Assembly: GCA_009781075.1 (NCBI GenBank)
Contig: WQYU01000001.1
Span: 5,373 to 69,372 of the forward strand
From: Paludibacter sp.
GTDB lineage: Bacteria > Bacteroidota > Bacteroidia > Bacteroidales > Paludibacteraceae
DNA length: 64,000 nucleotides
Direction: 5' to 3'
Shown here: positions 1-64,000 of the stretch, piece after piece
Position numbering within the stretch: position 1 is the first letter of the stretch
Layout of the letters: every line of letters begins with the position of its first letter
Notes under the pieces: generated by a model
The model's database searches: none
What the model saw: the letters and a program-made list of their open reading frames with translations, nothing else
Told to the model about the DNA's origin: nothing
Position numbers and translations under genes: made by a program

Positions 1-170
1 AAACAATTGACAAGCGCACAAAAGACATCTCGGGTTACGAAAAAGACATTGACAAGGCAAACGACAATATCAAAAAAGCAAAAAGTGATATTGAATCTTC
101 AAAAAAACAAATTGAAACATCCAAAGCTCTATTGCAAAAACAGCAGGACGAACTCAAAGCAATAAAATAA
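1..170 (+). CDS. 3' end of a coiled-coil protein (partial, start lies outside the window)
   Basis: Frame 3 is open from the window edge to TAA at 168-170. It translates to ...DIDKANDNIKKAKSDIESSKKQIETSKALLQKQQDELKAIK, which is K/E/Q-rich and heptad-like. A hairpin plus T-run follows. Confidence 0.5.
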   Translation, partial: TIDKRTKDISGYEKDIDKANDNIKKAKSDIESSKKQIETSKALLQKQQDELKAIK

Positions 171-190
171 TTATTACATATTGTTTTTTA

Positions 191-230
191 AAAAGGAACG
201 CCAAAAAAGGCTTTGTTCCTTTTTATTTTT
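191..230 (+). terminator. Rho-independent terminator
   Basis: aaaaggaacgcc-aaaaaa-ggctttgttcctttt stem-loop followed by a long T-run. Confidence 0.55.
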
Positions 231-291
231 TTTATTTTTTGGGAAAAAATAAAAAAAATATTGAAAATTAGCATATTATAAAAAAAAATTG

Positions 292-299
292 TACCTTTG
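292..299 (+). promoter_or_regulatory. Bacteroidota -7 promoter box (TACCTTTG)
   Basis: Matches TAnnTTTG, 45 nt upstream of the ATG at 344, in an AT-rich spacer. Confidence 0.45.
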
Positions 300-343
300 T
301 ACGCGATTATTTTTAGTAATTATTTTATCAATAAATTAATAAA

Positions 344-1441
344 ATGAATAAAACATTGATTTTACTATTTGTGGCGTTTATTTTGATTGTCGGATGCACG
401 AAAAACAAATTTTCAATAGAAGGAACTTTGCAAGATACGGCAAAATACAACGGCAAAACAGTTTATTTAAACGACCAGAATTATGTATCTTTCGACAGCA
501 CGGTTATCAAAGATGGAAAGTTCTCAATATCAACAGTGTGTGATAGCTCGCGTATAGCTTTTTTGACCATAGAAATCACGCCTTATAATTCTCCGGAGGT
601 TATTCCTTTTGTTTTTGAAACCGGAAAAGTGCAACTTGAAATTACAAACAATGATTTTATTTTGAGTGGAACACCGCAAAATGTTACATTACAACAATTT
701 GCCGAGACAGAATCAAATCTCTGGAAAAAACTCGGAAATTATAAAAGTCAGTTGCAATCGGATTCTACTATGGCAGACAGTTCGCGAATTTTGCTGACAA
801 GTCAGATGGAAGATCTTGTAAATCAAGAATATGGCGAAAAATCATTTGAACTGGTAAAGCAAAATGCAAATAATCCAATCGGAAAGTATATTTTTCTCAA
901 AACTTATTATTATTACGACCCACTGATGATTGATGAAGCGATTGGCTTAATGGACGAGAAAACAAAAAATACGGAAAAAATTAAGAGAATTATGGAAAAT
1001 AATGAATTGACAAAATCGTTGAGTAACGGAGCAAATTATATTGATTTTAAAGCGCTTACCCAGGATGGTGATACTCTTACGCTTTCCAATTTGGTCGGAA
1101 AAACCGACTATATGCTGTTAGATTTTTGGGCTTCGTGGTGCCCTGATTGCATGGCTGCAATGCCGGCGTTAAAGCAAATTTATGAAAAAAATAAAGGGAA
1201 ACTCGAAATATTGGGTATCTCTCTTGACGATGATAAAGAAAAATGGATTAAAAACGGAATAGAAAAATTCAATCTGCAATGGAAACAGGTAAGCAACCTT
1301 GCTTATTGGGATGACAATATTGCAAAAAAATATGCAGTTAGTTCAATCCCAAGTATTTTTTTAATTGATAAAAATGGGAAAATTATTGCCGCAAAAACCA
1401 CATTAAGTCATGTAAGAGCAATAATTTCGGAAACAAAATAA
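344..1441 (+). CDS. TlpA-family thiol:disulfide oxidoreductase lipoprotein (thioredoxin fold)
   Basis: Lipobox LIVGC near the N-terminus and a DFWASWCPDC CxxC thioredoxin motif. Length (365 aa) and architecture are typical of Bacteroidota AhpC/TSA-TlpA proteins. Confidence 0.88.
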   Translation: MNKTLILLFVAFILIVGCTKNKFSIEGTLQDTAKYNGKTVYLNDQNYVSFDSTVIKDGKFSISTVCDSSRIAFLTIEITPYNSPEVIPFVFETGKVQLEITNNDFILSGTPQNVTLQQFAETESNLWKKLGNYKSQLQSDSTMADSSRILLTSQMEDLVNQEYGEKSFELVKQNANNPIGKYIFLKTYYYYDPLMIDEAIGLMDEKTKNTEKIKRIMENNELTKSLSNGANYIDFKALTQDGDTLTLSNLVGKTDYMLLDFWASWCPDCMAAMPALKQIYEKNKGKLEILGISLDDDKEKWIKNGIEKFNLQWKQVSNLAYWDDNIAKKYAVSSIPSIFLIDKNGKIIAAKTTLSHVRAIISETK

Positions 1442-1462
1442 TTTTTTAAATAAAAAAAGATA

Positions 1463-1470
1463 TATATTTG
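1463..1470 (+). promoter_or_regulatory. -7 promoter box (TATATTTG)
   Basis: TAnnTTTG match upstream of the HU gene. Confidence 0.4.
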
Positions 1471-1527
1471 CAACAAAAAAAATGTAATAAATTAAAATTA
1501 AGTATAACCTATTAATAATTTTAAAAA

Positions 1528-1800
1528 ATGACAAAGGCAGACATTGTAAATGAAATCGCCCGAAAAACAGGCGTAGAAAAAGTAACTGTTCTTAGAACGG
1601 TTGAGGCATTTATGGAATCCGTTAAGGGTTCGTTAGCAAAGAAGAATAACGTGTATTTAAGGAGCTTTGGTAGTTTCATTATCAAAGAGCGTGCAAAAAA
1701 AACTGCGCGTAACATAACAAAAAATACATCTATCGTTATTCCTGCTCACAAGGTAGCAACTTTTAAACCAGCAAAATCGTTAGCTAATGCTGTAAGGTAA
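1528..1800 (+). CDS. HU/IHF-family DNA-binding protein
   Basis: 90 aa. MTKADIVNEIA...VYLRSFGSFIIKERAKKTARNI...IPAHKVATFKPAK is the canonical HU fold signature. Confidence 0.9.
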   Translation: MTKADIVNEIARKTGVEKVTVLRTVEAFMESVKGSLAKKNNVYLRSFGSFIIKERAKKTARNITKNTSIVIPAHKVATFKPAKSLANAVR

Positions 1801-1835
1801 ATTTTTTTCAGTTTTATAAAAAAGAAATTTGTAAA

Positions 1836-1925
1836 ATGCCGAGCGGGAAAAAGAGAAAAAGACACAAAATGTCTACGCACAAACGTAAAAAACGTCTTCG
1901 TAAAAATAGACATAAGAAGAAATAA
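1836..1925 (+). CDS. Small basic ribosomal protein, bS22-like (AURKAIP1/COX24-like; sometimes annotated THX)
   Basis: ATG at 1836 and TAA at 1923-1925. It encodes MPSGKKRKRHKMSTHKRKKRLRKNRHKKK (29 aa). It falls below the ORF-track length cutoff. Confidence 0.72.
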   Translation: MPSGKKRKRHKMSTHKRKKRLRKNRHKKK

Positions 1926-2126
1926 ACGTTTGTGTTCGAATGAATTAGTAGAGTAAAAACAAATATATTGATTGGAAGATCTTTATATTTGTTTTTCGCA
2001 CAAGCATACAAATCATTGATAAATCATTTGATAATCAATGATTTAGAATAACAAAAGTATTTTATAGACATTTTTTTGTTTATAAAAGTACTGTTTTTAT
2101 TAATAATATAAATTTAGGAGAGAAAC

Positions 2127-3707
2127 GTGAATAGCGAATTAATTGTAGATGCACAAGCATCAAGAATTTCCATCGCGCTCACTGAGGACAAAAAATTAAT
2201 AGAACTCAACGAAGAAGCACGTACAGAGCAATTTTCGGTAGGTAATATTTATTTGGGAAAAATAAAAAAGATTATGCCCGGACTCAATGCGGCGTTTGTA
2301 GATGTGGGTTACGAAAAAGACGCTTTTCTACATTATCTTGATTTAGGTCTGAATTTCAAGACTTTACAACAATTTACACAGCGGGTATTAGACGACCGGA
2401 AGCATATGCCTGTCATCACAAAAGTAAAAATGCTTCCGGAATTGGAAAAACATGGAAGCATAACAGAGGTTATTGCTTCAGGACAGGAAATACTTGTACA
2501 GATAGCCAAAGAGCCGATTTCAACCAAAGGACCGCGTTTGTCAGCGGAAATTTCAATAGCAGGACGCTTTTTGATACTTATTCCATTTGCGGATAAAATT
2601 TCTGTTTCGTCAAAAATCAGCAGTAACGCCGAGCGTGCGCGTTTACGACAACTCGTGCAAAGTATTAAACCAAAGGGATTTGGAGTAATTATTCGCACTT
2701 CGGCAGAAGATATTAGAGTTGCCGAACTTGATGGAGAACTCAAATTGCTGCTTAAACGATGGGAAGAGTCGATAGCAAAAATACAACGTTCTAAAGGCGT
2801 AACGCTCATTCACGAAGAAATGGGACGAGCCGTTGGGTTGATTCGAGATTTGTTTACACCTGATTTTACGAATATTTATGTTAATGATACAGAAATATTT
2901 AATGAAATAAAACAGTATGTTGAACAAATTGCGCCGACACAAAAAGACATTGTTAAACTGTATAAAGACGAACTGCCGATTTTTGACCATTTTAGTATTA
3001 CCAAGCAGATAAAATCGTCTTTTGGTAAAACAATTTCGCTAAAAAAGGGGGCTTATTTGATAATAGAACGCACTGAGGCACTCTATAGTATTGATGTAAA
3101 TAGTGGCAATCGCTTGATTTCGACAACCGGTCAAGAAGATAATGCGATGGAAGTTAATCTCGCTGCCGCCGACGAAATTGCACGTCAACTGCGTCTGCGT
3201 GATATGGGAGGAATTATTATCGTTGATTTTATTGACCTCCATAAATCGGAAAATCGCAACGCCTTGGTAAATCGAATGCGTGAAAATATGGAAGATGACC
3301 GCGCCAGACATAATATTTTGCCTTTGAGCAAATTCGGTGTCATGCAAATTACACGTCAAAGAGTGCGACCCGCTGTAGAAATCTTGGTGGAAGAAACCTG
3401 TCCGACATGTTTGGGAAAAGGGAAAATACGACCTTCAATTCTCTTTATAGACCAATTGGAAAATAAAATAGAATTATTGGTTAATAAATTGAAAGTCAAA
3501 GAGTTTGTGTTACATATTCATCCGTTTGTTTATGCTTATATTTCAAAAGGAATTTTTTTTACAAGTATAAAAAGTAAATGGAAACGCCAGTTTTTATATA
3601 AAGGAAAAATTATTCCTTCCGAAAAGCTTGGATTTTTGCAATATAAATTTTATGACAAATTTGGAGCTGAAATAGACCTTCAAGAAGAAGTAGAAAAAAT
3701 TTCGTAA
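2127..3707 (+). CDS. rng: Rne/Rng-family ribonuclease (RNase G-like)
   Basis: GTG start. S1 domain (GNIYLGKIKKIMPGLNAAFVDVG), the catalytic region ...IDVNSG..., and the IIVDFIDL motif. Confidence 0.9.
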   Translation: MNSELIVDAQASRISIALTEDKKLIELNEEARTEQFSVGNIYLGKIKKIMPGLNAAFVDVGYEKDAFLHYLDLGLNFKTLQQFTQRVLDDRKHMPVITKVKMLPELEKHGSITEVIASGQEILVQIAKEPISTKGPRLSAEISIAGRFLILIPFADKISVSSKISSNAERARLRQLVQSIKPKGFGVIIRTSAEDIRVAELDGELKLLLKRWEESIAKIQRSKGVTLIHEEMGRAVGLIRDLFTPDFTNIYVNDTEIFNEIKQYVEQIAPTQKDIVKLYKDELPIFDHFSITKQIKSSFGKTISLKKGAYLIIERTEALYSIDVNSGNRLISTTGQEDNAMEVNLAAADEIARQLRLRDMGGIIIVDFIDLHKSENRNALVNRMRENMEDDRARHNILPLSKFGVMQITRQRVRPAVEILVEETCPTCLGKGKIRPSILFIDQLENKIELLVNKLKVKEFVLHIHPFVYAYISKGIFFTSIKSKWKRQFLYKGKIIPSEKLGFLQYKFYDKFGAEIDLQEEVEKIS

Positions 3708-3748
3708 CAGATTCTAATTCAGCCAAATATGCTGATTAGATTATGAAT

Positions 3749-3779
3749 AACTCAAAAAAGCATTTCTCTTTTTTGAGTT
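3749..3779. terminator. Bidirectional hairpin between convergent genes
   Basis: aactcaaaaaag / cttttttgagtt 12-bp stem, flanked by A- and T-runs. It overlaps the dacB stop codon. Confidence 0.5.
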
Positions 3780-5226
3780 ATTTTTTTGGAAGATTGTTGT
3801 AAATTTTCAACAGTAATTTTTCAATTTCCGCAGTAACCTCACTTGATGAGCAATTAGCATTATTCACCAGAACGGCAAAAGAATATGTTGTACCGTTCTT
3901 AACATCAAGATATCCTGCATAGCAGCGCACATTGGAAATCGTACCGCTTTTCATACGCACTTTACCTGCTAAAACACTATTTTTCAACACGTTTTTAACA
4001 GTACCTTCTCTTCCTACCGCAGGCAACGAATATTTGAATTGCAACCCATATTTGCTTTTATTTTGCATATAATTTAATAGCGAAACGATGAAATTTGCAG
4101 AAACTCCATTTTTGGGCGATAAACCGGAGCCATCACACATAATTAATTGTTCTACAGGCAGTTGTTTGTTTTTCCAAAATTGTTTTACAACAGCCGTAGA
4201 ATTTGCAGAAGTAGAAATATCGTATTTTGTCAGTGCCAACTGCTTAAAAATATGTTCGGCAAAATGATTGTTACTTACAAAATTTGTAATATTAATAATG
4301 TCAATCAGTTTTGGCGAAACACGTTTGTATAGTAAAATAGGAAAATTACTTGCCATTGTCATCAAAAAATCATTATTTTCTACCAAAATATTATTGTTTT
4401 CTAATGTCTTAATAAATTCGGAACGCAAAACATCTGCAGGATGCGGCATGCTACCTTTTATAGAAAAAATAGCTCTATTTTCAGGAATTGTACCGTAAAG
4501 TTCTAAATTATAGCTCATTGGCAAACTGCAAATGTATGCATTGTCGCTTTTGTTTTTAGAAGAGAGTAAATAATTAGCAAAGTGCAACCCCTCAATATTT
4601 GGAATTGTACGCAAAATTTGTGGCTGAGTACCTGCCGTATCTGATTTTAATTGTAAAACATAAGAATTATCTTTGTACGCAATTCCATAAACACCTGATG
4701 CATAATAATTTCCAACATCTTCCCAAAGCCAGCGCGAATTTACCGCATCCGTTTGGCTAAAACGCGATTCATCAATAATAATTGTACCTTTTACTATCTT
4801 TATTCCGGCATTTTTTACTGCTACTACCCACTCATTCAGAAAGTTATCACTTTCAAAATATGCCGAACCGAGAGTTGGGTCGCCATTGCCGCGAATAATC
4901 AAATTTCCATTGAGAATGCTGTCCGTTGTAGGAAGATTGTCCATTTCAAGTTTTGTAATAAATTGAAAATCAGGAGTTAATAATTCCAAGGCAGTAGCAG
5001 TTGTAATAATTTTCATCACTGATGCTGGAATGGTAAGATTGCAAGAACGATATTGAGCAACACTTTTGCCTGTGCGAGTTTCGGTCATCATAAACGAAAT
5101 ATTGGCTGGCAGAAAAATAGGATTTTCCGTAAATTCGGTAACTGCAATATTTTGCGCAAAAAATCTTGAGCAAAATATTGTAAATAAAACAGTTATAAAA
5201 AATATTTTATTTTGTTGATTTTTCAT
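3778..5226 (-). CDS. dacB: D-alanyl-D-alanine carboxypeptidase/endopeptidase (PBP4, peptidase S13)
   Basis: SVMK (SxxK), DGSGLS..N (SxN-like) and KSGT (KTG-like) motifs, plus a signal peptide. Confidence 0.85.
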   Translation of the reverse strand: MKNQQNKIFFITVLFTIFCSRFFAQNIAVTEFTENPIFLPANISFMMTETRTGKSVAQYRSCNLTIPASVMKIITTATALELLTPDFQFITKLEMDNLPTTDSILNGNLIIRGNGDPTLGSAYFESDNFLNEWVVAVKNAGIKIVKGTIIIDESRFSQTDAVNSRWLWEDVGNYYASGVYGIAYKDNSYVLQLKSDTAGTQPQILRTIPNIEGLHFANYLLSSKNKSDNAYICSLPMSYNLELYGTIPENRAIFSIKGSMPHPADVLRSEFIKTLENNNILVENNDFLMTMASNFPILLYKRVSPKLIDIINITNFVSNNHFAEHIFKQLALTKYDISTSANSTAVVKQFWKNKQLPVEQLIMCDGSGLSPKNGVSANFIVSLLNYMQNKSKYGLQFKYSLPAVGREGTVKNVLKNSVLAGKVRMKSGTISNVRCYAGYLDVKNGTTYSFAVLVNNANCSSSEVTAEIEKLLLKIYNNLPKK

Positions 5227-5412
5227 TATAAAAACTTTTCCTACAAAGGTACAATTTTTTTATAAAACAATAAAACAAAAACTTTTACAAAAAAAGAGAA
5301 AAAAGAAATTTTATTATAAACAAGATATAAAAAGTTAAAATCCAAAAATAAAAAAAATATTTGGAAATGGTTAAAAGATTTTTTTTATTTTGTATAAAAG
5401 TAAAAAATGTAC

Positions 5413-5420
5413 TAATTTTG
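5413..5420 (+). promoter_or_regulatory. -7 promoter box (TAATTTTG)
   Basis: TAnnTTTG match 21 nt upstream of the lgt ATG. Confidence 0.45.
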
Positions 5421-5440
5421 CCTGATAATTTTTTCAAAAT

Positions 5441-6295
5441 ATGTTAGCATCAATAACTTGGGATGTCAATCCCGAAATTTTCAGATTAGGATTTTTACAC
5501 GTGCGCTGGTATGGGCTGCTATGGGCATTGGCAATTTTGTCTGCATATTGGGTTGTTACCACAATTTTTAAATACGAAAAACGCCCTGAAGTGTGGAGCG
5601 ACAAACTTTTCCTTTACGGTGCAATAAGTTTGATTATTGGTGCGCGGCTGGGGCATTGCCTTTTATATGGTGGAGACAATGATTTTTGGTTTTATTACAA
5701 ACATCCTTTTGAAATAATAAAAATTTGGGAAGGCGGACTTGCCTCACACGGCGGTGCAATAGGACTATTGTTAGGAATGTGGCTTTATAATAAATATGTT
5801 GTAAAAAAGTCTTACCTGTATGTACTTGATAGATTGGTAATTGGTGTTGCCATTGGGGGAATGTTTATTCGTTTTGGAAATCTGATGAACAGCGAAATTT
5901 TTGGTGGAGCAACAACAATGCCATGGGGTTTTGAATTTCTAAGATCAGCAGAATGGCAACAAATAGGACTTCCTTGCCACCCTACGCAGATTTACGAAAT
6001 GACTTACTGCATTATAACTTTTATTATATGCATGCTAATGTATTGGAAATGGAAAAGTTACCGCCGTCAAGGTTTGATTTTCGGCGTGTTTTTAATAGGA
6101 ATTTTCCTCACTCGTTTTCTACTTGAATTTCTTAAACTAAATCAGGAAGATTTTGAAAATAACATGATTATAAATATGGGGCAAATACTAAGTTTACCTT
6201 TGATAATTTGGAGTATTTGTTTGATAATAAATGCTTTACGCAAGCCGTCAGAATTGCAGGATTTTGAAAAACCAAATTCCAAACAAGCAAAATAG
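5441..6295 (+). CDS. lgt: Prolipoprotein diacylglyceryl transferase
   Basis: VRWYGLLWA, GGLASHGG and HPTQIYE motifs in a polytopic membrane protein. Confidence 0.93.
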   Translation: MLASITWDVNPEIFRLGFLHVRWYGLLWALAILSAYWVVTTIFKYEKRPEVWSDKLFLYGAISLIIGARLGHCLLYGGDNDFWFYYKHPFEIIKIWEGGLASHGGAIGLLLGMWLYNKYVVKKSYLYVLDRLVIGVAIGGMFIRFGNLMNSEIFGGATTMPWGFEFLRSAEWQQIGLPCHPTQIYEMTYCIITFIICMLMYWKWKSYRRQGLIFGVFLIGIFLTRFLLEFLKLNQEDFENNMIINMGQILSLPLIIWSICLIINALRKPSELQDFEKPNSKQAK

Positions 6296-6363
6296 TAAAA
6301 TTGTAATTCATAAATCAAACAAACTATTTTTACAGTTTTTTTGTGTTCCTAAAAATAATATGT

Positions 6364-6407
6364 AAAAACAAATGCTTTGAAAAATTTTTCTCAAAGCATT
6401 TGTTTTT
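6364..6407. terminator. Bidirectional terminator hairpin
   Basis: aaaaacaaatgctttga / tcaaagcatttgttttt 17-bp stem with A/T-runs on both sides, between convergent genes. Confidence 0.65.
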
Positions 6408-6443
6408 TATCCCAACTATTGTTGTTCTCAGTATTCTAACCTC

Positions 6444-7226
6444 TTATTCGGAGTTAGCACTTTCTATTGCGCGCTTTGCAGCATCAGTCGCCTCCTGTAA
6501 TTGGTCGGATGTAATACCTTTTTCTTTCATTACACGGTCTTTGCATGCGCTGCAAAGTTCTGTAATGTTTTTTAACTCACGCGCTTGGGCAACTGTCCCC
6601 GAAAAAATATCGGTGGTTTTGCTCGTGTTGATATAACGGCAATCGTCATACAGGTGATATTTTGTACCCGATTTTGTCCAAAACACAAGATTTTGTCCTG
6701 TAAGCGCCTCGACTTCCGAAGTTTGTACTGCATATTGCTCTTGCGATGCGGGATGATAGTCTGCACTTGCTGCTCCTCCACCAACCATCATTGCTGTTGC
6801 AATGGCTCCTATAAGATATTCTTTCTTAACAAAAGCCAAAATCACAACTGGTAAAAAGCAAACAGCTGCCATAATTACACCCAACTGACTTTGAATTCCA
6901 AATAAAGCACTTGCTTTTGACGGTGGGTCCAAACGATTTGCTTTTTTCCAAAACGAAGACCCTGCAATCAAAAGAATCAAATCAATAACCAAAAAGATTA
7001 TCAATACAATACGTTTCCCTCCTGAAAGCGCGGTTTCGGGGTCTTTTTTGAACAGAATTGCCATTGCAACGATTTCCGCCACTATTGCTACAACCCACAA
7101 AAGAATAGCCAAAAGGCGATTTTGCTTTGCACCAGCTTTTGCCTCGGCTGTCGGGGTGAAAACTCTTTGAGAAGACAGCGGAGTTGAGCCGCCTTCAACT
7201 TGAATTACATTCTTTTTTGTTGCCAT
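6444..7226 (-). CDS. Hypothetical multi-pass membrane protein with a Cys-containing C-terminal soluble domain
   Basis: A 260-aa ORF with 4-5 hydrophobic helices and a C-terminal YHLYDDCRYIN...LCSACKDR region. I do not recognise the family. Confidence 0.65.
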   Translation of the reverse strand: MATKKNVIQVEGGSTPLSSQRVFTPTAEAKAGAKQNRLLAILLWVVAIVAEIVAMAILFKKDPETALSGGKRIVLIIFLVIDLILLIAGSSFWKKANRLDPPSKASALFGIQSQLGVIMAAVCFLPVVILAFVKKEYLIGAIATAMMVGGGAASADYHPASQEQYAVQTSEVEALTGQNLVFWTKSGTKYHLYDDCRYINTSKTTDIFSGTVAQARELKNITELCSACKDRVMKEKGITSDQLQEATDAAKRAIESANSE

Positions 7227-7484
7227 TTATTGCTGATTATTTAAAAATTATTTTTTTTAACATTGATAAATTACATTACAAAAAATGTACCAATCTTTTA
7301 AAAAACAAAACATTCGCACTGCAGAAAAATTTTTAAAAATTATTATATTCATTTGTAAATTAATTCATTAATTTATAAAAAATAATTTTTCATACTACAT
7401 TAAATATTATTACAATTTTTTTATCTATTATTAAGAAATAATTTTATACATTTGCAGCCGAATAATGTTGTGATAAATAGATTT

Positions 7485-8543
7485 ATGAAAACGAAAAATA
7501 ACATTAAAAATTCAGGGATTTTGTTGCTAATGAGTGCAATTTTTGCAGCATGTTCTATGCCTCACCATTTGCTTTACACAACGATTGATGTGTTGCGCCC
7601 TGCATCTATGGTTTTCCCTGAAAATATAAATAATTTGCTGGTTGTTAATAATTGCGTTCAACAACCGGAAACTCAGGGACACACACTTTCTCTGCTTAAC
7701 GACCAACCAAAGCCCATTAGCGTCAATACAGACAGTTTACCAATGTTTTTGCTAAGCGCACTAAACGAAGAAATTGAAGATAAAGGATTTTTTACGGATA
7801 ATGTATTGATTGTTAATAGTATAAATACTAGAGATGATTTTGCAAAAATTTCGCCGATTCTTCCTGCCCAGGTAAAAAATTTGATGGAACAAACAGGAAC
7901 AGATGCAATTTTATCGCTAAATAAACTTGAATTAAACGACCTATTAAGCGAAGGATACAATGTTTATACCAATGAATATGTTTTGGGATTGGATGCAATT
8001 TATAATTCGTATTGGACTTTACAATTTACTGATAATCAGCAAAATACACAAACTTTTATATTTCAGGATACCGTCTATTGGGAGTCGTCTTCGTACGATC
8101 GCCGACAACTGATAAACAATTTCCCCGATAGATATGACGCTTTAGTAGATGGTGCACTGTATGTTGGACAAAAAATGATTAATCGGCTTGTTCCTTACTG
8201 GGAAGAAAACGACCGTTATATTTTTGAAATCAACAATCCGATTGTGCAACAAGGCATGGATTCTGTAACCATACGCGACTGGACCGGAGCAATTTCTCTG
8301 TGGCAAAAAGCAGTTGAACAAACAGAAAAACCGAAAGAAAAGGCATTGATACAACACAATATTGCCGTTGCGCAAGAAATCTCTGGCGATTTGAGCGGAG
8401 CATTAAACATAATCAGCCAGGCGATTGTAAATTTTGGTTTGGGAGGCAATAAAAAAGACCTTAACACAATGCTTGATTTGAGAGATCAACTTTTGGAACG
8501 GATAAAACAACAAATCTTACTAAAAGAACAAATTGGAGAATAA
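7485..8543 (+). CDS. Hypothetical lipoprotein (TPR-like C-terminus)
   Basis: I start the gene at the in-frame ATG (MKTKNNIKN...), not the TTG at 7452. It has a signal peptide with AACS. Function is unknown. Confidence 0.65.
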   Translation: MKTKNNIKNSGILLLMSAIFAACSMPHHLLYTTIDVLRPASMVFPENINNLLVVNNCVQQPETQGHTLSLLNDQPKPISVNTDSLPMFLLSALNEEIEDKGFFTDNVLIVNSINTRDDFAKISPILPAQVKNLMEQTGTDAILSLNKLELNDLLSEGYNVYTNEYVLGLDAIYNSYWTLQFTDNQQNTQTFIFQDTVYWESSSYDRRQLINNFPDRYDALVDGALYVGQKMINRLVPYWEENDRYIFEINNPIVQQGMDSVTIRDWTGAISLWQKAVEQTEKPKEKALIQHNIAVAQEISGDLSGALNIISQAIVNFGLGGNKKDLNTMLDLRDQLLERIKQQILLKEQIGE

Positions 8544-8648
8544 TTTTTTTTTGAATTATGTTATGGTTGAGAATTTTTTCAAAAAAAGATACCAAAAAAG
8601 AGTTACACCGTAAAATGTAACCCTTCTTTTGTTAATATTTGCTTGATA

Positions 8649-8903
8649 TTAATCAAGTTTATTCACATGCAAGGTCAATTTTGATTTCAAATTACTTGCC
8701 TTATTTTTATGAATCACATGCTGTTTTGCAAGTTTGTCAAGCATTGACGAAACTTTTGGCAACATTTCTGTTGCTAAAGTTTTCTCGGTTGTTGCACGAA
8801 GTTTGCGAACTGCGTTTCGAGCTGTTTTGGCGTAATAACGATTGCGCAGTTGGCGTGTCTGAGTTTGACGAATTCTTTTTAATGCCGATTTATGATTTGC
8901 CAT
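8649..8903 (-). CDS. rpsT: 30S ribosomal protein S20
   Basis: [36 protein letters not shown] is the canonical bS20 N-terminus. Confidence 0.95.
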
Positions 8904-8963
8904 AATTTAATTTAAAATTTTGATTTGCAATGATTTAATCAAACGGTTTTTCCTTTATTATTG

Positions 8964-9035
8964 TAGCCCATAGGGGAGTTGAACCCCTCTTTCAAGAATG
9001 AAAATCTTGCGTCCTAGCCGATAGACGAATGGGCC
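8964..9035 (-). tRNA. tRNA-Glu (anticodon UUC)
   Basis: The reverse complement GGCCCATTCGTCTATCGGCTAGGACGCAAGATTTTCATTCTTGAAAGAGGGGTTCAACTCCCCTATGGGCTA folds by hand into a 72-nt cloverleaf. It has 7-bp acceptor, 4-bp D, 5-bp anticodon and 5-bp T stems, and the T-loop is TTCAACT. CCA is not encoded. Confidence 0.9.
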
Positions 9036-9332
9036 TAAAATCAATTTTTTTTAAAACGGCTGCGAAATTACTGCTTTTTTTTCATTCTGCAAAATATTTT
9101 TTAAAATATTCCATATTAAAATCTGTTTTGTGATAATTTATCGTCAAATTAAGGGTTTGATGAAGAATAGTGGGTGAAAATGAAATTCGTTGTGATATAT
9201 AGTAGAATATTCGAAATTCTTACCGACATTAAAAACATTTTTTAGAGACCCTTTTGTAAGAGGATAATACATCTTGTTTTATCCGAAAGCAGCAAAAGTA
9301 CAATAAAAAAAATATTATTCCCAAAAAAAACG

Positions 9333-9340
9333 TACTTTTG
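9333..9340 (+). promoter_or_regulatory. -7 promoter box (TACTTTTG)
   Basis: TAnnTTTG match 24 nt upstream of the ATG at 9364. Confidence 0.45.
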
Positions 9341-9363
9341 TTTTTTCATTCCAATAAAAAATA

Positions 9364-9963
9364 ATGATTGATGACGAGATAAAAATACGTGTAATAGGGC
9401 TTGTTAATAATCAAACTACGCCAGGGACTTATGGACTCGTAATGGGAGAAGAGGATGGCAATCGCCGTTTTTCAATTCTAATTGGTGAGTCAGAAGCATT
9501 GTCTATTGCTTGGAAAATAAACAATAAAGTGCCACCACGACCTCTTACACACGACCTTATCAACAATTTGCTTATAACATTTGGTGCATCTCTCCAAAAA
9601 GTTGTGATTTTTGATATGGTAAATGAGGTTTTTTTTTCGGAGATGCACATTCAAAAAAGCGATGGTAATATTATTATTGTTGATGCTCGAACTTCGGATG
9701 CAGTTGCCCTGGCGGTACGAACCGAAAGTCCGATTTATATTATGCAGGAAATATTAAATATCGTAGGAATTGTTGTTACAAAAGATTCGGAATCTCAACA
9801 GACACCGCGAAGAAATTTCCCGGATAATTTGAGTGAAATTCAGGAAGACGATTTAAAATTGCTTACCTCAATGGAACTGCAATTGCTGCTTGAACGTGCC
9901 TTGAAAGACGAACTTTACGAACTTGCTATTTTAATTAGAAATGAAATTAATAGTAGAAATTAA
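9364..9963 (+). CDS. Bifunctional nuclease family protein (DUF151) with a C-terminal UVR-like helix
   Basis: GLVMGEEDGNRRFSILIGESEALSIA...PRPLTHDL is the DUF151 signature. The C-terminal ELQLLLERALKDELYELAILIRNE resembles a UVR motif. Confidence 0.82.
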   Translation: MIDDEIKIRVIGLVNNQTTPGTYGLVMGEEDGNRRFSILIGESEALSIAWKINNKVPPRPLTHDLINNLLITFGASLQKVVIFDMVNEVFFSEMHIQKSDGNIIIVDARTSDAVALAVRTESPIYIMQEILNIVGIVVTKDSESQQTPRRNFPDNLSEIQEDDLKLLTSMELQLLLERALKDELYELAILIRNEINSRN

Positions 9964-9989
9964 ATTTAATATTTAATAAATTTTATACC

Positions 9990-11297
9990 ATGAAAATAAA
10001 ACTGACAATAATGAATTTTCTCCAATTTTTTGTTTGGGGAGCGTGGATGATGACCCTTGCACATTACGGCTTTGTGGACAAGGGCTGGGGTGGTACGATG
10101 TTTGGGTTGGTGTTTTCCACAATGGGATTTGCATCGCTTATTATGCCTACATTGTTTGGAATTATTGCCGACAAATGGAAGGCAAATTATGTTTATGCCA
10201 TTTTGCACCTTTTATTTGGTGCAACAATGTGTTTTTTGCCGTTGATTGACGCACCTTCAACATTTTTCTGGGTGCTTTTGGTGGCAATGTGTTTTTATAT
10301 GCCAACTCTTGGCTTGAATAACGCTATCGGTTTTAATATTTTGAAAGACAAAGGGAAAGACCCGATAAAAGATTTTCCGCCGATTAGGGTTTGGGGAACT
10401 ATCGGCTTTATCGCTGCAATGTGGCTGACAAACTACTTTACAAAAGATTGGGGATTGGGATACAGCATAAGGGTTTCATTTATTATTTCTGCTGTCGGAG
10501 CGTTTTGTTTGTCGCTTTATTCATTTATTTTGTTGCCTACAATAAAAAAAGAGGAAAAAACTCCTCAAAAACAGTCGTTTATCGAAAAACTTGGATTGCA
10601 GGCATTCGTTTTGTTCAAACAGAAGAAAATGGCGATTTTCTTTATTTTCAGTTTATTGCTTGGTGGGGCATTGCAATTGACAAACGCCTATGGAGACAGT
10701 TTTTTGCAAGACGCTAACGTTTTCTCCAAAGAAAGTATTATCAATCAATTATCTACCATAATTCTTTCCATTTCGCAGATTTCGGAAACACTGTTTATTT
10801 TGGCGATACCGTTTTTTATGAAAAAATTTGGTATAAAAAAGGTGATGCTTTTCAGTATGATTGCGTGGGTGCTGCGTTTTGGACTGCTCGGCTTTGCAGA
10901 AAATTCAGGGTTTGGTTTCAGTTTAATTGTCATTTCGTGCATCGTTTATGGAATGGCGTTTGATTTTTTCAATATTTCCGGAGCATTGTTTGTAGAAAAA
11001 AATACTGATTCCAAAATTCAATCGTCTGCACAAGGAGTTTTTATGCTAATGACAAATGGTATTGGCGCAGTTTTGGGCAATCTTATTGCAGGTAAAGTTA
11101 TTGAAATATGGTTTACAATAAAAGAAGCAGGCGTTATTGTTAATGGAAGAACAACGGATATAATTCATTGGAACTTGCCGAAAATACCAAATGTTTGGTT
11201 TGTTTTTGCCGCCTATGCGCTCGTTGTTGCAATTTTGTTTGCCTTTATTTTCAAATATAAACACAACCCCAATGAAATTGGGGAGATAAAGCATTGA
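9990..11297 (+). CDS. Nucleoside permease, NupG/XapB-like MFS transporter
   Basis: N-terminus MKIKLTIMNFLQFFVWGAWMMTL, about 12 TM helices, 435 aa. Confidence 0.82.
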   Translation: MKIKLTIMNFLQFFVWGAWMMTLAHYGFVDKGWGGTMFGLVFSTMGFASLIMPTLFGIIADKWKANYVYAILHLLFGATMCFLPLIDAPSTFFWVLLVAMCFYMPTLGLNNAIGFNILKDKGKDPIKDFPPIRVWGTIGFIAAMWLTNYFTKDWGLGYSIRVSFIISAVGAFCLSLYSFILLPTIKKEEKTPQKQSFIEKLGLQAFVLFKQKKMAIFFIFSLLLGGALQLTNAYGDSFLQDANVFSKESIINQLSTIILSISQISETLFILAIPFFMKKFGIKKVMLFSMIAWVLRFGLLGFAENSGFGFSLIVISCIVYGMAFDFFNISGALFVEKNTDSKIQSSAQGVFMLMTNGIGAVLGNLIAGKVIEIWFTIKEAGVIVNGRTTDIIHWNLPKIPNVWFVFAAYALVVAILFAFIFKYKHNPNEIGEIKH

Positions 11298-11356
11298 TAT
11301 TCAGCATAATATTAATTTTGTAAATATTTTTTCCCAATTAACAAAAAACATTTCCG

Positions 11357-12142
11357 ATGCAAAATTTACAAATCATTAAAAATCAGTTAGATAAGTACGT
11401 TGAAAAATTCAACACGCTTGAATTTATTGACAGCGACCCGATTCAGATTCCACATAGATTTTCTATGAAAGAAGACATTGAGATTTCAGGGTTTTTGGCG
11501 GCAACCATCGCTTGGGGGCAACGTAAGTCAATAATTAAAAATGCTCTGCGGCTGATGGACTTGATGGACAATTCGCCTTACGATTTTTTATTAAATTCTA
11601 ATGAAAATATTGATTGGCAACGATTTACAAATTTTGTTCACCGTACTTTCAATGGCGAAGACTGTTTGTTTTTTATTAAATCTTTGAAAAATATTTATCT
11701 CAAACACAACGGATTAGAAGAGGTTTTTGCGCTCGGCTTTGAAAAAACAAAAACCATTTATGATTCTTTAAAATTTTTTCGTTCCGTTTTCTTGGAAGTT
11801 CCGCACAATCAGCGTGTTGAAAAGCATTTATCGGATGTTTCCGGTGGCTCGGCAGCAAAGCGTCTGAATATGTTTTTGCGATGGATGGTACGCTCCGACT
11901 GTGCAGGAGTTGATTTTGGTATTTGGAAAAAAATTCCGAAATCGGCGTTAATGTTGCCGCTTGATGTTCATTCCGGCAATGTTGGGCGGGCTTTTGGGCT
12001 GCTCACACGCAAACAAAACGACTGGAAAGCAGTGGAAGAAATTACCAAAGTTTTGCGTTCTTTTGATTCCGCTGACCCAATTAAATACGATTTTGCACTG
12101 TTTGGAGCGGGTGTGTTCGGCGAAATTAACGAAAAATATTAA
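11357..12142 (+). CDS. TIGR02757/DUF2400 family protein
   Basis: FLAATIAWGQRKSII, RLNMFLRWMVR and LPLDVHSGNV are motifs I recognise from this family. Confidence 0.75.
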   Translation: MQNLQIIKNQLDKYVEKFNTLEFIDSDPIQIPHRFSMKEDIEISGFLAATIAWGQRKSIIKNALRLMDLMDNSPYDFLLNSNENIDWQRFTNFVHRTFNGEDCLFFIKSLKNIYLKHNGLEEVFALGFEKTKTIYDSLKFFRSVFLEVPHNQRVEKHLSDVSGGSAAKRLNMFLRWMVRSDCAGVDFGIWKKIPKSALMLPLDVHSGNVGRAFGLLTRKQNDWKAVEEITKVLRSFDSADPIKYDFALFGAGVFGEINEKY

Positions 12143-12208
12143 TATACACTGCGATAAATTGCACGATTTTTGATATAATTTGCATTTTGCAAAAAAATTT
12201 ATGTTCTG

Positions 12209-13159
12209 ATGAAACTTATTGATTTTAAAAATATTAATGAAATAATTCCACCTTCTGCCGCAACAATCGGATTTTTTGACGGCTTGCACAAAGGGCATAA
12301 ATTTTTGTTGAATCAGTTAGTTAAATATGCGTCTTCCAAAGAATTAAAATCGATGGTGATTACCTTTGGCGAACATCCAAACAAGTTTTTGCAATCGCAA
12401 CCTACAAAAAAACTGCTCACAACTTTTGATGAAAAAATTGAGATATTATCCGAACTGAACATTGATTATTGTGTGGTTTTGGATTTTACTCAAGAGATTA
12501 GCAAACTTTCTGCTGCCGATTTTATGCGCCTGATTCACACAAAGTTATCTGTCGATTTATTGTTTGTTGGATACGACCATCGCTTTGGACACAATCGCCT
12601 CGAAACATTTGATGATTACAAAAAATACGGGAATGACATTGGGATGCAAGTTATTCAAATTCAGCCGTTTATAATGGGTAAAGGACTTGATGTCAGTTCG
12701 TCAAAAATTCGTCATCTGATTGAACACGGTAATATTGAAACGGCAAATAATCTGCTGGGTTACAATTATTTTTTTTCGGCACGGGTTGTTCACGGGCTTC
12801 AAATCGGAAGTACTATCGGTTTTCCAACGGCTAATCTGAAACTTCCTTCTCAAGACAAAGTGATGCCCATTCAAGGTGCTTATTATGTGAATATTACATT
12901 TGAAAACAACGTCTATGATGCAATGATGAATATTGGCTACAATCCTACACGAGGGTCTTCTACTGAAAAAGATCCGGTGAAAACAATTGAGGTTAATATT
13001 TTTGAATTTTCAGAAAATATTTATGATAATATATTGAAAATTAGTTTTTTTAATAAGATTCGTGACGAAATTAAATTCACATCAATGGAATGTTTAAAAC
13101 AGCAATTAATACAAGATAAACAACAATGTTACGCATTTAGAAACCAAAAAAGAATATAA
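12209..13159 (+). CDS. ribF: Bifunctional riboflavin kinase / FAD synthetase
   Basis: N-terminal GFFDGLHKGH nucleotidyltransferase motif and C-terminal GFPTANL riboflavin kinase motif. Confidence 0.92.
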   Translation: MKLIDFKNINEIIPPSAATIGFFDGLHKGHKFLLNQLVKYASSKELKSMVITFGEHPNKFLQSQPTKKLLTTFDEKIEILSELNIDYCVVLDFTQEISKLSAADFMRLIHTKLSVDLLFVGYDHRFGHNRLETFDDYKKYGNDIGMQVIQIQPFIMGKGLDVSSSKIRHLIEHGNIETANNLLGYNYFFSARVVHGLQIGSTIGFPTANLKLPSQDKVMPIQGAYYVNITFENNVYDAMMNIGYNPTRGSSTEKDPVKTIEVNIFEFSENIYDNILKISFFNKIRDEIKFTSMECLKQQLIQDKQQCYAFRNQKRI

Positions 13160-13183
13160 TCTTTTACAAACAAAGTTTTATAT

Positions 13184-14518
13184 ATGTTAAAATTTTTAAA
13201 GTCACTATATTTTAATAATCGTTTTTTTCTAATTTTATTGTGTTTTACAGCGGCTTTTGTTGTTGCGTATATTTTTCCTTTGCTTTTTATTGTTATAAAA
13301 TTCGCTTTCATGGGCTTTGTATTGCTGTTTTTGGCAGACATTTTTTTACTTTATATTATAAAAAATGGCATTAGCGCAGACCGACTTCTACCTGAAAAAT
13401 TCAGTAATGGCGATGACAATCCTGTTCATATTTCTTTCTCAAATAATTATTCTTTTCCTTTGAAAATCAGAGTGATAGATGAAATTCCTCATCAATTTCA
13501 AATTCGTGATTTTCATTTTGAAATAACCTTAAAATCTGCTCAAACAAAGGACTATGTTTATAATATTCGTCCAACTCAACGTGGTGTGTATCAGTTTGGT
13601 AAGTTAAATATTTATGCTCAAACAATATTATCTCTTATTTCTCGCAGATATATTTTTTGTGAGAATAAAGATATTGCAGTTTATCCGTCTTTTTTACAAC
13701 TTCACAAATACGATTTGCGTGCAATTCACAATAAACTAACCGATTACGGACTCAAACGTATTCGCCGACTTGGGCATACAATGGAATTTGAACAGATAAA
13801 AGATTATGTTTCCGGAGATGATATTCGCAATTTGAACTGGGAAGCCACCGCCAAACGTAACAAATTGATGGTAAATCAGTTTCAAGATGAACGCTCGCAG
13901 CCAATTTATAGTGTCATCGACAAGGGACGCATAATGATGATGCCCTTTGGCGGGCTTTCTTTACTTGATTATGCAATAAATTCTGCGCTCGTGATTTCCA
14001 ATGTTGCGCTGCAAAAAAACGACAAAGCAGGGATTTTTACTTATTCTCGAAAAGTTGAAAATCGCATTCCTGCCGAACGGCGTAAAGCACAAATACACAA
14101 TATTTTGGAAACATTATACAATATAAGAACCGATTTTGCAGAAAGCGATTTTGGGAGGTTATATACCGATGTGCGCCGCAACATTTCGCAGAGAAGTTTG
14201 TTGTTGCTTTACACAAATTTTGAAAACAGAGACTCGCTGCAACGTCAACTACCTTACCTTATGGCAATTGCGAAAATGCACCTGCTTGTTGTTATTATTT
14301 TTAAAAATGTGGAACTAAAAAAATTGACAGAAACAACTGCCACAACAACACGTGAAATTTATCAGAAAGTTATTGCCGAAAAATTTGATTTTGATAAATA
14401 TTTGATTATAAATGAATTGAAACGTTATGGGATTCAAACAATTCTGACCGAACCCGAAAATCTGACAATAAATACCATTAACAAGTATTTGGAATTAAAA
14501 GCACGAGGAGCGATATAG
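13184..14518 (+). CDS. DUF58 domain-containing protein
   Basis: Two N-terminal TM helices, then the REYxxGDDxRxIxW-like motif (KDYVSGDDIRNLNWEATAKRNKLMVNQF). Confidence 0.82.
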   Translation: MLKFLKSLYFNNRFFLILLCFTAAFVVAYIFPLLFIVIKFAFMGFVLLFLADIFLLYIIKNGISADRLLPEKFSNGDDNPVHISFSNNYSFPLKIRVIDEIPHQFQIRDFHFEITLKSAQTKDYVYNIRPTQRGVYQFGKLNIYAQTILSLISRRYIFCENKDIAVYPSFLQLHKYDLRAIHNKLTDYGLKRIRRLGHTMEFEQIKDYVSGDDIRNLNWEATAKRNKLMVNQFQDERSQPIYSVIDKGRIMMMPFGGLSLLDYAINSALVISNVALQKNDKAGIFTYSRKVENRIPAERRKAQIHNILETLYNIRTDFAESDFGRLYTDVRRNISQRSLLLLYTNFENRDSLQRQLPYLMAIAKMHLLVVIIFKNVELKKLTETTATTTREIYQKVIAEKFDFDKYLIINELKRYGIQTILTEPENLTINTINKYLELKARGAI

Positions 14519-14760
14519 GGAAACAGAATATTTTGAAAATGTTTTTGCTGTCAGAAAAAATTATAAAATTCTTACCTCTACAGCACCTTATTCCTTATTA
14601 AGGTATACAAAACATATAACTTATAACAGTTTTGCTGTTATAAAACACAAAACGCCATATAGAAATAATTACTTAAATCCGTGGGCTGAATGTGCTTAAA
14701 ATAATAATTGATAATTTTTAGCTATAAATTATTTGGGGAACCCATAGAGTTCAATGATTG

Positions 14761-14987
14761 TTAATAACCTGAGTTTTGGATAAGCAATTTTATAACATCT
14801 TGATATTCAATTTTATATTTGCCGTAGGCGATAAATATCAATAGAAAATATAATATTTCAGACCATATTTAGCCTGTATGGCTTTCATTGTGAATGTCCT
14901 AACGGACAAGATTTGTCGTCTGGAATTGTATTCTATTGATATGCAAGCCATAACGGGCTATCGCTTATCCAAAACTCAGGTTAATAA
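14761..14987. repeat. 227-bp imperfect palindrome (MITE-like element or structured RNA)
   Basis: 25-nt terminal inverted repeats ttaataacctgagttttggataagc / gcttatccaaaactcaggttaataa match at 24/25 with a 21-bp perfect core. A nested arm pair is atatcaatagaa / ttctattgatat. Confidence 0.7.
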
Positions 14988-15039
14988 GTTAATACAGTAT
15001 GCTTTTTAATACACTAAAAAATTTTTTATGCGTTTCCTT

Positions 15040-15510
15040 TTATTTAACCTTTTGCCCAACGGCTTTGCAGGTCATTTTGTCAATTTCCACAAGCCAAATT
15101 TTAACATTTCTTACAGCGGGAATAGAAAATTCAAATTGATTGTTGGAATAATGAGCACATAAAGCATTTAGATACTTAATTTTATCATTTTCATTTTCTA
15201 CAAAACTCACAATGCCGTTGCATACCACACTCACCGCTTCGGTTCTGTAACTGCATGCAACAAGAGGATGTTGCCAGCGCAAATCAACACCATAATTCAT
15301 GGCAATACAGACACGATTATTTAGGGCAAGATACTGCAAGTGAGTGCCTTCAGGTGCAGAGTGTAATACAATTCTTCCATCAATATAACCAAAATTCATC
15401 GGCAAAACATAAGGCATTCCATCAGTAGAGACCATAGAAACAAAGCAAATTTCACACTTGGAGATTATTTGTTCAATTTCAGATTTGTCGGTAATAAAAT
15501 AAGTGCGCAT
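15040..15510 (-). CDS. Pyridoxamine 5'-phosphate oxidase family (FMN-binding split barrel) protein
   Basis: 156 aa. GMPYVLPMNFGYIDGRIVLHSAPEG matches the Pyridox_ox_2-type pattern. Confidence 0.8.
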   Translation of the reverse strand: MRTYFITDKSEIEQIISKCEICFVSMVSTDGMPYVLPMNFGYIDGRIVLHSAPEGTHLQYLALNNRVCIAMNYGVDLRWQHPLVACSYRTEAVSVVCNGIVSFVENENDKIKYLNALCAHYSNNQFEFSIPAVRNVKIWLVEIDKMTCKAVGQKVK

Positions 15511-15562
15511 CCTGGAATATTGTTGATATTATAGTTTTGATTATCAAAAAATTTCATGAAAT

Positions 15563-16144
15563 TCACTTTTTCGCAAATGATTTGATTTTATTGTCAATTT
15601 TTGCATAAATTTCTTCGATAGTTCCTATACCTTCAATGCTGTGATATAATTGTTTTGTTTTGTAAAAGTTGCTGATTGGCTGCGTTTTAGCATAATAAAC
15701 CTTCAGGCGTTCTTTAATTGTTTCAAGGTTATCATCTTTTCTGCCCTGAATTTGTCCGCGTTTAAGAAGGCGGTCAATTAATTCCGTTTCATCTACGTGA
15801 ATATCAAGGAAAAGCGAAATTTTTTTGCCGGTTCGCTCAAAAATATCATCTAATGCCTGCGCTTGTTCCACTGTTCTGGGAAAACCATCCAAAATCAGTC
15901 CGTTGTACGAATCATCTATTTTCAAAATTGCATTTGAAATCACGTCAATCATCAGTTGGTCAGGTACATAAGCACCTGTACTTACAAGTTTTTCCACTTG
16001 ATTTCCAAGTTCTGTTCCCGCAGCAATTTCTGCACGTAGCATATCGCCGGTAGAAAGATGTCTGAGGTGAAAATTTTTGACGATTAAGTCACTTTGAGTA
16101 CCTTTGCCCGAACCAGGGGCACCGCTAATTATTATATTGATCAT
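15563..16144 (-). CDS. adk: Adenylate kinase
   Basis: I start the gene at the internal ATG, giving MINIIISGAPGSGKGTQ (P-loop). LILDGFPRT and the short lid are also present. Confidence 0.95.
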   Translation of the reverse strand: MINIIISGAPGSGKGTQSDLIVKNFHLRHLSTGDMLRAEIAAGTELGNQVEKLVSTGAYVPDQLMIDVISNAILKIDDSYNGLILDGFPRTVEQAQALDDIFERTGKKISLFLDIHVDETELIDRLLKRGQIQGRKDDNLETIKERLKVYYAKTQPISNFYKTKQLYHSIEGIGTIEEIYAKIDNKIKSFAKK

Positions 16145-16222
16145 AAAAATAAAAATTTTATCGACCGCAAATATAGATAAAATTTTTGAATTACACACAG
16201 ACGAATAAAAATTTTATTCCAA

Positions 16223-16447
16223 CTATTGCAATGTGAAATAATCCCAAAATGTCCATCTAGGATAATTGTTAACAAATATTTAATTTTCTAATGGACACCA
16301 TTAGAAAATATTATCTGTAATGAATTGATAATTAGCGCATAATTTTACATTAATTGTTCAAAAACACGAGAAATAAATGTTAATAATGTTTAATTTAACA
16401 TTTGAGGTCCTAATGGACATTTTGGGATTATTTCACATTGCAAGTAG
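16223..16447. repeat. 225-bp palindromic element with 31-bp perfect terminal inverted repeats
   Basis: ttgcaatgtgaaataatcccaaaatgtccat (16226-16256) is the exact reverse complement of 16413-16443. An internal perfect 11-bp hairpin is ttttctaatgg-aca-ccattagaaaa. Confidence 0.78.
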
Positions 16448-16728
16448 AGTCAACTTCTTTTTTTGATATTGTTTTATAAAATTGTCTCTTTCAGTAGTAT
16501 TTGTAATTGATACAAAAGTGCTATCTATTGTAAATAGGCATTGTGCATACACTCACATTTTTATTGTGCTGCAAGATAATCCATTCCATTGAAAATGAAA
16601 ACATTGGCGTATTTCTCAACATTTTCCTGAGAGTATTTTTGAAAAAGAATAGAATTTGACTCTTTCGTTTTTACATTGATATGCAATTTTTTTAAAAAAA
16701 AGTATCTAGTGTGTGTTATTTCACACGA

Positions 16729-18633
16729 TTAACTATTGAACCACATATTTTTCAAATTTTCTTGGTTGCAAATATCTTTTGCACCTTGTTGATAGAGTGC
16801 CTCAAGTCGGTCGGCATAGCGTTTTTCAACTTTTGCACGAACAATTTTCATGGTACTGTTCACAAGCCCGTTCTGCTCGGTAAATGGTTCTGCGATAATT
16901 GCCACTGCTGCCGGCAACCAGCGTTCGGGGAATTCACCTGCATGCAAACCGCCTTTTTTATATGCATCAATTTCACTCTGAATAAGTTTCAGCGCTGCAA
17001 TTTTACCTTCTTGTGTATCAAACGAAAGTCCTTGTTTTTTGAGATAACTTTTCAGTTGCTCTTTTTCGGGTACAATCAAAGCGGAAGTATATGGGCTTTG
17101 ATTATTGTACAAAACCACTTGGTCGATATACGGCGAGCCATCGCACAATGATTCCTCAATACCTTCAGGGCTGTATTTTTCACCGTCAGATGCTATCAGC
17201 AAACTCTTAAATCTACCCACAACATACAGGAAACCATCTTTGTCCATATAACCCATATCGCCGGTATAAAGCCAGCCGTCTTTTATGGTTTCGGCTGTGG
17301 CTTTCTCGTTTTTCCAATAACCGAGCATCACATTTTCTCCACGAACAACAATTTCTCCGTTTTGTCCCAGCGGCAATTCTTTGCCATCAGAATCGCAAAT
17401 TTTTAGTTCAAGATTTTCAACCAAAAAGCCCGATGAACCGAGTTTATGCTTGTCGAGCGAGTTTGCAGAAATAATTGGCGTTGCCTCCGAAAGTCCATAG
17501 CCCTGCAACATAGGAATGCCTATTGCATAAAAAAATCTTTGCAGTTCAATATCAAGTAGCGCTCCACCGCCGATAAAAAAATTTAAACGCCCTCCAAATG
17601 CCTCGCGTACTTTGGAGAAAAGAATTTTATCATATATTTTTAATAAAATTTTTGTGAAAGGATTTTTACTTTTATTATACCCTTCGCGGTTGAATTTATA
17701 AGCAGTTTTAAGCGCATTGTTAAAGAGTTTTACTGTAAATTCGCCTTTCTCTTTTATATTTGATTCAATATTTTTACGGAAATTTTTTGCCAGTGCAGGA
17801 ACACTCATAATTACCGTCGGGCGAAATTCTTTAATATTTTTAGGAATATTTTTCAATGCTTCGGCAGGAGTTTTTCCGCGCTGAACCGTTGCTACATTCG
17901 CACCAAAAGCCATAAAAGAATAAAATCCTGCAACGTGTCCAAAACAATGGTCGAGCGGAATAATAATCAGATTGCTGTCGTCATTTGTGATTTTCATCAG
18001 CGACATTGCCTGTTCTACGTTTGCGGTGTAATTTCGATGCGAGAGCATAATCCCTTTCGGGTCAGCGGTTGTTCCGGAAGTGTAACTGATGTTTGCAATA
18101 TCGTTTGGAGCAACGGCAGTTGCAATTTTTTCAATCTCTTGACGATTTTTATCTAACAAATTTTTACCGTCTGCCACCACTTTATCAAAAGAAATTTCTT
18201 TACTTTGCAGTTCTGCTTCCGGTTTGTCGAACACTATGACCGCCTGTATTTGCGGCAGGTCATTTATTATTGCACGAATTTTGCGCAGTTGAGTTCCGGA
18301 AACAATTACAAATTTGCTGTCGGAATGTTTAAGGCGAAATAATAAGTCGCTTACCTCTTCCAACTTAATAGAAAGCGGTACATTGACCGCTCCCAAATGC
18401 ACAATAGATAATTCTCCGATAATCCAGTTGTTGCATCCTTCTGCCAAAATAGCAAGTTTGTCATCTTTTTTCACACCCAGATTAAGCAGCCCCGATGCCA
18501 ACTGATATACCTGTTCTTTTGTTTGTTTGAAAGTTATCGGCTCAAATTTTTCACCTGTTTTTTCCCAAAGGAAAGTTTTTTCACTAAATTTTTCAACACT
18601 ATTGTTAAATAAATCAATAATTGTGGTTTTCAT
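16729..18633 (-). CDS. Long-chain fatty acid-CoA ligase (AMP-dependent synthetase)
   Basis: ISYTSGTTADPKGIMLSHRN AMP-binding motif, YGLSE and GDMGYMDKDGFLYVVGR. Confidence 0.9.
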   Translation of the reverse strand: MKTTIIDLFNNSVEKFSEKTFLWEKTGEKFEPITFKQTKEQVYQLASGLLNLGVKKDDKLAILAEGCNNWIIGELSIVHLGAVNVPLSIKLEEVSDLLFRLKHSDSKFVIVSGTQLRKIRAIINDLPQIQAVIVFDKPEAELQSKEISFDKVVADGKNLLDKNRQEIEKIATAVAPNDIANISYTSGTTADPKGIMLSHRNYTANVEQAMSLMKITNDDSNLIIIPLDHCFGHVAGFYSFMAFGANVATVQRGKTPAEALKNIPKNIKEFRPTVIMSVPALAKNFRKNIESNIKEKGEFTVKLFNNALKTAYKFNREGYNKSKNPFTKILLKIYDKILFSKVREAFGGRLNFFIGGGALLDIELQRFFYAIGIPMLQGYGLSEATPIISANSLDKHKLGSSGFLVENLELKICDSDGKELPLGQNGEIVVRGENVMLGYWKNEKATAETIKDGWLYTGDMGYMDKDGFLYVVGRFKSLLIASDGEKYSPEGIEESLCDGSPYIDQVVLYNNQSPYTSALIVPEKEQLKSYLKKQGLSFDTQEGKIAALKLIQSEIDAYKKGGLHAGEFPERWLPAAVAIIAEPFTEQNGLVNSTMKIVRAKVEKRYADRLEALYQQGAKDICNQENLKNMWFNS

Positions 18634-18814
18634 AATATTAAATAAAATTAAAAACTAAAAAACATTTTTTCTACAATCATATTTAGGGGACTTCTAAAAA
18701 TTAGTTTTTTACATTTTGATTTTTCAAAGAGCTGAAGTCCGCTAAAACTCTACGAAAAATCATTCCAAAGTAAACCAATATTTTTAAGATAAACAACACT
18801 CTCATTGAAAATTT

Positions 18815-18841
18815 ATCTATCTATCTATCTATCTATCTATC
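18815..18841. repeat. (ATCT)n tetranucleotide microsatellite, about 6.75 units
   Basis: Read directly as atctatctatctatctatctatctatc. It lies inside the IS, between the left IR and the transposase stop codon. Confidence 0.95.
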
Positions 18842-18871
18842 ATTATTTTATTCATTATCAATACTATATAT

Positions 18872-19498
18872 CTAACATTTCATCGGCAAAAGATTAAGTC
18901 GTACAATCTGCTCATAACGACACATATTATAGACAAGATTTATCAGTCCAATGATACCTTTTGCACGCTTAAATCCTATTGACTGTATGTAAAAGTCATT
19001 CATACTATTGGTTACAAATCCAAAGGCGTGTTCAACCCTGCAACGGGTTTTGGATTTTATGTGATTATGCTCTTTTTGCTCTTCTTTAAGCGGTTTCACT
19101 TTAAATGCCCGTTCAATTATTTGTGGTATTATTCCTTTGTCATTTAGTACTTTTTCTATTGGCTCTCCAATGTACGTGTCTGCGTGAAATTCCCGTCCTA
19201 TATCTTCATCCTTCAGCAACTTTTCCGTTGGCTGGCTATCGTGTACTTCCGCACTCGTAACTTCGTATGTGTCTATTAGTTTACTCTTTGTGTCTATCTT
19301 TGCGTGGTCTTTGTAGCCGTAATATTTCTCCCCATTCTTTTCTGTCCAGCGTGCATCAATATCCTTCTGACGTTTCTTGTAAGGTTGCTCATTCCATAAA
19401 GTATCGCCTTCTTTACTCTTCCTCTCATGTTTAAGCATATTATTCTTAAGTTCTATCCTAAATATTTCAAAATCAATTACTTTATGCAATTTTTCCAA
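18872..19498 (-). pseudogene. IS5-family DDE transposase, truncated (lacks the HTH region and the first catalytic Asp)
   Basis: It retains DARWTEKNGEKYYGYKDHAKID...VTSAEVHDS, FHADT and RCRVEHAF blocks. By my alignment from memory to E. coli IS5 InsH, about 110 aa between the N-terminal LSKLGNPLEKL... region and the DDE core are absent. The upstream ATG at about 19590 is in another frame. Confidence 0.65.
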
Positions 19499-19737
19499 TG
19501 GATTCCCAAGCTTGGATAGTTTTGTACTGGTTTCTTCTTTATCGAATATCCGATATGACCACTTTGTTTATATTTGAGTAATGACATAAGTACTTTTTTG
19601 CAAAAATACAACTTATTTTTCTGATTAACAAATTGTTAATTTTTAGAAGTGCCCGCAAGTATTTTATATGCGTCATACTTTCTGACCATTAGACCGAATT
19701 TGACAATAAAAACAATAAAAATGCGTACTTTTGCCAA

Positions 19738-20553
19738 ATGAATTTATTTGAGGGAAAAATTTTGTTCCAATCGTTTGGTTCGGGCAGTAGCGGCAATTGT
19801 TATTTTGTTGGAAATCAGGAATATGGAATATTAATTGATGCAGGATTAAGTGCACGTGCCATACGCAAACATTTAAAAAATATTTCACTTGATATTAAAA
19901 ATATTAGTGCAATTTTTATCACACACGACCATGTTGACCATATTAAGGGCGTTTCTGCACTTGGAGAACATTTTTTGATTCCCGTTTTTGCAACTCCCGA
20001 AACGCATTTGGGTATTGAACTCAATTATTGCATTGCTCAAAAACTCGACCGCACCAAATGTTTTATTGACAAAGGCAAAAGTGTTGAAATAGAAGATTTT
20101 AAGATTACGGCTTTCCCCGTTAAGCACGATGCTACCGATAGTGTAGGTTTTTTTGTTGAATTTTGCGGAAAAACTTTTACTTTTGCAACAGACTTGGGCG
20201 AAATTGGAGATGATGCTGCAAAATATTTACAATCAGCAAATTATGTTATTTTAGAAGCAAATTATGATGAAAATATGCTGCGAAACGGAAATTACCCAAT
20301 TTCTTTGAAAAATCGTATAAGCGCTGCAACAGGACATTTGAGCAACGAGCAGGCAGCAATTTTTTTGTCGGATAAATTTTCAGAAAAATGGGAAAAAATT
20401 TTTCTTTGCCATTTGAGTAAAGAAAATAATACAAGAGAACTTGCAGTAGAAACTGTTGAAAATTTTTTATTAAAAAATAATAAATTGAAAGACAAAGAGA
20501 TAGAAATTGTTGCATTAACTCGCACTTTGCCCTCGAAATTATATTTTTTATAA
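19738..20553 (+). CDS. MBL-fold metallo-hydrolase
   Basis: ITHDHVDHIKG (HxHxDH) motif, 271 aa. Confidence 0.85.
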   Translation: MNLFEGKILFQSFGSGSSGNCYFVGNQEYGILIDAGLSARAIRKHLKNISLDIKNISAIFITHDHVDHIKGVSALGEHFLIPVFATPETHLGIELNYCIAQKLDRTKCFIDKGKSVEIEDFKITAFPVKHDATDSVGFFVEFCGKTFTFATDLGEIGDDAAKYLQSANYVILEANYDENMLRNGNYPISLKNRISAATGHLSNEQAAIFLSDKFSEKWEKIFLCHLSKENNTRELAVETVENFLLKNNKLKDKEIEIVALTRTLPSKLYFL

Positions 20554-20569
20554 TTTTAATTAATATTTT

Positions 20570-21307
20570 ATGGAAACAAAACTTGTAATCATTCCGACTT
20601 ATAACGAAAAGGAAAATATCGAAAATATTATACGTGCAGTCTTTGAATTACACGCTGATTTTCACGTACTTATAATTGACGATGGCTCGCCCGACGGTAC
20701 AGCAAACATCGTAAAAGATTTACAGACCGATTTTTCGGAATCACTGTTTTTGATTCAAAGGAACGGAAAACTTGGCTTGGGAACTGCCTACATTGCAGGT
20801 TTTAAATGGGGATTAGAACACGGCTATGAATATATTTTTGAGATGGATGCAGATTTTTCGCACAATCCTGCCGACTTGCCGCGACTTTACAATGCCTGTG
20901 CCATTGAAGGCGCTGACGTGGCGATTGGCTCGCGTTATGTGAGCGGTGTAAATGTTGTGAACTGGCCAATGGGGCGTGTACTAATGTCGTATTGTGCTTC
21001 AAAATATGTGCGTTTCATTTTGGGAATGAAAATTGCCGATACCACTGCCGGTTTCAAATGTTATCGCCGTAAAGTGCTTGAAACTATTAAGTTAGATAAA
21101 ATTATCTTCAAGGGATACGCTTTTCAGATAGAAATGAAATTTACTGCATATAAATGCGGTTTTATTCTCAAAGAAGTTCCTATAATATTTATTAACAGAG
21201 AATTAGGCGTTTCAAAAATGAGTGGTGGAATTTTTGGCGAAGCATTTTTAGGAATTATCAAACTCAAAATCGAGAGTTGGTTCAAAAAATTTCCTCAAAA
21301 GCAATAA
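20570..21307 (+). CDS. Polyprenol monophosphomannose synthase (GT2)
   Basis: IIPTYNEKENI, DDGSPDGT, EMDADFSH and TAGFKCYRR motifs. Confidence 0.87.
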   Translation: METKLVIIPTYNEKENIENIIRAVFELHADFHVLIIDDGSPDGTANIVKDLQTDFSESLFLIQRNGKLGLGTAYIAGFKWGLEHGYEYIFEMDADFSHNPADLPRLYNACAIEGADVAIGSRYVSGVNVVNWPMGRVLMSYCASKYVRFILGMKIADTTAGFKCYRRKVLETIKLDKIIFKGYAFQIEMKFTAYKCGFILKEVPIIFINRELGVSKMSGGIFGEAFLGIIKLKIESWFKKFPQKQ

Positions 21308-21375
21308 TATTTTATATAATTTGTTAAAAAATATAATGAATTAAAACCTTATTTTCACCTCATTTAAAACCTAAG

Positions 21376-21403
21376 TAACAAAACAACCTAAGTAACTGAA
21401 AAA
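21376..21403 (+). repeat. 28-nt direct repeat, copy A (taacaaaacaacctaagtaactgaaaaa)
   Basis: Identical to 24643-24670. It is embedded in a longer degenerate repeat with a tandem aacctaagtaa core. A related third copy lies at 41657-41706. Confidence 0.9.
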
Positions 21404-21495
21404 TAAACATATATAAACCTGATTACCTGATTTGAATGAAAATAGAATAATTTGTACACACATTTTGTTTTTAAGTAATCGAAAATAATTATAAT

Positions 21496-21622
21496 TTCTG
21501 GATTGCTTCGGCTATCGCCTCGCAATGACGTAAAAGGAGATTGCTTGTCTGATTTCTACAGCAATGACGATAAACAAGGTGAATTTACGTCATTACGAGG
21601 CGATAGCCGAAGCAATCCAGAA
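21496..21622. repeat. GC-rich REP-like long palindrome
   Basis: 37-nt arms ttctggattgcttcggctatcgcctcgcaatgacgta / tacgtcattacgaggcgatagccgaagcaatccagaa have 1 mismatch and are separated by a 53-nt spacer. Confidence 0.85.
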
Positions 21623-21719
21623 TAACAAACTTTAAACATTAATCATTACTACGGTTTTTTTTAACGTGGTACGTTCGGATAAGAATACAATTTTCTTTGC
21701 AAATTAATTAAAAAAACAT

Positions 21720-21727
21720 TACTTTTG
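21720..21727 (+). promoter_or_regulatory. -7 promoter box (TACTTTTG)
   Basis: TAnnTTTG match 22 nt upstream of the PIN gene ATG. Confidence 0.45.
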
Positions 21728-21748
21728 CATAGAATTAATTTATAAAAA

Positions 21749-22180
21749 ATGTATAAGGTTTATTTAGATAATTGCTGCTTTAATCGTCCTTATGATGACC
21801 AAACACAAGTCCGCATTGAGTTTGAAACACAATCAAAACTTTACATTCAGAGTTTGGTTATTCAAAATCGCATAGAACTTGTGTGGTCATATATTTTGAA
21901 ATACGAAAACAGTAAAAACATCTACGAATCGAAACGTCAAGCAATAGCGGAATGGGAAAAATTAAGCACGCATTTTGTCGGAAAATCAAACGAAATTGTA
22001 GAAACGGCAAAAGAAATTATGAATACAGGTATTAAAACATTTGATGCTCTTCACATTGCTTGCGCCATTCACGGAAATTGCGACTATTTTATTACCGTTG
22101 ATAAACAATTACTGAAATATAAAGACGAGCGAATAACAATTTGTAATCCCATAGAATTTTTTAACAACACAACAATATGA
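21749..22180 (+). CDS. PIN-domain nuclease (putative toxin)
   Basis: 143 aa. Acidic positions occur in YLDNCCF, FDALHIACA and ITVDKQL, which is the PIN pattern. Confidence 0.78.
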   Translation: MYKVYLDNCCFNRPYDDQTQVRIEFETQSKLYIQSLVIQNRIELVWSYILKYENSKNIYESKRQAIAEWEKLSTHFVGKSNEIVETAKEIMNTGIKTFDALHIACAIHGNCDYFITVDKQLLKYKDERITICNPIEFFNNTTI

Positions 22181-22419
22181 AAAATCACAATGCACTTTTT
22201 GACAAAGGCATACGCTGCCTTACCAAAGAATTAGGACTTTTAGGAGCCGAACAATTCGTGTTTTTGCTTTTGAGCCAAGCGTTTGATTATACCGAATGGC
22301 GCAAAGACAATTTATTTGTAGATATGAGCATTGATGAAATAAGCGATGCCGCCGATAAATATTGCAGTGAAAATATTGCAGAAAATCACACTGAAAATTT
22401 TAAGCAAATTAATGCTTGA
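22177..22419 (+). CDS. Hypothetical 80-aa protein, putative cognate antitoxin
   Basis: ATGA start/stop overlap with the PIN gene. The protein is small and has an acidic tail. I do not recognise the family. Confidence 0.55.
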   Translation: MKNHNALFDKGIRCLTKELGLLGAEQFVFLLLSQAFDYTEWRKDNLFVDMSIDEISDAADKYCSENIAENHTENFKQINA

Positions 22420-22448
22420 TTTATTACACTTCACATTTTCAAAAATTT

Positions 22449-22765
22449 GTCATTGCGGATTTATTCCACAATCGGTTGAAACAACAATCTGGATTGCTTC
22501 GCTATCGCTCGCAATGACGTACAAGGGAGATTGCTTCGCCGCCTACGGCGGCTCGCAATGACGATAAACAAGGTGAACATACGTCATTACAACGCCGCTA
22601 TTGCGGCGTGTCAACGGCGCACGCTTATATTAAAAAAAACCGTTCGTGTATAAAAACGGGGTGTTCGTGTATAAATTCGGGCTGTAAGCCCAATATAACC
22701 CAGCCCAATGACAATGCCCTGTGAAATTAAGAGCAGATTGCGGATTTAATCCGCAATGACGAAGA
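22449..22765. repeat. Cluster of GC-rich REP-like hairpin modules
   Basis: ctggattgcttcgctatcgctcgcaatgacgt... is a truncated copy of the 21496 palindrome. Other modules are cgccgc-tatt-gcggcg, the gggctgtaagccc... module (22678-27) and attgcggatt-taa-tccgcaat. Confidence 0.8.
22642..22683 (+). repeat. 21-bp tandem repeat, distal cluster (2 units)
   Basis: gttcgtgtataaaaacggggt followed by gttcgtgtataaattcgggct. Confidence 0.85.
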
Positions 22766-22815
22766 ATTATAACAAAATAATAAAATTCACGGACAAAAAA
22801 ATACCGAAAAAATCC

Positions 22816-22863
22816 GTTCGTGTATAAAATCGGGGTGTTCGTGTATAAAATCGGGGTGTTCGT
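22816..22863 (+). repeat. 21-bp tandem repeat, promoter-proximal cluster (2.3 units)
   Basis: gttcgtgtataaaatcggggt twice (identical), then gttcgt. The cluster ends 33 nt upstream of the -7 box. Confidence 0.9.
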
Positions 22864-22895
22864 AAAAAAGTTGAATAATCTGTATCTTGTGTTTA

Positions 22896-22903
22896 TATCT
22901 TTG
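22896..22903 (+). promoter_or_regulatory. -7 promoter box (TATCTTTG)
   Basis: TAnnTTTG match 47 nt upstream of the ATG at 22950. Confidence 0.45.
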
Positions 22904-22949
22904 CACTTTATTTTTTAATTATATTATAAACAATTTAAATTTTATCAAA

Positions 22950-24206
22950 ATGAAGAAATTTACATTATTTCTAACGGCTTTATGCTTTTCTGCCTTTATA
23001 AACAAAGCAAATGCACAAACGTGGAACATCGGCAGCCCAAATGCTACCGACGTAACCGCAACGCTTTCGGGTAGTAGCCCGAACTATACGCTCACCATTA
23101 GCGGTACAGGCGCTATGCAGGATTTTGAAACTCCACCTTGGTGGAGCATTAGAACCAAGATTACAACCCTTGTGATAAACACAGGGATTACAACTATTGG
23201 CAATTGGGCTTTTGATGATTGCAGCGGCTTAACAGGCACATTAACTATTCCTAATTCGGTTACTTCAATTGGAAATTGTGCTTTTGATGGTTGTTACGGC
23301 TTAACAGGCACATTAACTATTCCTAATTCGGTTACTGCGATAGGAAATTATGCTTTTTCTGGTTGCAGCGGCTTAACAGGTACATTAACTATTCCTAATT
23401 CGGTTATTACAATAGGAAATTCTGCTTTTTCTGGTTGCAGCGGCTTAACAGGTACATTAACTATTCCTAATTCGGTTACTACGATAGGAAAGTGGGTTTT
23501 TTATCATTGCAGCGGCTTAACAGGAACATTAACTATTCCTAATTCGGTTACTACAATAGGAGATGTTGCTTTTGCTGATTGCAGCGGCTTAACAGCAGTA
23601 ACTATCGGAAATTCGGTTACTACAATAGGAGATCAGGCTTTTCAGAGTTGCAGCGGCTTAACAGTAGTAACTATCGGAAATTCGGTTACTACGATAGGCA
23701 CTCTTGCTTTTATTTATTGCAGCAGCTTAACATCGGTAATAAATTTGAACAAATATCCTCAAAATATTACATCAGTTGTTTTTTATATTTTTGAAGAAGA
23801 TACTGATATTGGTTCTGCAACGCTTACTGTTCCTGCCTGCGCTTTAAATGATTATCGCAATGCTGCTGTGTGGAATACTTTTGGCACAATAATAGGCGAT
23901 GCAACTTTGCCTTGCGAAGGCACAAGTAATATTGCAACGGTTGAGGCAAACAATATCACACTTTATCCAAATCCTGTAAAAGACGAGTTACAGGTTACGA
24001 GTTACGAGTTACGAGTTACAGGATGGTGCGTTGTACAGCATTTTCAGCATAACAGGTCAGGCGCTTATGCAAGGCAAATTACAAGGCGAAACCACCACAA
24101 TCAACGTTTCATCATTGCCCAACGGCGTTTATTTTATCAAAGCAGGCAATATGGAAGGGAAGTTTGTAAAGGAATAATTAATTATCGTCATTACGAGGCT
24201 CCGTAG
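22950..24206 (+). CDS. BspA-type leucine-rich-repeat surface protein, C-terminally frameshifted relative to its T9SS sorting domain
   Basis: I start the gene at MKKFTLFLTALCFSAFINKANA (signal peptide). About 10 LRR units of roughly 23 aa follow (GLTGTLTIPNSVTxIGNxAFxGCS). After LYPNPVKDEL the current frame reads a basic nonsense tail, while the +1 frame encodes a CTD. Confidence 0.8.
   Translation: MKKFTLFLTALCFSAFINKANAQTWNIGSPNATDVTATLSGSSPNYTLTISGTGAMQDFETPPWWSIRTKITTLVINTGITTIGNWAFDDCSGLTGTLTIPNSVTSIGNCAFDGCYGLTGTLTIPNSVTAIGNYAFSGCSGLTGTLTIPNSVITIGNSAFSGCSGLTGTLTIPNSVTTIGKWVFYHCSGLTGTLTIPNSVTTIGDVAFADCSGLTAVTIGNSVTTIGDQAFQSCSGLTVVTIGNSVTTIGTLAFIYCSSLTSVINLNKYPQNITSVVFYIFEEDTDIGSATLTVPACALNDYRNAAVWNTFGTIIGDATLPCEGTSNIATVEANNITLYPNPVKDELQVTSYELRVTGWCVVQHFQHNRSGAYARQITRRNHHNQRFIIAQRRLFYQSRQYGREVCKGIINYRHYEAP
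23987..24021 (+). repeat. Heptanucleotide tandem repeat GTTACAG-(GTTACGA)x3-GTTACAG inside the coding sequence
   Basis: Read directly from the sequence. The unit length of 7 is not a multiple of 3. Confidence 0.95.
24022..24177 (+). other. T9SS C-terminal sorting domain segment, in the +1 frame relative to the upstream LRR ORF
   Basis: Translates to DGALYSIFSITGQALMQGKLQGETTTINVSSLPNGVYFIKAGNMEGKFVKE*, a typical Por/T9SS CTD ending. Confidence 0.8.
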
Positions 24207-24244
24207 GGGCAGGTTTTACACCTGCCCCTACAAAACCTGCCCCC

Positions 24245-24359
24245 TTTGCTGCCCCTCGTTTGCAACGATGGGGCTAATGGTATAGCGTTTTTAACGTATA
24301 ATATTTTATGTTAAAAACATAAAAACAAATTCCACTCGTTTGTAAACGAATGGAAACAA
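24245..24359 (+). repeat. 115-nt direct repeat, copy 1 (three hairpins)
   Basis: It differs from 24424-24538 by 6 substitutions, with an offset of exactly 179 nt. Confidence 0.92.
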
Positions 24360-24423
24360 TGGATTGCTTCGCCGCTATTGCGGCGTGATGTTTATAGCCG
24401 TGTGCGACAGCGCACGGCTATAT

Positions 24424-24538
24424 TTTGCTGCCCCTCGTTTGCAACGATGGGGCTAATTGTAGAACGTTTTTAACGTATAATATTTTATGTTAAAAACATA
24501 AAAACATATTCCACTCGTTTACAAACGAATGGAAACAA
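24424..24538 (+). repeat. 115-nt direct repeat, copy 2
   Basis: See copy 1. The third hairpin loop is AC here versus GT in copy 1. Confidence 0.92.
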
Positions 24539-24642
24539 AAAAAATGTATTTGCGGGCTGTAAGCCCAAGATAACCCAGCCCAATGGCAACGCCTTGGGAA
24601 ATAAAATTATGAATTTTGAATTATAAAAAACCTCATTTTTAT

Positions 24643-24670
24643 TAACAAAACAACCTAAGTAACTGAAAAA
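24643..24670 (+). repeat. 28-nt direct repeat, copy B
   Basis: Identical to 21376-21403. Confidence 0.9.
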
Positions 24671-24753
24671 CAACCTAAGTAAAATTTATGTACTAAAAAT
24701 TAATAATTTTGTGGTTTTAATATGAGTTTAATCTATATTTAATTAACAATATA

Positions 24754-26196
24754 ATGAGTCCACTGCTGATATTGTCCATAATTTTGATTTATTTCTGCCT
24801 GCTAATGTTTGTATCGTGGGCTGTCGGGCGAGGCAGCACGAACAACGAGGCATTTTTTCGCGCAAACAAAAACTCACTATGGTGGGTTGTGGGCATTGGA
24901 ATGGTCGGTTCGTCAATGTCGGGCGTGAGTTTTGTTTCCGTTCCGGGAATGGTGCGCCAATTGGATTTTACATATTTGCAGTTCGTCTTGGGGTTTTTCT
25001 TCGGTTATCTAATTGTGGCACAAATACTTTTACCAGTTTTTTATAAAAAAAATCTTACTTCAATTTACACATATTTAGGCGAAAGGTTTGGAAACTGTGC
25101 ATACAAAACAGGCGCTGTTTTTTTTATTACAGGAAAAATAATATCTTCTGCTGCAAAACTTTACATTGTCGCATTGATATTTCACAATTTTGTGTTTTCT
25201 CAATGGGGCTTCGCTTTCCCGCTGACAGTCACCATAACGGTACTTATGATTTATCTTTACACTTTTCGCAGCGGAATGAAATCAATAGTTTGGACAGACC
25301 TTGTGCAAACCGTAATAATGATTGTTACGCTGATTGTCATTACTATTATTGTATTACAAAAAATTAATTTGCCTTTTGCCGAAATTATCAGTAAAATGAT
25401 AACAAGTGAAAAAACGCGAATATTTGTTTTTGATGATTGGGTAAGCCGCCAAAATTTTGTAAAACAATTTTTTAGCGGAATTTTTATAGTTGTTGTGATG
25501 ACAGGGCTTGACCAAGACCAGATGCAAAAAAACCTAACCTGTAATAATTTACGCGATGCGCAAAAAAATATGCGATGGTATGGAGCGGCATTTTTACCTG
25601 TGAATTTGATGTTTTTAGTGTTGGGTTTTTTGCTTTTGTTTTTCGCTCAAGAAAATGAAATTTCATTGCAAAATATTATTTCTGATGATATTTTACCATT
25701 GATTGTAAAAAGTACTTTGGGAAATATTGCCCTTGTGATGTTTGTTGTCGGAATTTTTGCATCAGCACTCAACAGCGCCGACTCTGCTTTGACTTCACTT
25801 ACAACGTCCTTTTCTATTGATATTATGAATGTTACACAAAAAGACAAAGTCCGTTCCGAAAAAATTCGCCACATTGCACATATCGTTTTTTCAATTATTC
25901 TTATCGCAGTAGTTTTACTTTTTGGTTTTCTTAATAATAAAAGCGTAATAGATGCGTTATACACAATTGTTTCTTATACATACGGACCACTTTTGGGAAT
26001 GTATGCTTTCGGACTTTTTACAAAACGAAAAACAGCGGACAAAGCAATTCCACTGATAGCAATTGCTTCTCCTGTAATTTGTTTTCTTATTAATTTATTG
26101 ACTGTCAATATTTTTAATTATAAATTCGGTTACGAACTATTACTTTTGAATGGCTTGCTGACCTTTTTAGGAATGTATTCTTTAAAAAAGAAATGA
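24754..26196 (+). CDS. Sodium:solute symporter family transporter
   Basis: 480 aa, about 13 TM helices, SSF-like N-terminal pattern (FFRANKNSLWWVVGIGMVGSSMSGVSFVSVPG). Confidence 0.82.
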   Translation: MSPLLILSIILIYFCLLMFVSWAVGRGSTNNEAFFRANKNSLWWVVGIGMVGSSMSGVSFVSVPGMVRQLDFTYLQFVLGFFFGYLIVAQILLPVFYKKNLTSIYTYLGERFGNCAYKTGAVFFITGKIISSAAKLYIVALIFHNFVFSQWGFAFPLTVTITVLMIYLYTFRSGMKSIVWTDLVQTVIMIVTLIVITIIVLQKINLPFAEIISKMITSEKTRIFVFDDWVSRQNFVKQFFSGIFIVVVMTGLDQDQMQKNLTCNNLRDAQKNMRWYGAAFLPVNLMFLVLGFLLLFFAQENEISLQNIISDDILPLIVKSTLGNIALVMFVVGIFASALNSADSALTSLTTSFSIDIMNVTQKDKVRSEKIRHIAHIVFSIILIAVVLLFGFLNNKSVIDALYTIVSYTYGPLLGMYAFGLFTKRKTADKAIPLIAIASPVICFLINLLTVNIFNYKFGYELLLLNGLLTFLGMYSLKKK

Positions 26197-28379
26197 AAAA
26201 GTATTTATTTTTATTGCTTTGTATTATACAAAATTATTTTGCTTTCGGTCAGAACATAAAAGTGTTGGATTCTGACAACAAACAGCCGATAGCATTTGCT
26301 TCTGTATATTTTCCCGATTCAAAAACAGGCACGATAACTGACGAAAACGGAATTTTCAGTACCGAAAATATGTCGAAGACCGTTCTGACTCAAATTTCAT
26401 CGGTGGGATATAAAACTCTGTTGCAATATTTTGATTTTAAGAAAGATACGATAATTTTTCTCTCTCAGGCATTGGATGATTTGCAGGAAATTATTGTTTC
26501 TGCAATGAATTCAAAATTGCGCGGAGAAAATGTTTTGAGCGTTACACAACTTTCGCTTTCGAATAATTTTGACAATCAGCCACTTAACCTTGCTGAAAAA
26601 TTAACTAATATTTCGGGAGTAGATAACTATTCTACCGGAGCAGGTATCGGAAAACCTGTCATACGAGGACTCAGCGGGAATCGAGTTGCCGTATATTCAC
26701 AAGGCATCCGTATTGAAAATCAGCAATGGGGCGAAGAGCATGGTTTGGGGCTTGATGAAAATGGCTATGAAAACGTTGAAATAATAAAAGGACCTGCTTC
26801 ACTGCTCTACGGAAGCGATGCGCTGGGCGGCGTACTGTATTTTTCAAACGAGCGTTACGCTCAAGCAAATAATATTGAAGTAGCAGTAAATTCTGAATTT
26901 GACACAAATACAAGTGGCTGGCGAAATACCGGCTCATTTAAAATCTCAAAAAAACAGTTCCATATTAACTCATTCGGCGGATATACCAGTCACCGCGACT
27001 ATAGTGACGGAAATTGGAATATCGTTCCGAACAGCAGGTTTCATACAACCGATTTTAAGACGCAACTGGGTTACACCGGAAATAAATTTATCAATACGCT
27101 GGAATACAGTTATTTATACGAAAATTACGGTTTGACCGAAGATGCTCAAATGCCTGATGACTATAAAAATTCATATACTCCTTTAATGCCTCGTCAAGGG
27201 TTAATTACACATTTGTTGAGTTCGGAAAATACCATGTTTTTTGATAATGCATCAAAATTGACTGTCGATTTGGGGTTCATTAATAATAATCGTAAAGAAT
27301 TTGAAAACAATAATATAGCATCACTTAATATGAATTTGAATTCTTACCAGTACAATGCAAAATGGACTTCACCCACCTGGGGAAAATGGACATTACTTAC
27401 CGGAAGTCAAGGAATGTATCAAACCAATCGCAATATGGGAACGAAAATATTAATTCCTGACAACAATACCTTTGATGTTGGTGTTTTTGCAATGACAGAT
27501 TATTATTATTACAAAAAAGCATATTGGCAGGCAGGTATTCGTTTCGATAACCGTTATATCCAAACCACAGATAATCAATTAAATAAAATTTTCTTTGCCT
27601 TTAACTTTTCAACGGGGATTTTTCAACCGTTGACTGAAGATATTTCTCTACGGGCAAATATTTCGTCGGGGTTTCGTTCCCCCAATGTATTTGAATTATT
27701 AAGTGACGGCGTTCATGAAGGCACAAACAGATGGGAAAAAGGCAACCGTAACCTTAAATCAGAGAATGCCTATCAGTTGGACGTGGCACTAAACTATCAG
27801 ACGCAACACATGGAACTGTTTGTCAATCCGTTTTTCAATTATATTAATAAATATATTTATTTACAACCAACCGCCGACAAAATTGATAATTACCCTGTGT
27901 ATGATTATGTTCAAAGCGATGCAATGTTGTTTGGCGGCGAAGCAGGTTTCCATTTTCACCCCCACCCTGCCGACTGGCTGCACATTGAAGGGTCATACAG
28001 CGGAGTTTTCGGACAAGATGTCGATAAGGATTTCCTTTCGTTGATGCCATCTCAAAAATTAAAATTTACTCTACGCAGCAGTATCAATTTTAAGAAAGTA
28101 TTAAAAATATTTTCCATTTTTGCCCAAGAGCAATATTCGTTTGCGCAGAAACGTATTACCGAATATGAGACCTCAACACCGGATTATTCGTTAATAAATT
28201 GCGGAATGGATTTAGGATTTGCTTTGGGGAAACAAAAATTTTCAATTACGATATCAGCAAATAATTTGCTAAATGAAAAATATTTTGATGCTCTTTCGCG
28301 TTATAAAATATTAGGAATTAATAATATAGGACGAAATATCATCGTTAAACTCTCCATTCCATTATTGTGGAAAATATAA
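26193..28379 (+). CDS. TonB-dependent receptor with an N-terminal carboxypeptidase-regulatory-like domain
   Basis: Signal peptide, plug motifs (GKPVIRGLSGNRV, EIIKGPASLLYGSDALGG) and a C-terminal beta-barrel. It overlaps the symporter gene by ATGA. Confidence 0.88.
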   Translation: MKKYLFLLLCIIQNYFAFGQNIKVLDSDNKQPIAFASVYFPDSKTGTITDENGIFSTENMSKTVLTQISSVGYKTLLQYFDFKKDTIIFLSQALDDLQEIIVSAMNSKLRGENVLSVTQLSLSNNFDNQPLNLAEKLTNISGVDNYSTGAGIGKPVIRGLSGNRVAVYSQGIRIENQQWGEEHGLGLDENGYENVEIIKGPASLLYGSDALGGVLYFSNERYAQANNIEVAVNSEFDTNTSGWRNTGSFKISKKQFHINSFGGYTSHRDYSDGNWNIVPNSRFHTTDFKTQLGYTGNKFINTLEYSYLYENYGLTEDAQMPDDYKNSYTPLMPRQGLITHLLSSENTMFFDNASKLTVDLGFINNNRKEFENNNIASLNMNLNSYQYNAKWTSPTWGKWTLLTGSQGMYQTNRNMGTKILIPDNNTFDVGVFAMTDYYYYKKAYWQAGIRFDNRYIQTTDNQLNKIFFAFNFSTGIFQPLTEDISLRANISSGFRSPNVFELLSDGVHEGTNRWEKGNRNLKSENAYQLDVALNYQTQHMELFVNPFFNYINKYIYLQPTADKIDNYPVYDYVQSDAMLFGGEAGFHFHPHPADWLHIEGSYSGVFGQDVDKDFLSLMPSQKLKFTLRSSINFKKVLKIFSIFAQEQYSFAQKRITEYETSTPDYSLINCGMDLGFALGKQKFSITISANNLLNEKYFDALSRYKILGINNIGRNIIVKLSIPLLWKI

Positions 28380-28440
28380 GAGTAAACAAAACTATAGCGA
28401 TTCGGATTTTTGTTAATTCTGAAGAAAAAATCAATCTCCC

Positions 28441-28800
28441 CTACTCTATTGCATCATTTTTGGCAATGTAAATTTCTGCTGCAGAATTTATGGGATTTTG
28501 GTTATAAAAAAACACATCCATTATCGGCGTTTCCGCCAGCGACGTTGATTCCCATTCTGCCATTGTATTTTTCATTCCCTGTTCGAGCATTTGCAGTGCA
28601 TCTTTTAGTGTCGTTGCCTGAACCAACATAATCTGGGAAACAGTTTTTTCTGTCTGACTTTCTTCGTTAAACACAATTAAATTAACTTTGGCTCGGTACC
28701 AGCGGTCACCTTTGGGATTTCGTATCATTTCAAAAATCCTTATTTTGCGAATATTTGCCACTTCAAAGTCTCCGCTGATAAAAGGCATTAGCATTTTCAA
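28441..28800 (-). CDS. DUF4494-like protein (N-terminus uncertain)
   Basis: PFISGDFEV...GDRWYRAKV...IMLVQATTLKDALQMLEQGMKNTMAEW...AETPIMDVF resembles DUF4494 as I recall it. The ORF starts at TTG, and the frame stays open for about 26 more codons upstream to a GTG. Confidence 0.6.
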   Translation of the reverse strand: MKMLMPFISGDFEVANIRKIRIFEMIRNPKGDRWYRAKVNLIVFNEESQTEKTVSQIMLVQATTLKDALQMLEQGMKNTMAEWESTSLAETPIMDVFFYNQNPINSAAEIYIAKNDAIE

Positions 28801-28910
28801 TGATAAATGATTTGGGCTTCCGTTATAAAAAGTATAAAAAACGTTAAAAATTTTGCAATTACGACAAACACTTATTAATTTTGCAAATATTATTTTAATA
28901 TTTTTTTAGT

Positions 28911-29597
28911 ATGAAAACAAAACGAATATATAATTTTATTATTATTGGCATAGCATTCGCGTTTACAGGTTGCCTGCCGAATGATTACCCTGAACCTTCG
29001 TATATTTCTTCCATTGGAACAGTTGTTAATACTGATGAAAGCAATCTTTTTACGCTTATGGGCGATGATGGCATTCAATACATTGTAAAAGGAACCGACT
29101 ATCCTGATTTTAAGCCAGAAACCGATACTCGCTTGATTGTGGTTTTCAATTTATTAAATCAAAATGAAGAGGCACATACGGTGGATATTCATTTAACAGG
29201 AGCGACAGTCCTGAAAACAAAAACTTTGTTGCCACTCACTCTGGCAGTTGCCGATACTGTTGGCAACGACCGTATTGCCAATTCGCAAATGTATATCGCA
29301 GATCGTTTTTTAACTATGGATATTAATTTCTATGCAACAGGTAATATCTTGCATTCTTTTAATATGGTTCACGATTCGATACTTGCCCTAAATTCAGATA
29401 CAATTAAATTGCAATTCCGTCATAATGCGCACCAGGATGGGCAATCGCAATTGTACGAGTTAAAGATGTGCTTTGATATTAGCGAATTAAAGGATTATTC
29501 CGCAAATACTGATTCAATCCCTTTGGTGATTACGGTATTAGAAACTGACAACGGGATGACTGTTGAAAAGAAGTATAATTTAATGTATAAATTTTGA
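28911..29597 (+). CDS. NigD-like lipoprotein
   Basis: Lipobox FTGC. Size (228 aa) and the N-terminal pattern resemble Bacteroidales NigD-like proteins. Confidence 0.55.
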   Translation: MKTKRIYNFIIIGIAFAFTGCLPNDYPEPSYISSIGTVVNTDESNLFTLMGDDGIQYIVKGTDYPDFKPETDTRLIVVFNLLNQNEEAHTVDIHLTGATVLKTKTLLPLTLAVADTVGNDRIANSQMYIADRFLTMDINFYATGNILHSFNMVHDSILALNSDTIKLQFRHNAHQDGQSQLYELKMCFDISELKDYSANTDSIPLVITVLETDNGMTVEKKYNLMYKF

Positions 29598-30074
29598 ATG
29601 AACGACCAACAACAGGAATCATTTATGCGTATGGCAATTGCATTGTCGGTTGAAAATGTTGAAAATGGAGGCGGCCCTTTCGGTGCTGTTATTGTGAAAG
29701 ACGGAGAAGTACTTGCTCGGGGAAAGAACCGCGTTACAGCAAACAACGACCCTACCGCCCATGCTGAAATTATTGCAATTCGTAATGCTGCGGCAAAATT
29801 GGGGACTTTCGATTTGAGCGGCTGTGAAATTTATACCTCCTGTGAGCCATGTCCGATGTGTTTGGGTGCAATTTATTGGGCGCATTTCGATAAAATTTTT
29901 TATGGAAATACAAAAACAGATGCCGCAAAAATTGGCTTTGACGATTCATTTATTTATACAGAACTGGAAAAGTCAGTCAACAAACGTACGATAAAGACCG
30001 CCCAACTGCTCGCACAAGAGGCAATTGAAGGGTTTAAAGCATGGGAGGAGAAGGTAGACAAAATTAGTTATTAA
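29598..30074 (+). CDS. Nucleoside/guanine deaminase (CMP/dCMP-type zinc deaminase)
   Basis: HAE and PCPMC zinc-binding motifs, 158 aa. Confidence 0.85.
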   Translation: MNDQQQESFMRMAIALSVENVENGGGPFGAVIVKDGEVLARGKNRVTANNDPTAHAEIIAIRNAAAKLGTFDLSGCEIYTSCEPCPMCLGAIYWAHFDKIFYGNTKTDAAKIGFDDSFIYTELEKSVNKRTIKTAQLLAQEAIEGFKAWEEKVDKISY

Positions 30075-30114
30075 TGATTAATAACATTTTAATTGATTAA
30101 ACAATTTTTTTGAA

Positions 30115-30858
30115 ATGCAAGAGTTTGCAAAAATCAATCAAGAAATTTGCGTTGTTGTGCCAACTTACAACAACGCACGTTTTTTGCAGGAAACTATTGA
30201 AAATATTTTGCAATACAATGAAAATGTGATTGTCGTTGATGATGGTTCTACAGATGAAACTAATAAAATTATTGAAAATTTTTTGGGAAAAATAATTTGG
30301 ATTTCAAATAAAAAAAACAAAGGGAAGGGCTATGCACTGCACAAGGGATTTGATATTGCCGAAAAACTTGGCTATAAATATGTTATTACCATGGATTCAG
30401 ACGGGCAACACGATGTCGCTGATTTGCCACTTTTTTATAAAAAAAATGCACAAATGCCTGATTGTATGATAATAGGCAGTAGAATTTTACGACAGAAAAA
30501 TATGCCTGTAGGCAACACTTTTGCTAATAAATTCTCAAATTTCTGGTTTGCTGTGCAAACAGGCAAACGCCTAGCAGACACACAAACCGGTTTCCGACTT
30601 TATCCTTTAAAAAAAATGCATGGCATGCGCCCGCTTCTTAATCGCTACGAAGCTGAATTGGAATTGCTTGTGAGGTCAGCGTGGCGTAATATTAAAATTA
30701 TGCCAATAAAAATTAATGTAAAATATCCCACCGAACGCATAACACACTTCCGCCCATTCGCCGATTTCTTGAGAATCAGTATTTTAAATACTTTCCTTTG
30801 TATCGCTGCAGTGATTTATGGCTATCCCAAAAGGTTGTTCTTATGGATAAAACGATAG
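30115..30858 (+). CDS. Glycosyltransferase family 2
   Basis: VVPTYNNARFL, VVDDGSTDET and MDSDGQH motifs. Confidence 0.82.
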   Translation: MQEFAKINQEICVVVPTYNNARFLQETIENILQYNENVIVVDDGSTDETNKIIENFLGKIIWISNKKNKGKGYALHKGFDIAEKLGYKYVITMDSDGQHDVADLPLFYKKNAQMPDCMIIGSRILRQKNMPVGNTFANKFSNFWFAVQTGKRLADTQTGFRLYPLKKMHGMRPLLNRYEAELELLVRSAWRNIKIMPIKINVKYPTERITHFRPFADFLRISILNTFLCIAAVIYGYPKRLFLWIKR

Positions 30859-30944
30859 AATCTTGCTAAGACACTTAAAGAAGCCATCCATTTCGGTGAC
30901 TTCCTTGATTGTCGTTTCTTTGGTATAATGGAATTTGGTTTTTT

Positions 30945-31037
30945 CTATACTAAGCTTGTTACTTCGGAATAACTTTTCCCGTCGAAAATTACACAAAAGA
31001 TTTTATCTTTGTGCACGTCTAAACCTGATGTTTTCAT
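30945..31037 (-). pseudogene. IS110-family transposase N-terminal stub
   Basis: MKTSGLDVHKDKIFCVIFDGKSYSEV matches the start of the DEDD_Tnp_IS110 N-terminus. A stop follows after 30 codons and there is no continuation. Confidence 0.45.
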
Positions 31038-31307
31038 ACAATAAAATTTAATTGTTATTAAATAAATAGAAAAAAAAAGAAATGTACTAAAAATATTGGG
31101 TTTAGATTCTTTTTTAATATGAAAAATTGATGTTTGGCGCAGAGGTCTGTATTTTTATGAGTTTGTGTGTAATACAAAAATTTAATGCTACCTTTGCAAA
31201 TTATTTTTTAAATTATTTATAAACAATGTTCAATTCAAATTCAGTGTTATATTATTATTAGAGTTGTTGCTAAGTATCAATTCAAAATATTAATATAAAA
31301 ATTATTA

Positions 31308-32648
31308 ATGATGAGCATTAAATTGAAACTCTCATATACTCAAATAATAACATTGGTTTTTTTGGTGCTGATTATTTTCGGTGGTTTATTACTTTGCTTG
31401 CCTGTTTCTGCAAAAAACGGAGAATGGACCCCATTTATAAACGCCATTTTCACATCAACAGCTTCTTTGTGTGTAACTGGGCTTGTAGTATATGACACTT
31501 GGACACATTGGTCGCTCTTTGGGCAAGTCCTGATTTTACTTTTGATACAGACCGGCGGCATCGGCATTATGACCATTCTCACAATATTTTCGGTTTTTCT
31601 AAAACGCAAAATCGGGTTGCACGAGCGGCAACTTTTGGCACAATCCACAGGATTAATGTCACTCAGTGGGATAATACGGTTAATTATTCGTATTGTAACT
31701 ATTATATTTACTATTGAACTTATTGGAGCAATAATACTTTCGTTGAGATTTTGTCCACAAATGGGTTTTGTAAAAGGTCTGTGGAATGGAGTTTTTCATT
31801 CTGTATCAGCATTTTGCAATGCAGGAATAGATTTAATGGGAAAATACGGCAAATTTTCCTCGTTGACAACTTATGCCGGCGATACAACAGTATGTTTGAC
31901 AATAGCGTTGTTAATAGTTTTGGGTGGTATAGGTTTTGTGGTTTTGGACGATATTATTATACATAAATTCAAATTCAAAAATTATACATTAAATTCCAAA
32001 ATTGCGTTGTCTGTTTCGGGTATTTTGATTCTTGTGGGCTGGTTGTTGTTCTATGTTTTTGAAACAAATGGAGTGCTGAAAAATCTGCCCACAAGCGAAA
32101 AAATTATTGCAGCGCTGTTTCAATCGATAACTCCACGCACGGCTGGCTTCGATACCGTTCATTTTACGAATTTGGCAGAGGCGAGCGTTCTTTTATCATT
32201 AGTATTAATGTTTATCGGCGGCAGTTCGGGTTCCACTGCCGGTGGAATAAAAACTTCCACTTTGGCTATACTTTTTCTCAGTACTTTAAATTCATTTAGA
32301 AAAACACGAAGTATGATCGCTTTTAGGAGGAAATTAGATGATAAAACGGCAAAAAGGGCAGCGGCGATAGTCTCAATCTATATGATAGCAATTATTTCAG
32401 CAACGCTGATTTTGTGTGCAACAGAGCCATTCTCTATGAAAGAAGCTTTGTTTGAAAGCGTATCTGCAATCAGCACTGTGGGGCTGACACTCGGCATAAC
32501 CACATCTTTGAGCATTGTGGGCAAAATTGTGATTATGATATTAATTTTTGCCGGCAGAGTTGGTTGGATTACGTTACTGCTGGCACTTGCAAAAAAACGC
32601 ATCGATCCGCCGATTGACAGGCCAATGGAGAAAATATTAATAGGGTAG
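31308..32648 (+). CDS. TrkH/KtrB-family potassium uptake membrane subunit
   Basis: Repeated selectivity-filter-like motifs (TGGIG, CNAGID, RTAGF, GLTLG), 446 aa. Confidence 0.88.
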   Translation: MMSIKLKLSYTQIITLVFLVLIIFGGLLLCLPVSAKNGEWTPFINAIFTSTASLCVTGLVVYDTWTHWSLFGQVLILLLIQTGGIGIMTILTIFSVFLKRKIGLHERQLLAQSTGLMSLSGIIRLIIRIVTIIFTIELIGAIILSLRFCPQMGFVKGLWNGVFHSVSAFCNAGIDLMGKYGKFSSLTTYAGDTTVCLTIALLIVLGGIGFVVLDDIIIHKFKFKNYTLNSKIALSVSGILILVGWLLFYVFETNGVLKNLPTSEKIIAALFQSITPRTAGFDTVHFTNLAEASVLLSLVLMFIGGSSGSTAGGIKTSTLAILFLSTLNSFRKTRSMIAFRRKLDDKTAKRAAAIVSIYMIAIISATLILCATEPFSMKEALFESVSAISTVGLTLGITTSLSIVGKIVIMILIFAGRVGWITLLLALAKKRIDPPIDRPMEKILIG

Positions 32649-32764
32649 ACTATAGTTAGAGATTTAAGATTTAATAAGTTTAATGGTTCAAAAATTCAGC
32701 AAAATAATTTAAATTTTACGCTTGAAAAGCCTAATGAAATTTAACATTTACAATTAATTTTTAT

Positions 32765-33436
32765 ATGAAAATAATAAGACAAAAGACAAAATCAATTCTG
32801 GTAATTGGTATGGGGCGGCTGGGCAAACATTTGGCAATGAAAATGCAAGAATTTGGCAATTCCGTGATGGTGGTAGACATGAAATCTAAATTGGAGCAAG
32901 ATATCTCTTATCTGTTCAACGATTATATGATTGGCGACTGCACCAACGAAAACGTACTCAAGGCATTAGGCGTCAGTAATTTTGACATCTGTTTTGTTAC
33001 GATAGGGGAAAATTTTGAGGCATCGATTGTAATTACTTCGCTATTAAAAAATTTGGGGGCAAAATATATTGTTACCAAAGCCAGCAGAGATATACAGAGA
33101 GAGGTGCTAAAAAAAATTGGGGCAAACGAGGTGGTTTATCCCGAACGAGAACTCGCCGAAAAAATGGCTGTACGTTATAATGCAACTAATATTTTGGATT
33201 TTTTTGAGTTGTCGGGAGATTTTTCAATATTTGAAATTACGGTTCCAACACACTGGGTGGGTAAAAATATTGGAATCCTTAATGTACGACAGAAATATCA
33301 TGTCAATATTCTTGTTGTAAAAAACAAAATGGAATTGCAGCCAATGCCAAGTGCCGATTATACTTTCGGACAAGAAGATTCTATAGTACTGATGGGTAAA
33401 GAAAATGATGTTTTCCGTTTGACATCACAGAGCTAA
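32765..33436 (+). CDS. TrkA/KtrA-family potassium uptake regulatory subunit
   Basis: GMGRLG Rossmann (RCK_N) motif and an RCK_C region, 223 aa, adjacent to the TrkH-family gene. Confidence 0.88.
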   Translation: MKIIRQKTKSILVIGMGRLGKHLAMKMQEFGNSVMVVDMKSKLEQDISYLFNDYMIGDCTNENVLKALGVSNFDICFVTIGENFEASIVITSLLKNLGAKYIVTKASRDIQREVLKKIGANEVVYPERELAEKMAVRYNATNILDFFELSGDFSIFEITVPTHWVGKNIGILNVRQKYHVNILVVKNKMELQPMPSADYTFGQEDSIVLMGKENDVFRLTSQS

Positions 33437-33576
33437 ATAATTAATTCAACCGATTTCCTAAAGTTTTTTTAGTGTTGTGGCGAAAATATTAATTTTGTCT
33501 ATATTTGCGTTTTATTTTTTGTTCAGGAAAAAATATTCTATGAACTAACAAGTGAGACTTTAAGTAAAAAGCAGAT

Positions 33577-34788
33577 ATGATGAACCTGCATTATTTCAAC
33601 CCTGGACACGAGGCAGCGGTATTTAATGGGTCTCCATTTTATTTTGCGCCTAAAAATGTTCAACTTTTACAAAGCGAACTTGCTTTTTTGCCGGCATGGT
33701 ATGCACAAGATGATGATTTTGTGCTTGTTAACAGCAATTTTAATTTTTCTTTTTTTGAAAATATAGAAACTAATCTCTCCACTTTGCCGCAACCGTTTTC
33801 ATTTGATAAAAATTATATTCTTGATTTTAAAAATAAAAAGATTCCATCTGGAGAATTAAATGCTACTAGCTGGGGCATCTCGCCTGCGTCAATTCATTTC
33901 TTTGAAAAAATACGGGAAGTTAATGCTATAAATTTGCATATTGAGCAATGGAAAAACGAATTTTGGGAACTTTGTTCCCGCAGAGCAGCCCAAGAATGTT
34001 TGATTTATTTAAAACAGAAAATTCCGCAGATTGTTGTTGCTGTTCCGCAATTTGAAAATTCGATGCAAGCTATTGAAAATGTGATAAATAACGCAAGCGA
34101 AATGATGATTGCTAAAAACCCGTTTTCTTCTTCGGGGCGAGGAATTTTACGAATTGATACTAAAAATTTTTCCTGCTCTACGCAACAAATAATTCGGGGC
34201 TGGATACGCCGTCAAGGTTGTATTTCGATAGAAAAAATGTATGATAATATTTTGGATTTTGCAATGGAATTTCGCTGTGTATCAGGTGAGAATGCAGAAT
34301 TTATTGGTTATTCCCTTTTTGAAACCAATAATAAATGCATCTACACAGGCAATATTTTAGATTCTCAAAAAAATATTAAAACCCAAATCGGTAAATTTAT
34401 TGATATCGAATTAATTGAAAAAGTAAAAAGTGAAATTGGTGTTTTTTTAAATGAAAAATATAAGAATTATTCGGGATTTCTTGGAGTTGATATGTTGATT
34501 TATATTTCTGAAAATCAATATTTTATTTATCCTTGCGTTGAAATTAATATGCGTGCAAATATGGGAATTGTGGCAATAAATTTTGTAGAAAAATATCTTT
34601 GTACAAACAAATCAGGTCGTTTCACTGTTTCTTTCAGTAACAATGAAGGTGAAATTTATGGAAGTCATTGTCGAATGACCAAACAAATTCCTGCACACTT
34701 TGCAGATGGTAAACTTTGCGAAGGATATTTGCCTCTTTGTCCTGTTAAAGAGAATAGCAAATTTTGGGCGTATATTGTTGTAAATTAA
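33577..34788 (+). CDS. Hypothetical protein, possibly ATP-grasp fold
   Basis: 403-aa ORF. KNPFSSSGRGI and VEINMRANMG resemble ATP-grasp phosphate-binding and E-x-N Mg-binding motifs. The function call is weak. Confidence 0.6.
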   Translation: MMNLHYFNPGHEAAVFNGSPFYFAPKNVQLLQSELAFLPAWYAQDDDFVLVNSNFNFSFFENIETNLSTLPQPFSFDKNYILDFKNKKIPSGELNATSWGISPASIHFFEKIREVNAINLHIEQWKNEFWELCSRRAAQECLIYLKQKIPQIVVAVPQFENSMQAIENVINNASEMMIAKNPFSSSGRGILRIDTKNFSCSTQQIIRGWIRRQGCISIEKMYDNILDFAMEFRCVSGENAEFIGYSLFETNNKCIYTGNILDSQKNIKTQIGKFIDIELIEKVKSEIGVFLNEKYKNYSGFLGVDMLIYISENQYFIYPCVEINMRANMGIVAINFVEKYLCTNKSGRFTVSFSNNEGEIYGSHCRMTKQIPAHFADGKLCEGYLPLCPVKENSKFWAYIVVN

Positions 34789-34792
34789 TATT

Positions 34793-37681
34793 TTAATACC
34801 ACATTATAGGAGGTGACTGGTTCCTTTTGTCGTACTTTAAATCCTGCAACATACTGGCATTTACTCCAATATGAAACGTGTACGATTTAAAATATCCGAA
34901 AGGCACAAAACTTGCCGACATCGACCAGCAATGCAAGTTTCTACGCACAGAAAAAGTTGATGCGGTGAATTTTTTATTTACTAAATCGTAATAAATGCTT
35001 GTTGTGCCATTCCAGTTATCCCCAAGCGAAATATTAAAAGATAAATTGATATTATTTACCGTAATAATATTTTTATAACGCATTTTGTTGTATAAAAAAT
35101 CTTCGGGTTTTACAGACGGACCATAATTAAATGTCCAATTGAAACCGATAGACCAGGGGATTGAAACATTTTGATATCCATCACTGTCATATTTATCTTT
35201 CGAATTGTTCGTTTGATTATTATTATTATTGTTTAACTGATTATTCTGATTTTGACCGCTCGAATCATCGGATTGGTTGGTTTGCGATTGATTATCTGTT
35301 GAATTGTTTCCTTTTTTTTTACTAAAAAGTTTATTAAAAGTATCATTACTAAAATTATAATTGAACGAAGTTCCCACACCCGACCATCTTGGGAATCGTC
35401 CGTTTTTCCACGTAAATTTATCTACTCTACGAGGTATTCCCTGCGGATAGTTTACACTCTTTTCAGTAAGAACAAAATCGTATGGGTCGAAAGATGTAGC
35501 CAAACTCAAAGTATAAGCAGAGCCAAACTTTATGCGCAGATTTGCATTAATGTTGCTGAGTTTCATAGAATCGGCGGCTATATTGTAACTTGTTCCCAAT
35601 GAAAAATTATCAATCAAACTGATTACTTTGTACGGCGCATTGCCTGTGGTATCGGTTTCGTTGCGAATTTTCATTTCCAGATTATTATCTAAGGAAAAAT
35701 TCAACATTTGTTGCTTGCCTTGCCCCGGTGCGCCATACAAACTTCCTTCATAATAAGAATATTGAACCTCCTGATATAGATAGGCATTGCTTGCCACATT
35801 TTGAGCAGGGGTTTCTTTAATGTATGATCCGTAATATTTCCATTGTGGGGCGCCGAAGTCGGGTTGCCAAGAAAAACTTGCCGTGGGAGTAATCACGTGT
35901 CGAATCATTGCAATTTTTGTCCATCCGAAAAGTTTTTGATTAGGAACAAAAAAACCGTAAATTTTTGTACTTGCCGATACTCCCAAAGAAAAATCATAAA
36001 CGCGTTTGAAACCGTACGTTGTGTCCCGAACTAAGGTCTGACTGGTTTTGTCCCACGATTGAGATACGCTACGCGTATACCAGCGTTCTGTGTAATTTGC
36101 AGAAGGCGTGATATTTATATAACTTAACAAATTGAAAGTGGCGCTGACAGGAATTGTGTGTTTTATACCGTTACGCCAATCTTTTATAATATTTTTCTTT
36201 AAAAATTGATTTTCTTTAACCTGTTGTATCGAATTTGAAAAAGCTCCTGAATACGAAATAGTAATTTTTTCGTACCAATGTTCATTACCTATCGGATTTT
36301 TGCGCTTAAACGGTTTGGTACTGCTGTATGAAATATTTATATCTGGTAGGGTCATTGATAATGTAGAATCGCGCGTTTGTTGACTCAACTGCAATGCCGC
36401 CGTAATATTGAGCGAAGGAATGCGTGGGAACCTTTTTGAAAACGAAACGCTCGATGAAGTTACATTTTGAGAGGTTATTGCAGGATTGTAATAATTATTA
36501 ATATTAGAACGATTATAACCCGAAGTGGAAAAATTGACGCTCGCCGAAAAAGTTGAATATGGATTTGCTTTTGCATCCTGTTGATGTGTCCACGCAATAT
36601 TGAAATTCTTTTGTTGAGTATAATCCGGCATATCTTTCTCTCCGTCAACATCAACCCTGTAATTGACGCTAATATTACCTCTAAATTTGTAACGTTTTAA
36701 ATATGTGGAATTTAACCTCAAAGCCCAAGTTCCTTTTAGATAAATTTCGGAGCGCAATTCGGCATCTACATAGTCGTTGAAGGCAAAATAATAGCCGCCG
36801 TTCACAAGCCCCAGTCCGCGCTGCATATTATCGGCATAGGAAGGCATCAGCAGCCCGGATGAATAACTTTTGTTGAAAGGGAAATAACCAAACGGCACAA
36901 AAAGCGGTAATGGCATATCGGCAATATACATTTGCGACGGTCCTGCAACAATGTATTCACCCGTTTTGACTTTACCTTTTGAAATTTTAAGATAAAAATG
37001 AGGATTGTCGTGGTCGTCGCATGTAGTATATTTTGCATCTTTTATCAACAAAAGGCGGTCCTCATTCATTTTTGTATAATTGCTAATAATATATCCTTCA
37101 CCCTCCTGTGTTACTGCTTGACGCACGAATGCACGCTTTGTTTTCAAATTATAGGACAATTCTTTGGAAGTAAACTGACGGTCTCCTTCCGAAAATTCCG
37201 GCTTGCCTCGTTCAATCCCTAAAGTATCTACAACACCTCGTGCATAAATAATGCTGCTATCCATTGTTAAACGAATATAATCGGATTTCAAATTAATATT
37301 TTTGTACTGAATTTGCCCCGCACCGTACAAAAACCCGGTACCATTGGAAAAAAATACAATAGAATCTTGCGCCGTATAATCAACCTGCGCATCAATGGCG
37401 CTTTCTTTTTTCTTTTGCGTAAACGAATCGGCAGATGAAACACTATCTTTTGGCAATTCTGAAATATTGCTTATAACAGTGCTATCAGGAATTATTGTAA
37501 TACTGTCATTTGGCAACACAACAACAGGAATAGTGTCGGTTTGCGCCGCCACACCACCTCCCGCAATACCAAACAGAAACAATATTGCCGTCAAACAAAA
37601 GAATTTTATTTTTATATTATTATTATTAATTATCAAAAGAATGACTTCAATAAGATTTTTGCAAAAGTAATGAAAAAGCAT
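34793..37681 (-). CDS. LptD-like LPS-assembly outer membrane protein
   Basis: 962 aa with a signal/anchor, an OstA-like N-terminal region and a long beta-barrel-type alternating sequence. This is the typical size of Bacteroidota putative LptD. Confidence 0.72.
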   Translation of the reverse strand: MLFHYFCKNLIEVILLIINNNNIKIKFFCLTAILFLFGIAGGGVAAQTDTIPVVVLPNDSITIIPDSTVISNISELPKDSVSSADSFTQKKKESAIDAQVDYTAQDSIVFFSNGTGFLYGAGQIQYKNINLKSDYIRLTMDSSIIYARGVVDTLGIERGKPEFSEGDRQFTSKELSYNLKTKRAFVRQAVTQEGEGYIISNYTKMNEDRLLLIKDAKYTTCDDHDNPHFYLKISKGKVKTGEYIVAGPSQMYIADMPLPLFVPFGYFPFNKSYSSGLLMPSYADNMQRGLGLVNGGYYFAFNDYVDAELRSEIYLKGTWALRLNSTYLKRYKFRGNISVNYRVDVDGEKDMPDYTQQKNFNIAWTHQQDAKANPYSTFSASVNFSTSGYNRSNINNYYNPAITSQNVTSSSVSFSKRFPRIPSLNITAALQLSQQTRDSTLSMTLPDINISYSSTKPFKRKNPIGNEHWYEKITISYSGAFSNSIQQVKENQFLKKNIIKDWRNGIKHTIPVSATFNLLSYINITPSANYTERWYTRSVSQSWDKTSQTLVRDTTYGFKRVYDFSLGVSASTKIYGFFVPNQKLFGWTKIAMIRHVITPTASFSWQPDFGAPQWKYYGSYIKETPAQNVASNAYLYQEVQYSYYEGSLYGAPGQGKQQMLNFSLDNNLEMKIRNETDTTGNAPYKVISLIDNFSLGTSYNIAADSMKLSNINANLRIKFGSAYTLSLATSFDPYDFVLTEKSVNYPQGIPRRVDKFTWKNGRFPRWSGVGTSFNYNFSNDTFNKLFSKKKGNNSTDNQSQTNQSDDSSGQNQNNQLNNNNNNQTNNSKDKYDSDGYQNVSIPWSIGFNWTFNYGPSVKPEDFLYNKMRYKNIITVNNINLSFNISLGDNWNGTTSIYYDLVNKKFTASTFSVRRNLHCWSMSASFVPFGYFKSYTFHIGVNASMLQDLKYDKRNQSPPIMWY

Positions 37682-37995
37682 TGTTTTCAGGTAAAAACAA
37701 TTTTTTTTGAGTAAAATTAGGAAGTTTTTTTAAATCAATAACAATGTTTAACAAAAAAATAATGTCCTCTGATTTCTGCACGGCAAAAAAAGTAAAAAAA
37801 ATTAATTTTTATGAATCTCGGATTTATTACCTAAAATCGTTATAACTATTTGAAAATAAATTTATGATATAAAATTGTAAAATATCAACTAACTTATTGA
37901 TTATAATTCATTTATAAAATATTTTAGGTATTATATCCGCTAATCATTTTAATTTTATATTATGTAAAAATTGGAAAATTTTTCGTAAATACCAT

Positions 37996-38985
37996 TCATA
38001 CAACGCTCAACATCACAAACGAATGATTTTTGTTTTCAAAATGATTGTAAATTAAAATATTTCGTGGAATTTTTTGTTGTGAAAAATCTTTTTTATCAAT
38101 AAATAAATGTTCGGCGATTCTGCCTCTTTGTAAACAAACAGCCGCTGCATATACTCCAAAAGCCGACGAGGTGTAACTTTCGCCGAATATATTTTTAAAT
38201 TGTAATAGCGGAATTTTTGGGAATAATTTTATGCTATTTTCAAAATAAATATCATCGTTTTGGGAATTTCCGTTTATGCCAATCATCACATAATCAATAT
38301 TTTGCAAAAAATTTTTATCAAAAGATTTTATGTTTTTATAAAAAATTTCCACATTTTCAATTTTACAGAGCGAATTTTCATTTTTCATATTCTCAAGTAA
38401 CATCGCCACCGCTGTTTCACCCGAAAAATTGCCATTGCCTAAATAACCGATTCGCTGTAAGAGAGTGAAATAGTCGGGAGTCATTTCGTCGTGTGCGCCA
38501 ACAAGTGCGTTAGCAATTTTGCAAGATTTCAACTGCAAAAATGCATCCATCAGCGCATTTTCAAACGAAACGCCCTTATGAGAATACGTGGTGTTGTAGG
38601 CGTGGCAATGGGCATCAATAGCCACAAGAGAGGAAATCGTATTATGAGTGGAGTTCATAAAATGTGTGGGTTTGAGCAAATTTTCTCCGTTGAAAGTCAA
38701 ATCTTTAAGAAAAAATTCGGTATTTTCGATGCATCCCAAGCCCGTTCCTGTGATTATTGCATCAGGGATTTTTCTATTCATTGCCTCACGCGACACAAGT
38801 AAAGCGCGTTTTAATATTTTTCCGAACCGCCGCACTTCGTTTGGAGTGAAAAACTGTTTGTAATCCGGGTCTATCGCCCTGATATATTGTTGGTTATACA
38901 ATATAGGTTCGTCAAACCATTCTTCACTGAGCGGTTTTTGTATTGAAATCTGTTTTGCGGAATTGATATAAATTTCGGGTATCAT
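37996..38985 (-). CDS. Beta-ketoacyl synthase-like protein (chain-length-factor-like; nucleophile Cys apparently absent)
   Basis: Thiolase-fold-like pattern (ITGTGLGC..., NSTHNTISSLVAI, ...YNTTYSHKGVSFENALMDA). It overlaps the upstream GT4 gene by ATGA. Confidence 0.65.
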   Translation of the reverse strand: MIPEIYINSAKQISIQKPLSEEWFDEPILYNQQYIRAIDPDYKQFFTPNEVRRFGKILKRALLVSREAMNRKIPDAIITGTGLGCIENTEFFLKDLTFNGENLLKPTHFMNSTHNTISSLVAIDAHCHAYNTTYSHKGVSFENALMDAFLQLKSCKIANALVGAHDEMTPDYFTLLQRIGYLGNGNFSGETAVAMLLENMKNENSLCKIENVEIFYKNIKSFDKNFLQNIDYVMIGINGNSQNDDIYFENSIKLFPKIPLLQFKNIFGESYTSSAFGVYAAAVCLQRGRIAEHLFIDKKDFSQQKIPRNILIYNHFENKNHSFVMLSVV

Positions 38986-40160
38986 CTAATTTTTTTTCGT
39001 TTTATCAAACTTGCATAACGGTCTGTAACTTCGGCAGTTACTTCAGTCCACGTGCGATTAAAAGTTGCCTGAGCCGCTTTTCCAACCTGCAAAAGATTGT
39101 CCTTTTCATTCTGCAAAAATAATAGTTTCTCGGCTAACGACAAAACGGAATTTTCTATCAAAAAACCGTTTTCATTGTCGTGAATAATTTCAGAAACCAT
39201 TGAATTTCTGATAATTATTGATGGCGTTGCAAAGGTGGCTGCTTCGCGTACAACTATTGCCGAAGTGTCGTAAAGTGATGGGAAAATGAACAAATCGGCG
39301 GCAGCATACAAATCAGCCAGATGTTGTCGGTCTGTAATTAGCCCTACAAATTGTACTTTATCGCTGATATTTAAAGATTTAACTTTCTTTTGGAATGTTT
39401 TTTCGGCATAGCCGGCACCTGCGAAAACCATTTTAAAATTTGTATGCTTTATTTTTTCCAAAGCATTAATTATCAACTCAATATTTTTTTCGTAAATTAT
39501 TTGACCTACAAAAAGATACAACATCTCTTCGGGTAAAATTCCCAATTTTTCACGTACAGAATTTTTTTGAATGTTGATATCAATCGGCGGCGAGAAATCA
39601 CAGCCATTTTCCACCACTTCTACCTGCCCTTTGTATCCATATTCGCGTATCGTTTGTTCCACGGATGCCTGCGGAATCCAAACTTCATCTGCCTGATAAT
39701 AAAATGAAATTATTTTTTTAATTAATTGATTTACAATAAATTTAGAAGAAATTATTTGTTCAAAATTATCTTTAAATTTGGTATGAAAAGATGCAATAAT
39801 CGGAATATTATTTTTTTTTGCAATTGTTAAGGCAATTTTACCTGCAAAAAACGGACTGTGTGCATGGATAATTCCTAAATTATTAATTTCTAATTGTTTA
39901 TATAAATTGCGATTAAGTAATGGAATTCCATAGCGATATGGTTTTCTCAAAAAAAGAGGTCGAGAACGATAACGCAATACTGTAAATTGCTCATTTTCAA
40001 TTACTTTATCCGACGGCGCAATAACACACACAGGAATACCCAACCCCTGTATTTGCGTTGCATAATTTTTCACTACCGTTGCAACGCCATCAATCATTGG
40101 CGGGAAACTGTCAGTGAAAAGCCCAACAGTTTTCAATATTTCATTAGAATTGCCGCTCAC
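38982..40160 (-). CDS. Glycosyltransferase family 4 (GT-B)
   Basis: N-terminal FTDSFPPMIDGVATVV and the C-terminal FIFPSLYDTSAIVVREAATFATPSI (E-x7-E-like) region. Confidence 0.82.
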   Translation of the reverse strand: MSGNSNEILKTVGLFTDSFPPMIDGVATVVKNYATQIQGLGIPVCVIAPSDKVIENEQFTVLRYRSRPLFLRKPYRYGIPLLNRNLYKQLEINNLGIIHAHSPFFAGKIALTIAKKNNIPIIASFHTKFKDNFEQIISSKFIVNQLIKKIISFYYQADEVWIPQASVEQTIREYGYKGQVEVVENGCDFSPPIDINIQKNSVREKLGILPEEMLYLFVGQIIYEKNIELIINALEKIKHTNFKMVFAGAGYAEKTFQKKVKSLNISDKVQFVGLITDRQHLADLYAAADLFIFPSLYDTSAIVVREAATFATPSIIIRNSMVSEIIHDNENGFLIENSVLSLAEKLLFLQNEKDNLLQVGKAAQATFNRTWTEVTAEVTDRYASLIKRKKIR

Positions 40161-40202
40161 CGGCGTTTTTGTTTTTATTGTTTTTAACTCAATAGTTTTA
40201 TA

Positions 40203-41441
40203 TCAAAAACTGTTTAATGTTTTATCTATAATATCCAAACATTCAAGTAGTTGTGCTTCTGTCATAACTAATGGCGGTGCAAAACGAATAATGTTTGTGT
40301 GTGTCGGTTTTGCTAAAAGTCCGTTTTGAGCGAGGCGCAGACAAATTTCCCATGCAATATCTTTGTCTTTTAAATTATTAACAATCAAAGCATTAAGTAA
40401 TCCTTTCCCGCGCACATAATTACAAATAGTGTGTTTTTTACAAATCTCACTCATTTTTTCTCGAAAAATTTCGCCCAGACGAAATGCGTTTTCAGTAAGT
40501 TTCTCATCAATAATAACTTGCAATGACACAATAGCAACCGCCGCTGCTATCGGATTGCCGCCAAAAGTTGAGCCATGCTGTCCCGGACGGAAAACCTGCA
40601 TCTTGTCATCGTCAGACAAAACTACTGAAATCGGATACGTGCCTCCGGAAAGGGCTTTCCCCAAAATCAAAACATCAGGGTGAATATTTTCATAATCGCA
40701 AGCAAGCAGCCGCCCTGTACGCCCAATGCCCGTCTGTATTTCGTCGGCAATGAAAAGTGCATTATTCTTTTTGCACAAATCATAACATTTTTTCAAATAA
40801 CCATCATCAGGGACACACGCTCCTGCCTCGCCTTGTATCGGCTCAACAAGGAAGCCTGCAATATGTTGATTTTCAGCGAAAACCTTCTCTAATGCAGCAA
40901 AATCGTTATAGGGAATAACAATAAATCCGGGCGTATAAGGTCCGTATCCATCGCGGGCGTCAGGGTCTACCGAAAAAGAAACTATTGTAGTTGTACGTCC
41001 GTGAAAATTGCCTTCGCATACCACAATTTTTGCCTCGCCTGCGGGCGTCCCTTTAACCTGATAAGCCCATTTGCGGCAAAGTTTTAGCGCTGTCTCAACT
41101 GCCTCTGCACCCGAATTCATCGGTAATACTTTATCATAACCGAAAAACTCGGTTATAAATTTTTCGTAAACGCCAAGTTTGTCGTTATAAAATGCCCGCG
41201 AAGTGAGTGTAAGTTTTTGTGCCTGTTCAATAAGAGCATTAACGATTTTGGGGTGGCAATGCCCTTGATTTACAGCAGAATATGCCGAAAGGAAATCGTA
41301 ATATTCGCGTCCTTCTACATCGGTTACCTTTACTCCGTTTCCTTTGGTCAAAACAACAGGCAGAGGATGATAATTGTGTGCGCCGTAACGCCCTTCAAGT
41401 TCTATAAAATATTTAGAATCAATCATATAAATAGTCTTCAA
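40203..41441 (-). CDS. rocD: Ornithine aminotransferase
   Basis: [31 protein letters not shown] and LGKALSGG (PLP lysine) motifs. Confidence 0.9.
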
Positions 41442-41656
41442 AAAAAGATTAACAAAAAAATGAATACAAAGGTAGTGTTTTTTTGCAACTAAAAAAAATG
41501 ACTTGCAATATTTGCCGTAAAATTGCGTTTTATAACATTAAATGTCTGTTCCCTGGTGAAAATTTCTCGCCTTTATACGAAGGTTCTTAATTTTTATGTT
41601 ATTTTTGTTTAATTCAATTGCATCAAAATATATAGCTAATAACCTGCTTCCTATCG

Positions 41657-41725
41657 ACAAAACGACTTAAGTAACAGGAAAATAATATAAACCTGATTAT
41701 CTGATTAAAAACGTGTAATCAGGTT
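41657..41725 (+). repeat. Third copy of the aac(c/t)taagtaac...aaacctgatta(c/t)ctgatt repeat family, plus a hairpin
   Basis: acaaaacgacttaagtaacaggaaaataatataaacctgattatctgatt aligns with 21378-21432. aacctgatta (41690-41699) pairs with taatcaggtt (41716-41725). Confidence 0.75.
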
Positions 41726-42052
41726 AAGAGTGAGATGGATGCGTTTAATAAATTAACTGAGGTTGTTAAATCCGATAAAAAATCAGGTTTTACTAAATTC
41801 ATATTTTGATGCGGTTGCACAATTATTTAGTCAGCTTTAGCCGATTATAATTCTTTCAATTTTGATACAAAGAAAGTTTGATTTTATAAAAAAATAAAAA
41901 AATATATAAAATATTTTGCTGATAAATATAAATTGTTGTACTTTTGCAACGCCAAAAAATTAAAGCATAGAATTCTGTTTTTTGGCACAAATATTGTAAC
42001 AAAAAGAATAATAATAATTTAATTAATATAAATTTCAAATTAAAATTTTTTT

Positions 42053-42727
42053 ATGACAAAAGTAAAAGGCATTTTATTAGTTGCGCTGTGCACAGTGGTA
42101 GTTGCTGTATCTGCACAAGATTTGAAAATCGGATTAAAAGCAGGTTTAAACCTTAATTCACTAAGTAAAGTTGATGCTTCTTTTAGTGGGTTAAGTTTAA
42201 CTGTGTTTAATCCTGACGGTATGGGTATTGGATACCATGCAGGAGTTTTTTCTAATATTAGTTTTAGCAACTTATTAGGATTTCAACCTGAAATTTTGTA
42301 TTCTGCACAAGGTGGAAAAATTAAAACATCAGACAATCTTGGACCTGTTGAAACTGGATCTGTGAATTACAGTTACATAAATATCCCGCTATTGCTGGAA
42401 ATTAAGCCGGTTCAAAATTTAGGTATTTTGGTTGGACCTCAAATTGGTCTACAAGTTGGGAAGTCAATGAAAGCTGGCAATGAAAAGGTTTCTGGGGCAG
42501 ATTTGGATAATTATTTTAAAGATGCAGGTATTGATAAACCATTTAATACTTTTGATTTCTCCGTTGCAGTTGGAGCTCAATACTGTATTATGAATAGTTT
42601 GTACATTGGTGCACGCTATAATTATGGCATTACAAACAGTTTGGACAAGACAATTGATGGTGCTTCAGTGAAAGGTTGGAAAAATGGAGTTATTCAAATT
42701 AGTGTAGGCTATGCTTTCAATCTATAA
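42053..42727 (+). CDS. Porin-family outer membrane beta-barrel protein
   Basis: Signal peptide, alternating beta-strand pattern and a C-terminal ...ISVGYAFNL aromatic ending. Confidence 0.8.
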   Translation: MTKVKGILLVALCTVVVAVSAQDLKIGLKAGLNLNSLSKVDASFSGLSLTVFNPDGMGIGYHAGVFSNISFSNLLGFQPEILYSAQGGKIKTSDNLGPVETGSVNYSYINIPLLLEIKPVQNLGILVGPQIGLQVGKSMKAGNEKVSGADLDNYFKDAGIDKPFNTFDFSVAVGAQYCIMNSLYIGARYNYGITNSLDKTIDGASVKGWKNGVIQISVGYAFNL

Positions 42728-42753
42728 TTTGACTCTTACAGTTAATTTATAAG

Positions 42754-42784
42754 AAAACCGCCGAGAGATTGGCGGTTTTTTTAT
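42754..42784 (+). terminator. Rho-independent terminator
   Basis: aaaaccgcc-gagagatt-ggcggtttttttt. Confidence 0.8.
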
Positions 42785-42798
42785 TCGTAAAAAAGGAG

Positions 42799-42806
42799 TA
42801 ATTTTG
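42799..42806 (+). promoter_or_regulatory. -7 promoter box (TAATTTTG)
   Basis: TAnnTTTG match 20 nt upstream of the fumarase ATG. Confidence 0.45.
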
Positions 42807-42825
42807 CAAAAAATATAAATAATTT

Positions 42826-44445
42826 ATGGCAAAAGAATTTCATTACCAGGAACCATTTGAACACGCAACAGAAGACAAAACACAATATTATTTATTAACA
42901 AAAGAATATATTTCTACTGCCGAATTTGAGGGAAAACCAATTCTAAGAATCGCCCCCGAAGGGCTTACTGCGCTTGCAAAGCAAGCATTTCACGATTGCG
43001 CTTTTTTACTGCGTCCGGAACATCAATCGCAGGTAGCAAAAATATTAACTGATGCCGAAGCGTCCGACAATGACAAATACGTTGCGCTAACGATGCTCCG
43101 TAATGCTGAAGTTTCGGCAAAGGGGCAGTTGCCTTTTTGCCAGGATACCGGCACGGCAACCATTTATGCCAAAAAAGGGCAGCAGGTATGGACAGGCGGA
43201 GGCGACGAGCAGGCGCTTGCAAAAGGAATTTATCTAACGTACACCGAAGACAATTTACGCTATTCGCAAAATGCACCTCTAACAATGTATGAGGAGGTAA
43301 ATACAAGCACAAATTTACCTGCACAAATTGACATTGTATCTACCGATGGCTGTCAATACGATTTCCTTTTTATTGCCAAAGGCGGCGGTTCGGCAAACAA
43401 ATCATACCTTTTTCAGGAAACAAAAGCACTGCTCAACCCTGAAAGTTTGGAAAAATTTTTAACAGAAAAAATTAAAGCCTTAGGTACTTCGGCTTGCCCT
43501 CCTTATCACATTGCATTTGTAGTTGGCGGTACGTCTGCCGATATGTGTATGAAAACCGTAAAACTTGCTTCTACAAAATATTACGATGAACTTCCGACCC
43601 AAGGAAATGAATATGGACGTGCATTCAGGGATTTGGAAATGGAAGAAAAAATTCTCAAAGCGGCTCAAAAATCGGGAATAGGGGCGCAATTCGGCGGAAA
43701 ATATTTTGCACACGACATTCGCATTATCCGCTTGCCGCGACATGGCGCAAGTTGTTTCGTTGGAATGGCGGTTTCGTGTTCTGCCGATAGAAATATTAAA
43801 GCAAAAATAAATAAAGATGGAATTTGGATTGAAAAACTTGAAGACAATCCATCAAAATATATTCCTGCTCAATATCGCAAGGCAGGCGAAGGTAACGCTG
43901 TTAGTATTGACTTGAACCGCCCAATGAAAGAAATATTAGCCGAACTGACAAAATATCCTGTTTCGACGCGCCTATCGCTCAACGGGACTATTGTCGTCGG
44001 GCGCGACATTGCCCATGCCAAACTCAAAGAATTATTGGACAGCGGGCAAGATTTACCCGAATATGTAAAAAATCATCCGATTTACTATGCCGGGCCAGCC
44101 AAAACACCCAAAGGAATGCCTTCCGGCTCATTCGGACCGACAACAGCCGGCAGAATGGACTCTTACGTTGATTTATTTCAAAGCAAAGGCGGCTCATTGG
44201 TGATGATTGCCAAAGGCAACCGCAGCCAGCAAGTTACCGATGCCTGCAAAAAATACGGCGGTTTTTATCTTGGCTCTATAGGCGGTCCGGCTGCTATTCT
44301 GGCGCAGGAATCTATTAAGAAAGTAGAATGTATCGCCTATCCTGAACTTGGAATGGAAGCAATATGGAGAATCGAAGTAGTTGATTTCCCTGCATTTATT
44401 TTGGTTGATGACAAAGGAAACGATTTTTTCAAACAGATGAAATAA
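42826..44445 (+). CDS. Class I (Fe-S) fumarate hydratase
   Basis: 539 aa. [17 protein letters not shown] and a C-terminal beta-subunit-like domain ([14 protein letters not shown]). Confidence 0.9.
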
Positions 44446-44542
44446 AAACAAATGAATGAATGACACCAAGCGGCTTAACATATATGGGAGTTAGCGGCAA
44501 TTCGACAGACTGTGCAGCAGACACATTAAAAAAATATTGAAA

Positions 44543-46729
44543 ATGAAACAAGTGAAGAATTTTGAAAAATTTGAAGAAGATGTAAAATCCTTATATGAGT
44601 CCTTTGGCTTTAAAGTATATAAAGACGTTTTAATAGATGCCAACCAAATTGATTTAATTGCCGAACTTCAAAAAGCAGGAGTATTGTATAGAAACATGAT
44701 TGAATGCAAAGCATATAGTGAAAACGTTGGTATTCAAGAATTAAATATATTCATAGGGAGATTTTTAACTGCAAAACAGAATAAAAAAGCGGATAAAGGT
44801 ATTTTTGTTACAACGACTGGTTTTACACGGGATGCGAAAGAGGCTGCTGCCAACGCTGGAATAGACCTTTTTATTTATTCTGACCTCCTTAAAGAATTAC
44901 AAAATTTTGAACCACTTGCAGAAAAAATGGTTACAGACTGGCATTCTTCTAAAGAGTACTCATATTACGTTGAGCCATTTGGTAAATTAGATGGACAAAA
45001 TGAAGAATCACCACTTATTGATATCATCAACTTAAAACTAAATTCAAAAAAAGGAGAAGTAATCGCATTATTGGGTGAATATGGTTCAGGTAAATCAATT
45101 TTCTTACAAAAACTTGCTGCTGATTTCGCTGCCAAATATTTATCGTCTAAATATCATGATAAAATTCCAATATTTATTAAACTTAGAGAATTACAATATT
45201 TCAGGGATATAAAAGATTTAATTAAACACACTATTTCTCAGCAAGGAATCGAAGTGTCCAAAAATAATATATTCGACGAGATGTTAAGAAATGGCAAATT
45301 TCTTCTTTTGTTGGATGGATTAGATGAAATTACCCCAGATGTTGATGAAGATGTTATTATTGAGCAACTTTCTAGATTAAATGAAATAATGATAGAGGGC
45401 AGTAATGTAATTATAACTAGCAGGTCGAATTTTTTTCAGGGTAAGCAAAGAGCTAAAATGATTTTACAAGATTTAGAACGCACTAGTTTAGAAAAATCTG
45501 CATCTCCAAGAAAATCATTTGCTGTGGTATGGCTTCAGGATTTTAGTGATACTCAAATAAGTGATTTTTTAAAGAACCGAATACCTAAAGACGCAAATGA
45601 TTGTTTTAAAATGCTTAAAGAAACATATAATCTTGAAGATTTAGCGAAAAGACCTATTTTGTTGGATATTATTTCAAACATGATGCCTGAAATAAAGAAA
45701 TTGAAAGGAGAAGTTAATGCTGCAAAATTATATGAAATATATACCAACTTATGGATAGACAGAGAAAAAAAGGAAAGAAATACTTCTCTTTCTAAAAAAA
45801 TAAAAAGACAATTCTGTCATGAGGTCTCATGGCATCTATTTATACATTCGTTGCTTGAAATTAGTTTTAGTGTTCTTACTAAAAAAATAAAAGATGTAGT
45901 TTCTCGGATAGAAGGTAGTGATGAAATCTCTGGAGCAATATTATTTGATGCACAAGTTTGTTCTTTTATGGAAGTAGGTGAAAACAAAACATTACATTTT
46001 GCTCATCGTTCATTTTCTGAATTTTTTTGTGCTCAAAAATTATGTAATGAAATAAATAATAATGATTTATCCTCATATCGTTTAAAATGCTTAACTCCTG
46101 AAATTCAATTTTTCTTACTTGATTATATTGGTAAACATGACTGCAAAAAAATGTTTCTCAACTGGGCGGCAAACCAAGATGATTTTGACTTAAAGGGGAA
46201 AGCACTTTGGTCAATGAATATTTTGGGAATCAATATAAAAGATTACAATCTCGAAAATGCTAATTTTAGTCATACACGATTTGAAGGTTTTGTATTTGAA
46301 GGGCTTAATTTGTCAAATTGTAATTTTCATGGTTCAAATCTTAATGGAGCAAAATTTATCAATTGTAATTTGAATAATTGTGTATTCCATAATGCAAATT
46401 TAGAAAACTCTGATTTCAGTTCTTCGTATGGTGAGCAAATTGATTTTTCCAACGCGAAACTTAATGAAACTAACTTTCTAAATACGAATTTTCATAAATG
46501 CAATTTGAAAAATTCAATCTTGTCAAATGCTGAATTAACTCATTGTGATTTAAGAGATTCAAATTTACAAAGAGCAGTTTTCTACCAAACAGATATTCAA
46601 AATGCGGATTTGAGAGGTACAAAAATTATCAAAATAGATATAGTAAGTAAATGTAAAAACTGGGAAAGTGCAGAATGGGACAAAGCAAATTTGAGCAGAT
46701 TAAATGAGGCAAAAAAAAGATATTCTTAA
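44543..46729 (+). CDS. Mrr-like PD-(D/E)xK nuclease / NACHT NTPase / pentapeptide-repeat protein (candidate NLR-type antiphage defence)
   Basis: The ORF track starts at TTG 44537, so I use the ATG at 44543. N-terminal ...QIDLIAEL...MIECKAY... is the nuclease motif. Walker A GEYGSGKS (nt 45074-45097), Walker B FLLLLDGLDE and the NACHT-type FAHRSFSEFFCAQ are present. About 130 aa of A(N/D)LxX pentapeptide repeats cover nt ~46244-46640. Confidence 0.85.
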   Translation: MKQVKNFEKFEEDVKSLYESFGFKVYKDVLIDANQIDLIAELQKAGVLYRNMIECKAYSENVGIQELNIFIGRFLTAKQNKKADKGIFVTTTGFTRDAKEAAANAGIDLFIYSDLLKELQNFEPLAEKMVTDWHSSKEYSYYVEPFGKLDGQNEESPLIDIINLKLNSKKGEVIALLGEYGSGKSIFLQKLAADFAAKYLSSKYHDKIPIFIKLRELQYFRDIKDLIKHTISQQGIEVSKNNIFDEMLRNGKFLLLLDGLDEITPDVDEDVIIEQLSRLNEIMIEGSNVIITSRSNFFQGKQRAKMILQDLERTSLEKSASPRKSFAVVWLQDFSDTQISDFLKNRIPKDANDCFKMLKETYNLEDLAKRPILLDIISNMMPEIKKLKGEVNAAKLYEIYTNLWIDREKKERNTSLSKKIKRQFCHEVSWHLFIHSLLEISFSVLTKKIKDVVSRIEGSDEISGAILFDAQVCSFMEVGENKTLHFAHRSFSEFFCAQKLCNEINNNDLSSYRLKCLTPEIQFFLLDYIGKHDCKKMFLNWAANQDDFDLKGKALWSMNILGINIKDYNLENANFSHTRFEGFVFEGLNLSNCNFHGSNLNGAKFINCNLNNCVFHNANLENSDFSSSYGEQIDFSNAKLNETNFLNTNFHKCNLKNSILSNAELTHCDLRDSNLQRAVFYQTDIQNADLRGTKIIKIDIVSKCKNWESAEWDKANLSRLNEAKKRYS

Positions 46730-47036
46730 ACCGCTGAACAAATTCAAGTTAATGAAAGATGTATTATATAGAAAAAATAAGAACTGCCGCTACCACGTTC
46801 ACTACACTTGTAACGAAACAAAACTATTGATTTTAAATACTACAATTCGGACGAATATGCGCTCACTTGCGCAAAACCGCTATATAAGCGAAAATGAGTG
46901 GAACGAAATTTCCGCTTATCGTCCCGCTCCAAATAGTCCTGTCTTCGCGCAAAAGCAAAAAAATAAAAAAGATAGGATTGTTTCCGTCTATAAAATTTGC
47001 ATACCGCAATAGTTATTACCAGTTTAGTAGATTCAT

Positions 47037-48320
<1,284 letters not shown>

Positions 48321-48445
48321 TTATGTATTATATTTTTTATATTTTTAAGATTTCACACTTTCAAAAAAACGCCGCAAAATTACATGAAATTTTTTTATTT
48401 AAGTAGTAAGTTTTAATACTTTAAAAAATTTTAAGTTAGATTAAA

Positions 48446-49345
48446 CTAACTTACCGTAGCAATGAAAATATCATTCATATTAGGCAGTTGCTCTTCAAAA
48501 GAAATGATTTGCGTTTGCTGCATAAGTGTAGTTAGCAGTTCATTATTCGAAATTTGCGGTGGTTTTGAAATCGTATAATCAAATGTTCCGTTTTTCAAAA
48601 CGTTTTTATTTAGGATAATAAATTGATTGTCAATAAGATTAGAAGTTGTACAGACAACAAATTTATTTGTAGAATGCGCTGCACGAATTTGTTCAACATT
48701 TCCCTGCAAAACAACTTTTGCATTGTTTATCAACGAAATATTTTCACAAAGTTCCTCAACAGACGCCATATTATGAGTGGAAAATATAACCGTAGCGCCA
48801 TTGTCGCGCAGTTCGAGGATTTCGTTTTTCAGCAGTGCAGCATTCACGGGGTCAAATCCGCTGAATGGCTCATCAAAAATCAGGAGTTTCGGGCGGTGAA
48901 TTATCGTTGTAATAAATTGTACTTTTTGCGCCATTCCTTTCGACAATTCTTCAACTTTTTTGTTCCACCAACTTTCAATTTCAAACTTTTTAAACCAAAA
49001 TTGTAACTGATTTAAAGCATCACGTCTGGTCATACCTTTCAGTCGTGCAAGATAAAGCGCCTGCTCACCTATTTTCATTTTTTTGTACAATCCTCGTTCT
49101 TCGGGCAAATAACCTATTTGCACTATGTCGGATGTAGTCATTTTCATTCCATTTAGCAGAATTTCACCGCTATCGGGAGCAGTAATCATATTTATTATGC
49201 GAATAAGTGTGGTTTTTCCTGCACCATTAGGTCCGAGCAAACCATAAATTGTCTGTTGAGGGACGTTCAAACTCACACCATCTAATGCTCGATGACCTGA
49301 ATATTGCTTTACAACATCTTTTATTTCTAAAAAATTACTATTCAT
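48446..49345 (-). CDS. ABC transporter ATP-binding protein
   Basis: Walker A GPNGAGKTT, signature LSKGMAQK and Walker B LLIFDEP. No adjacent permease gene is present. Confidence 0.88.
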   Translation of the reverse strand: MNSNFLEIKDVVKQYSGHRALDGVSLNVPQQTIYGLLGPNGAGKTTLIRIINMITAPDSGEILLNGMKMTTSDIVQIGYLPEERGLYKKMKIGEQALYLARLKGMTRRDALNQLQFWFKKFEIESWWNKKVEELSKGMAQKVQFITTIIHRPKLLIFDEPFSGFDPVNAALLKNEILELRDNGATVIFSTHNMASVEELCENISLINNAKVVLQGNVEQIRAAHSTNKFVVCTTSNLIDNQFIILNKNVLKNGTFDYTISKPPQISNNELLTTLMQQTQIISFEEQLPNMNDIFIATVS

Positions 49346-49451
49346 CTTTAAAAAATTTTTTGCAAAGGTAAAAGATTTTTTCTTAAAAATGGTTAAATTT
49401 ATTACTTTTGTGCAACGTTTTTATTTGATAAATCATCTTATCTACAAATAA

Positions 49452-49988
49452 ATGCTGATTGAAAGGTCTGACAACGAATTGATAACTGCCTGCAAAGGCG
49501 ACGAAATGTGGGCAAAGAAGGCATTGTACGAGCGATTTGCGCCGTTGATGTTAAGTATTTGCACACGTTACTGCGGGAACAGGGAGACGGCGCGCGATGT
49601 GTTGCAAGATGCTTTCATTAAGGTTTTTACAAAAATAAAGGATTTTAAGGCAGAAGGAAGTTTTGAGGGTTGGCTGCGGAGAATTGCTGTTACCACATCG
49701 CTCGAAAAAATGCGCCGCCGCCGTGAAATTTCATTAGAAGAATCGTTGAATGAGACAATCGAATCGGAAGATTATAGCATATTTGAAAAACTTTCGGCGG
49801 ACGATTTGCACCGCATGATTTCCGAACTGCCGCAGATGTGTCGAGTAGTATTTAACCTTTATGCCGTTGAAGGATATTCACACAAAGAAATAGCACAAAT
49901 GATTAATATTAAAGAGATTACATCACGTTCGTATTTTTTCAGAGCAAGAGAAATTTTAAAAGAAAAAGTAAAATTATTTATTATTTAA
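49452..49988 (+). CDS. ECF-type RNA polymerase sigma-70 factor
   Basis: Region 2 (ARDVLQDAFIKVF) and region 4 (VFNLYAVEGYSHKEIAQMINIKEITSRSYFFRAREIL). Confidence 0.88.
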   Translation: MLIERSDNELITACKGDEMWAKKALYERFAPLMLSICTRYCGNRETARDVLQDAFIKVFTKIKDFKAEGSFEGWLRRIAVTTSLEKMRRRREISLEESLNETIESEDYSIFEKLSADDLHRMISELPQMCRVVFNLYAVEGYSHKEIAQMINIKEITSRSYFFRAREILKEKVKLFII

Positions 49989-50022
49989 CAATTTAACATT
50001 TTTTAAATTTACAAAAAATAGA

Positions 50023-51258
50023 ATGAAGACAAAACACAATATCTTACAGGAAAAACTCCAAAAACATAAATTGCCGATTGATGACACGTTTTGGGAGGAG
50101 ATGCAGGGACGTTTGCAAAGGCAAAAACGGAAGAAAATTGTCCCGCTTTGGTGGGCGAGCGGTATTGCTGCTGCGTTGGCTGCCATTGTGCTGCTGCTAA
50201 TGCCAAAGCAGGAACCAAGTACGGAAATTGCTGATTTTCAAAATAATAAGATAGAACAAAATGAAAGTCCGAAAATTTCGGAACAAAAGGAAACAATGGA
50301 TTTACAAACGCAAATCCAAAAAAATGTAAAACAAAACAGTTCTGCAAATCAACAAGTTAAGGAAAATTTTATTATTGAAAAAAAATATTTGGAAACTGAA
50401 AATCAACAAGTTAGCGACACTCTTTCGGATGATACAAAAAATATTATTAATGAAAATGAAAATAAAAGTGAAAATCAATATCAAGCCAAAAATAAAAATG
50501 ATTATCAGGAACTTAAACCTCTAAAAACGCTTGCCGATTACGAAAATTTTGCCGAAAAAAAGAGGAAACAAAAATTTCACAAGGGGCTTTATTTGGCTGC
50601 AAATGTTAGTTATGGAAGTGGAGCAGACGATTTTACACAAGGCGAAACCATTAAATCAAGTCGCGCTCCGGCTTTGGCAAATGAAACCGATGGCGTTGCC
50701 ACAAGATTGGACAATAAACAGGCGGACATATCGCTTCGTGAGTTGCTTATGGAATATCCGAAGACAACATATATGCCGCCGCTGTCGGTTGGAATAACGG
50801 TGCGCAAAAAGATTGCCGAATTCTTTTCGTTGGAAGCGGGCTTGGTTTATACTTATTTGAATACTAAATTTTATACCAGTGACAACAACGAACAGCAAAC
50901 AGCAACACTACAACTGCATTATTTGGGTATTCCATTGAACGCAGTTTATACCTTTATCGACCACCCAAAATGGACACTTTATGCATCGGCAGGGGCGATG
51001 ATAGAAAAAGGCTTATCGTATAATTATCAAAAATATTCATCGTTTGATGAAAAACCGGAAACTTATACAGGACAAGTGGAAAGGATACAACTGTCGACAA
51101 ACGGGACAATAGGGGCAGCATTGATTTTCTCAAAAAATCTTAGCGTTTTCCTTGAGCCGCGCATATCGTATTTTTTTGCAAATAAGCAGCCGATAAGCAT
51201 CCGCACCGACAGCCCGCTGCACTTGGAACTCGGAACAGGCTTGCGAATCGGTTTTTGA
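50023..51258 (+). CDS. Anti-sigma-like single-pass membrane protein fused to a porin-type beta-barrel domain
   Basis: Short cytoplasmic N-terminus, a TM helix (WWASGIAAALAAIVLLLM), a low-complexity N/Q/E/K linker and a C-terminal OMP beta-barrel-like region ending LRIGF. Confidence 0.65.
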   Translation: MKTKHNILQEKLQKHKLPIDDTFWEEMQGRLQRQKRKKIVPLWWASGIAAALAAIVLLLMPKQEPSTEIADFQNNKIEQNESPKISEQKETMDLQTQIQKNVKQNSSANQQVKENFIIEKKYLETENQQVSDTLSDDTKNIINENENKSENQYQAKNKNDYQELKPLKTLADYENFAEKKRKQKFHKGLYLAANVSYGSGADDFTQGETIKSSRAPALANETDGVATRLDNKQADISLRELLMEYPKTTYMPPLSVGITVRKKIAEFFSLEAGLVYTYLNTKFYTSDNNEQQTATLQLHYLGIPLNAVYTFIDHPKWTLYASAGAMIEKGLSYNYQKYSSFDEKPETYTGQVERIQLSTNGTIGAALIFSKNLSVFLEPRISYFFANKQPISIRTDSPLHLELGTGLRIGF

Positions 51259-51338
51259 TAAGGAAGTAATCTTTTGCTTTCAATTCAAAAAATTTATGTA
51301 ATTTTGGAACCGAATAAATTTGAAATTAATATAATACA

Positions 51339-52094
51339 ATGATAAAAACAGCATTAGTAACAGGTGCTACAGCAGGTTTTGGACGCGCAATTGCATTACG
51401 GCTGGGGAAACTCGGTTACAGGGTGATTATCACCGGCAGGCGCAAAGAACGTTTGGAAGATGTAGCAAAAGATTTACAAAATATTGGTACAGAAGTATTT
51501 GCATTAAATTTTGACGTGCGCAATTTTGAAGCATCGCAAAAAGCGATAGAAAGTTTGCCCGAAAAGTTTAGGCAAATTGATTTGTTAGTCAATAATGCAG
51601 GCTTGGCAGCGGGTCAGGCGCCTTTTGACAAATGCGTTCTCAACGATTTTGAACGTATGATTGATACCAATATTAAGGGCTTGATTTATGTATCAAAACT
51701 TATTATTCCTCAAATGGTTGAGCGCGGAAGCGGACATATCGTTAATATTTCGTCTATTGCGGGTATTGATGTTTATCCCGGCGGAAATATTTATTGCGCC
51801 ACAAAACACGCTGTAAACGCAATTACAAAAGGGATGCGGCTTGATTTGTTAGACAAGGGAGTAAAAGTCAGTTCCATTTCACCCGGAATGGCAGAGACCG
51901 AGTTTTCGCTTGTGCGCTTCGATGGCGATGAGCAGAGAGCAAAAAGCGTTTACGACGGGCTTGTACCGATGGATGCCGATGATATTGCAGATGCACTTGA
52001 ATTTATCATTACACGCCCTCCCCACGTTTGTATTCAGGATATTTTACTTACTCCTTCGGCGCAGGCAAATGCTTATGTCTCTTTTAGAAAGTAA
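51339..52094 (+). CDS. SDR-family NAD(P)-dependent oxidoreductase
   Basis: TGATAGFG cofactor motif, NNAG and YCATK (YxxxK). Confidence 0.88.
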   Translation: MIKTALVTGATAGFGRAIALRLGKLGYRVIITGRRKERLEDVAKDLQNIGTEVFALNFDVRNFEASQKAIESLPEKFRQIDLLVNNAGLAAGQAPFDKCVLNDFERMIDTNIKGLIYVSKLIIPQMVERGSGHIVNISSIAGIDVYPGGNIYCATKHAVNAITKGMRLDLLDKGVKVSSISPGMAETEFSLVRFDGDEQRAKSVYDGLVPMDADDIADALEFIITRPPHVCIQDILLTPSAQANAYVSFRK

Positions 52095-52175
52095 AATAAC
52101 AGAAATATGTTTGGTCATTTTTTGTACAACTAAAATCTGTTAATAATATTTTAGGGGGTTTCCGTTATTTTTTAC

Positions 52176-52183
52176 TACTTTTG
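52176..52183 (+). promoter_or_regulatory. -7 promoter box (TACTTTTG)
   Basis: TAnnTTTG match 30 nt upstream of the ftsK ATG. Confidence 0.45.
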
Positions 52184-52212
52184 CAGTCAAAAAATATTTA
52201 GAACAATAAACA

Positions 52213-54690
52213 ATGGCGTCTCGAAAAACCCGCAGACATTCAGCACAAAAAAATTCTTCGCACAAGCGGCACAAGTCGGTGAAAACAAAAGCAACGAAAA
52301 AGAGAAGTTTTTTCGCCTTTTTGCGTGCATTTTTTTGCGACTACCGCGTTCATTTTATTTTTGGAATGTTTGTTCTAATTTTTGTACTCTTTTTGGCTGT
52401 TTCGTTTGTTTCGTTTTTTTTCACCGGCGCTGCCGATTTTAATGTTACAAATTCTAACAATATAAAAAATGTAACAGGAATGGGAGGCGCTCACATTGCC
52501 GAGTTTGCTATCAACTATACTTTTGGCGTTTCTGTGTTTTTTATCCTTGCATTCCTTGCTGTGGCGGCATTTTGGCTTATGCGGTGGCGATTTTATCCTG
52601 TATGGAAAGCATTGTTGCACGCTACTTTTTGGACTGTTTGGCTGTCGGTTTTTTTATCTTTTACTATCGATAAATGGTTGCCACTTCCGTACATCTGTCT
52701 CGGCGGACAACACGGGAAAACGATTTCTCAGTGGCTTATTGCGCGTATCAATGATATAGGATTAGCATTGGTTTTGCTCGGCTCGATAATTGCTTATTTA
52801 ATTATTTTTTCTAAAAAAACTATTCCTTTTATTAAAAATTTCATTAAAAATATTTTTAAAACTAAAAAATTATTTAAAATAAATAAAAAAGAAAGCAAAT
52901 CGGTGAGAATAGGTGATGATATTGTACCCGAAGAATGGGTTTCTGTTGCAAGAAATGAAGATGATAATCAGGAATTTGAAATTATTAACAGCCAAAACGA
53001 AGAATATCAAAATGAAAGTGGTTTTGAAAATATCAACGACCGAATTGAGAATATTGGTTTTGAGATACAAAACGCTGGGAATCAGTTAATTAATAAAAAT
53101 GATGATAAGAAAATTAATGCTCCCAATGCAAACGATAGCGAAGATAATGACCCAAATTACAATCTTGAAAAACTTGGAAAATACGACCCCACACTCGACC
53201 TCTCTCATTATAAATTTCCAACGCTCGATTTGCTGAAAATTTATGATTCGGAGAGTAGCGTTGCCATTGACATGGAAGAACAAAACGCTAATAAAAAGCG
53301 GATTATCACTACTTTACTAAATTATGGCGTAGAAATTGACAGTATCAAAGCCACTGTCGGACCAACAATCACTCTCTACGAAATAGTGCCGAAGGCGGGC
53401 GTTAGGATTTCAAAAATTCGTAACCTTGAATCGGATATTATGCTTTCGCTTGCCGCAACAGGTATTCGTATTATTGCACCAATTCCCGGCAAAGGAACAA
53501 TTGGAATTGAAGTTCCGAACAATGCACCGCAAATTGTGTCGATGCACTCGGCTATTGCCTCCAGAAAGTTTCAGGAAAGTAATTTTGAATTGCCGATAGT
53601 TTTTGGAAAAACCATTACAAACGAGCCGTTTATGTTGGATTTAACAAAAATGCCGCACCTGCTCGTTGCCGGTGCAACAGGTCAGGGAAAATCCGTTGGG
53701 CTGAACGCAATTATTACTTCTCTTTTATACAAAAAGCATCCTGCTGAATTAAAATTGGTATTAATTGACCCAAAAAAGGTTGAATTTAATATTTATTCTG
53801 ATATTGAGCGGCATTTTTTAGCAAAACTTCCGGATGGCGACGAGGCAATAATTACCGATACCTCAAAAGTTGTGCAAACACTAAATTCGCTTTGCAAAGA
53901 GATGGACGACCGTTATGATTTGCTCAAAAAGGCGCATACGCGAAATTTGAAAGAATATAACGAAAAATTTATAAATCGCCTTCTAAACCCTGAGAAAGGA
54001 CATCGTTTTCTGCCTTATATTGTTGTAATTGTAGATGAATTTGGGGATTTGATAATGACTGCCGGCAAAGAGGTTGAGATGCCGATTGCCCGCATTGCGC
54101 AGTTGGCTCGTGCTGTTGGAATTCATATGATTATAGCGACACAACGTCCGTCTGTAAATATTATTACCGGAATTATTAAAGCGAATTTTCCTGCTCGTGT
54201 GGCGTTTAAGGTTTCTTCAATGATTGATTCTCGGACAATTCTTGATGCACCCGGTGCAAATCAACTTGTAGGACGGGGAGATATGCTTTTTTCTCAAGGC
54301 AACGACCTTACGCGAGTACAGTGCGCTTTTGTTGACACGCCCGAAGTTGAAAAAATTGTACATTATATTTATGGTCAGCAGGGTTATCCAACCGCATTTT
54401 ATTTGCCGGAATATGTTGGCGGCGAAGGTGAGGCACTCAGTAGCGATGCGGTTGACCTAAACAAACGCGACCCGATGTTTGAAGAGGCAGCGCGGCTGAT
54501 TGTGTCAAGTCAGCAGGGAAGTACTTCGTTGATACAAAGGAAGTTCTCTATTGGCTATAATCGTGCAGGAAGATTGATGGACCAACTTGAAGTTGCCGGA
54601 ATTGTCGGAGCAATTCAAGGCAGTAAGCCGCGTGAGGTACTTATGCAAGATAATTATCAATTGGAACAGTTATTGCATAGATTGCCGTAA
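52213..54690 (+). CDS. ftsK: DNA translocase FtsK
   Basis: N-terminal TM helices, a low-complexity linker, the motor domain (AGATGQGKS Walker A, VVIVDEFGDL Walker B, IATQRPS) and a gamma domain. Confidence 0.93.
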   Translation: MASRKTRRHSAQKNSSHKRHKSVKTKATKKRSFFAFLRAFFCDYRVHFIFGMFVLIFVLFLAVSFVSFFFTGAADFNVTNSNNIKNVTGMGGAHIAEFAINYTFGVSVFFILAFLAVAAFWLMRWRFYPVWKALLHATFWTVWLSVFLSFTIDKWLPLPYICLGGQHGKTISQWLIARINDIGLALVLLGSIIAYLIIFSKKTIPFIKNFIKNIFKTKKLFKINKKESKSVRIGDDIVPEEWVSVARNEDDNQEFEIINSQNEEYQNESGFENINDRIENIGFEIQNAGNQLINKNDDKKINAPNANDSEDNDPNYNLEKLGKYDPTLDLSHYKFPTLDLLKIYDSESSVAIDMEEQNANKKRIITTLLNYGVEIDSIKATVGPTITLYEIVPKAGVRISKIRNLESDIMLSLAATGIRIIAPIPGKGTIGIEVPNNAPQIVSMHSAIASRKFQESNFELPIVFGKTITNEPFMLDLTKMPHLLVAGATGQGKSVGLNAIITSLLYKKHPAELKLVLIDPKKVEFNIYSDIERHFLAKLPDGDEAIITDTSKVVQTLNSLCKEMDDRYDLLKKAHTRNLKEYNEKFINRLLNPEKGHRFLPYIVVIVDEFGDLIMTAGKEVEMPIARIAQLARAVGIHMIIATQRPSVNIITGIIKANFPARVAFKVSSMIDSRTILDAPGANQLVGRGDMLFSQGNDLTRVQCAFVDTPEVEKIVHYIYGQQGYPTAFYLPEYVGGEGEALSSDAVDLNKRDPMFEEAARLIVSSQQGSTSLIQRKFSIGYNRAGRLMDQLEVAGIVGAIQGSKPREVLMQDNYQLEQLLHRLP

Positions 54691-54725
54691 TTTTTTTATC
54701 TTAATGTTATAAATAAAAATTTTTC

Positions 54726-55358
54726 ATGAAAAAAATATCTTTTATAATTACAATTTCTATTTTATTGATTTCCAATATATTGAATGGACAAACTGCAACA
54801 AAAATCATTGATAATCTAATTTTGCAGGCAAAAACCAATGCTATTAGTACCGATTTTACGCTAACAGTTAAGGAAAAAAATTCAAAGCAGGGGCAAACAA
54901 TCAAAGGAAATTTTACAATGAAGTCAAACAAGTTCATTATGAAGATGAACGAAATGGTCGTGTATTTCAATGGTAAGACGCAATGGGCTTATTCTTCTGA
55001 AAATAAAGAGGTTACTATTACCGAGCCAACATCAGAAGAACTTGCCCAAATAAATCCGATGGCGGTGTTGTATAGTTATCGCGAAACTTTTGATATAAAA
55101 TTTGCTGCAAACAATTCAAATTCAGCAAATTATGTGATTGAAATGACCCCTAAAACAAAAATTTCGGATTTGGATAAAATGATAGTAACTATTGAGAAAA
55201 CAACCGGTAATTTACTGTCGATTATGCAAACAGAAAAGAATGGGAATGCGCTCACACTCACTTTGTCCAATTATCAAAGCAAAATCGCAATTGCCGATTC
55301 TGCATTTGTTTTTGACATAAAAAAGAATAAAAATGTGAGTGTTAATGATTTAAGATAG
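54726..55358 (+). CDS. LolA-like outer-membrane lipoprotein carrier protein
   Basis: Signal peptide and 210 aa. It lies immediately downstream of ftsK, as in many bacteria. Confidence 0.7.
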   Translation: MKKISFIITISILLISNILNGQTATKIIDNLILQAKTNAISTDFTLTVKEKNSKQGQTIKGNFTMKSNKFIMKMNEMVVYFNGKTQWAYSSENKEVTITEPTSEELAQINPMAVLYSYRETFDIKFAANNSNSANYVIEMTPKTKISDLDKMIVTIEKTTGNLLSIMQTEKNGNALTLTLSNYQSKIAIADSAFVFDIKKNKNVSVNDLR

Positions 55359-55383
55359 TCTTTTTATTGGGAAATACATTTGA

Positions 55384-56028
55384 TTACATCCACGATACAT
55401 TTTCCTTAATAATTTTTGCAGGTACACCACCAACAAGAGTGTTTGGCTGCACATCTTTTGTAACCACCGCACCTGCTGCCACAATCGCTCCATCACCTAT
55501 TGTAACTCCTTTTAGAACAGTAACATTGAGTCCAATCCACACATGATTGCCGATTTTTATTGGTGCTGTTGTTTTAACATCGGCAGATGAGTCGTTATTG
55601 TTTATAAACTGCGATGTTTTTGCATTAATGTAATGGTCATCATTGTCTCTAATTGTTACATTTTCAGAAATTACTACATCATTTCCTATCTCAATTTTTT
55701 CAAAACAACTGATATTCAGATTATTATTTATATAACCACTTCCTAAAATCAAAACAGCGTTTTTCGTTACAGACAAATAAGCGCCTGAATAAATATCAAA
55801 AGTTCCATTCACTATCAGTTTGCTATGTTCTGCCATTTCAAACATAGTTGAAGAATAGTTTCTCTTTTGCCAACTTCGATTTATGGAAAAATTTCCTTTG
55901 TTTAGAATGATACTTGCGGTTTTATGAATATTTAACGCAGTTTGAGGATAAACCCGTACAAAGTTCCGAAATTTAGGTGATTCGGTAAATAACTTCAAAT
56001 ACAATGATTTAACGATTGAATATTTCAT
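55384..56028 (-). CDS. Hexapeptide-repeat (LbH) acetyltransferase
   Basis: [35 protein letters not shown] hexapeptide repeats. Confidence 0.82.
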
Positions 56029-56233
56029 TTTATAAATGCTTATAAAAAAAATTTCGCAAAAATACTAATTATATTTCATTTCCTGCATCAATAAAAATTT
56101 GTTTGCGTATAAATTCTTCCATATTTTTTATGTAAATCAAAAATGGCACCTTGTATTTACATGTAAATTCAAAATTCGATTTTGCGAAAATCATATATAT
56201 TGTTAAAATTGCAGTATTTAAGGTTATTCTTAT

Positions 56234-57121
56234 TCAAAAAAACATTGTATAGCAATATGGGATTGCCTTTATATTATAAATTACGGACTTCAAAAAATGT
56301 TTTTGCGAGCGTTCAAATTTTGCCATTTGCATGAAATATGCAAAATTTAGTTTATGTAATTGACTAATTGTTAAATTTTTAGCAGCAGTATTATGATTTT
56401 TTCTACGAATGTATGCCGCTTTTTCCGCCGTATGTCGCCAAAAAAGGTTTCGGTAACGCTTTTGATAGTCCCACGAGGCGTTGTGGTCATGTTTGCGATA
56501 GAAATAAAGCAGTTTGTCCACAAATAAAACAGGGGCAATTTCCTCCATTTTCAAATACAAATCCATATCTTCTGCCACGATATAAGCGGGATTTATTCCT
56601 GTTGTCTTGTCATAATCTGCACGCCTATTCACCGCAAAAGCCGAAATATGCCCACCTGTAGATGTCAGATGCGATTCTCCATCAGGAATTTTGCCAGCCC
56701 AGTCAGTAATTTCATGTGGCTCAAGGTTTTCATCGCAAAGATAGTGTGTGCAATAAACAATGCTGTATGTATCAATATTTTGCAAATGAATGTCCATTAA
56801 TTGTTCTACAGCATCGGGAGTAATGGTATCTTCTGGGTCTAAAAAAGCAAAATATTGCCCGTTGGATTTTTCAATACATTGCCGTTTTATGCTGCCGCAA
56901 CCGCCCGAATTATTTTTATTTTGAATAAATTTTATATTAAAATTTTTATTTTTTAAAATAAAATCATTAATAATTTCAACCGAATTATCGGTAGAAGCAT
57001 CGTCAATAATAATAATTTCGATATTATTATATGTTTGATTAACAGCCGATTGCAAGGTCTGATTAACGTATTTGCCATTGTTAAAATTTGCAACTAAAAG
57101 CGAAACCAAAGGTTGTATCAT
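56234..57121 (-). CDS. Glycosyltransferase family 2
   Basis: I start the gene at the internal ATG (MIQPLVSLLVANFNNGKY). IIIDDASTDNS and DPED motifs are present. Confidence 0.82.
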   Translation of the reverse strand: MIQPLVSLLVANFNNGKYVNQTLQSAVNQTYNNIEIIIIDDASTDNSVEIINDFILKNKNFNIKFIQNKNNSGGCGSIKRQCIEKSNGQYFAFLDPEDTITPDAVEQLMDIHLQNIDTYSIVYCTHYLCDENLEPHEITDWAGKIPDGESHLTSTGGHISAFAVNRRADYDKTTGINPAYIVAEDMDLYLKMEEIAPVLFVDKLLYFYRKHDHNASWDYQKRYRNLFWRHTAEKAAYIRRKNHNTAAKNLTISQLHKLNFAYFMQMAKFERSQKHFLKSVIYNIKAIPYCYTMFF

Positions 57122-57235
57122 TGTTGTATTATAAAGAATCAAAATGAAAAATTGCAAAATTACAATCTTTTTTAAAAAAAATTGTAATTACGAAAAAAAC
57201 ATGTATTTTTGCGCCACAAAAGAATTTAAAATACA

Positions 57236-57535
57236 ATGTTACTTTCTATCGAAAATTATTTGCTCACTTGCCCGAGCAAGCATGTTCTGGGATTTGATTG
57301 CCCAGGTTGCGGATTTCAACGCAGTATTGTTGCCTTGTTTGAGGGCAGATTGTGGGAAAGTTTGACACTCTATCCGGCAACCATTCCGTTTTTCTTTTGC
57401 ATGATTTTCACATTGTTACATTTGAAATTTGGTTTTAAGCATGGAGCAGCTATAATCAAATGGTCATACATTTTTGCCTCATTTATTGTTCTTGCATTTT
57501 ATATATACAAAATACTAACTCACAAAATTTTTTAA
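57236..57535 (+). CDS. DUF2752 domain-containing membrane protein
   Basis: CPSKHVLGFDCPGCGFQRS motif. Confidence 0.8.
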   Translation: MLLSIENYLLTCPSKHVLGFDCPGCGFQRSIVALFEGRLWESLTLYPATIPFFFCMIFTLLHLKFGFKHGAAIIKWSYIFASFIVLAFYIYKILTHKIF

Positions 57536-57538
57536 AGT

Positions 57539-57892
57539 ATGGAAAACAATAATTTTAATGGAATGCAAATCTCTCTGCCAAACGCTTCGGCTGTTCTGGT
57601 TTTGGGAATAATATCAATTCCAGTGTGTTGTTGCTACGGTTTTATAAGTATTATTTTAGCGGTTATTGCTTTGATTTTGGCAAAAAATGCTGCAAAACTT
57701 TATGCTGCTACTCCTGAAAACTTTCTTGAAAGTTCTTACAAAAATCTCAAAGCGGGAAAAATTTGTGCAACTATCGGTCTGATTTTGGGCATAATTTACA
57801 TAATTTTATGCATTGTTGTTATTCTAATATTTGGATTATCAGCACTTTCCAACCCAGAGCAATTACAGGAAATTTTGAAACAATATCAATAA
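57539..57892 (+). CDS. CCC-motif membrane protein
   Basis: Two TM helices with IPVCCCYG. Confidence 0.72.
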   Translation: MENNNFNGMQISLPNASAVLVLGIISIPVCCCYGFISIILAVIALILAKNAAKLYAATPENFLESSYKNLKAGKICATIGLILGIIYIILCIVVILIFGLSALSNPEQLQEILKQYQ

Positions 57893-57933
57893 GAGATAGA
57901 GTATGGAAAACGCTATGTTTGTTGTAGCGTTTT

Positions 57934-58947
57934 TCATATCAACTCAACTTCCGTCTCCAAATCGATGTCAAATTTTTTCTTGACGCTTTTTTGAATTTCT
58001 TTGGCGAGTGAAAGTATGTCAGTGCTTGTTGCATTTGCCTGATTTACAATTACTAACGGATTTTTTTCATATACGCCGGCATCTCCAAAAAATTTCCTTT
58101 TCCAACCGCACTGCTCAATAAGATATGCTGCCGGAATTTTTACAATATCTTCATTTATAGGAAAATACGGCATTTTGGGAAAATCTTTTTTTAAACGCTC
58201 ATATTGTTTGGAAAAAATATAAGGATTCTTAAAAAAACTGCCTGCATTGCCCATAATTTTTGGATTTGGCAGTTTGCCCTCGCGTATGGAAATTATTGTT
58301 GCTCTGATATTTGTAAGATTTATTTCAGAATAATTTTTTAAAATTTCCTGTTCCAAATTTGTATAATTCAAATTGAAATTCGGCTTTTTTGAGAGGCAAA
58401 ATTCCACTGCGGTAACAATTTTTTCCCCTTTCAAGTCGTTTTTAAAAATGCTTGTACGATAGCCGTAATTACATTGAGAATTTGTAAATATTTGTTTTTC
58501 AAGTGTTTTAATATCAATAGTTTCCACATTTCGTACAATGTCTGAAATTTCTGCGCCGTATGCACCTATATTTTGCACTGCTGCGGCGCCAACTTCGCTC
58601 GGAATAGATGAAAGATTTTCTGCACCACAATAATTATTTATTACACAATAATTTACAAAATCGTCCCAAATAACTCCACTGCCTACACGCAAAAGAATTG
58701 AATTATCATTTTCTTCCGTCACTGCTATAAATTTTATTTGCGAATGAAGTATAACTCCTTGAAAATAAGAAACAAATAGCAAATTATTACCTCCGCCAAT
58801 GTGCAAAAGTTTTTCATTTTTCACAATATCGCTTTCAAGCAATTCGCGCAATTGTTCAATACTTTGATAATCAGCAAAATACTTTGTTTGTACATCAATT
58901 CCAAAACTATTGTACGGCAAAAGTGAAATATTATTTAAAATATTCAT
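57934..58947 (-). CDS. murB: UDP-N-acetylenolpyruvoylglucosamine reductase
   Basis: FAD-binding GGGNNLLF and the C-terminal GNAGSFFKNP and AAYLIEQCGWKRK motifs. Confidence 0.93.
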   Translation of the reverse strand: MNILNNISLLPYNSFGIDVQTKYFADYQSIEQLRELLESDIVKNEKLLHIGGGNNLLFVSYFQGVILHSQIKFIAVTEENDNSILLRVGSGVIWDDFVNYCVINNYCGAENLSSIPSEVGAAAVQNIGAYGAEISDIVRNVETIDIKTLEKQIFTNSQCNYGYRTSIFKNDLKGEKIVTAVEFCLSKKPNFNLNYTNLEQEILKNYSEINLTNIRATIISIREGKLPNPKIMGNAGSFFKNPYIFSKQYERLKKDFPKMPYFPINEDIVKIPAAYLIEQCGWKRKFFGDAGVYEKNPLVIVNQANATSTDILSLAKEIQKSVKKKFDIDLETEVELI

Positions 58948-58949
58948 TA

Positions 58950-59216
58950 TCAGGAAATTACTTTTGCTTTTAAAAGCGAATTAACAAAACCTTCGGCATC
59001 GACTGTTGCCTGCTCATGGTCAACCTCAAAACGCTCAACAAGTGCAGTAGCAATATCTTCAACCGTAAATTCTTTGCCCACAAACTCATTGTAGAGCCAT
59101 TCGGCAGTTGTATTAAACGATACAACCTTTGTCAAATCGACGCCTGCCTTCCCCTGCATCACAAGTATCTTTTCTCCTGCTATCTCACGGATTTTTAAAC
59201 CATCTTTTATCTTCAT
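58950..59216 (-). CDS. PqqD-family (RRE-like) small protein
   Basis: I start the gene at the internal ATG (MKIKDGLKIREIAGEKILV...). The NTTAEWLYNEF...TVEDIATALVERFEVD pattern is typical of PqqD-like proteins. Confidence 0.68.
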   Translation of the reverse strand: MKIKDGLKIREIAGEKILVMQGKAGVDLTKVVSFNTTAEWLYNEFVGKEFTVEDIATALVERFEVDHEQATVDAEGFVNSLLKAKVIS

Positions 59217-59376
59217 TTTTTTGTTATAAGTTAAAAAAATCAATTATTTATTTGTAAAAAATTTTAAAATTCTGTCTTTTTGCTAAATATTTTTAATAAA
59301 TTAAAAAATATTTTGACAAAGATAAATTTATTTTTTAATAAAACACACAAAATAATTGTTTTTCATTGAAAATTAC

Positions 59377-59384
59377 TACTTTTG
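59377..59384 (+). promoter_or_regulatory. -7 promoter box (TACTTTTG)
   Basis: It lies downstream of the ORF-track start (59356), which argues for the ATG at 59404 as the real start. Confidence 0.45.
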
Positions 59385-59403
59385 CAATAATATTTTATCT
59401 TTA

Positions 59404-60318
59404 ATGATAAATAAAATGACAGATAATTTTCATGATATAGAAAATCGCTCACGATTAGTGGGTTCCGGCGGCTCTTTCGTAGTCATTACTTTATTGTTTT
59501 TACTGCTTTTTTTTACGTATTTGCCTAAAATTCAACAACATATAGAAGAAGAAGGCATTTTAGTCAGTTTCGGAGATTCGTATGACGGCGGCGGCACCGG
59601 CGGCGATTACGGCGGCTCGGCAGGCGGCAATTTGAATGAAGGCGGTTATGCAACACAACAAATTGCAGAACAACCGATTGCACAATCGGTTACACAATCG
59701 GTTGTACCTACAAATAATGCTAATAATGTTGCTACGCAAGACGACCATTCGGGTGCCTATGCACAGCAGCAGGCGGCAGAAGCAGCACGCCAGAAGGCAA
59801 TTGCCGATGCACAGGCGGCACGAGTAGCAGAGCAACAACGTCAGCAGCAGGCAGCAATTGACAAAGCCAATCGGCTTGGCAGTGCATTAGCAGGCAGCGC
59901 ACAATCGGCTCAGGGCAGCGGAACAGGATTTGGAAGCGGTAGCGGAACTGCAAACGCATCGGGTAATGGCTCAGGCAATGGTACAGGCTCCGGCAGCGGA
60001 GTCGGCACAGGAGACGGCAACGGACGTCAGGGAAATCCCGCAGGACGCGGAAATCCAAACGGCTCGTGGTCGCTGCAAGGAAGAGAACTTGTTAAAACTT
60101 CATTACCAATATACAATAGTAATATTGAAGGGAAAATAACTGTTGCTATAACCGTAAATTCTCAAGGAATAGTCGTAAGTGCTACAATAGGAAAGCCGAC
60201 AACAATTTCCGACAATACGATGCGTAATGATGCGATTGCCGCTGCAAAAAAAGCCGTTTTTTCAACAGGTACGGACAACGTAAACGGAACAATTACTTAC
60301 GATTATAAATTGAATTAA
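59404..60318 (+). CDS. Energy transducer TonB-like protein
   Basis: N-terminal TM anchor, a long low-complexity G/S/A/Q/N linker and a C-terminal TonB_C-like domain (GKITVAITVNSQGIVVSATI...). Confidence 0.75.
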   Translation: MINKMTDNFHDIENRSRLVGSGGSFVVITLLFLLLFFTYLPKIQQHIEEEGILVSFGDSYDGGGTGGDYGGSAGGNLNEGGYATQQIAEQPIAQSVTQSVVPTNNANNVATQDDHSGAYAQQQAAEAARQKAIADAQAARVAEQQRQQQAAIDKANRLGSALAGSAQSAQGSGTGFGSGSGTANASGNGSGNGTGSGSGVGTGDGNGRQGNPAGRGNPNGSWSLQGRELVKTSLPIYNSNIEGKITVAITVNSQGIVVSATIGKPTTISDNTMRNDAIAAAKKAVFSTGTDNVNGTITYDYKLN

Positions 60319-60369
60319 TTATTCTTTTTGTAATAATTTTTATTGAAAAATAAATACAATTACGGTCAG

Positions 60370-61428
60370 ATGAAAAAAAATATATTAATAACAGGAGGTG
60401 CAGGTTTTATTGGCTCGCATGTTGTGCGGCTGTTTGTTAAAAAATATCCCGATTACAGAATTATCAATCTCGATGCGCTGACTTATGCCGGCAACCTCGA
60501 AAACCTAAAAGAAGTTGAGAAGGAGGCGAATTATATTTTTGAAAAAGGTGATATTACAGACGAAAAATTGGTATCTGCTCTTTTTGTGCAGTATAATTTT
60601 GATGGCGTTATTCACCTTGCAGCCGAAAGTCATGTCGACAGGTCGATAGCCGAACCGATGGCTTTTATCAAAACCAATGTTTTTGGTACTGTCAATCTGT
60701 TAAATGCCGCCAAAGAATCGTGGAAAGGCAAATATGAAGGTAAACGTTTTTATCACATTTCGACAGATGAGGTTTATGGTGCATTGGAAAAAGACGGAAC
60801 ATTTTTTACCGAAAACACAAAATATGCTCCTCATTCGCCTTATTCGGCATCAAAAGCGAGTTCCGACCATTTTGTACGTGCTTATCAAGATACTTACGGG
60901 TTGCCTGTCGTAATTTCAAATTGTTCCAATAATTACGGTGCAAATCATTTCCCCGAAAAACTTATTCCTCTTTGCATTAATAATATAAAAAATAAAAAAC
61001 CTATTCCTGTTTATGGGAAAGGCGAAAATGTGCGCGATTGGCTTTGGGTTGAAGACCATGCCCGTGCCATTGATATTATTTTTCACAACGGCAAAGACGG
61101 CGAAACGTACAATATCGGCGGCAACAACGAATGGACAAATATTGATTTGATACGCTTGTTGTGCAAAATTATGGACAAAAAACTTGGGCGCGTTCAGGGA
61201 GAATCCGAAAAACTTATAACTTTTGTTACCGACCGCGCAGGGCACGACCTCCGCTATGCTATTGATGCGTCAAAATTGAACCGTGAACTTGGCTGGAAGC
61301 CGTCTCTGCAATTTGAGCAGGGATTAGAAAAGACGGTTGATTGGTATTTGGCTAACGAACAATGGTTAATCAACGTTATCAACGGTCAATATCAGCAATA
61401 TTACCAAAAGCAATACGGGAACCGATGA
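60370..61428 (+). CDS. rfbB: dTDP-glucose 4,6-dehydratase
   Basis: I start the gene at MKKNILITGGAGFIGSH. YSASKASSDH (YxxxK) and RPGHDLRY-like (RAGHDLRYAID) motifs are present. Confidence 0.93.
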   Translation: MKKNILITGGAGFIGSHVVRLFVKKYPDYRIINLDALTYAGNLENLKEVEKEANYIFEKGDITDEKLVSALFVQYNFDGVIHLAAESHVDRSIAEPMAFIKTNVFGTVNLLNAAKESWKGKYEGKRFYHISTDEVYGALEKDGTFFTENTKYAPHSPYSASKASSDHFVRAYQDTYGLPVVISNCSNNYGANHFPEKLIPLCINNIKNKKPIPVYGKGENVRDWLWVEDHARAIDIIFHNGKDGETYNIGGNNEWTNIDLIRLLCKIMDKKLGRVQGESEKLITFVTDRAGHDLRYAIDASKLNRELGWKPSLQFEQGLEKTVDWYLANEQWLINVINGQYQQYYQKQYGNR

Positions 61429-61610
61429 TTTTAATCATAATCATTTCTTTTTAACAGATTAATTTCCGCTTTTAAATCTTCAATTTCACCTTTCCACAAG
61501 ATTTGTATGCTTGTGGAATAACTGAGCATTGCTCATGTTTTTTGTCCACAAAACAACAATAATAAAATTTTAATGATTTTAACAATATTACAATATTGAA
61601 AAATAAGAAA

Positions 61611-61802
61611 CTTAAGGCAAATTTTAGCACAAACTTTTGAGGTAGATTATCCTGAAAACGGCGTTGTGTTGGATATTTTATGGGTGCAGGAACAACAGCA
61701 GTAGTAGTAGCCCGCGAACTCGGCAGAAAGTATATCGTAAATAGAATAAAACCCAGAATATGTAAAAATTGCTGAAAAATGTATGGAAACGGCTCATAAA
61801 TA
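61611..61802 (+). pseudogene. DNA methyltransferase C-terminal remnant (N6/N4 beta-class), multiply frameshifted
   Basis: Pieces from three frames join to ...PENGVVLDI / FMGAGTTAVVVARELGRKYI / NPEYVKIAEKCMETAHK*. This is the AdoMet motif FxGxGTT followed by the typical tail. No N-terminal catalytic half is present. Confidence 0.55.
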
Positions 61803-61971
61803 AAAGAGAATTTTGCAAAAATATATAAATGTTCTGCAAAAATGCGCAATATTTTTGCAGAGTTTTGTCGTTTAGAATAAATGAAGTACTTTTGTACAAA
61901 TTCAAGTAAAATTGCAACATTTCATTTTTCCGATTATAAATTCTTATAAATGGTATTATATCTGGGAATTT

Positions 61972-63327
61972 TTAAATATCTGCTGCCGTTTTGAATTTTC
62001 TTATTTGAGGAATCAACATAAAAAATGCTACAATAGAGGCAACAGCGTCTGAAATTGGCATTGCCCACCATACTCCGTTTGTACTCCATATTGTGGGTAA
62101 AAATATTAATAGTGGAATTAAAAACAGCACTTGCCGCGTCAGTGAGAGGAAAATTGATTTTTTTACCATTCCCATACTTTGAAAGAAATTGGAGGTAACC
62201 ATCTGAAAACCTACAATTGGGAAAAAGGCAAACACAATTCGCATCCCATTTGTGGAAAGATTGACCTGATTAGAGTCGGGGGTGAAAATCGAGGCAATAT
62301 GATGCGGTATAATTTGTGCCAGCAAAAAACCCGCACTCATGGCTAAAGTTGCAAAAAACACTGTTTTATTGAAAACGACAATTACACGGTCATATTTTTT
62401 TGCACCATAGTTATATCCGGCAATTGGCTGCATACCCTGATTTAATCCGATAACAATCATCACAAACAAAAAGGCGATTCTATTAACAATGCCATACGCT
62501 CCTACGGCATCATCGCCGCCAGTTTGGCGCATTCCACGAGTGATTAAAATAACTATTACACAAGCAGCGGCATTCATTAAAAATTGCGATAATCCTATTG
62601 ATAAAGAATCAATTACTATTCGTTTTTGGAGTTTAAGCCCGTCGAGAGTGAATTTTAAGAAACTATCTTTTCTCTGAAATAAACTGTATTGCCAAATGAG
62701 CATAATACATTGAGAAATGATGGTTGCCAATGCGCTACCGCGTATTCCCAATTTCAAACCGAAAATAAATAACGGATTAAGAATCAGATTGATACCAACG
62801 GTTATTAAGGTTGAATACATTGCTTTTTCCGGTCGTCCTGAGGCACGTAAAACAGCATTCAATCCATAATAAACGTGGCTAAAAACATTTCCAAACAAAA
62901 TTATCTGCATAAAATCGCGCGAATAAGGCAAAGTTTGTTCGCTTGCGCCGAAGAACAGCAAAACGGGGTCGAGCACAAAGTAGAAAACAACAGCAAAACT
63001 TGCACCTGTTATCAAATTTAGTACTACAACATTTCCTAAAATCTTATTTGCAGATTCGTAGTCCTTTTGCCCCATACGAATAGACAGTAGCGTAGATGCG
63101 CCAATACCAACCATTGCTCCAAAAGCGGCAGCAAGATTTATCAATGGGAAAGTAGGTACAAGCCCGGAAATAGCATCTTTACCCACACCATGTCCGATAA
63201 AAATACTGTCGGTAATATTATAAATTGATGCCGCCGTCATTGCAATAATTGCAGGTACGGCATATTGAAACAACAAAGTACTAATTTTTTCTGTGCCGAG
63301 AGAGGTTATACTTGTATTCTTTTTCAT
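61972..63327 (-). CDS. MATE-family efflux transporter
   Basis: 451 aa, 12 TM helices, N-terminal pattern LLFQYAVPAIIAMTAASIYNITDSIFIGHGVG. Confidence 0.88.
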   Translation of the reverse strand: MKKNTSITSLGTEKISTLLFQYAVPAIIAMTAASIYNITDSIFIGHGVGKDAISGLVPTFPLINLAAAFGAMVGIGASTLLSIRMGQKDYESANKILGNVVVLNLITGASFAVVFYFVLDPVLLFFGASEQTLPYSRDFMQIILFGNVFSHVYYGLNAVLRASGRPEKAMYSTLITVGINLILNPLFIFGLKLGIRGSALATIISQCIMLIWQYSLFQRKDSFLKFTLDGLKLQKRIVIDSLSIGLSQFLMNAAACVIVILITRGMRQTGGDDAVGAYGIVNRIAFLFVMIVIGLNQGMQPIAGYNYGAKKYDRVIVVFNKTVFFATLAMSAGFLLAQIIPHHIASIFTPDSNQVNLSTNGMRIVFAFFPIVGFQMVTSNFFQSMGMVKKSIFLSLTRQVLFLIPLLIFLPTIWSTNGVWWAMPISDAVASIVAFFMLIPQIRKFKTAADI

Positions 63328-64000
63328 TAAAATCCACTTTCGTCAACTGTAAAATTCAAGAAACGATTCATAGGATAGCCAGTTTTTGCTATTCCGGTTA
63401 CAATGTGCATAAAATCAGGGGATTGCAAATTGACAACAGTAAAGTTTTTGCTTACAAGATAATGCCTTAATCGCAGAAAATAACCGTTTGAAAAATCTTT
63501 CGCAAATTCACGCGGAACGGTCTTTAGCATGTCCTGCTCGTACCAACCATCATCAAAAGTTTGTTTAAATTGTTTTTGCGTTACAATTTGGGTCCATTCG
63601 TCGATATTTTCAAAAATACTTGTACGCAATAATTTTAGCAGTTGCGGGTCGGGTTGCCACACTCCGACTGAAAAAAACGGACCATCCGGATCAATATGAA
63701 GATAATATCCGGCATGCTCACTTTTCCTTCCTCCTTTTGCCGCAATATATGTCCCCAAATGCGTTTTGTATGGTGTTTTATCATACGAAAAACGCGTATC
63801 GCGGTATATGCGAAAAATACAATCTTTGGGCTGCAAATCGACAATACCTTTATCAAACTGCCCGATGTTGTTAATGAGCATTTGCGTAAGTTGTTCAAAT
63901 TCAACTTTTAATACAAGATAACGTTCCTTATTAGTGTTGAACCACTCACGATTATTATTTTTTTTTAATTCCGTAAGGAATTTTAAAGCAGCATTGATAT
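63327..64000 (-). CDS. DUF2461 (TIGR02453) family protein, 5' end runs off the window
   Basis: FRIYRDTRFSYDKTPYKTHLG and AGYYLHIDPDG are present. The frame stays open upstream of the ORF-track Met to the window edge (...LKFLTELKKNNNREWFNTNKERY...). Confidence 0.82.
   Translation of the reverse strand, partial: INAALKFLTELKKNNNREWFNTNKERYLVLKVEFEQLTQMLINNIGQFDKGIVDLQPKDCIFRIYRDTRFSYDKTPYKTHLGTYIAAKGGRKSEHAGYYLHIDPDGPFFSVGVWQPDPQLLKLLRTSIFENIDEWTQIVTQKQFKQTFDDGWYEQDMLKTVPREFAKDFSNGYFLRLRHYLVSKNFTVVNLQSPDFMHIVTGIAKTGYPMNRFLNFTVDESGF

What the first reader, a model, noticed from the sequence alone, without database searches (positions are those of the whole stretch)
23987..24177. Heptanucleotide repeat tract uncouples a BspA-type LRR surface protein from its T9SS sorting domain (possible slipped-strand phase switch)
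The LRR ORF reads ...LYPNPVKDELQVTSYELRVTGW and then a basic nonsense tail ending at 24206. The +1 frame from 24022 encodes a textbook T9SS C-terminal domain ending (DGALYSIFSITGQALMQGKLQGETTTINVSSLPNGVYFIKAGNMEGKFVKE*, stop at 24175-24177). The junction is a tandem tract GTTACAG-GTTACGA-GTTACGA-GTTACGA-GTTACAG (23987-24021). The unit is 7 nt, so each unit gained or lost shifts the frame. By hand, deleting one GTTACGA unit gives ...KDELQVTSYELQDGALYSIFSITGQ..., a continuous LRR-CTD protein. Adding two units would also restore the frame. The T9SS CTD is required for secretion and surface attachment, so the present allele should be an OFF or non-exported state.
Basis: partly seen in the sequence, partly recalled or inferred. 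Interest (0 to 1): 0.72.

Follow-up and report, generated by a model that had tools for sequence, protein, structure and literature searches.

The report
Seven-base repeat frameshifts a secretion tag
A surface-adhesin gene of an uncultured Paludibacter carries one extra copy of a 7-base repeat inside its type IX secretion tag, which knocks the tag out of frame; this is a real replication-slippage allele that should block export, but nothing yet shows that the cell uses it as an on/off switch.

Summary
GTTACAG-(GTTACGA)x3-GTTACAG lies at 23987-24021. The BspA-type LRR gene (ATG 22950) runs through it into a nonsense tail that ends at 24206. The +1 frame from 24022 to 24177 encodes the rest of a T9SS type A sorting domain (CTD).

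Removing one unit, or adding two, gives a protein that passes TIGR04183 and PF18962. The sequence as it stands does not.

One correction: the tract lies inside the CTD, after LYPNPVKDELQV, not at an LRR/CTD junction.

Three related CTDs (L125, L209/L210, L004) have one unit fewer at the same place and are in frame. The window allele is therefore a one-unit insertion of 7 nt.

The 7-nt periodicity is a DNA-level feature of this CTD subfamily. It exceeds what the peptides require (409 lag-7 matches against 289±11). In the closest sample group 11 of 25 CTDs carry 7-nt tracts, against 1 of 64 upstream control segments, and no other period from 4 to 12 nt is enriched.

Switching itself is not shown. 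The perfect run is only 3.7 units, every in-frame relative seen has four units, and no read or strain data exist.

Verdict: a real slippage-derived loss-of-export allele, reversible in principle. A dedicated phase switch is possible, at about 0.27.

The parts
22896..22903 (+). TATCTTTG, a candidate Bacteroidota -7 promoter box (TAnnTTTG) 47 nt upstream of the ATG
   Evidence: Read from the sequence. The consensus comes from my own knowledge of Bacteroides promoters and was not tested.
22950..24206 (+). LRR surface-protein gene as it stands: 418 aa, identical to MCL2596086.1 (P0001), ending in a 65-residue out-of-frame tail
   Evidence: PF13306 LRR_5 E = 9e-52.
22950..23015 (+). N-terminal Sec signal peptide MKKFTLFLTALCFSAFINKANA
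   Evidence: By inspection of the translation. The paralogue P0022 and P0008 start the same way. No predictor was run.
23188..23732 (+). Array of 72-nt (24-aa) BspA-type LRR units, 7.7 copies
   Evidence: TRF period 72, 85% matches; PF13306.
23961..23984 (+). Start of the T9SS type A CTD (LYPNPVKD), still in the gene's frame
   Evidence: The TIGR04183 and PF18962 matches start at residue 338 of the repaired protein, which is nt 23961.
23985..24021 (+). Any one of the three identical GAGTTAC units at 23999-24019 (equivalently, one GTTACGA unit of 23994-24014) is supernumerary.
   Evidence: The unit-register alignment with L125, L004 and L209 shows four units there and five here.
24022..24177 (+). 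Remainder of the CTD (DGALYSIF...GKFVKE, then stop) in the +1 frame. It is intact and includes the C-terminal strands that carry the export signal.
   Evidence: It matches a CTD C-part HMM at 4.7e-18. The best exhaustive hit is 86% identical. Against L125 there are 8 synonymous and 6 non-synonymous codon differences and no stop.
24178..24206 (+). End of the out-of-frame tail, read past the normal stop codon

Best explanation
The gene encodes a Sec-exported BspA-type LRR surface protein whose last ~70 residues should form a T9SS type A sorting domain.

The first strand and following loop of that domain are encoded by a short, partly homogenised heptanucleotide microsatellite. The canonical form is four GAGTTAC-like units followed by two degenerate ones, 42 nt or 14 codons in all.

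In this genome one GAGTTAC unit has been duplicated, most likely by replication slippage. The added 7 nt shift the frame after ...KDELQVTSYEL. All later strands of the CTD are lost, including the C-terminal hairpin that the T9SS recognises, and are replaced by a 65-residue basic tail.

The product should reach the periplasm but be neither translocated nor anchored, so this is a loss-of-export (OFF/null) allele.

Losing one unit or gaining two more would restore the frame, so the lesion is reversible in principle. I read the tract as a mutational hot spot that occasionally throws off such alleles, not as a tuned high-frequency switch.

Shown: the tract, the frameshift, CTD identity only in the repaired frames, the four-unit in-frame state in relatives, and the DNA-level 7-nt periodicity. 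Inferred: slippage as the cause, periplasmic retention, and a low switching rate.
For: - Tract and frames.
- CTD profiles are passed only after repair. TIGR04183 gives 47.1 bits for the -1 allele and 45.9 bits for the +2 allele (CTD segment scanned alone); the as-is protein has no hit.
- Unit-register alignment: the window has GAGTTAC AGGTTAC GAGTTAC GAGTTAC GAGTTAC AGGATGG. L125 has GAGTTAC AGGTTAC GAGTTAC AAGTTAC AGGATGG. L209/L210 has CAGTTAC AAGTTAC GAGTTAC GAGTTAC AAGAGGG. L004 has GAATTAA TAATTAA GAATGAA GAATTAA GAATGGG. All three relatives are in frame.
- The spacing between PNP and the YSIF strand in P0008, P0061 and P0002 fits the -1 allele.
- The downstream CTD is undecayed: 52 codons against L125, 8 synonymous and 6 non-synonymous differences, no stop.
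- The periodicity is at DNA level: 22 of 35 lag-7 matches against 12.6±2.8 after synonymous-codon resampling for this gene, and 409 against 289±11 over 19 CTDs.
- The contig is a MEGAHIT k141 assembly, so a 35-nt tract is shorter than the final k-mer. The ten largest ORFs were scanned: nine give matches spanning most of their family profile, and none shows an obvious break.
- A paralogue with an intact CTD lies in the same assembly.
- The CTD C-terminus is the export signal (PMC4804311; PMC4560394).
Against: - There is no read-level or strain-level information. The protein is a singleton cluster and no orthologous locus was found in JGI metagenomes.
- Neither the rate nor the reversibility of the change can be stated.
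- The relatives with four units are homologous CTDs on other genes or in other organisms. L125 is 80% identical in nucleotides and shows no similarity to the window beyond the stop codon. They are not the same locus in sister strains.
- The strong, CTD-specific and lag-7-specific enrichment of heptamer tracts in this lineage is not what a mere accident would predict. It leaves room for selection for switchability.
Confidence: 0.58

Rival explanations
1. The tract is a true contingency locus. It is maintained by second-order selection, and its unit number changes at high frequency (1e-5 per generation or more). Each population would then hold ON cells (4 or 7 units) and OFF cells (5 or 6 units), and surface display of the adhesin would be toggled by adding or removing its T9SS sorting signal.
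For: - The gene is a surface LRR adhesin, the classic class for such loci.
- The repeat unit is not a multiple of three.
- The downstream CTD is intact.
- In CTD DNA of the closest sample group, lag-7 runs of at least 10 occur in 11 of 25 CTDs against 1 of 64 upstream control segments. No other lag from 4 to 12 is enriched, and 0 of 55 CTDs from other samples have them.
- Tracts cluster at two loop sites, +18 to +26 and +86 to +94 nt after PNP, with a different homogenised unit in each gene: TCTCAAC x4.3, TGGTCAA x3, GAATTAT, GAATTGA. This implies repeated DNA-level turnover, which by single-unit steps must pass through out-of-frame states.
- Codon choices reinforce the 7-nt period.
- Heptanucleotide switching inside coding sequence is established for neuO (PMC13001214).
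Against: - The perfect run is 26 nt (3.7 units), and was 19 nt before the slip. Known heptanucleotide switches are far longer: 13-38 units for hmw, and 3-53 for neuO with 20 the commonest.
- The unit number is four in all in-frame relatives read (L125, L209/L210, L004) or inferred from peptides (P0126, P0135). No 4+3 variant was seen.
- Only 1 of 91 CTD C-terminal parts examined is out of frame, and it is this one, although the set is biased towards in-frame copies.
- Three orphan CTD remnants from the same sample group, chosen from the short hits, are not explained by heptamer slips: no upstream PNP motif is left in any frame.
- No paper in the library links repeats to T9SS CTDs.
Confidence: 0.27
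2. The extra unit is an assembly or consensus artefact. The organism really carries four units and an intact gene.
For: The sequence comes from a single metagenome assembly and the MAG derived from it, so there is no independent copy. Tandem repeats are classic sites of assembly error.
Against: - The tract (35 nt) is much shorter than the final MEGAHIT k-mer (k141 contig name) and shorter than Illumina reads. It should therefore be spelled out by single reads (inference).
- Short-read errors are rarely 7-nt insertions (general knowledge).
- The housekeeping ORFs that were checked in the window align over most of their family profiles, for example fumarate hydratase 2-538 of 548.
- The extra unit is an exact copy of its neighbour, as slippage in vivo would give. 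This does not exclude an artefact.
Confidence: 0.08
3. The frameshift is bypassed or irrelevant. Either ribosomes shift +1 within the tract to make a full-length protein, or the truncated protein works without a CTD.
For: None directly. In a heptanucleotide repeat all three frames encode the same cyclic peptide (ELRVTSY), so a shift inside it would be silent locally.
Against: - There is no slippery X XXY YYZ or prfB-like site in GAGTTAC repeats.
- No stimulatory structure was looked for or noticed.
- All in-frame relatives simply have one unit fewer.
- T9SS cargo without the CTD C-terminus is not exported (PMC4804311 and PMC4560394).
Confidence: 0.03

Closest known systems
neuO O-acetyltransferase of E. 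coli K1 (CUS-3 prophage), a heptanucleotide (AAGACTC)n phase switch inside the coding sequence
   Same: A 7-nt unit lies inside an ORF, and full-length translation needs the right unit number modulo 3. Three units encode a 7-residue peptide repeat that is part of the protein. Slipped-strand mispairing is the mechanism (PMC13001214).
   Different: neuO carries 3-53 perfect units, 20 being the commonest, in the 5' end of the gene. ON/OFF mixtures have been measured within cultures, and 66% of genomes are OFF. Here there are 5 units (3.7 perfect) at the 3' end, inside a sorting signal, so the switch would act on export rather than on synthesis of the protein, and no variation has been measured.
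Haemophilus influenzae hmw1A/hmw2A adhesins with heptanucleotide repeats
   Same: An adhesin gene is associated with 7-nt repeats. One strain (PittAA) has (AATTTTG)14 inside the ORF with a frameshift attributed to repeat-length change (PMC2651432).
   Different: The well-studied hmw repeats lie in the promoter, number 13-38 units, and grade transcription. They are far longer than this tract, and the organism and secretion pathway differ (two-partner secretion rather than T9SS).
T9SS type A C-terminal sorting domain (TIGR04183 / PF18962) of BspA-like LRR proteins such as Tannerella forsythia BspA
   Same: The architecture is signal peptide, then BspA-type LRR_5 repeats, then a C-terminal type A CTD. 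The CTD is a seven-strand sandwich whose last two strands are the export signal (PMC4804311).
   Different: In this allele the CTD is split over two reading frames. I found no report of repeat-mediated frameshifting within a CTD.
Long heptanucleotide simple-sequence repeats of prokaryotic genomes (Mrazek et al. 2007, as cited in PMC4679880; TAACTGA arrays)
   Same: Seven is the commonest unit length of long SSRs. GARTT-type heptamer arrays are abundant in Bacteroidota and Cyanobacteria genomes. A 22-unit (GTTACGA/GTTACAA) array occurs in a sister sample (L002).
   Different: Those arrays are long and mostly cannot be coding: 69 of 130 are closed in all six frames. None lies after a YPNP motif. 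The CTD tracts are short, interrupted where a stop would arise, and translated.

Membership tests
T9SS type A sorting domain (TIGR04183 / PF18962) | Profile match above the curated cut-off at the extreme C-terminus | tested here: not met
   The as-is 418-aa protein has no CTD hit. After removing one unit it scores 47.1 bits on TIGR04183 (cut-off 23) and 48.4 bits on PF18962 (cut-off 27), over residues 338-405 of 406. The +2 allele, scanned as an 80-aa CTD segment, scores 45.9 and 52.1 bits. The locus therefore encodes a CTD, but the present reading frame does not deliver it.
T9SS type A sorting domain (TIGR04183 / PF18962) | N-terminal Sec signal peptide on the same protein | tested here: inconclusive
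   MKKFTLFLTALCFSAFINKANA/Q looks like a signal peptide by eye. No predictor was available.
T9SS type A sorting domain (TIGR04183 / PF18962) | The host encodes a T9SS and uses it | tested here: inconclusive
   No T9SS component was found among the ten largest ORFs of the window. A paralogue with an intact CTD (P0022) and a CTD-only ORF (P0121) belong to the same MAG. The machinery genes themselves were not seen.
BspA-type leucine-rich repeat protein (PF13306 LRR_5) | Profile match above the cut-off and repeated units of about 24 aa | tested here: met
   PF13306 E = 9e-52, 174.7 bits against a cut-off of 27.7. There are 72-nt repeats in 7.7 copies.
Simple-sequence-repeat contingency (phase-variable) locus | Tandem tract within the ORF whose unit is not a multiple of 3, so that unit changes shift the frame | tested here: met
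Simple-sequence-repeat contingency (phase-variable) locus | Unit number differs between strains, or within a population, at the same locus | not testable with these tools
   There are no reads. The protein is a singleton cluster, and the flank scan of JGI metagenomes found nothing. Only homologous CTDs on other genes could be compared, and they have four units against five here.
Simple-sequence-repeat contingency (phase-variable) locus | Tract length in the range shown experimentally to switch at high rate | tested here: not met
   The tract has 3.7 perfect units (26 nt). hmw has 13-38 units, and neuO has 3-53 with 20 the commonest. The lower end of the neuO range overlaps, but no rates are given for such short tracts.
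Simple-sequence-repeat contingency (phase-variable) locus | Repeat purity beyond what the protein sequence requires | tested here: met
   Lag-7 matches are 22 of 35 against 12.6±2.8 for codon-resampled sequence (P = 0.0005). The family-wide figure is 409 against 289±11.

The most novel reading that the evidence does not exclude
In a lineage of Bacteroidales, apparently from termite guts, short heptanucleotide arrays embedded at two loop sites of T9SS type A sorting domains would form a family-wide contingency system. One-unit slips would detach the sorting signal from many different cargo proteins (LRR adhesins, Flg_new-domain proteins and others). Surface display would then be switched at the level of export rather than expression. 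The window's gene would be one member caught in the OFF state.
Probability: 0.2. Interest if true: 0.78.

Novelty: new variant of a known kind. Interest (0 to 1): 0.52.

Why it matters
Slipped-strand frameshifting in adhesin genes is well known. It has been described mostly in Proteobacteria and at the 5' end or promoter of a gene. In Bacteroidota, phase variation is generally attributed to DNA inversions.

A repeat placed inside the C-terminal T9SS sorting signal would switch export and anchoring while leaving synthesis untouched. Because CTD modules are shared among many cargo genes, a repeat-bearing CTD could confer switchability on any protein it is fused to.

In this group of metagenomes 7-nt tracts, and only 7-nt tracts, are enriched specifically in CTD-coding DNA. 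That makes the idea directly testable with existing read sets.

If the switch idea fails, the result still has practical value. It flags a recurrent frameshift hot spot that annotation pipelines miss: this protein is deposited as an ordinary 418-aa LRR protein.

Tried and rejected
1. Orthologous locus with a different unit number. An exact-flank scan with a variable gap over JGI metagenomes gave 0 hits. The protein search found only the MAG's own copy at more than 56% identity.

2. [quoted passage not shown] A five-unit degenerate pattern scanned over GTDB genomes gave 120 loci and 130 tracts. None follows a YPNP motif, apart from one spurious hit, and most cannot be coding. I rejected this idea. 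My recollection of ELRITNY-type peptides in databases probably stems from spurious ORFs called across such intergenic arrays.

3. A CTD-only search of the word-indexed protein database was nearly blind to short queries, with 21 and 6 candidates.

4. The DNA of P0121, a 75-aa CTD-only ORF in the same MAG, could not be retrieved. Whether it is a second uncoupled CTD remains open.

5. Orphan CTD C-terminal parts picked from the exhaustive search (L206, L207, L208) turned out to be remnants without an upstream PNP motif, not heptamer slips.

6. A scan for split CTDs over all fetched loci found only the window's own case, but that set was selected for good, hence in-frame, matches.

7. Programmed frameshifting: no slippery site is present, and I did not pursue it further.

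8. The paralogue P0022 in the same assembly has no 7-nt periodicity at the site, so the feature belongs to a CTD subfamily and not to the genome as a whole.
Full report
**1. Observation**

Window 23987-24021 reads GTTACAG GTTACGA GTTACGA GTTACGA GTTACAG. Tandem Repeats Finder reports 23983-24019, period 7, 5.3 copies, score 60. It is the longest period-7 array in the 64-kb window. A degenerate 19-nt version of the tract is never found in 100 dinucleotide-preserving shuffles.

The ORF 22887-24206, with its likely start at ATG 22950, translates to a protein with these parts:
- a signal-peptide-like N-terminus, MKKFTLFLTALCFSAFINKANAQ;
- a run of 24-residue BspA-type LRR units;
- ...NNITLYPNPVKDELQVTSYELRVTGW;
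- a 65-residue basic tail.

The +1 frame from 24022 gives DGALYSIFSITGQALMQGKLQGETTTINVSSLPNGVYFIKAGNMEGKFVKE, with a stop at 24175-24177. I rebuilt alleles with -3 to +3 GTTACGA units. Only -1 and +2 join the two frames.

**2. What the parts are**

The -1 allele (406 aa) matches three profiles:
- PF13306 (BspA-type LRR), E = 7e-52;
- TIGR04183, 47.1 bits against a cut-off of 23;
- PF18962, 48.4 bits against a cut-off of 27.

The +2 allele, scanned as an 80-aa CTD segment, also passes, at 45.9 and 52.1 bits. The as-is protein keeps only the LRR matches.

The CTD match covers residues 338-405, so it begins at LYPNP (nt 23961). The tract is therefore inside the CTD, in its first strand and the following loop. 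It is not at a junction between the LRR part and the CTD.

The solved RgpB CTD is a seven-strand sandwich, and its last 22 residues (strands 6-7) are regarded as the primary export signal (PMC4804311). [quoted passage not shown] The present allele loses everything after the first strand.

**3. Source**

The as-is protein is identical to MCL2596086.1, [quoted passage not shown]. It is a singleton cluster among about 15 billion proteins. It lies on a 69.8-kb MEGAHIT contig, ERZ27257292:k141_169549.

The neighbouring genes are ordinary: a metallo-beta-lactamase-fold protein, a glycosyltransferase, a PIN-domain protein, a sodium/solute symporter and a TonB-dependent receptor.

I scanned the ten largest ORFs of the window. 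Nine give family matches spanning most of their profile, among them FtsK, class I fumarate hydratase, RNase G, PBP4 and a MATE transporter. This argues against an indel-ridden assembly.

A 421-aa paralogue with an intact CTD (P0022, MCL2597719.1) lies in the same assembly. A 75-aa CTD-only ORF (P0121, MCL2596542.1) has an accession in the same MCL259xxxx series, so all three appear to belong to one MAG.

**4. Relatives fix the ancestral state**

No orthologue from a sister strain exists in the collections. A CTD-profile scan of JGI metagenomes gave 80 loci.

The closest is L125 (Ga0123357_10199402). It is 80% identical in nucleotides over window 23460-24177 and 88% identical in the CTD protein. 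Its similarity to the window ends at the stop codon, so it is a homologous gene, not the same locus.

In unit register:

| Source | Units | Frame and peptide |
|---|---|---|
| window | GAGTTAC AGGTTAC GAGTTAC GAGTTAC GAGTTAC AGGATGG TGCGTTG | out of frame |
| L125 | GAGTTAC AGGTTAC GAGTTAC AAGTTAC AGGATGG TGCGTTG | in frame, ELQVTSYKLQDGAL |
| L209/L210 (P0128; Flg_new-domain cargo) | CAGTTAC AAGTTAC GAGTTAC GAGTTAC AAGAGGG TGCGTTG | in frame, QLQVTSYELQEGAL |
| L004 (P0061) | GAATTAA TAATTAA GAATGAA GAATTAA GAATGGG | in frame |

P0126 and P0135, found by an exhaustive phmmer search with the C-terminal half of the CTD, have the same four-unit peptides on yet other cargo.

The canonical state is therefore four GAGTTAC-like units plus two degenerate ones, 42 nt or 14 codons. 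The window has one extra exact copy of GAGTTAC. The L209 sequence even shows the GAGTTAC GAGTTAC pair that would be the substrate for the slip.

The downstream CTD has not decayed. Against L125, 52 codons show 8 synonymous and 6 non-synonymous differences and no stop.

**5. The 7-nt periodicity is a DNA-level property of this CTD subfamily**

Other close CTDs (L126, L127, L129, L135, L147, L171) carry five to six RRRTTRN-like units at the same place. They encode ELTIENGELKVEN, ELRIMNYELRIMN and similar peptides.

For 19 CTDs I resampled synonymous codons using codon usage from the window. Observed lag-7 matches over the 42-nt site total 409, against 289±11 expected. For the window's -1 allele the figures are 22 against 12.6±2.8, P = 0.0005. 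The peptides alone therefore do not explain the periodicity.

Over all 80 CTDs, lags 7, 14 and 21 are raised compared with upstream coding DNA of the same loci. Local lag-7 runs cluster at two sites. One lies +18 to +26 nt after the PNP codons. The other lies +86 to +94 nt after them, in the next loop. A different homogenised unit is seen in each gene, for example TCTCAAC x4.3 in L147, TGGTCAA x3 in L128 and CTCATTC in L136.

I split the loci by sample series:

| Group | CTDs with a lag-7 run of at least 10 | Upstream control segments |
|---|---|---|
| Ga0123353/4/7, Ga0209628/9, JGI20166J26741 and similar | 11 of 25 | 1 of 64 |
| All other samples | 0 of 55 | 0 of 144 |

None of lags 4-6, 8 or 10-12 gives a run of at least 10 in these CTDs; lag 9 gives one CTD and one control segment.

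I believe the first group are termite-gut metagenomes. This rests only on the MAG title "Th196P3bin147 Ga0099364" seen, and I did not verify it.

One caveat applies. These 25 CTDs are also the query's closest relatives, so they are not independent observations. Their units differ, however, which argues for repeated turnover rather than one inherited tract.

**6. What this does and does not say about switching**

In favour of a switch:
- The gene is a surface adhesin.
- The unit length is not a multiple of 3.
- The downstream domain is intact.
- Tracts of precisely the frame-breaking period are enriched in CTD DNA and homogenised within genes. By single-unit steps, that turnover requires passage through out-of-frame states.

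Against a switch:
- The perfect run is 26 nt (3.7 units), and was 19 nt before the slip.
- Documented heptanucleotide switches are much longer. neuO has 3-53 units with 20 the commonest, shows measured ON/OFF mixtures, and is OFF in 66% of genomes (PMC13001214). hmw has 13-38 units (PMC2651432).
- Every in-frame relative seen has four units. No 4+3 variant was seen.
- Among 91 CTD C-terminal parts in all fetched loci, only the window's is out of frame with its PNP motif. That set is biased towards in-frame copies.
- Three orphan CTD remnants from the same sample group, chosen from the short hits (L206, L207, L208), have no upstream PNP motif left in any frame. They are not explained by repeat slips.
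- No paper in the searchable library connects repeats or slipped-strand mispairing with T9SS CTDs.

**7. A wider idea that failed**

I suspected that long GARTT-type heptamer arrays sit in CTDs throughout Bacteroidota. None of the 130 tracts follows a YPNP motif, and 69 are closed in all six frames.

Long arrays of that type are therefore mostly non-coding and not in CTDs. L002, from a sister sample, has 22 units of GTTACGA/GTTACAA between the 3' end of a CTD gene and the promoter region of a malQ-like gene. These arrays belong to the general class of heptanucleotide long SSRs (Mrazek et al. 2007, as cited in PMC4679880). The CTD tracts are short, translated relatives of that phenomenon.

**8. 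Verdict**

- **Best supported (0.58):** a single-unit slippage duplication within a short heptanucleotide microsatellite inside the CTD. It yields a protein that should be Sec-exported but not handled by the T9SS. The lesion is reversible in principle.
- **Dedicated phase-variable switch (0.27):** a live but unproven alternative.
- **Assembly artefact (0.08):** unlikely.
- **Recoding or a functional truncated protein (0.03):** very unlikely.

The specific mechanism, a repeat inside a T9SS sorting signal, appears undescribed. It is a new variant of a well-known kind. Read mapping across 23950-24060 in the source sample would settle the question.

Noticed in passing
window 22642-22685 and 22816-22863: Two pairs of 21-nt direct repeats (GTTCGTGTATAAAAnCGGGgt), four copies in all and found nowhere else in the window. 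The second pair ends about 35 nt upstream of the candidate -7 promoter box of the LRR gene. They could be operator or iteron-like sites, or parts of a small repeated element.
   Followed up: partly
window 24196-24243; also L127, L171 and protein P0121: A GC-rich palindrome (AGGGGCAGGTTTTACACCTGCCCCT) lies just downstream of the gene. Near-identical elements are translated in frame inside other CTDs, as GAGFTPAPTGG in P0121, AGLKPATTG in L127 and GASPAPTG in L171. A small palindromic element apparently inserts into CTD loops without destroying them.
   Followed up: partly
window 24287-24355 and 24466-24534: A duplicated block in the intergenic region downstream of the LRR gene. It has identical 16+16-nt palindromes (GTTTTTAACGTATAAT/ATTTTATGTTAAAAAC) and identical hairpins TTCCATTCGTTT..AAACGAGTGGAA. 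The GATTGCTTCGC...GCAATGACG-type motifs seen at 22480-22560 also occur nearby.
   Followed up: no
window 18814-18841: A perfect (TATC)7 tetranucleotide repeat in the intergenic region upstream of the acyl-CoA ligase gene (16729-18633, minus strand). It is another simple-sequence repeat that could vary in length.
   Followed up: no
window 21749-22419: A PIN-domain ORF (143 aa) overlaps the start of an 80-aa ORF. This is a likely toxin-antitoxin pair immediately upstream of the LRR gene region.
   Followed up: no
window 44537-46729: A 730-aa ORF has weak NACHT (antiphage EruA-like) and C-terminal pentapeptide-repeat matches. It is a possible STAND-type defence or signalling protein.
   Followed up: no
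L002 155-308 (ERZ27257346:k141_508): A 22-unit array of GTTACGA/GTTACAA, the same unit as in the finding. It lies between the 3' end of a minus-strand CTD gene and the TAtcTTTG box of a malQ-like gene. That CTD itself contains (GATATGA)n and (TCTCAAA)n tracts. A protein database entry (P0122) is a spurious ORF read across the array.
   Followed up: partly
They occur in Nostocales and other Cyanobacteria, Bacteroidota, Chloroflexota and others, and are mostly non-coding. Units such as GAGTTAG, GAATTAT, GAATTGG and GAATTAC recur across phyla.
   Followed up: partly
L126 about 20-60 nt upstream of the YPNP codons: A third place for heptamer repeats: (ATGGACA)x3, translated as NEWTMDNGQ, directly upstream of the CTD in the linker.
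   Followed up: no
Protein P0121 (MCL2596542.1), same MAG, on a 31-kb contig not held here: A 75-aa ORF that consists of a CTD only (MKIYPNPVKDELTIESGALTIENVV...). It may be a second cargo gene uncoupled from its sorting domain. Its DNA could not be retrieved.
   Followed up: partly
L206, L207, L208: Orphan C-terminal halves of CTDs with no PNP motif upstream in any frame. One lies downstream of an FGE-sulfatase-like gene, one overlaps the end of a 265-aa ORF, and one stands alone. They suggest frequent decay or rearrangement of CTD-bearing genes in these communities.
   Followed up: yes

Follow-up and report, generated by a model that had tools for sequence, protein, structure and literature searches.

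The locus analysed here raises the question of whether a solitary gene lying between fumarase and enolase encodes a bacterial defence protein, and whether such a protein would be of a new kind. The window is a stretch of 64,000 nucleotides from Paludibacter sp. A preliminary description, made from the sequence alone, took the gene for a single-gene, accessory system of the NLR type, probably antiphage, with an original pairing of nuclease and pentapeptide-repeat sensor. The profiles, the predicted structure, the motifs, the composition and the context of the homologues support the first part of this proposal. They point to a stand-alone, horizontally acquired STAND protein of the bNACHT type, most likely a single-protein system against phages or mobile elements. 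The originality did not hold: the REase-NACHT-pentapeptide design is real but already catalogued and common to dozens of protein clusters, and it is no new kind of system.

The proposed ORF (44537-46729, forward strand) is present in the window. Translation probably begins with the ATG at 44543; an alternative TTG start at 44537 gives a 730-aa reading. The 728-aa product is identical to P0001, whose NCBI record reads 'MAG: pentapeptide repeat-containing protein [Paludibacter sp.]'. The three modules named in the preliminary description were all recovered. Pfam and the predicted structure place them in the order Mrr_cat, NACHT and Pentapeptide, each with a whole-protein bit score above the curated cut-off. 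The AlphaFold model of the protein has a pLDDT of 85.8 and a pTM of 0.70. The coordinates of the features are collected in table 1.

Table 1. Features of the NACHT gene and its flanks, in window coordinates.
Feature	Position	Strand	Details
Post-fumarase gap	44446..44542	+	Without Bacteroidetes -7 box and without terminator
REase-NACHT-pentapeptide CDS	44543..46729	+	728 aa, stop codon included; ORF call and match to deposited protein P0001
Mrr-type PD-(D/E)xK restriction-endonuclease-fold domain, predicted effector	44564..44890	+	aa 8-116; Pfam, PDB sequence match, model
Catalytic tetrad span	44573..44710	+	E11 44573-44575, D37 44651-44653, E54 44702-44704, K56 44708-44710; all four present
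NACHT module (NBD, helical domain, winged helix, HD2)	44990..46222	+	aa ~150-560; Pfam and Foldseek
Walker A / P-loop GEYGSGKS	45074..45097	+	aa 178-185; G178, G181, G183 and K184 invariant in alignment A1 (49 sequences)
Walker B FLLLLDGLDE	45299..45328	+	aa 253-262; D258 and E262 invariant, D261 nearly invariant in A1
Sensor-1 arginine R294 (ITSR, in ITSRS)	45422..45424	+	Invariant in A1
Winged-helix histidine H488 (FAHRSF, in FAHRSFSEFF)	46004..46006	+	Nearly invariant in A1
Pentapeptide-repeat right-handed beta-helix, predicted sensor	46238..46627	+	aa 566-695; 26 units, about 6.5 coils
C-terminal helical cap	46631..46726	+	aa 697-728; model helices 698-703 and 714-727
Convergent intergenic region, NACHT gene-enolase	46730..47036	+	Strand-specific predicted RNA structure

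The central module scores 53.3 bits on NACHT against a cut-off of 26.7 (aa 175-301). The Walker A, FLLLLDGLDE and ITSRS motifs lie where the preliminary description had placed them. Walker A conforms to the GxxxxGK[ST] pattern. The Walker B of the protein (DGLDE, aa 258-262) carries the D[GAS]hDE signature that Kibby et al. (bioRxiv 10.1101/2022.07.19.500537) defined as specific of NACHT. The motif around H488 aligns with F-L-H-R-S-F of bNACHT25, and this histidine is the presumed counterpart of H443 of NLRC4, which contacts ADP. Comparison of the model with known folds, as the preliminary description had suggested, returned NLRC4 (4kxf, E 2e-13), NOD2 (5irm, E 3e-13), NLRP3, NAIP5 and Avs4 (8dgf) as the best Foldseek matches of the NACHT module, and pentapeptide solenoids for the C-terminal part. 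As the domains are arranged differently, global TM-scores against NLRC4 and NOD2 reach only about 0.3. The profile, the motifs, the winged-helix histidine, the predicted fold and the tripartite layout together support the assignment of the protein to the NACHT clade of STAND NTPases, as a bacterial relative of the NLR immune receptors of animals.

We propose the following mode of action, each step of which is extrapolated from homologues. In the resting state, the NACHT module would hold a nucleotide, and His488 would help to stabilise the closed, monomeric form. A ligand from the phage would bind the outward surface of the C-terminal pentapeptide beta-helix. Autoinhibition would thereby be lifted, and the protein could exchange nucleotide at its intact P-loop and Walker B and oligomerise via the NACHT modules. 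Oligomerisation would gather the N-terminal Mrr-type PD-(D/E)xK domains into active nuclease assemblies, and these may cut DNA indiscriminately, resulting in the destruction of phage DNA, the death of the infected cell (abortive infection), or both.

The putative sensor is well defined. About 130 aa of repeats had been announced, and we found 26 successive five-residue units of the A(D/N)LXX type in an unbroken register. They score 90.8 bits on Pentapeptide, 69.5 on Pentapeptide_4 and 58.3 on Pentapeptide_3 (cut-offs of 20.2, 38 and 27, respectively), and the pLDDT of the helix in the model is about 90-96. Foldseek matched the domain to the Beta1 solenoid 4ycq, with a TMt of 0.80 and an rmsd of 1.7, as well as to AlbG, MfpA and QnrB1. 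Neither Pfam nor the model gave a match to WD40 or to a beta-propeller in the protein, which stops 33 aa past the 130-aa tract. We compared the protein with its closest homologue, P0002. In this single pair, identity is 77% in the REase, 82% in the NBD, 79% in the WHD and 63% in the pentapeptide domain, and the C-terminal cap (aa 697-728) is 50% identical. Within the repeats of the same pair, outward-facing positions are 46-54% identical and inward hydrophobic ones 81%. The outward positions thus diverge fastest, as expected of a recognition surface, in this one comparison.

The helix might nevertheless not be a ligand sensor. It could be a DNA-mimicking pseudo-substrate inhibiting the nuclease in cis, a decoy for phage DNA-binding proteins, or just a rigid spacer or oligomerisation element left by a NACHT-pentapeptide-propeller ancestor. 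We regard this as unlikely, even if it survives better than the other alternatives considered below. It would fit the structural match to the DNA mimics MfpA, QnrB1 and AlbG, the ability of pentapeptide repeats to inhibit DNA-binding proteins (Kaur et al.), and the short, linker-like pentapeptide tract found between NACHT and beta-propeller in clades 10/11 of Kibby et al. Qnr, MfpA and AlbG indeed share with the helix the right-handed quadrilateral beta-helix and the same Pfam families, but they are small stand-alone DNA mimics protecting topoisomerases, whereas the helix forms part of a larger, NLR-like protein and is not markedly acidic. Its net charge is just -4 over 145 aa, and near zero across relatives of the same architecture, unlike that of a strongly acidic DNA mimic; the charge thus lends no support to a DNA-mimic signature. 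A topoisomerase protector of the Qnr/MfpA type was rejected, as the NCBIfam scores are far under the cut-offs (Qnr 43.1 bits versus 240, MfpA 32.7 versus 360). The fast divergence of the outward positions also speaks against such roles, as does the length of the tract, which varies among relatives from about 40 to about 260 aa. A variant of this idea keeps the helix as the sole pathogen sensor. Because its fold is that of known B-DNA mimics (MfpA, Qnr, AlbG), it could act as a DNA-shaped decoy for phage DNA-binding proteins (terminase, topoisomerase, recombinase, targets of anti-restriction) or as a pseudo-substrate in cis that gates the nuclease. We give this variant the same low credence; if true, the helix would work by guarding or decoying, unlike the TPR, LRR and WD40 sensors characterised to date.

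The predicted effector is the N-terminal domain. It scores 54.5 bits on Mrr_cat (cut-off of 21; aa 10-118 in the 730-aa numbering), its sole sequence match in the PDB is AF1548 (1y88, E 1e-4), and its core in the model is alpha-beta-beta-beta-alpha-beta (H4-20, E24-31, E34-44, E47-56, H64-79, E85-90). Among 118 relatives with an N-terminal REase, the glutamate, aspartate, glutamate and lysine of the tetrad are kept in 115, 116, 105 and 104 proteins, respectively (88-98%). The tetrad is lost in four to five of the 14 relatives having another domain ahead of the REase. Judging from these residues, the REase of the 728-aa protein is apparently active.

A less favoured alternative, which we consider quite improbable, is that the REase fold is a non-catalytic adaptor, as NA-iREase1 in clades 10/11. 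On this view the protein would signal, as a sensor or scaffold, to an effector encoded elsewhere, or would have lost its effector. It matches PF22722, the Pfam family 'NACHT-associated inactive Restriction Endonuclease 1', at 32.4 bits (cut-off of 27), and the nearest catalogued architecture, iREase or NA-iREase1 + NACHT + Pentapeptide + beta-propeller (Table S1 of Kibby et al., clades 10/11; bioRxiv 10.1101/2022.07.19.500537), has an internal, presumably inactive REase fold behind a separate effector. Those clades share with our protein the succession of REase-fold domain, NACHT and pentapeptide repeats. However, its REase lies at the extreme N-terminus, has the intact E...D...ExK tetrad that is strongly kept in relatives with an N-terminal REase, and scores far higher on Mrr_cat than on NA-iREase1. 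The protein has no other effector domain, no partner gene is conserved nearby, and, unlike in clades 10/11, there is no beta-propeller. Its pentapeptide tract is about 130 aa long (26 units) and is the sole C-terminal module, versus about 40 aa in clades 10/11, where the rows that we consulted with a pentapeptide tract always list a propeller or WD40 behind the tract. P0003 and other relatives at about 30% identity combine REase, NACHT, a short pentapeptide tract and WD40, which suggests, at the level of sequence, that our protein is close to clades 10/11.

An exhaustive HMMER search retrieved 843 relatives at E<=1e-30; word-indexed homologue searches gave only 16 and 14 matches, making the family seem rarer. 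After classification of 165 proteins, the exact architecture was found in at least 32 cluster representatives. In alignment A1, NACHT was present in 49/49 relatives, Mrr_cat in 45/49 and Pentapeptide in 45-46/49. In other relatives a caspase or TIR replaces the REase, or the pentapeptide tract is followed by WD40 propellers. The distribution of the relatives is patchy and sparse. Such swapping of effectors and sensors, together with this distribution, is a hallmark of conflict systems, not of regulators.

The genomic contexts of these relatives are diverse. P0002 (73% identical) lies in an island with TraG, DUF4238, an M78 peptidase and a helicase, which is of the mobile/defence type and is unrelated to the Paludibacter locus; DNA similarity between the two loci ends at the edges of the CDS. 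P0006 adjoins a reverse transcriptase, DUF87 and a Dam-type methylase, and the context of P0009 consists of ordinary genes. We found no conserved partner gene: no Pfam family occurs in more than three of 128 immediate neighbours (about 50 metagenomic loci). Several neighbours in this raw, uncontrolled tally are defence-related: Cas1, MADS, PD-T4-6, PDC-S01/S66, TIR and Schlafen/AlbA_2. Viral contigs hardly ever carry the family: IMG/VR gave only 10 weak matches, none with the full architecture.

In Paludibacter, the neighbours of the gene in the window are purely housekeeping, with no defence island. The gene was expected to be more AT-rich than both neighbours, and it is: its GC content is 0.294, versus 0.428 for fumarase and 0.453 for enolase. 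Its GC and GC3 (0.208) are the lowest among the 47 ORFs of the window with at least 150 aa (z-scores of -2.2 and -2.6, respectively). We found no flanking direct or inverted repeats pointing to a target-site duplication. The gap after fumarase had been described as devoid of a TAnnTTTG box and of a terminator, and our searches found neither: the box is absent from the forward strand over 42799-44800, a span beginning just upstream of fumarase, and the gap has no terminator-like site. Transcription from the fumarase promoter, TAATTTTG, at 42799 probably extends into the gene. Of the 80 closest species representatives, whose fumarase is 69-80% identical, none has enolase or a homologue of the NACHT protein within 8 kb of fumarase. 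Since the adjacency of fumarase and enolase is not conserved in these genomes, there is no synteny to compare at this interval. Look-ups of the exact fumarase and enolase proteins returned the source contig and one contig of 9.3 kb, and no empty site. The latter contig is 100% identical over 3,175 nt and has the NACHT gene at the same site, and the two assemblies therefore represent one strain.

The least probable alternative, a role outside defence (a STAND-type regulator, a stress or DNA-damage factor, or a selfish addiction/toxin module of a former mobile element now fixed beside fumarase), draws on the housekeeping neighbours, the lack of an own promoter box with probable co-transcription, the shared site in two assemblies and the ordinary contexts of some relatives, but these two assemblies are one strain, a homologue lies near fumarase in 0/80 related genomes, the composition is atypical, the island that holds the closest homologue is a different one of mobile type, and effectors and sensors are swapped across a patchy, sparse family.

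How new, then, is this anti-phage candidate? Kibby et al. (bioRxiv 10.1101/2022.07.19.500537) already list, for bacterial NACHT proteins, pentapeptides as one of the sensor repeats and REase as one of the effectors, and the cluster representatives counted above share the architecture, which leaves the claim of a novel pairing overstated. A text search of their Table S1 retrieved no propeller-free row in which an active REase or Mrr_cat stands together with NACHT and Pentapeptide. Compared by table rows alone, clade 2 (e.g. WP_157567192.1 of Hymenobacter) resembles our protein in having Mrr_cat at ~17-132 directly before NACHT, and includes this Bacteroidetes example, but its rows list no repeats. 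Compared in the same way, the cyanobacterial clade 9 (NNH3 + NACHT + Pentapeptide x4) also has pentapeptides as the sole C-terminal repeat module, while its N-termini are NNH3 or EAD, not a nuclease.

Among tested proteins, bNACHT25 is toxic as a hyperactive allele, and mutating the nuclease rescues this toxicity. Together with bNACHT32, also from E. coli, it represents clade 6 (Mrr-like REase + NACHT + NCH1), where, as in our protein, a REase effector is fused to NACHT in a single gene. The NACHT modules of bNACHT25 and of our protein are 23% identical over 341 aa (E = 3e-9), in an alignment that takes in the P-loop, Walker B and F-x-H-R-S-F. In contrast, the REase domains are not alignable by BLASTP (bNACHT25 has 17 bits on Mrr_cat), and the C-terminus of bNACHT25, which is prophage-borne, is a helical NCH1 (132 bits) without repeats, whereas our protein lacks NCH1. 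We rejected membership in this clade, as only the NACHT module aligns when the full bNACHT25 gene is taken from an E. coli genome.

The tripartite design is also that of the characterised Avs2 (Mrr nuclease, STAND and C-terminal sensor), and the model significantly matches the structure of Avs4 on a phage portal (8dgf, E = 2e-9). Yet the sensor of KpAvs2 is a long C-terminal domain homologous to that of other Avs2, not a pentapeptide beta-helix, and the NTPase of our protein is a genuine NACHT carrying DGLDE, whereas the AVAST study, according to Kibby et al. (bioRxiv 10.1101/2022.07.19.500537), did not specifically recognise NACHT domains. PADLOC, which the preliminary description had recommended, did not back it: no bNACHT or Avs model was matched, just weak matches on the nuclease domain. 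Avs (AVAST types 1-5) was rejected because no Avs model was among the PADLOC matches at E<=1. The NCBIfam antiphage NACHT models, including EruA and HyoA, are far under their cut-offs (EruA 41.8 versus 1000).

The protein thus reveals nothing new in principle: earlier work had already described the effector-NACHT-repeat logic, as well as effectors of the REase type and sensors made of pentapeptides. If functional, it would be a compact, 728-aa, single-gene bacterial NLR with a pentapeptide beta-helix as its only sensor, and would bring Bacteroidota from anaerobic environments into the range of NLR-type defence that has an experimental footing. Pentapeptide sensors are listed in computational surveys, and in the literature searched we found no experimental test of an NLR-like protein with a pentapeptide-only sensor. 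The regular geometry of the helix, the intact nuclease as a read-out and the assay of hyperactivating mutations (at the equivalent of H488) could make it a tractable model of how a beta-solenoid recognises a phage cue.

Downstream of the gene, public gene callers place a 102-aa ORF within 46730-47036. It has no Pfam match and its translation looks spurious. Rfam contains no known RNA family in or around the NACHT gene, this region included; a match to L20_leader inside the CDS (E = 0.49) is sub-threshold and was discarded as noise. The preliminary description had called this non-coding DNA rich in structure, which stands for the forward strand (z = -3.75) and not for the reverse one (z = +0.06). 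The region is absent from the P0002 locus and therefore probably lies outside the mobile unit.

The preliminary description had proposed that a single ORF between the fumarase and enolase genes encodes an uncharacterised NLR-type antiphage candidate with Mrr, NACHT and pentapeptide modules. We confirmed the ORF, and its 728-aa product, read from the ATG and used here for residue numbers, is identical to the deposited 'MAG: pentapeptide repeat-containing protein [Paludibacter sp.]'. All three modules exceed the curated Pfam cut-offs: 54.5 bits against 21 for Mrr_cat, 53.3 against 26.7 for NACHT and 90.8 against 20.2 for Pentapeptide, with Pentapeptide_4 and Pentapeptide_3 also above cut-off. 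The motifs quoted from the translation were found where they had been placed.

Coordinates of the features in the window and in the query protein
Feature	Residues (aa)	Position (nt)	Strand	Basis
tRNA gene		8964-9035	-	Rfam
Bacteroidetes -7 box (TAnnTTTG), upstream of fumarase		42799	+	
Single ORF between fumarase and enolase		44537-46729	+	
Start codon TTG		44537	+	ORF reading
Start codon ATG, two codons further		44543	+	ORF reading
Walker A GEYGSGKS	178-185	45074-45097	+	motif reading
Walker B FLLLLDGLDE	253-262		+	motif reading
Sensor-1 arginine	R294		+	motif reading
FAHRSFSEFF	includes H488		+	motif reading
Pentapeptide tract	566-695		+	
102-aa ORF, sharing 26 nt with the 3' end of the NACHT gene		46704-47012	+	public gene callers
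Convergent intergenic region, NACHT gene to enolase (307 nt)		46730-47036		folding vs shuffles
Long hairpin		near 46935-46985		

Because Pfam also assigns the protein to PF22722, 'NACHT-associated inactive Restriction Endonuclease 1' (32.4 bits, cut-off 27), it matters whether its sites are intact. An REase-domain alignment covered 132 relatives, 118 with an N-terminal REase and 14 with another domain ahead of it. The tetrad E11...D37...E54-x-K56 is complete in the query; it is kept where the REase is N-terminal (E11 in 115/118, D37 in 116/118, E54 in 105/118, K56 in 104/118) and lost in 4-5 of the 14 relatives with an extra domain before it. This disfavours the idea that the REase domain is a non-catalytic adaptor. 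In an alignment of 49 relatives, drawn from the REase-NACHT-pentapeptide classes with and without a C-terminal extension, the P-loop glycines, K184, Walker B D258 and E262, and R294 are invariant and H488 nearly so. The DGLDE of the query matches the D[GAS]hDE signature, diagnostic for NACHT among STAND NTPases (Kibby et al., bioRxiv 10.1101/2022.07.19.500537). Since the tetrad, P-loop, Walker B, R294 and H488 are present and conserved, the query is, as judged from its sequence, a fusion of a nuclease and an NTPase that are both competent.

An AlphaFold2 model built from the 49-relative alignment (mean pLDDT 85.8, pTM 0.70) shows the alpha-beta-beta-beta-alpha-beta order of the PD-(D/E)xK fold at the N-terminus, a helical and alpha/beta central part, and, at the C-terminus, short strands regularly arrayed (pLDDT >90). 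Its best Foldseek matches in the PDB are NLRC4 (4kxf, E 2e-13), NOD2, NLRP3, NAIP5 and the antiphage Avs4 with bound phage portal (8dgf, E 2e-9), followed by the pentapeptide solenoids synthetic Beta1 (4ycq, TMt 0.80, rmsd 1.7 A), AlbG, MfpA and QnrB1. The fold assignments thus agree with the sequence assignments. No Avs or NACHT model of PADLOC matched the query, which also falls far under the cut-offs of the NCBIfam antiphage NACHT models.

The pentapeptide tract consists of 26 consecutive five-residue units in unbroken register, with L, F or I at each fifth residue, giving ~6.5 coils of a four-sided beta-helix. The homologue P0002 is 73% identical to the query; by region, identity is 77% in the REase, 82% in the NBD, 79% in HD1/WHD, 63% in HD2 and in the pentapeptide domain, and 50% in the C-terminal tail. 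Within the repeats, the inward hydrophobic position is 81% conserved and two outward-facing ones 46-54%, a pattern from one sequence pair that would fit an outward face acting as a faster-changing recognition surface. One of the main rivals is that the helix is no sensor and serves instead as a pseudo-substrate, a decoy or a spacer. A DNA mimic as strongly acidic as the Qnr/MfpA type is unsupported, the net charge of the domain being -4 in the query and near zero across the family. A weak NCBIfam match to the anti-phage Hailong effector HalA (aa 565-638 in the 730-aa reading, 38.5 bits against a cut-off of 250) suggests that HalA may carry a pentapeptide-like segment.

With the helix as sensor, a phage cue would bind it, the NACHT module would then exchange nucleotide and oligomerise, and the Mrr-type domains, clustered in this way, would form an active DNase and destroy the DNA of phage and/or host. 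Precedents are bNACHT25 and the Avs proteins, whose activation model is reportedly that of Gao et al. 2022.

Each element of the query design is already on record, as is a REase fold occurring together with NACHT and pentapeptide repeats, because of KpAvs2, described in the literature as Mrr nuclease, STAND and C-terminal sensor, and of the catalogue in 'Bacterial NLR-related proteins protect against phage' (Kibby et al., bioRxiv 10.1101/2022.07.19.500537). For bacterial NACHT proteins, this catalogue names REase as one of the DNase effectors and pentapeptide repeats as one kind of superstructure-forming sensor repeat. In its Table S1, clades 10/11 carry an effector (caspase/TIR/SIR2/PNPase/calcineurin/trypsin/EAD/NNH), NA-iREase1 (the PF22722 domain) or iREase, NACHT, Pentapeptide (~40 aa) and beta-propeller/WD40; clade 2 has plain Mrr_cat/REase with NACHT, one from Hymenobacter; and clade 9 has NNH3, NACHT and Pentapeptide x4. 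A text search of that table found no row with active REase or Mrr_cat, NACHT and pentapeptide without a propeller. The earlier view of novelty rested on unfamiliarity with this catalogue; what stands is that no experimental test of a pentapeptide-sensor NLR was found in the literature searched. The nearest catalogued kin are the REase-NACHT-pentapeptide(-propeller) proteins. Unlike in those proteins, the nuclease of the query is N-terminal and apparently active, and a long pentapeptide helix is its sole C-terminal module. The query is soundly classed as an NLR-type accessory protein, and by homology it adds a new member to the known class of bacterial NACHT defence proteins.

Among the tested E. 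coli proteins, bNACHT25 and bNACHT32 (clade 6) combine REase, NACHT and NCH1, and a winged-helix histidine mutation in bNACHT25 is toxic and rescued by the nuclease mutation D48A (bioRxiv 10.1101/2022.07.19.500537). For comparison with bNACHT25, the closest tested protein, we used the partial sequence in that paper's supplement to locate its complete gene (WP_001702659.1) on an E. coli chromosome. Only the NACHT modules can be aligned with the query (23% identity over 341 aa, E = 3e-9, spanning P-loop, Walker B and the F-x-H-R-S-F motif). The REase domains give no alignment, and bNACHT25 ends in NCH1 where the query has pentapeptide repeats. Membership of the bNACHT25 clade was therefore rejected, and the query is an analogue outside it. 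The bNACHT25 gene is situated in a Rac-like prophage region (ydaT, ydaV, DUF1627, truncated DUF977; NZ_CP091756.1 2681525-2687923), has an IS3 transposase downstream, and occurs in just 17/5,426 complete E. coli genomes.

Word-indexed homologue searches returned only 14-16 matches. The rarity they suggested was overturned when HMMER was run exhaustively over 1.84 billion cluster representatives and gave 843 proteins at E<=1e-30. When each query module was searched on its own against 165 proteins, 32 had the query design (REase, NACHT and pentapeptide with no large part behind), 20 this design plus a C-terminal extension, 51 REase and NACHT with another C-terminal extension, 15 REase and NACHT alone, 14 an extra domain before the REase, and 13 another N-terminal domain with NACHT and pentapeptide. 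P0012 of this last class, for example, has a caspase as N-terminal domain; P0014 carries a TIR domain. Pfam detects WD40/beta-propeller in ~10/49 aligned relatives, and the pentapeptide tract ranges from ~40 to ~260 aa. Such effector and sensor swapping is modular exchange typical of conflict systems.

A further main rival is a non-defence role. All window neighbours of the gene are housekeeping genes, and none is related to defence or mobility (upstream LptD, a ketoacyl-synthase-like protein, glycosyltransferase, aminotransferase, OMP and class I fumarase; downstream enolase, ABC ATPase and ECF sigma factor). Enolase lies within 8 kb of fumarase in 0/80 closest species representatives (class I fumarase 69-80% identical; loci L002-L081), relative to which the adjacency is peculiar to the source genome. 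Just one further contig has the same locus, and it is 100% identical. The gene was said to be AT-richer than its neighbours and to have neither its own TAnnTTTG box nor a terminator ahead of it, and this held: GC (0.294) and GC3 (0.208) are the lowest among the 47 window ORFs that reach 150 aa (z = -2.2 and -2.6), the + strand has no further -7 box from the one before fumarase to the gene interior, and no terminator-like site was found in the fumarase-NACHT gap. Since box and terminator are both absent, the simplest reading is that the gene would be transcribed by read-through from fumarase.

P0002 lies in an unrelated island (L001 1-20122, Logan DRR311422 contig), and DNA similarity between the two loci ends at the CDS edges. 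The island looks like an integrative element or defence island, with a TraG/TrwB coupling protein, a TPR-guanylate cyclase fusion, RNase T, DUF4238, an M78 peptidase, a 'Cytotoxic' domain protein and a 1138-aa helicase (RNase_H_2 with AAA_11/AAA_12). Contexts vary among other relatives: P0006 adjoins DUF87, a Dam-type methylase and a reverse transcriptase, P0003 a reverse transcriptase, and P0009 ordinary genes. The RVT_1 genes (~510-550 aa; L087 82-1611 and L086 5253-6896) stand directly beside the distant relatives P0006 and P0003. Across ~50 metagenomic loci, no Pfam family occurs in more than 3/128 immediate neighbours, and hence there is no conserved partner gene. Defence-related neighbours at these loci, listed without a matched control and with no enrichment claimed, include Cas1, MADS, PD-T4-6, PDC-S01/S66, a type II methylase, TIR, Schlafen/AlbA_2 and other NACHT proteins. 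The family is almost missing from viral contigs.

The downstream DNA had been described as structure-rich, which holds for the + strand (MFE -65.7 kcal/mol, z = -3.75 against shuffles) but not for the - strand (z = +0.06). Unlike the NACHT gene, this region has a host-like GC (~0.40). It contains one long hairpin, and may represent a small RNA or an element of a 3' UTR or terminator. The 102-aa ORF there has no Pfam match and is absent downstream of P0002. It is probably spurious, because its translation is K, N and R-rich and without a hydrophobic core. No Rfam match falls in the region; the sole gathering-level match in the whole window is the tRNA gene.
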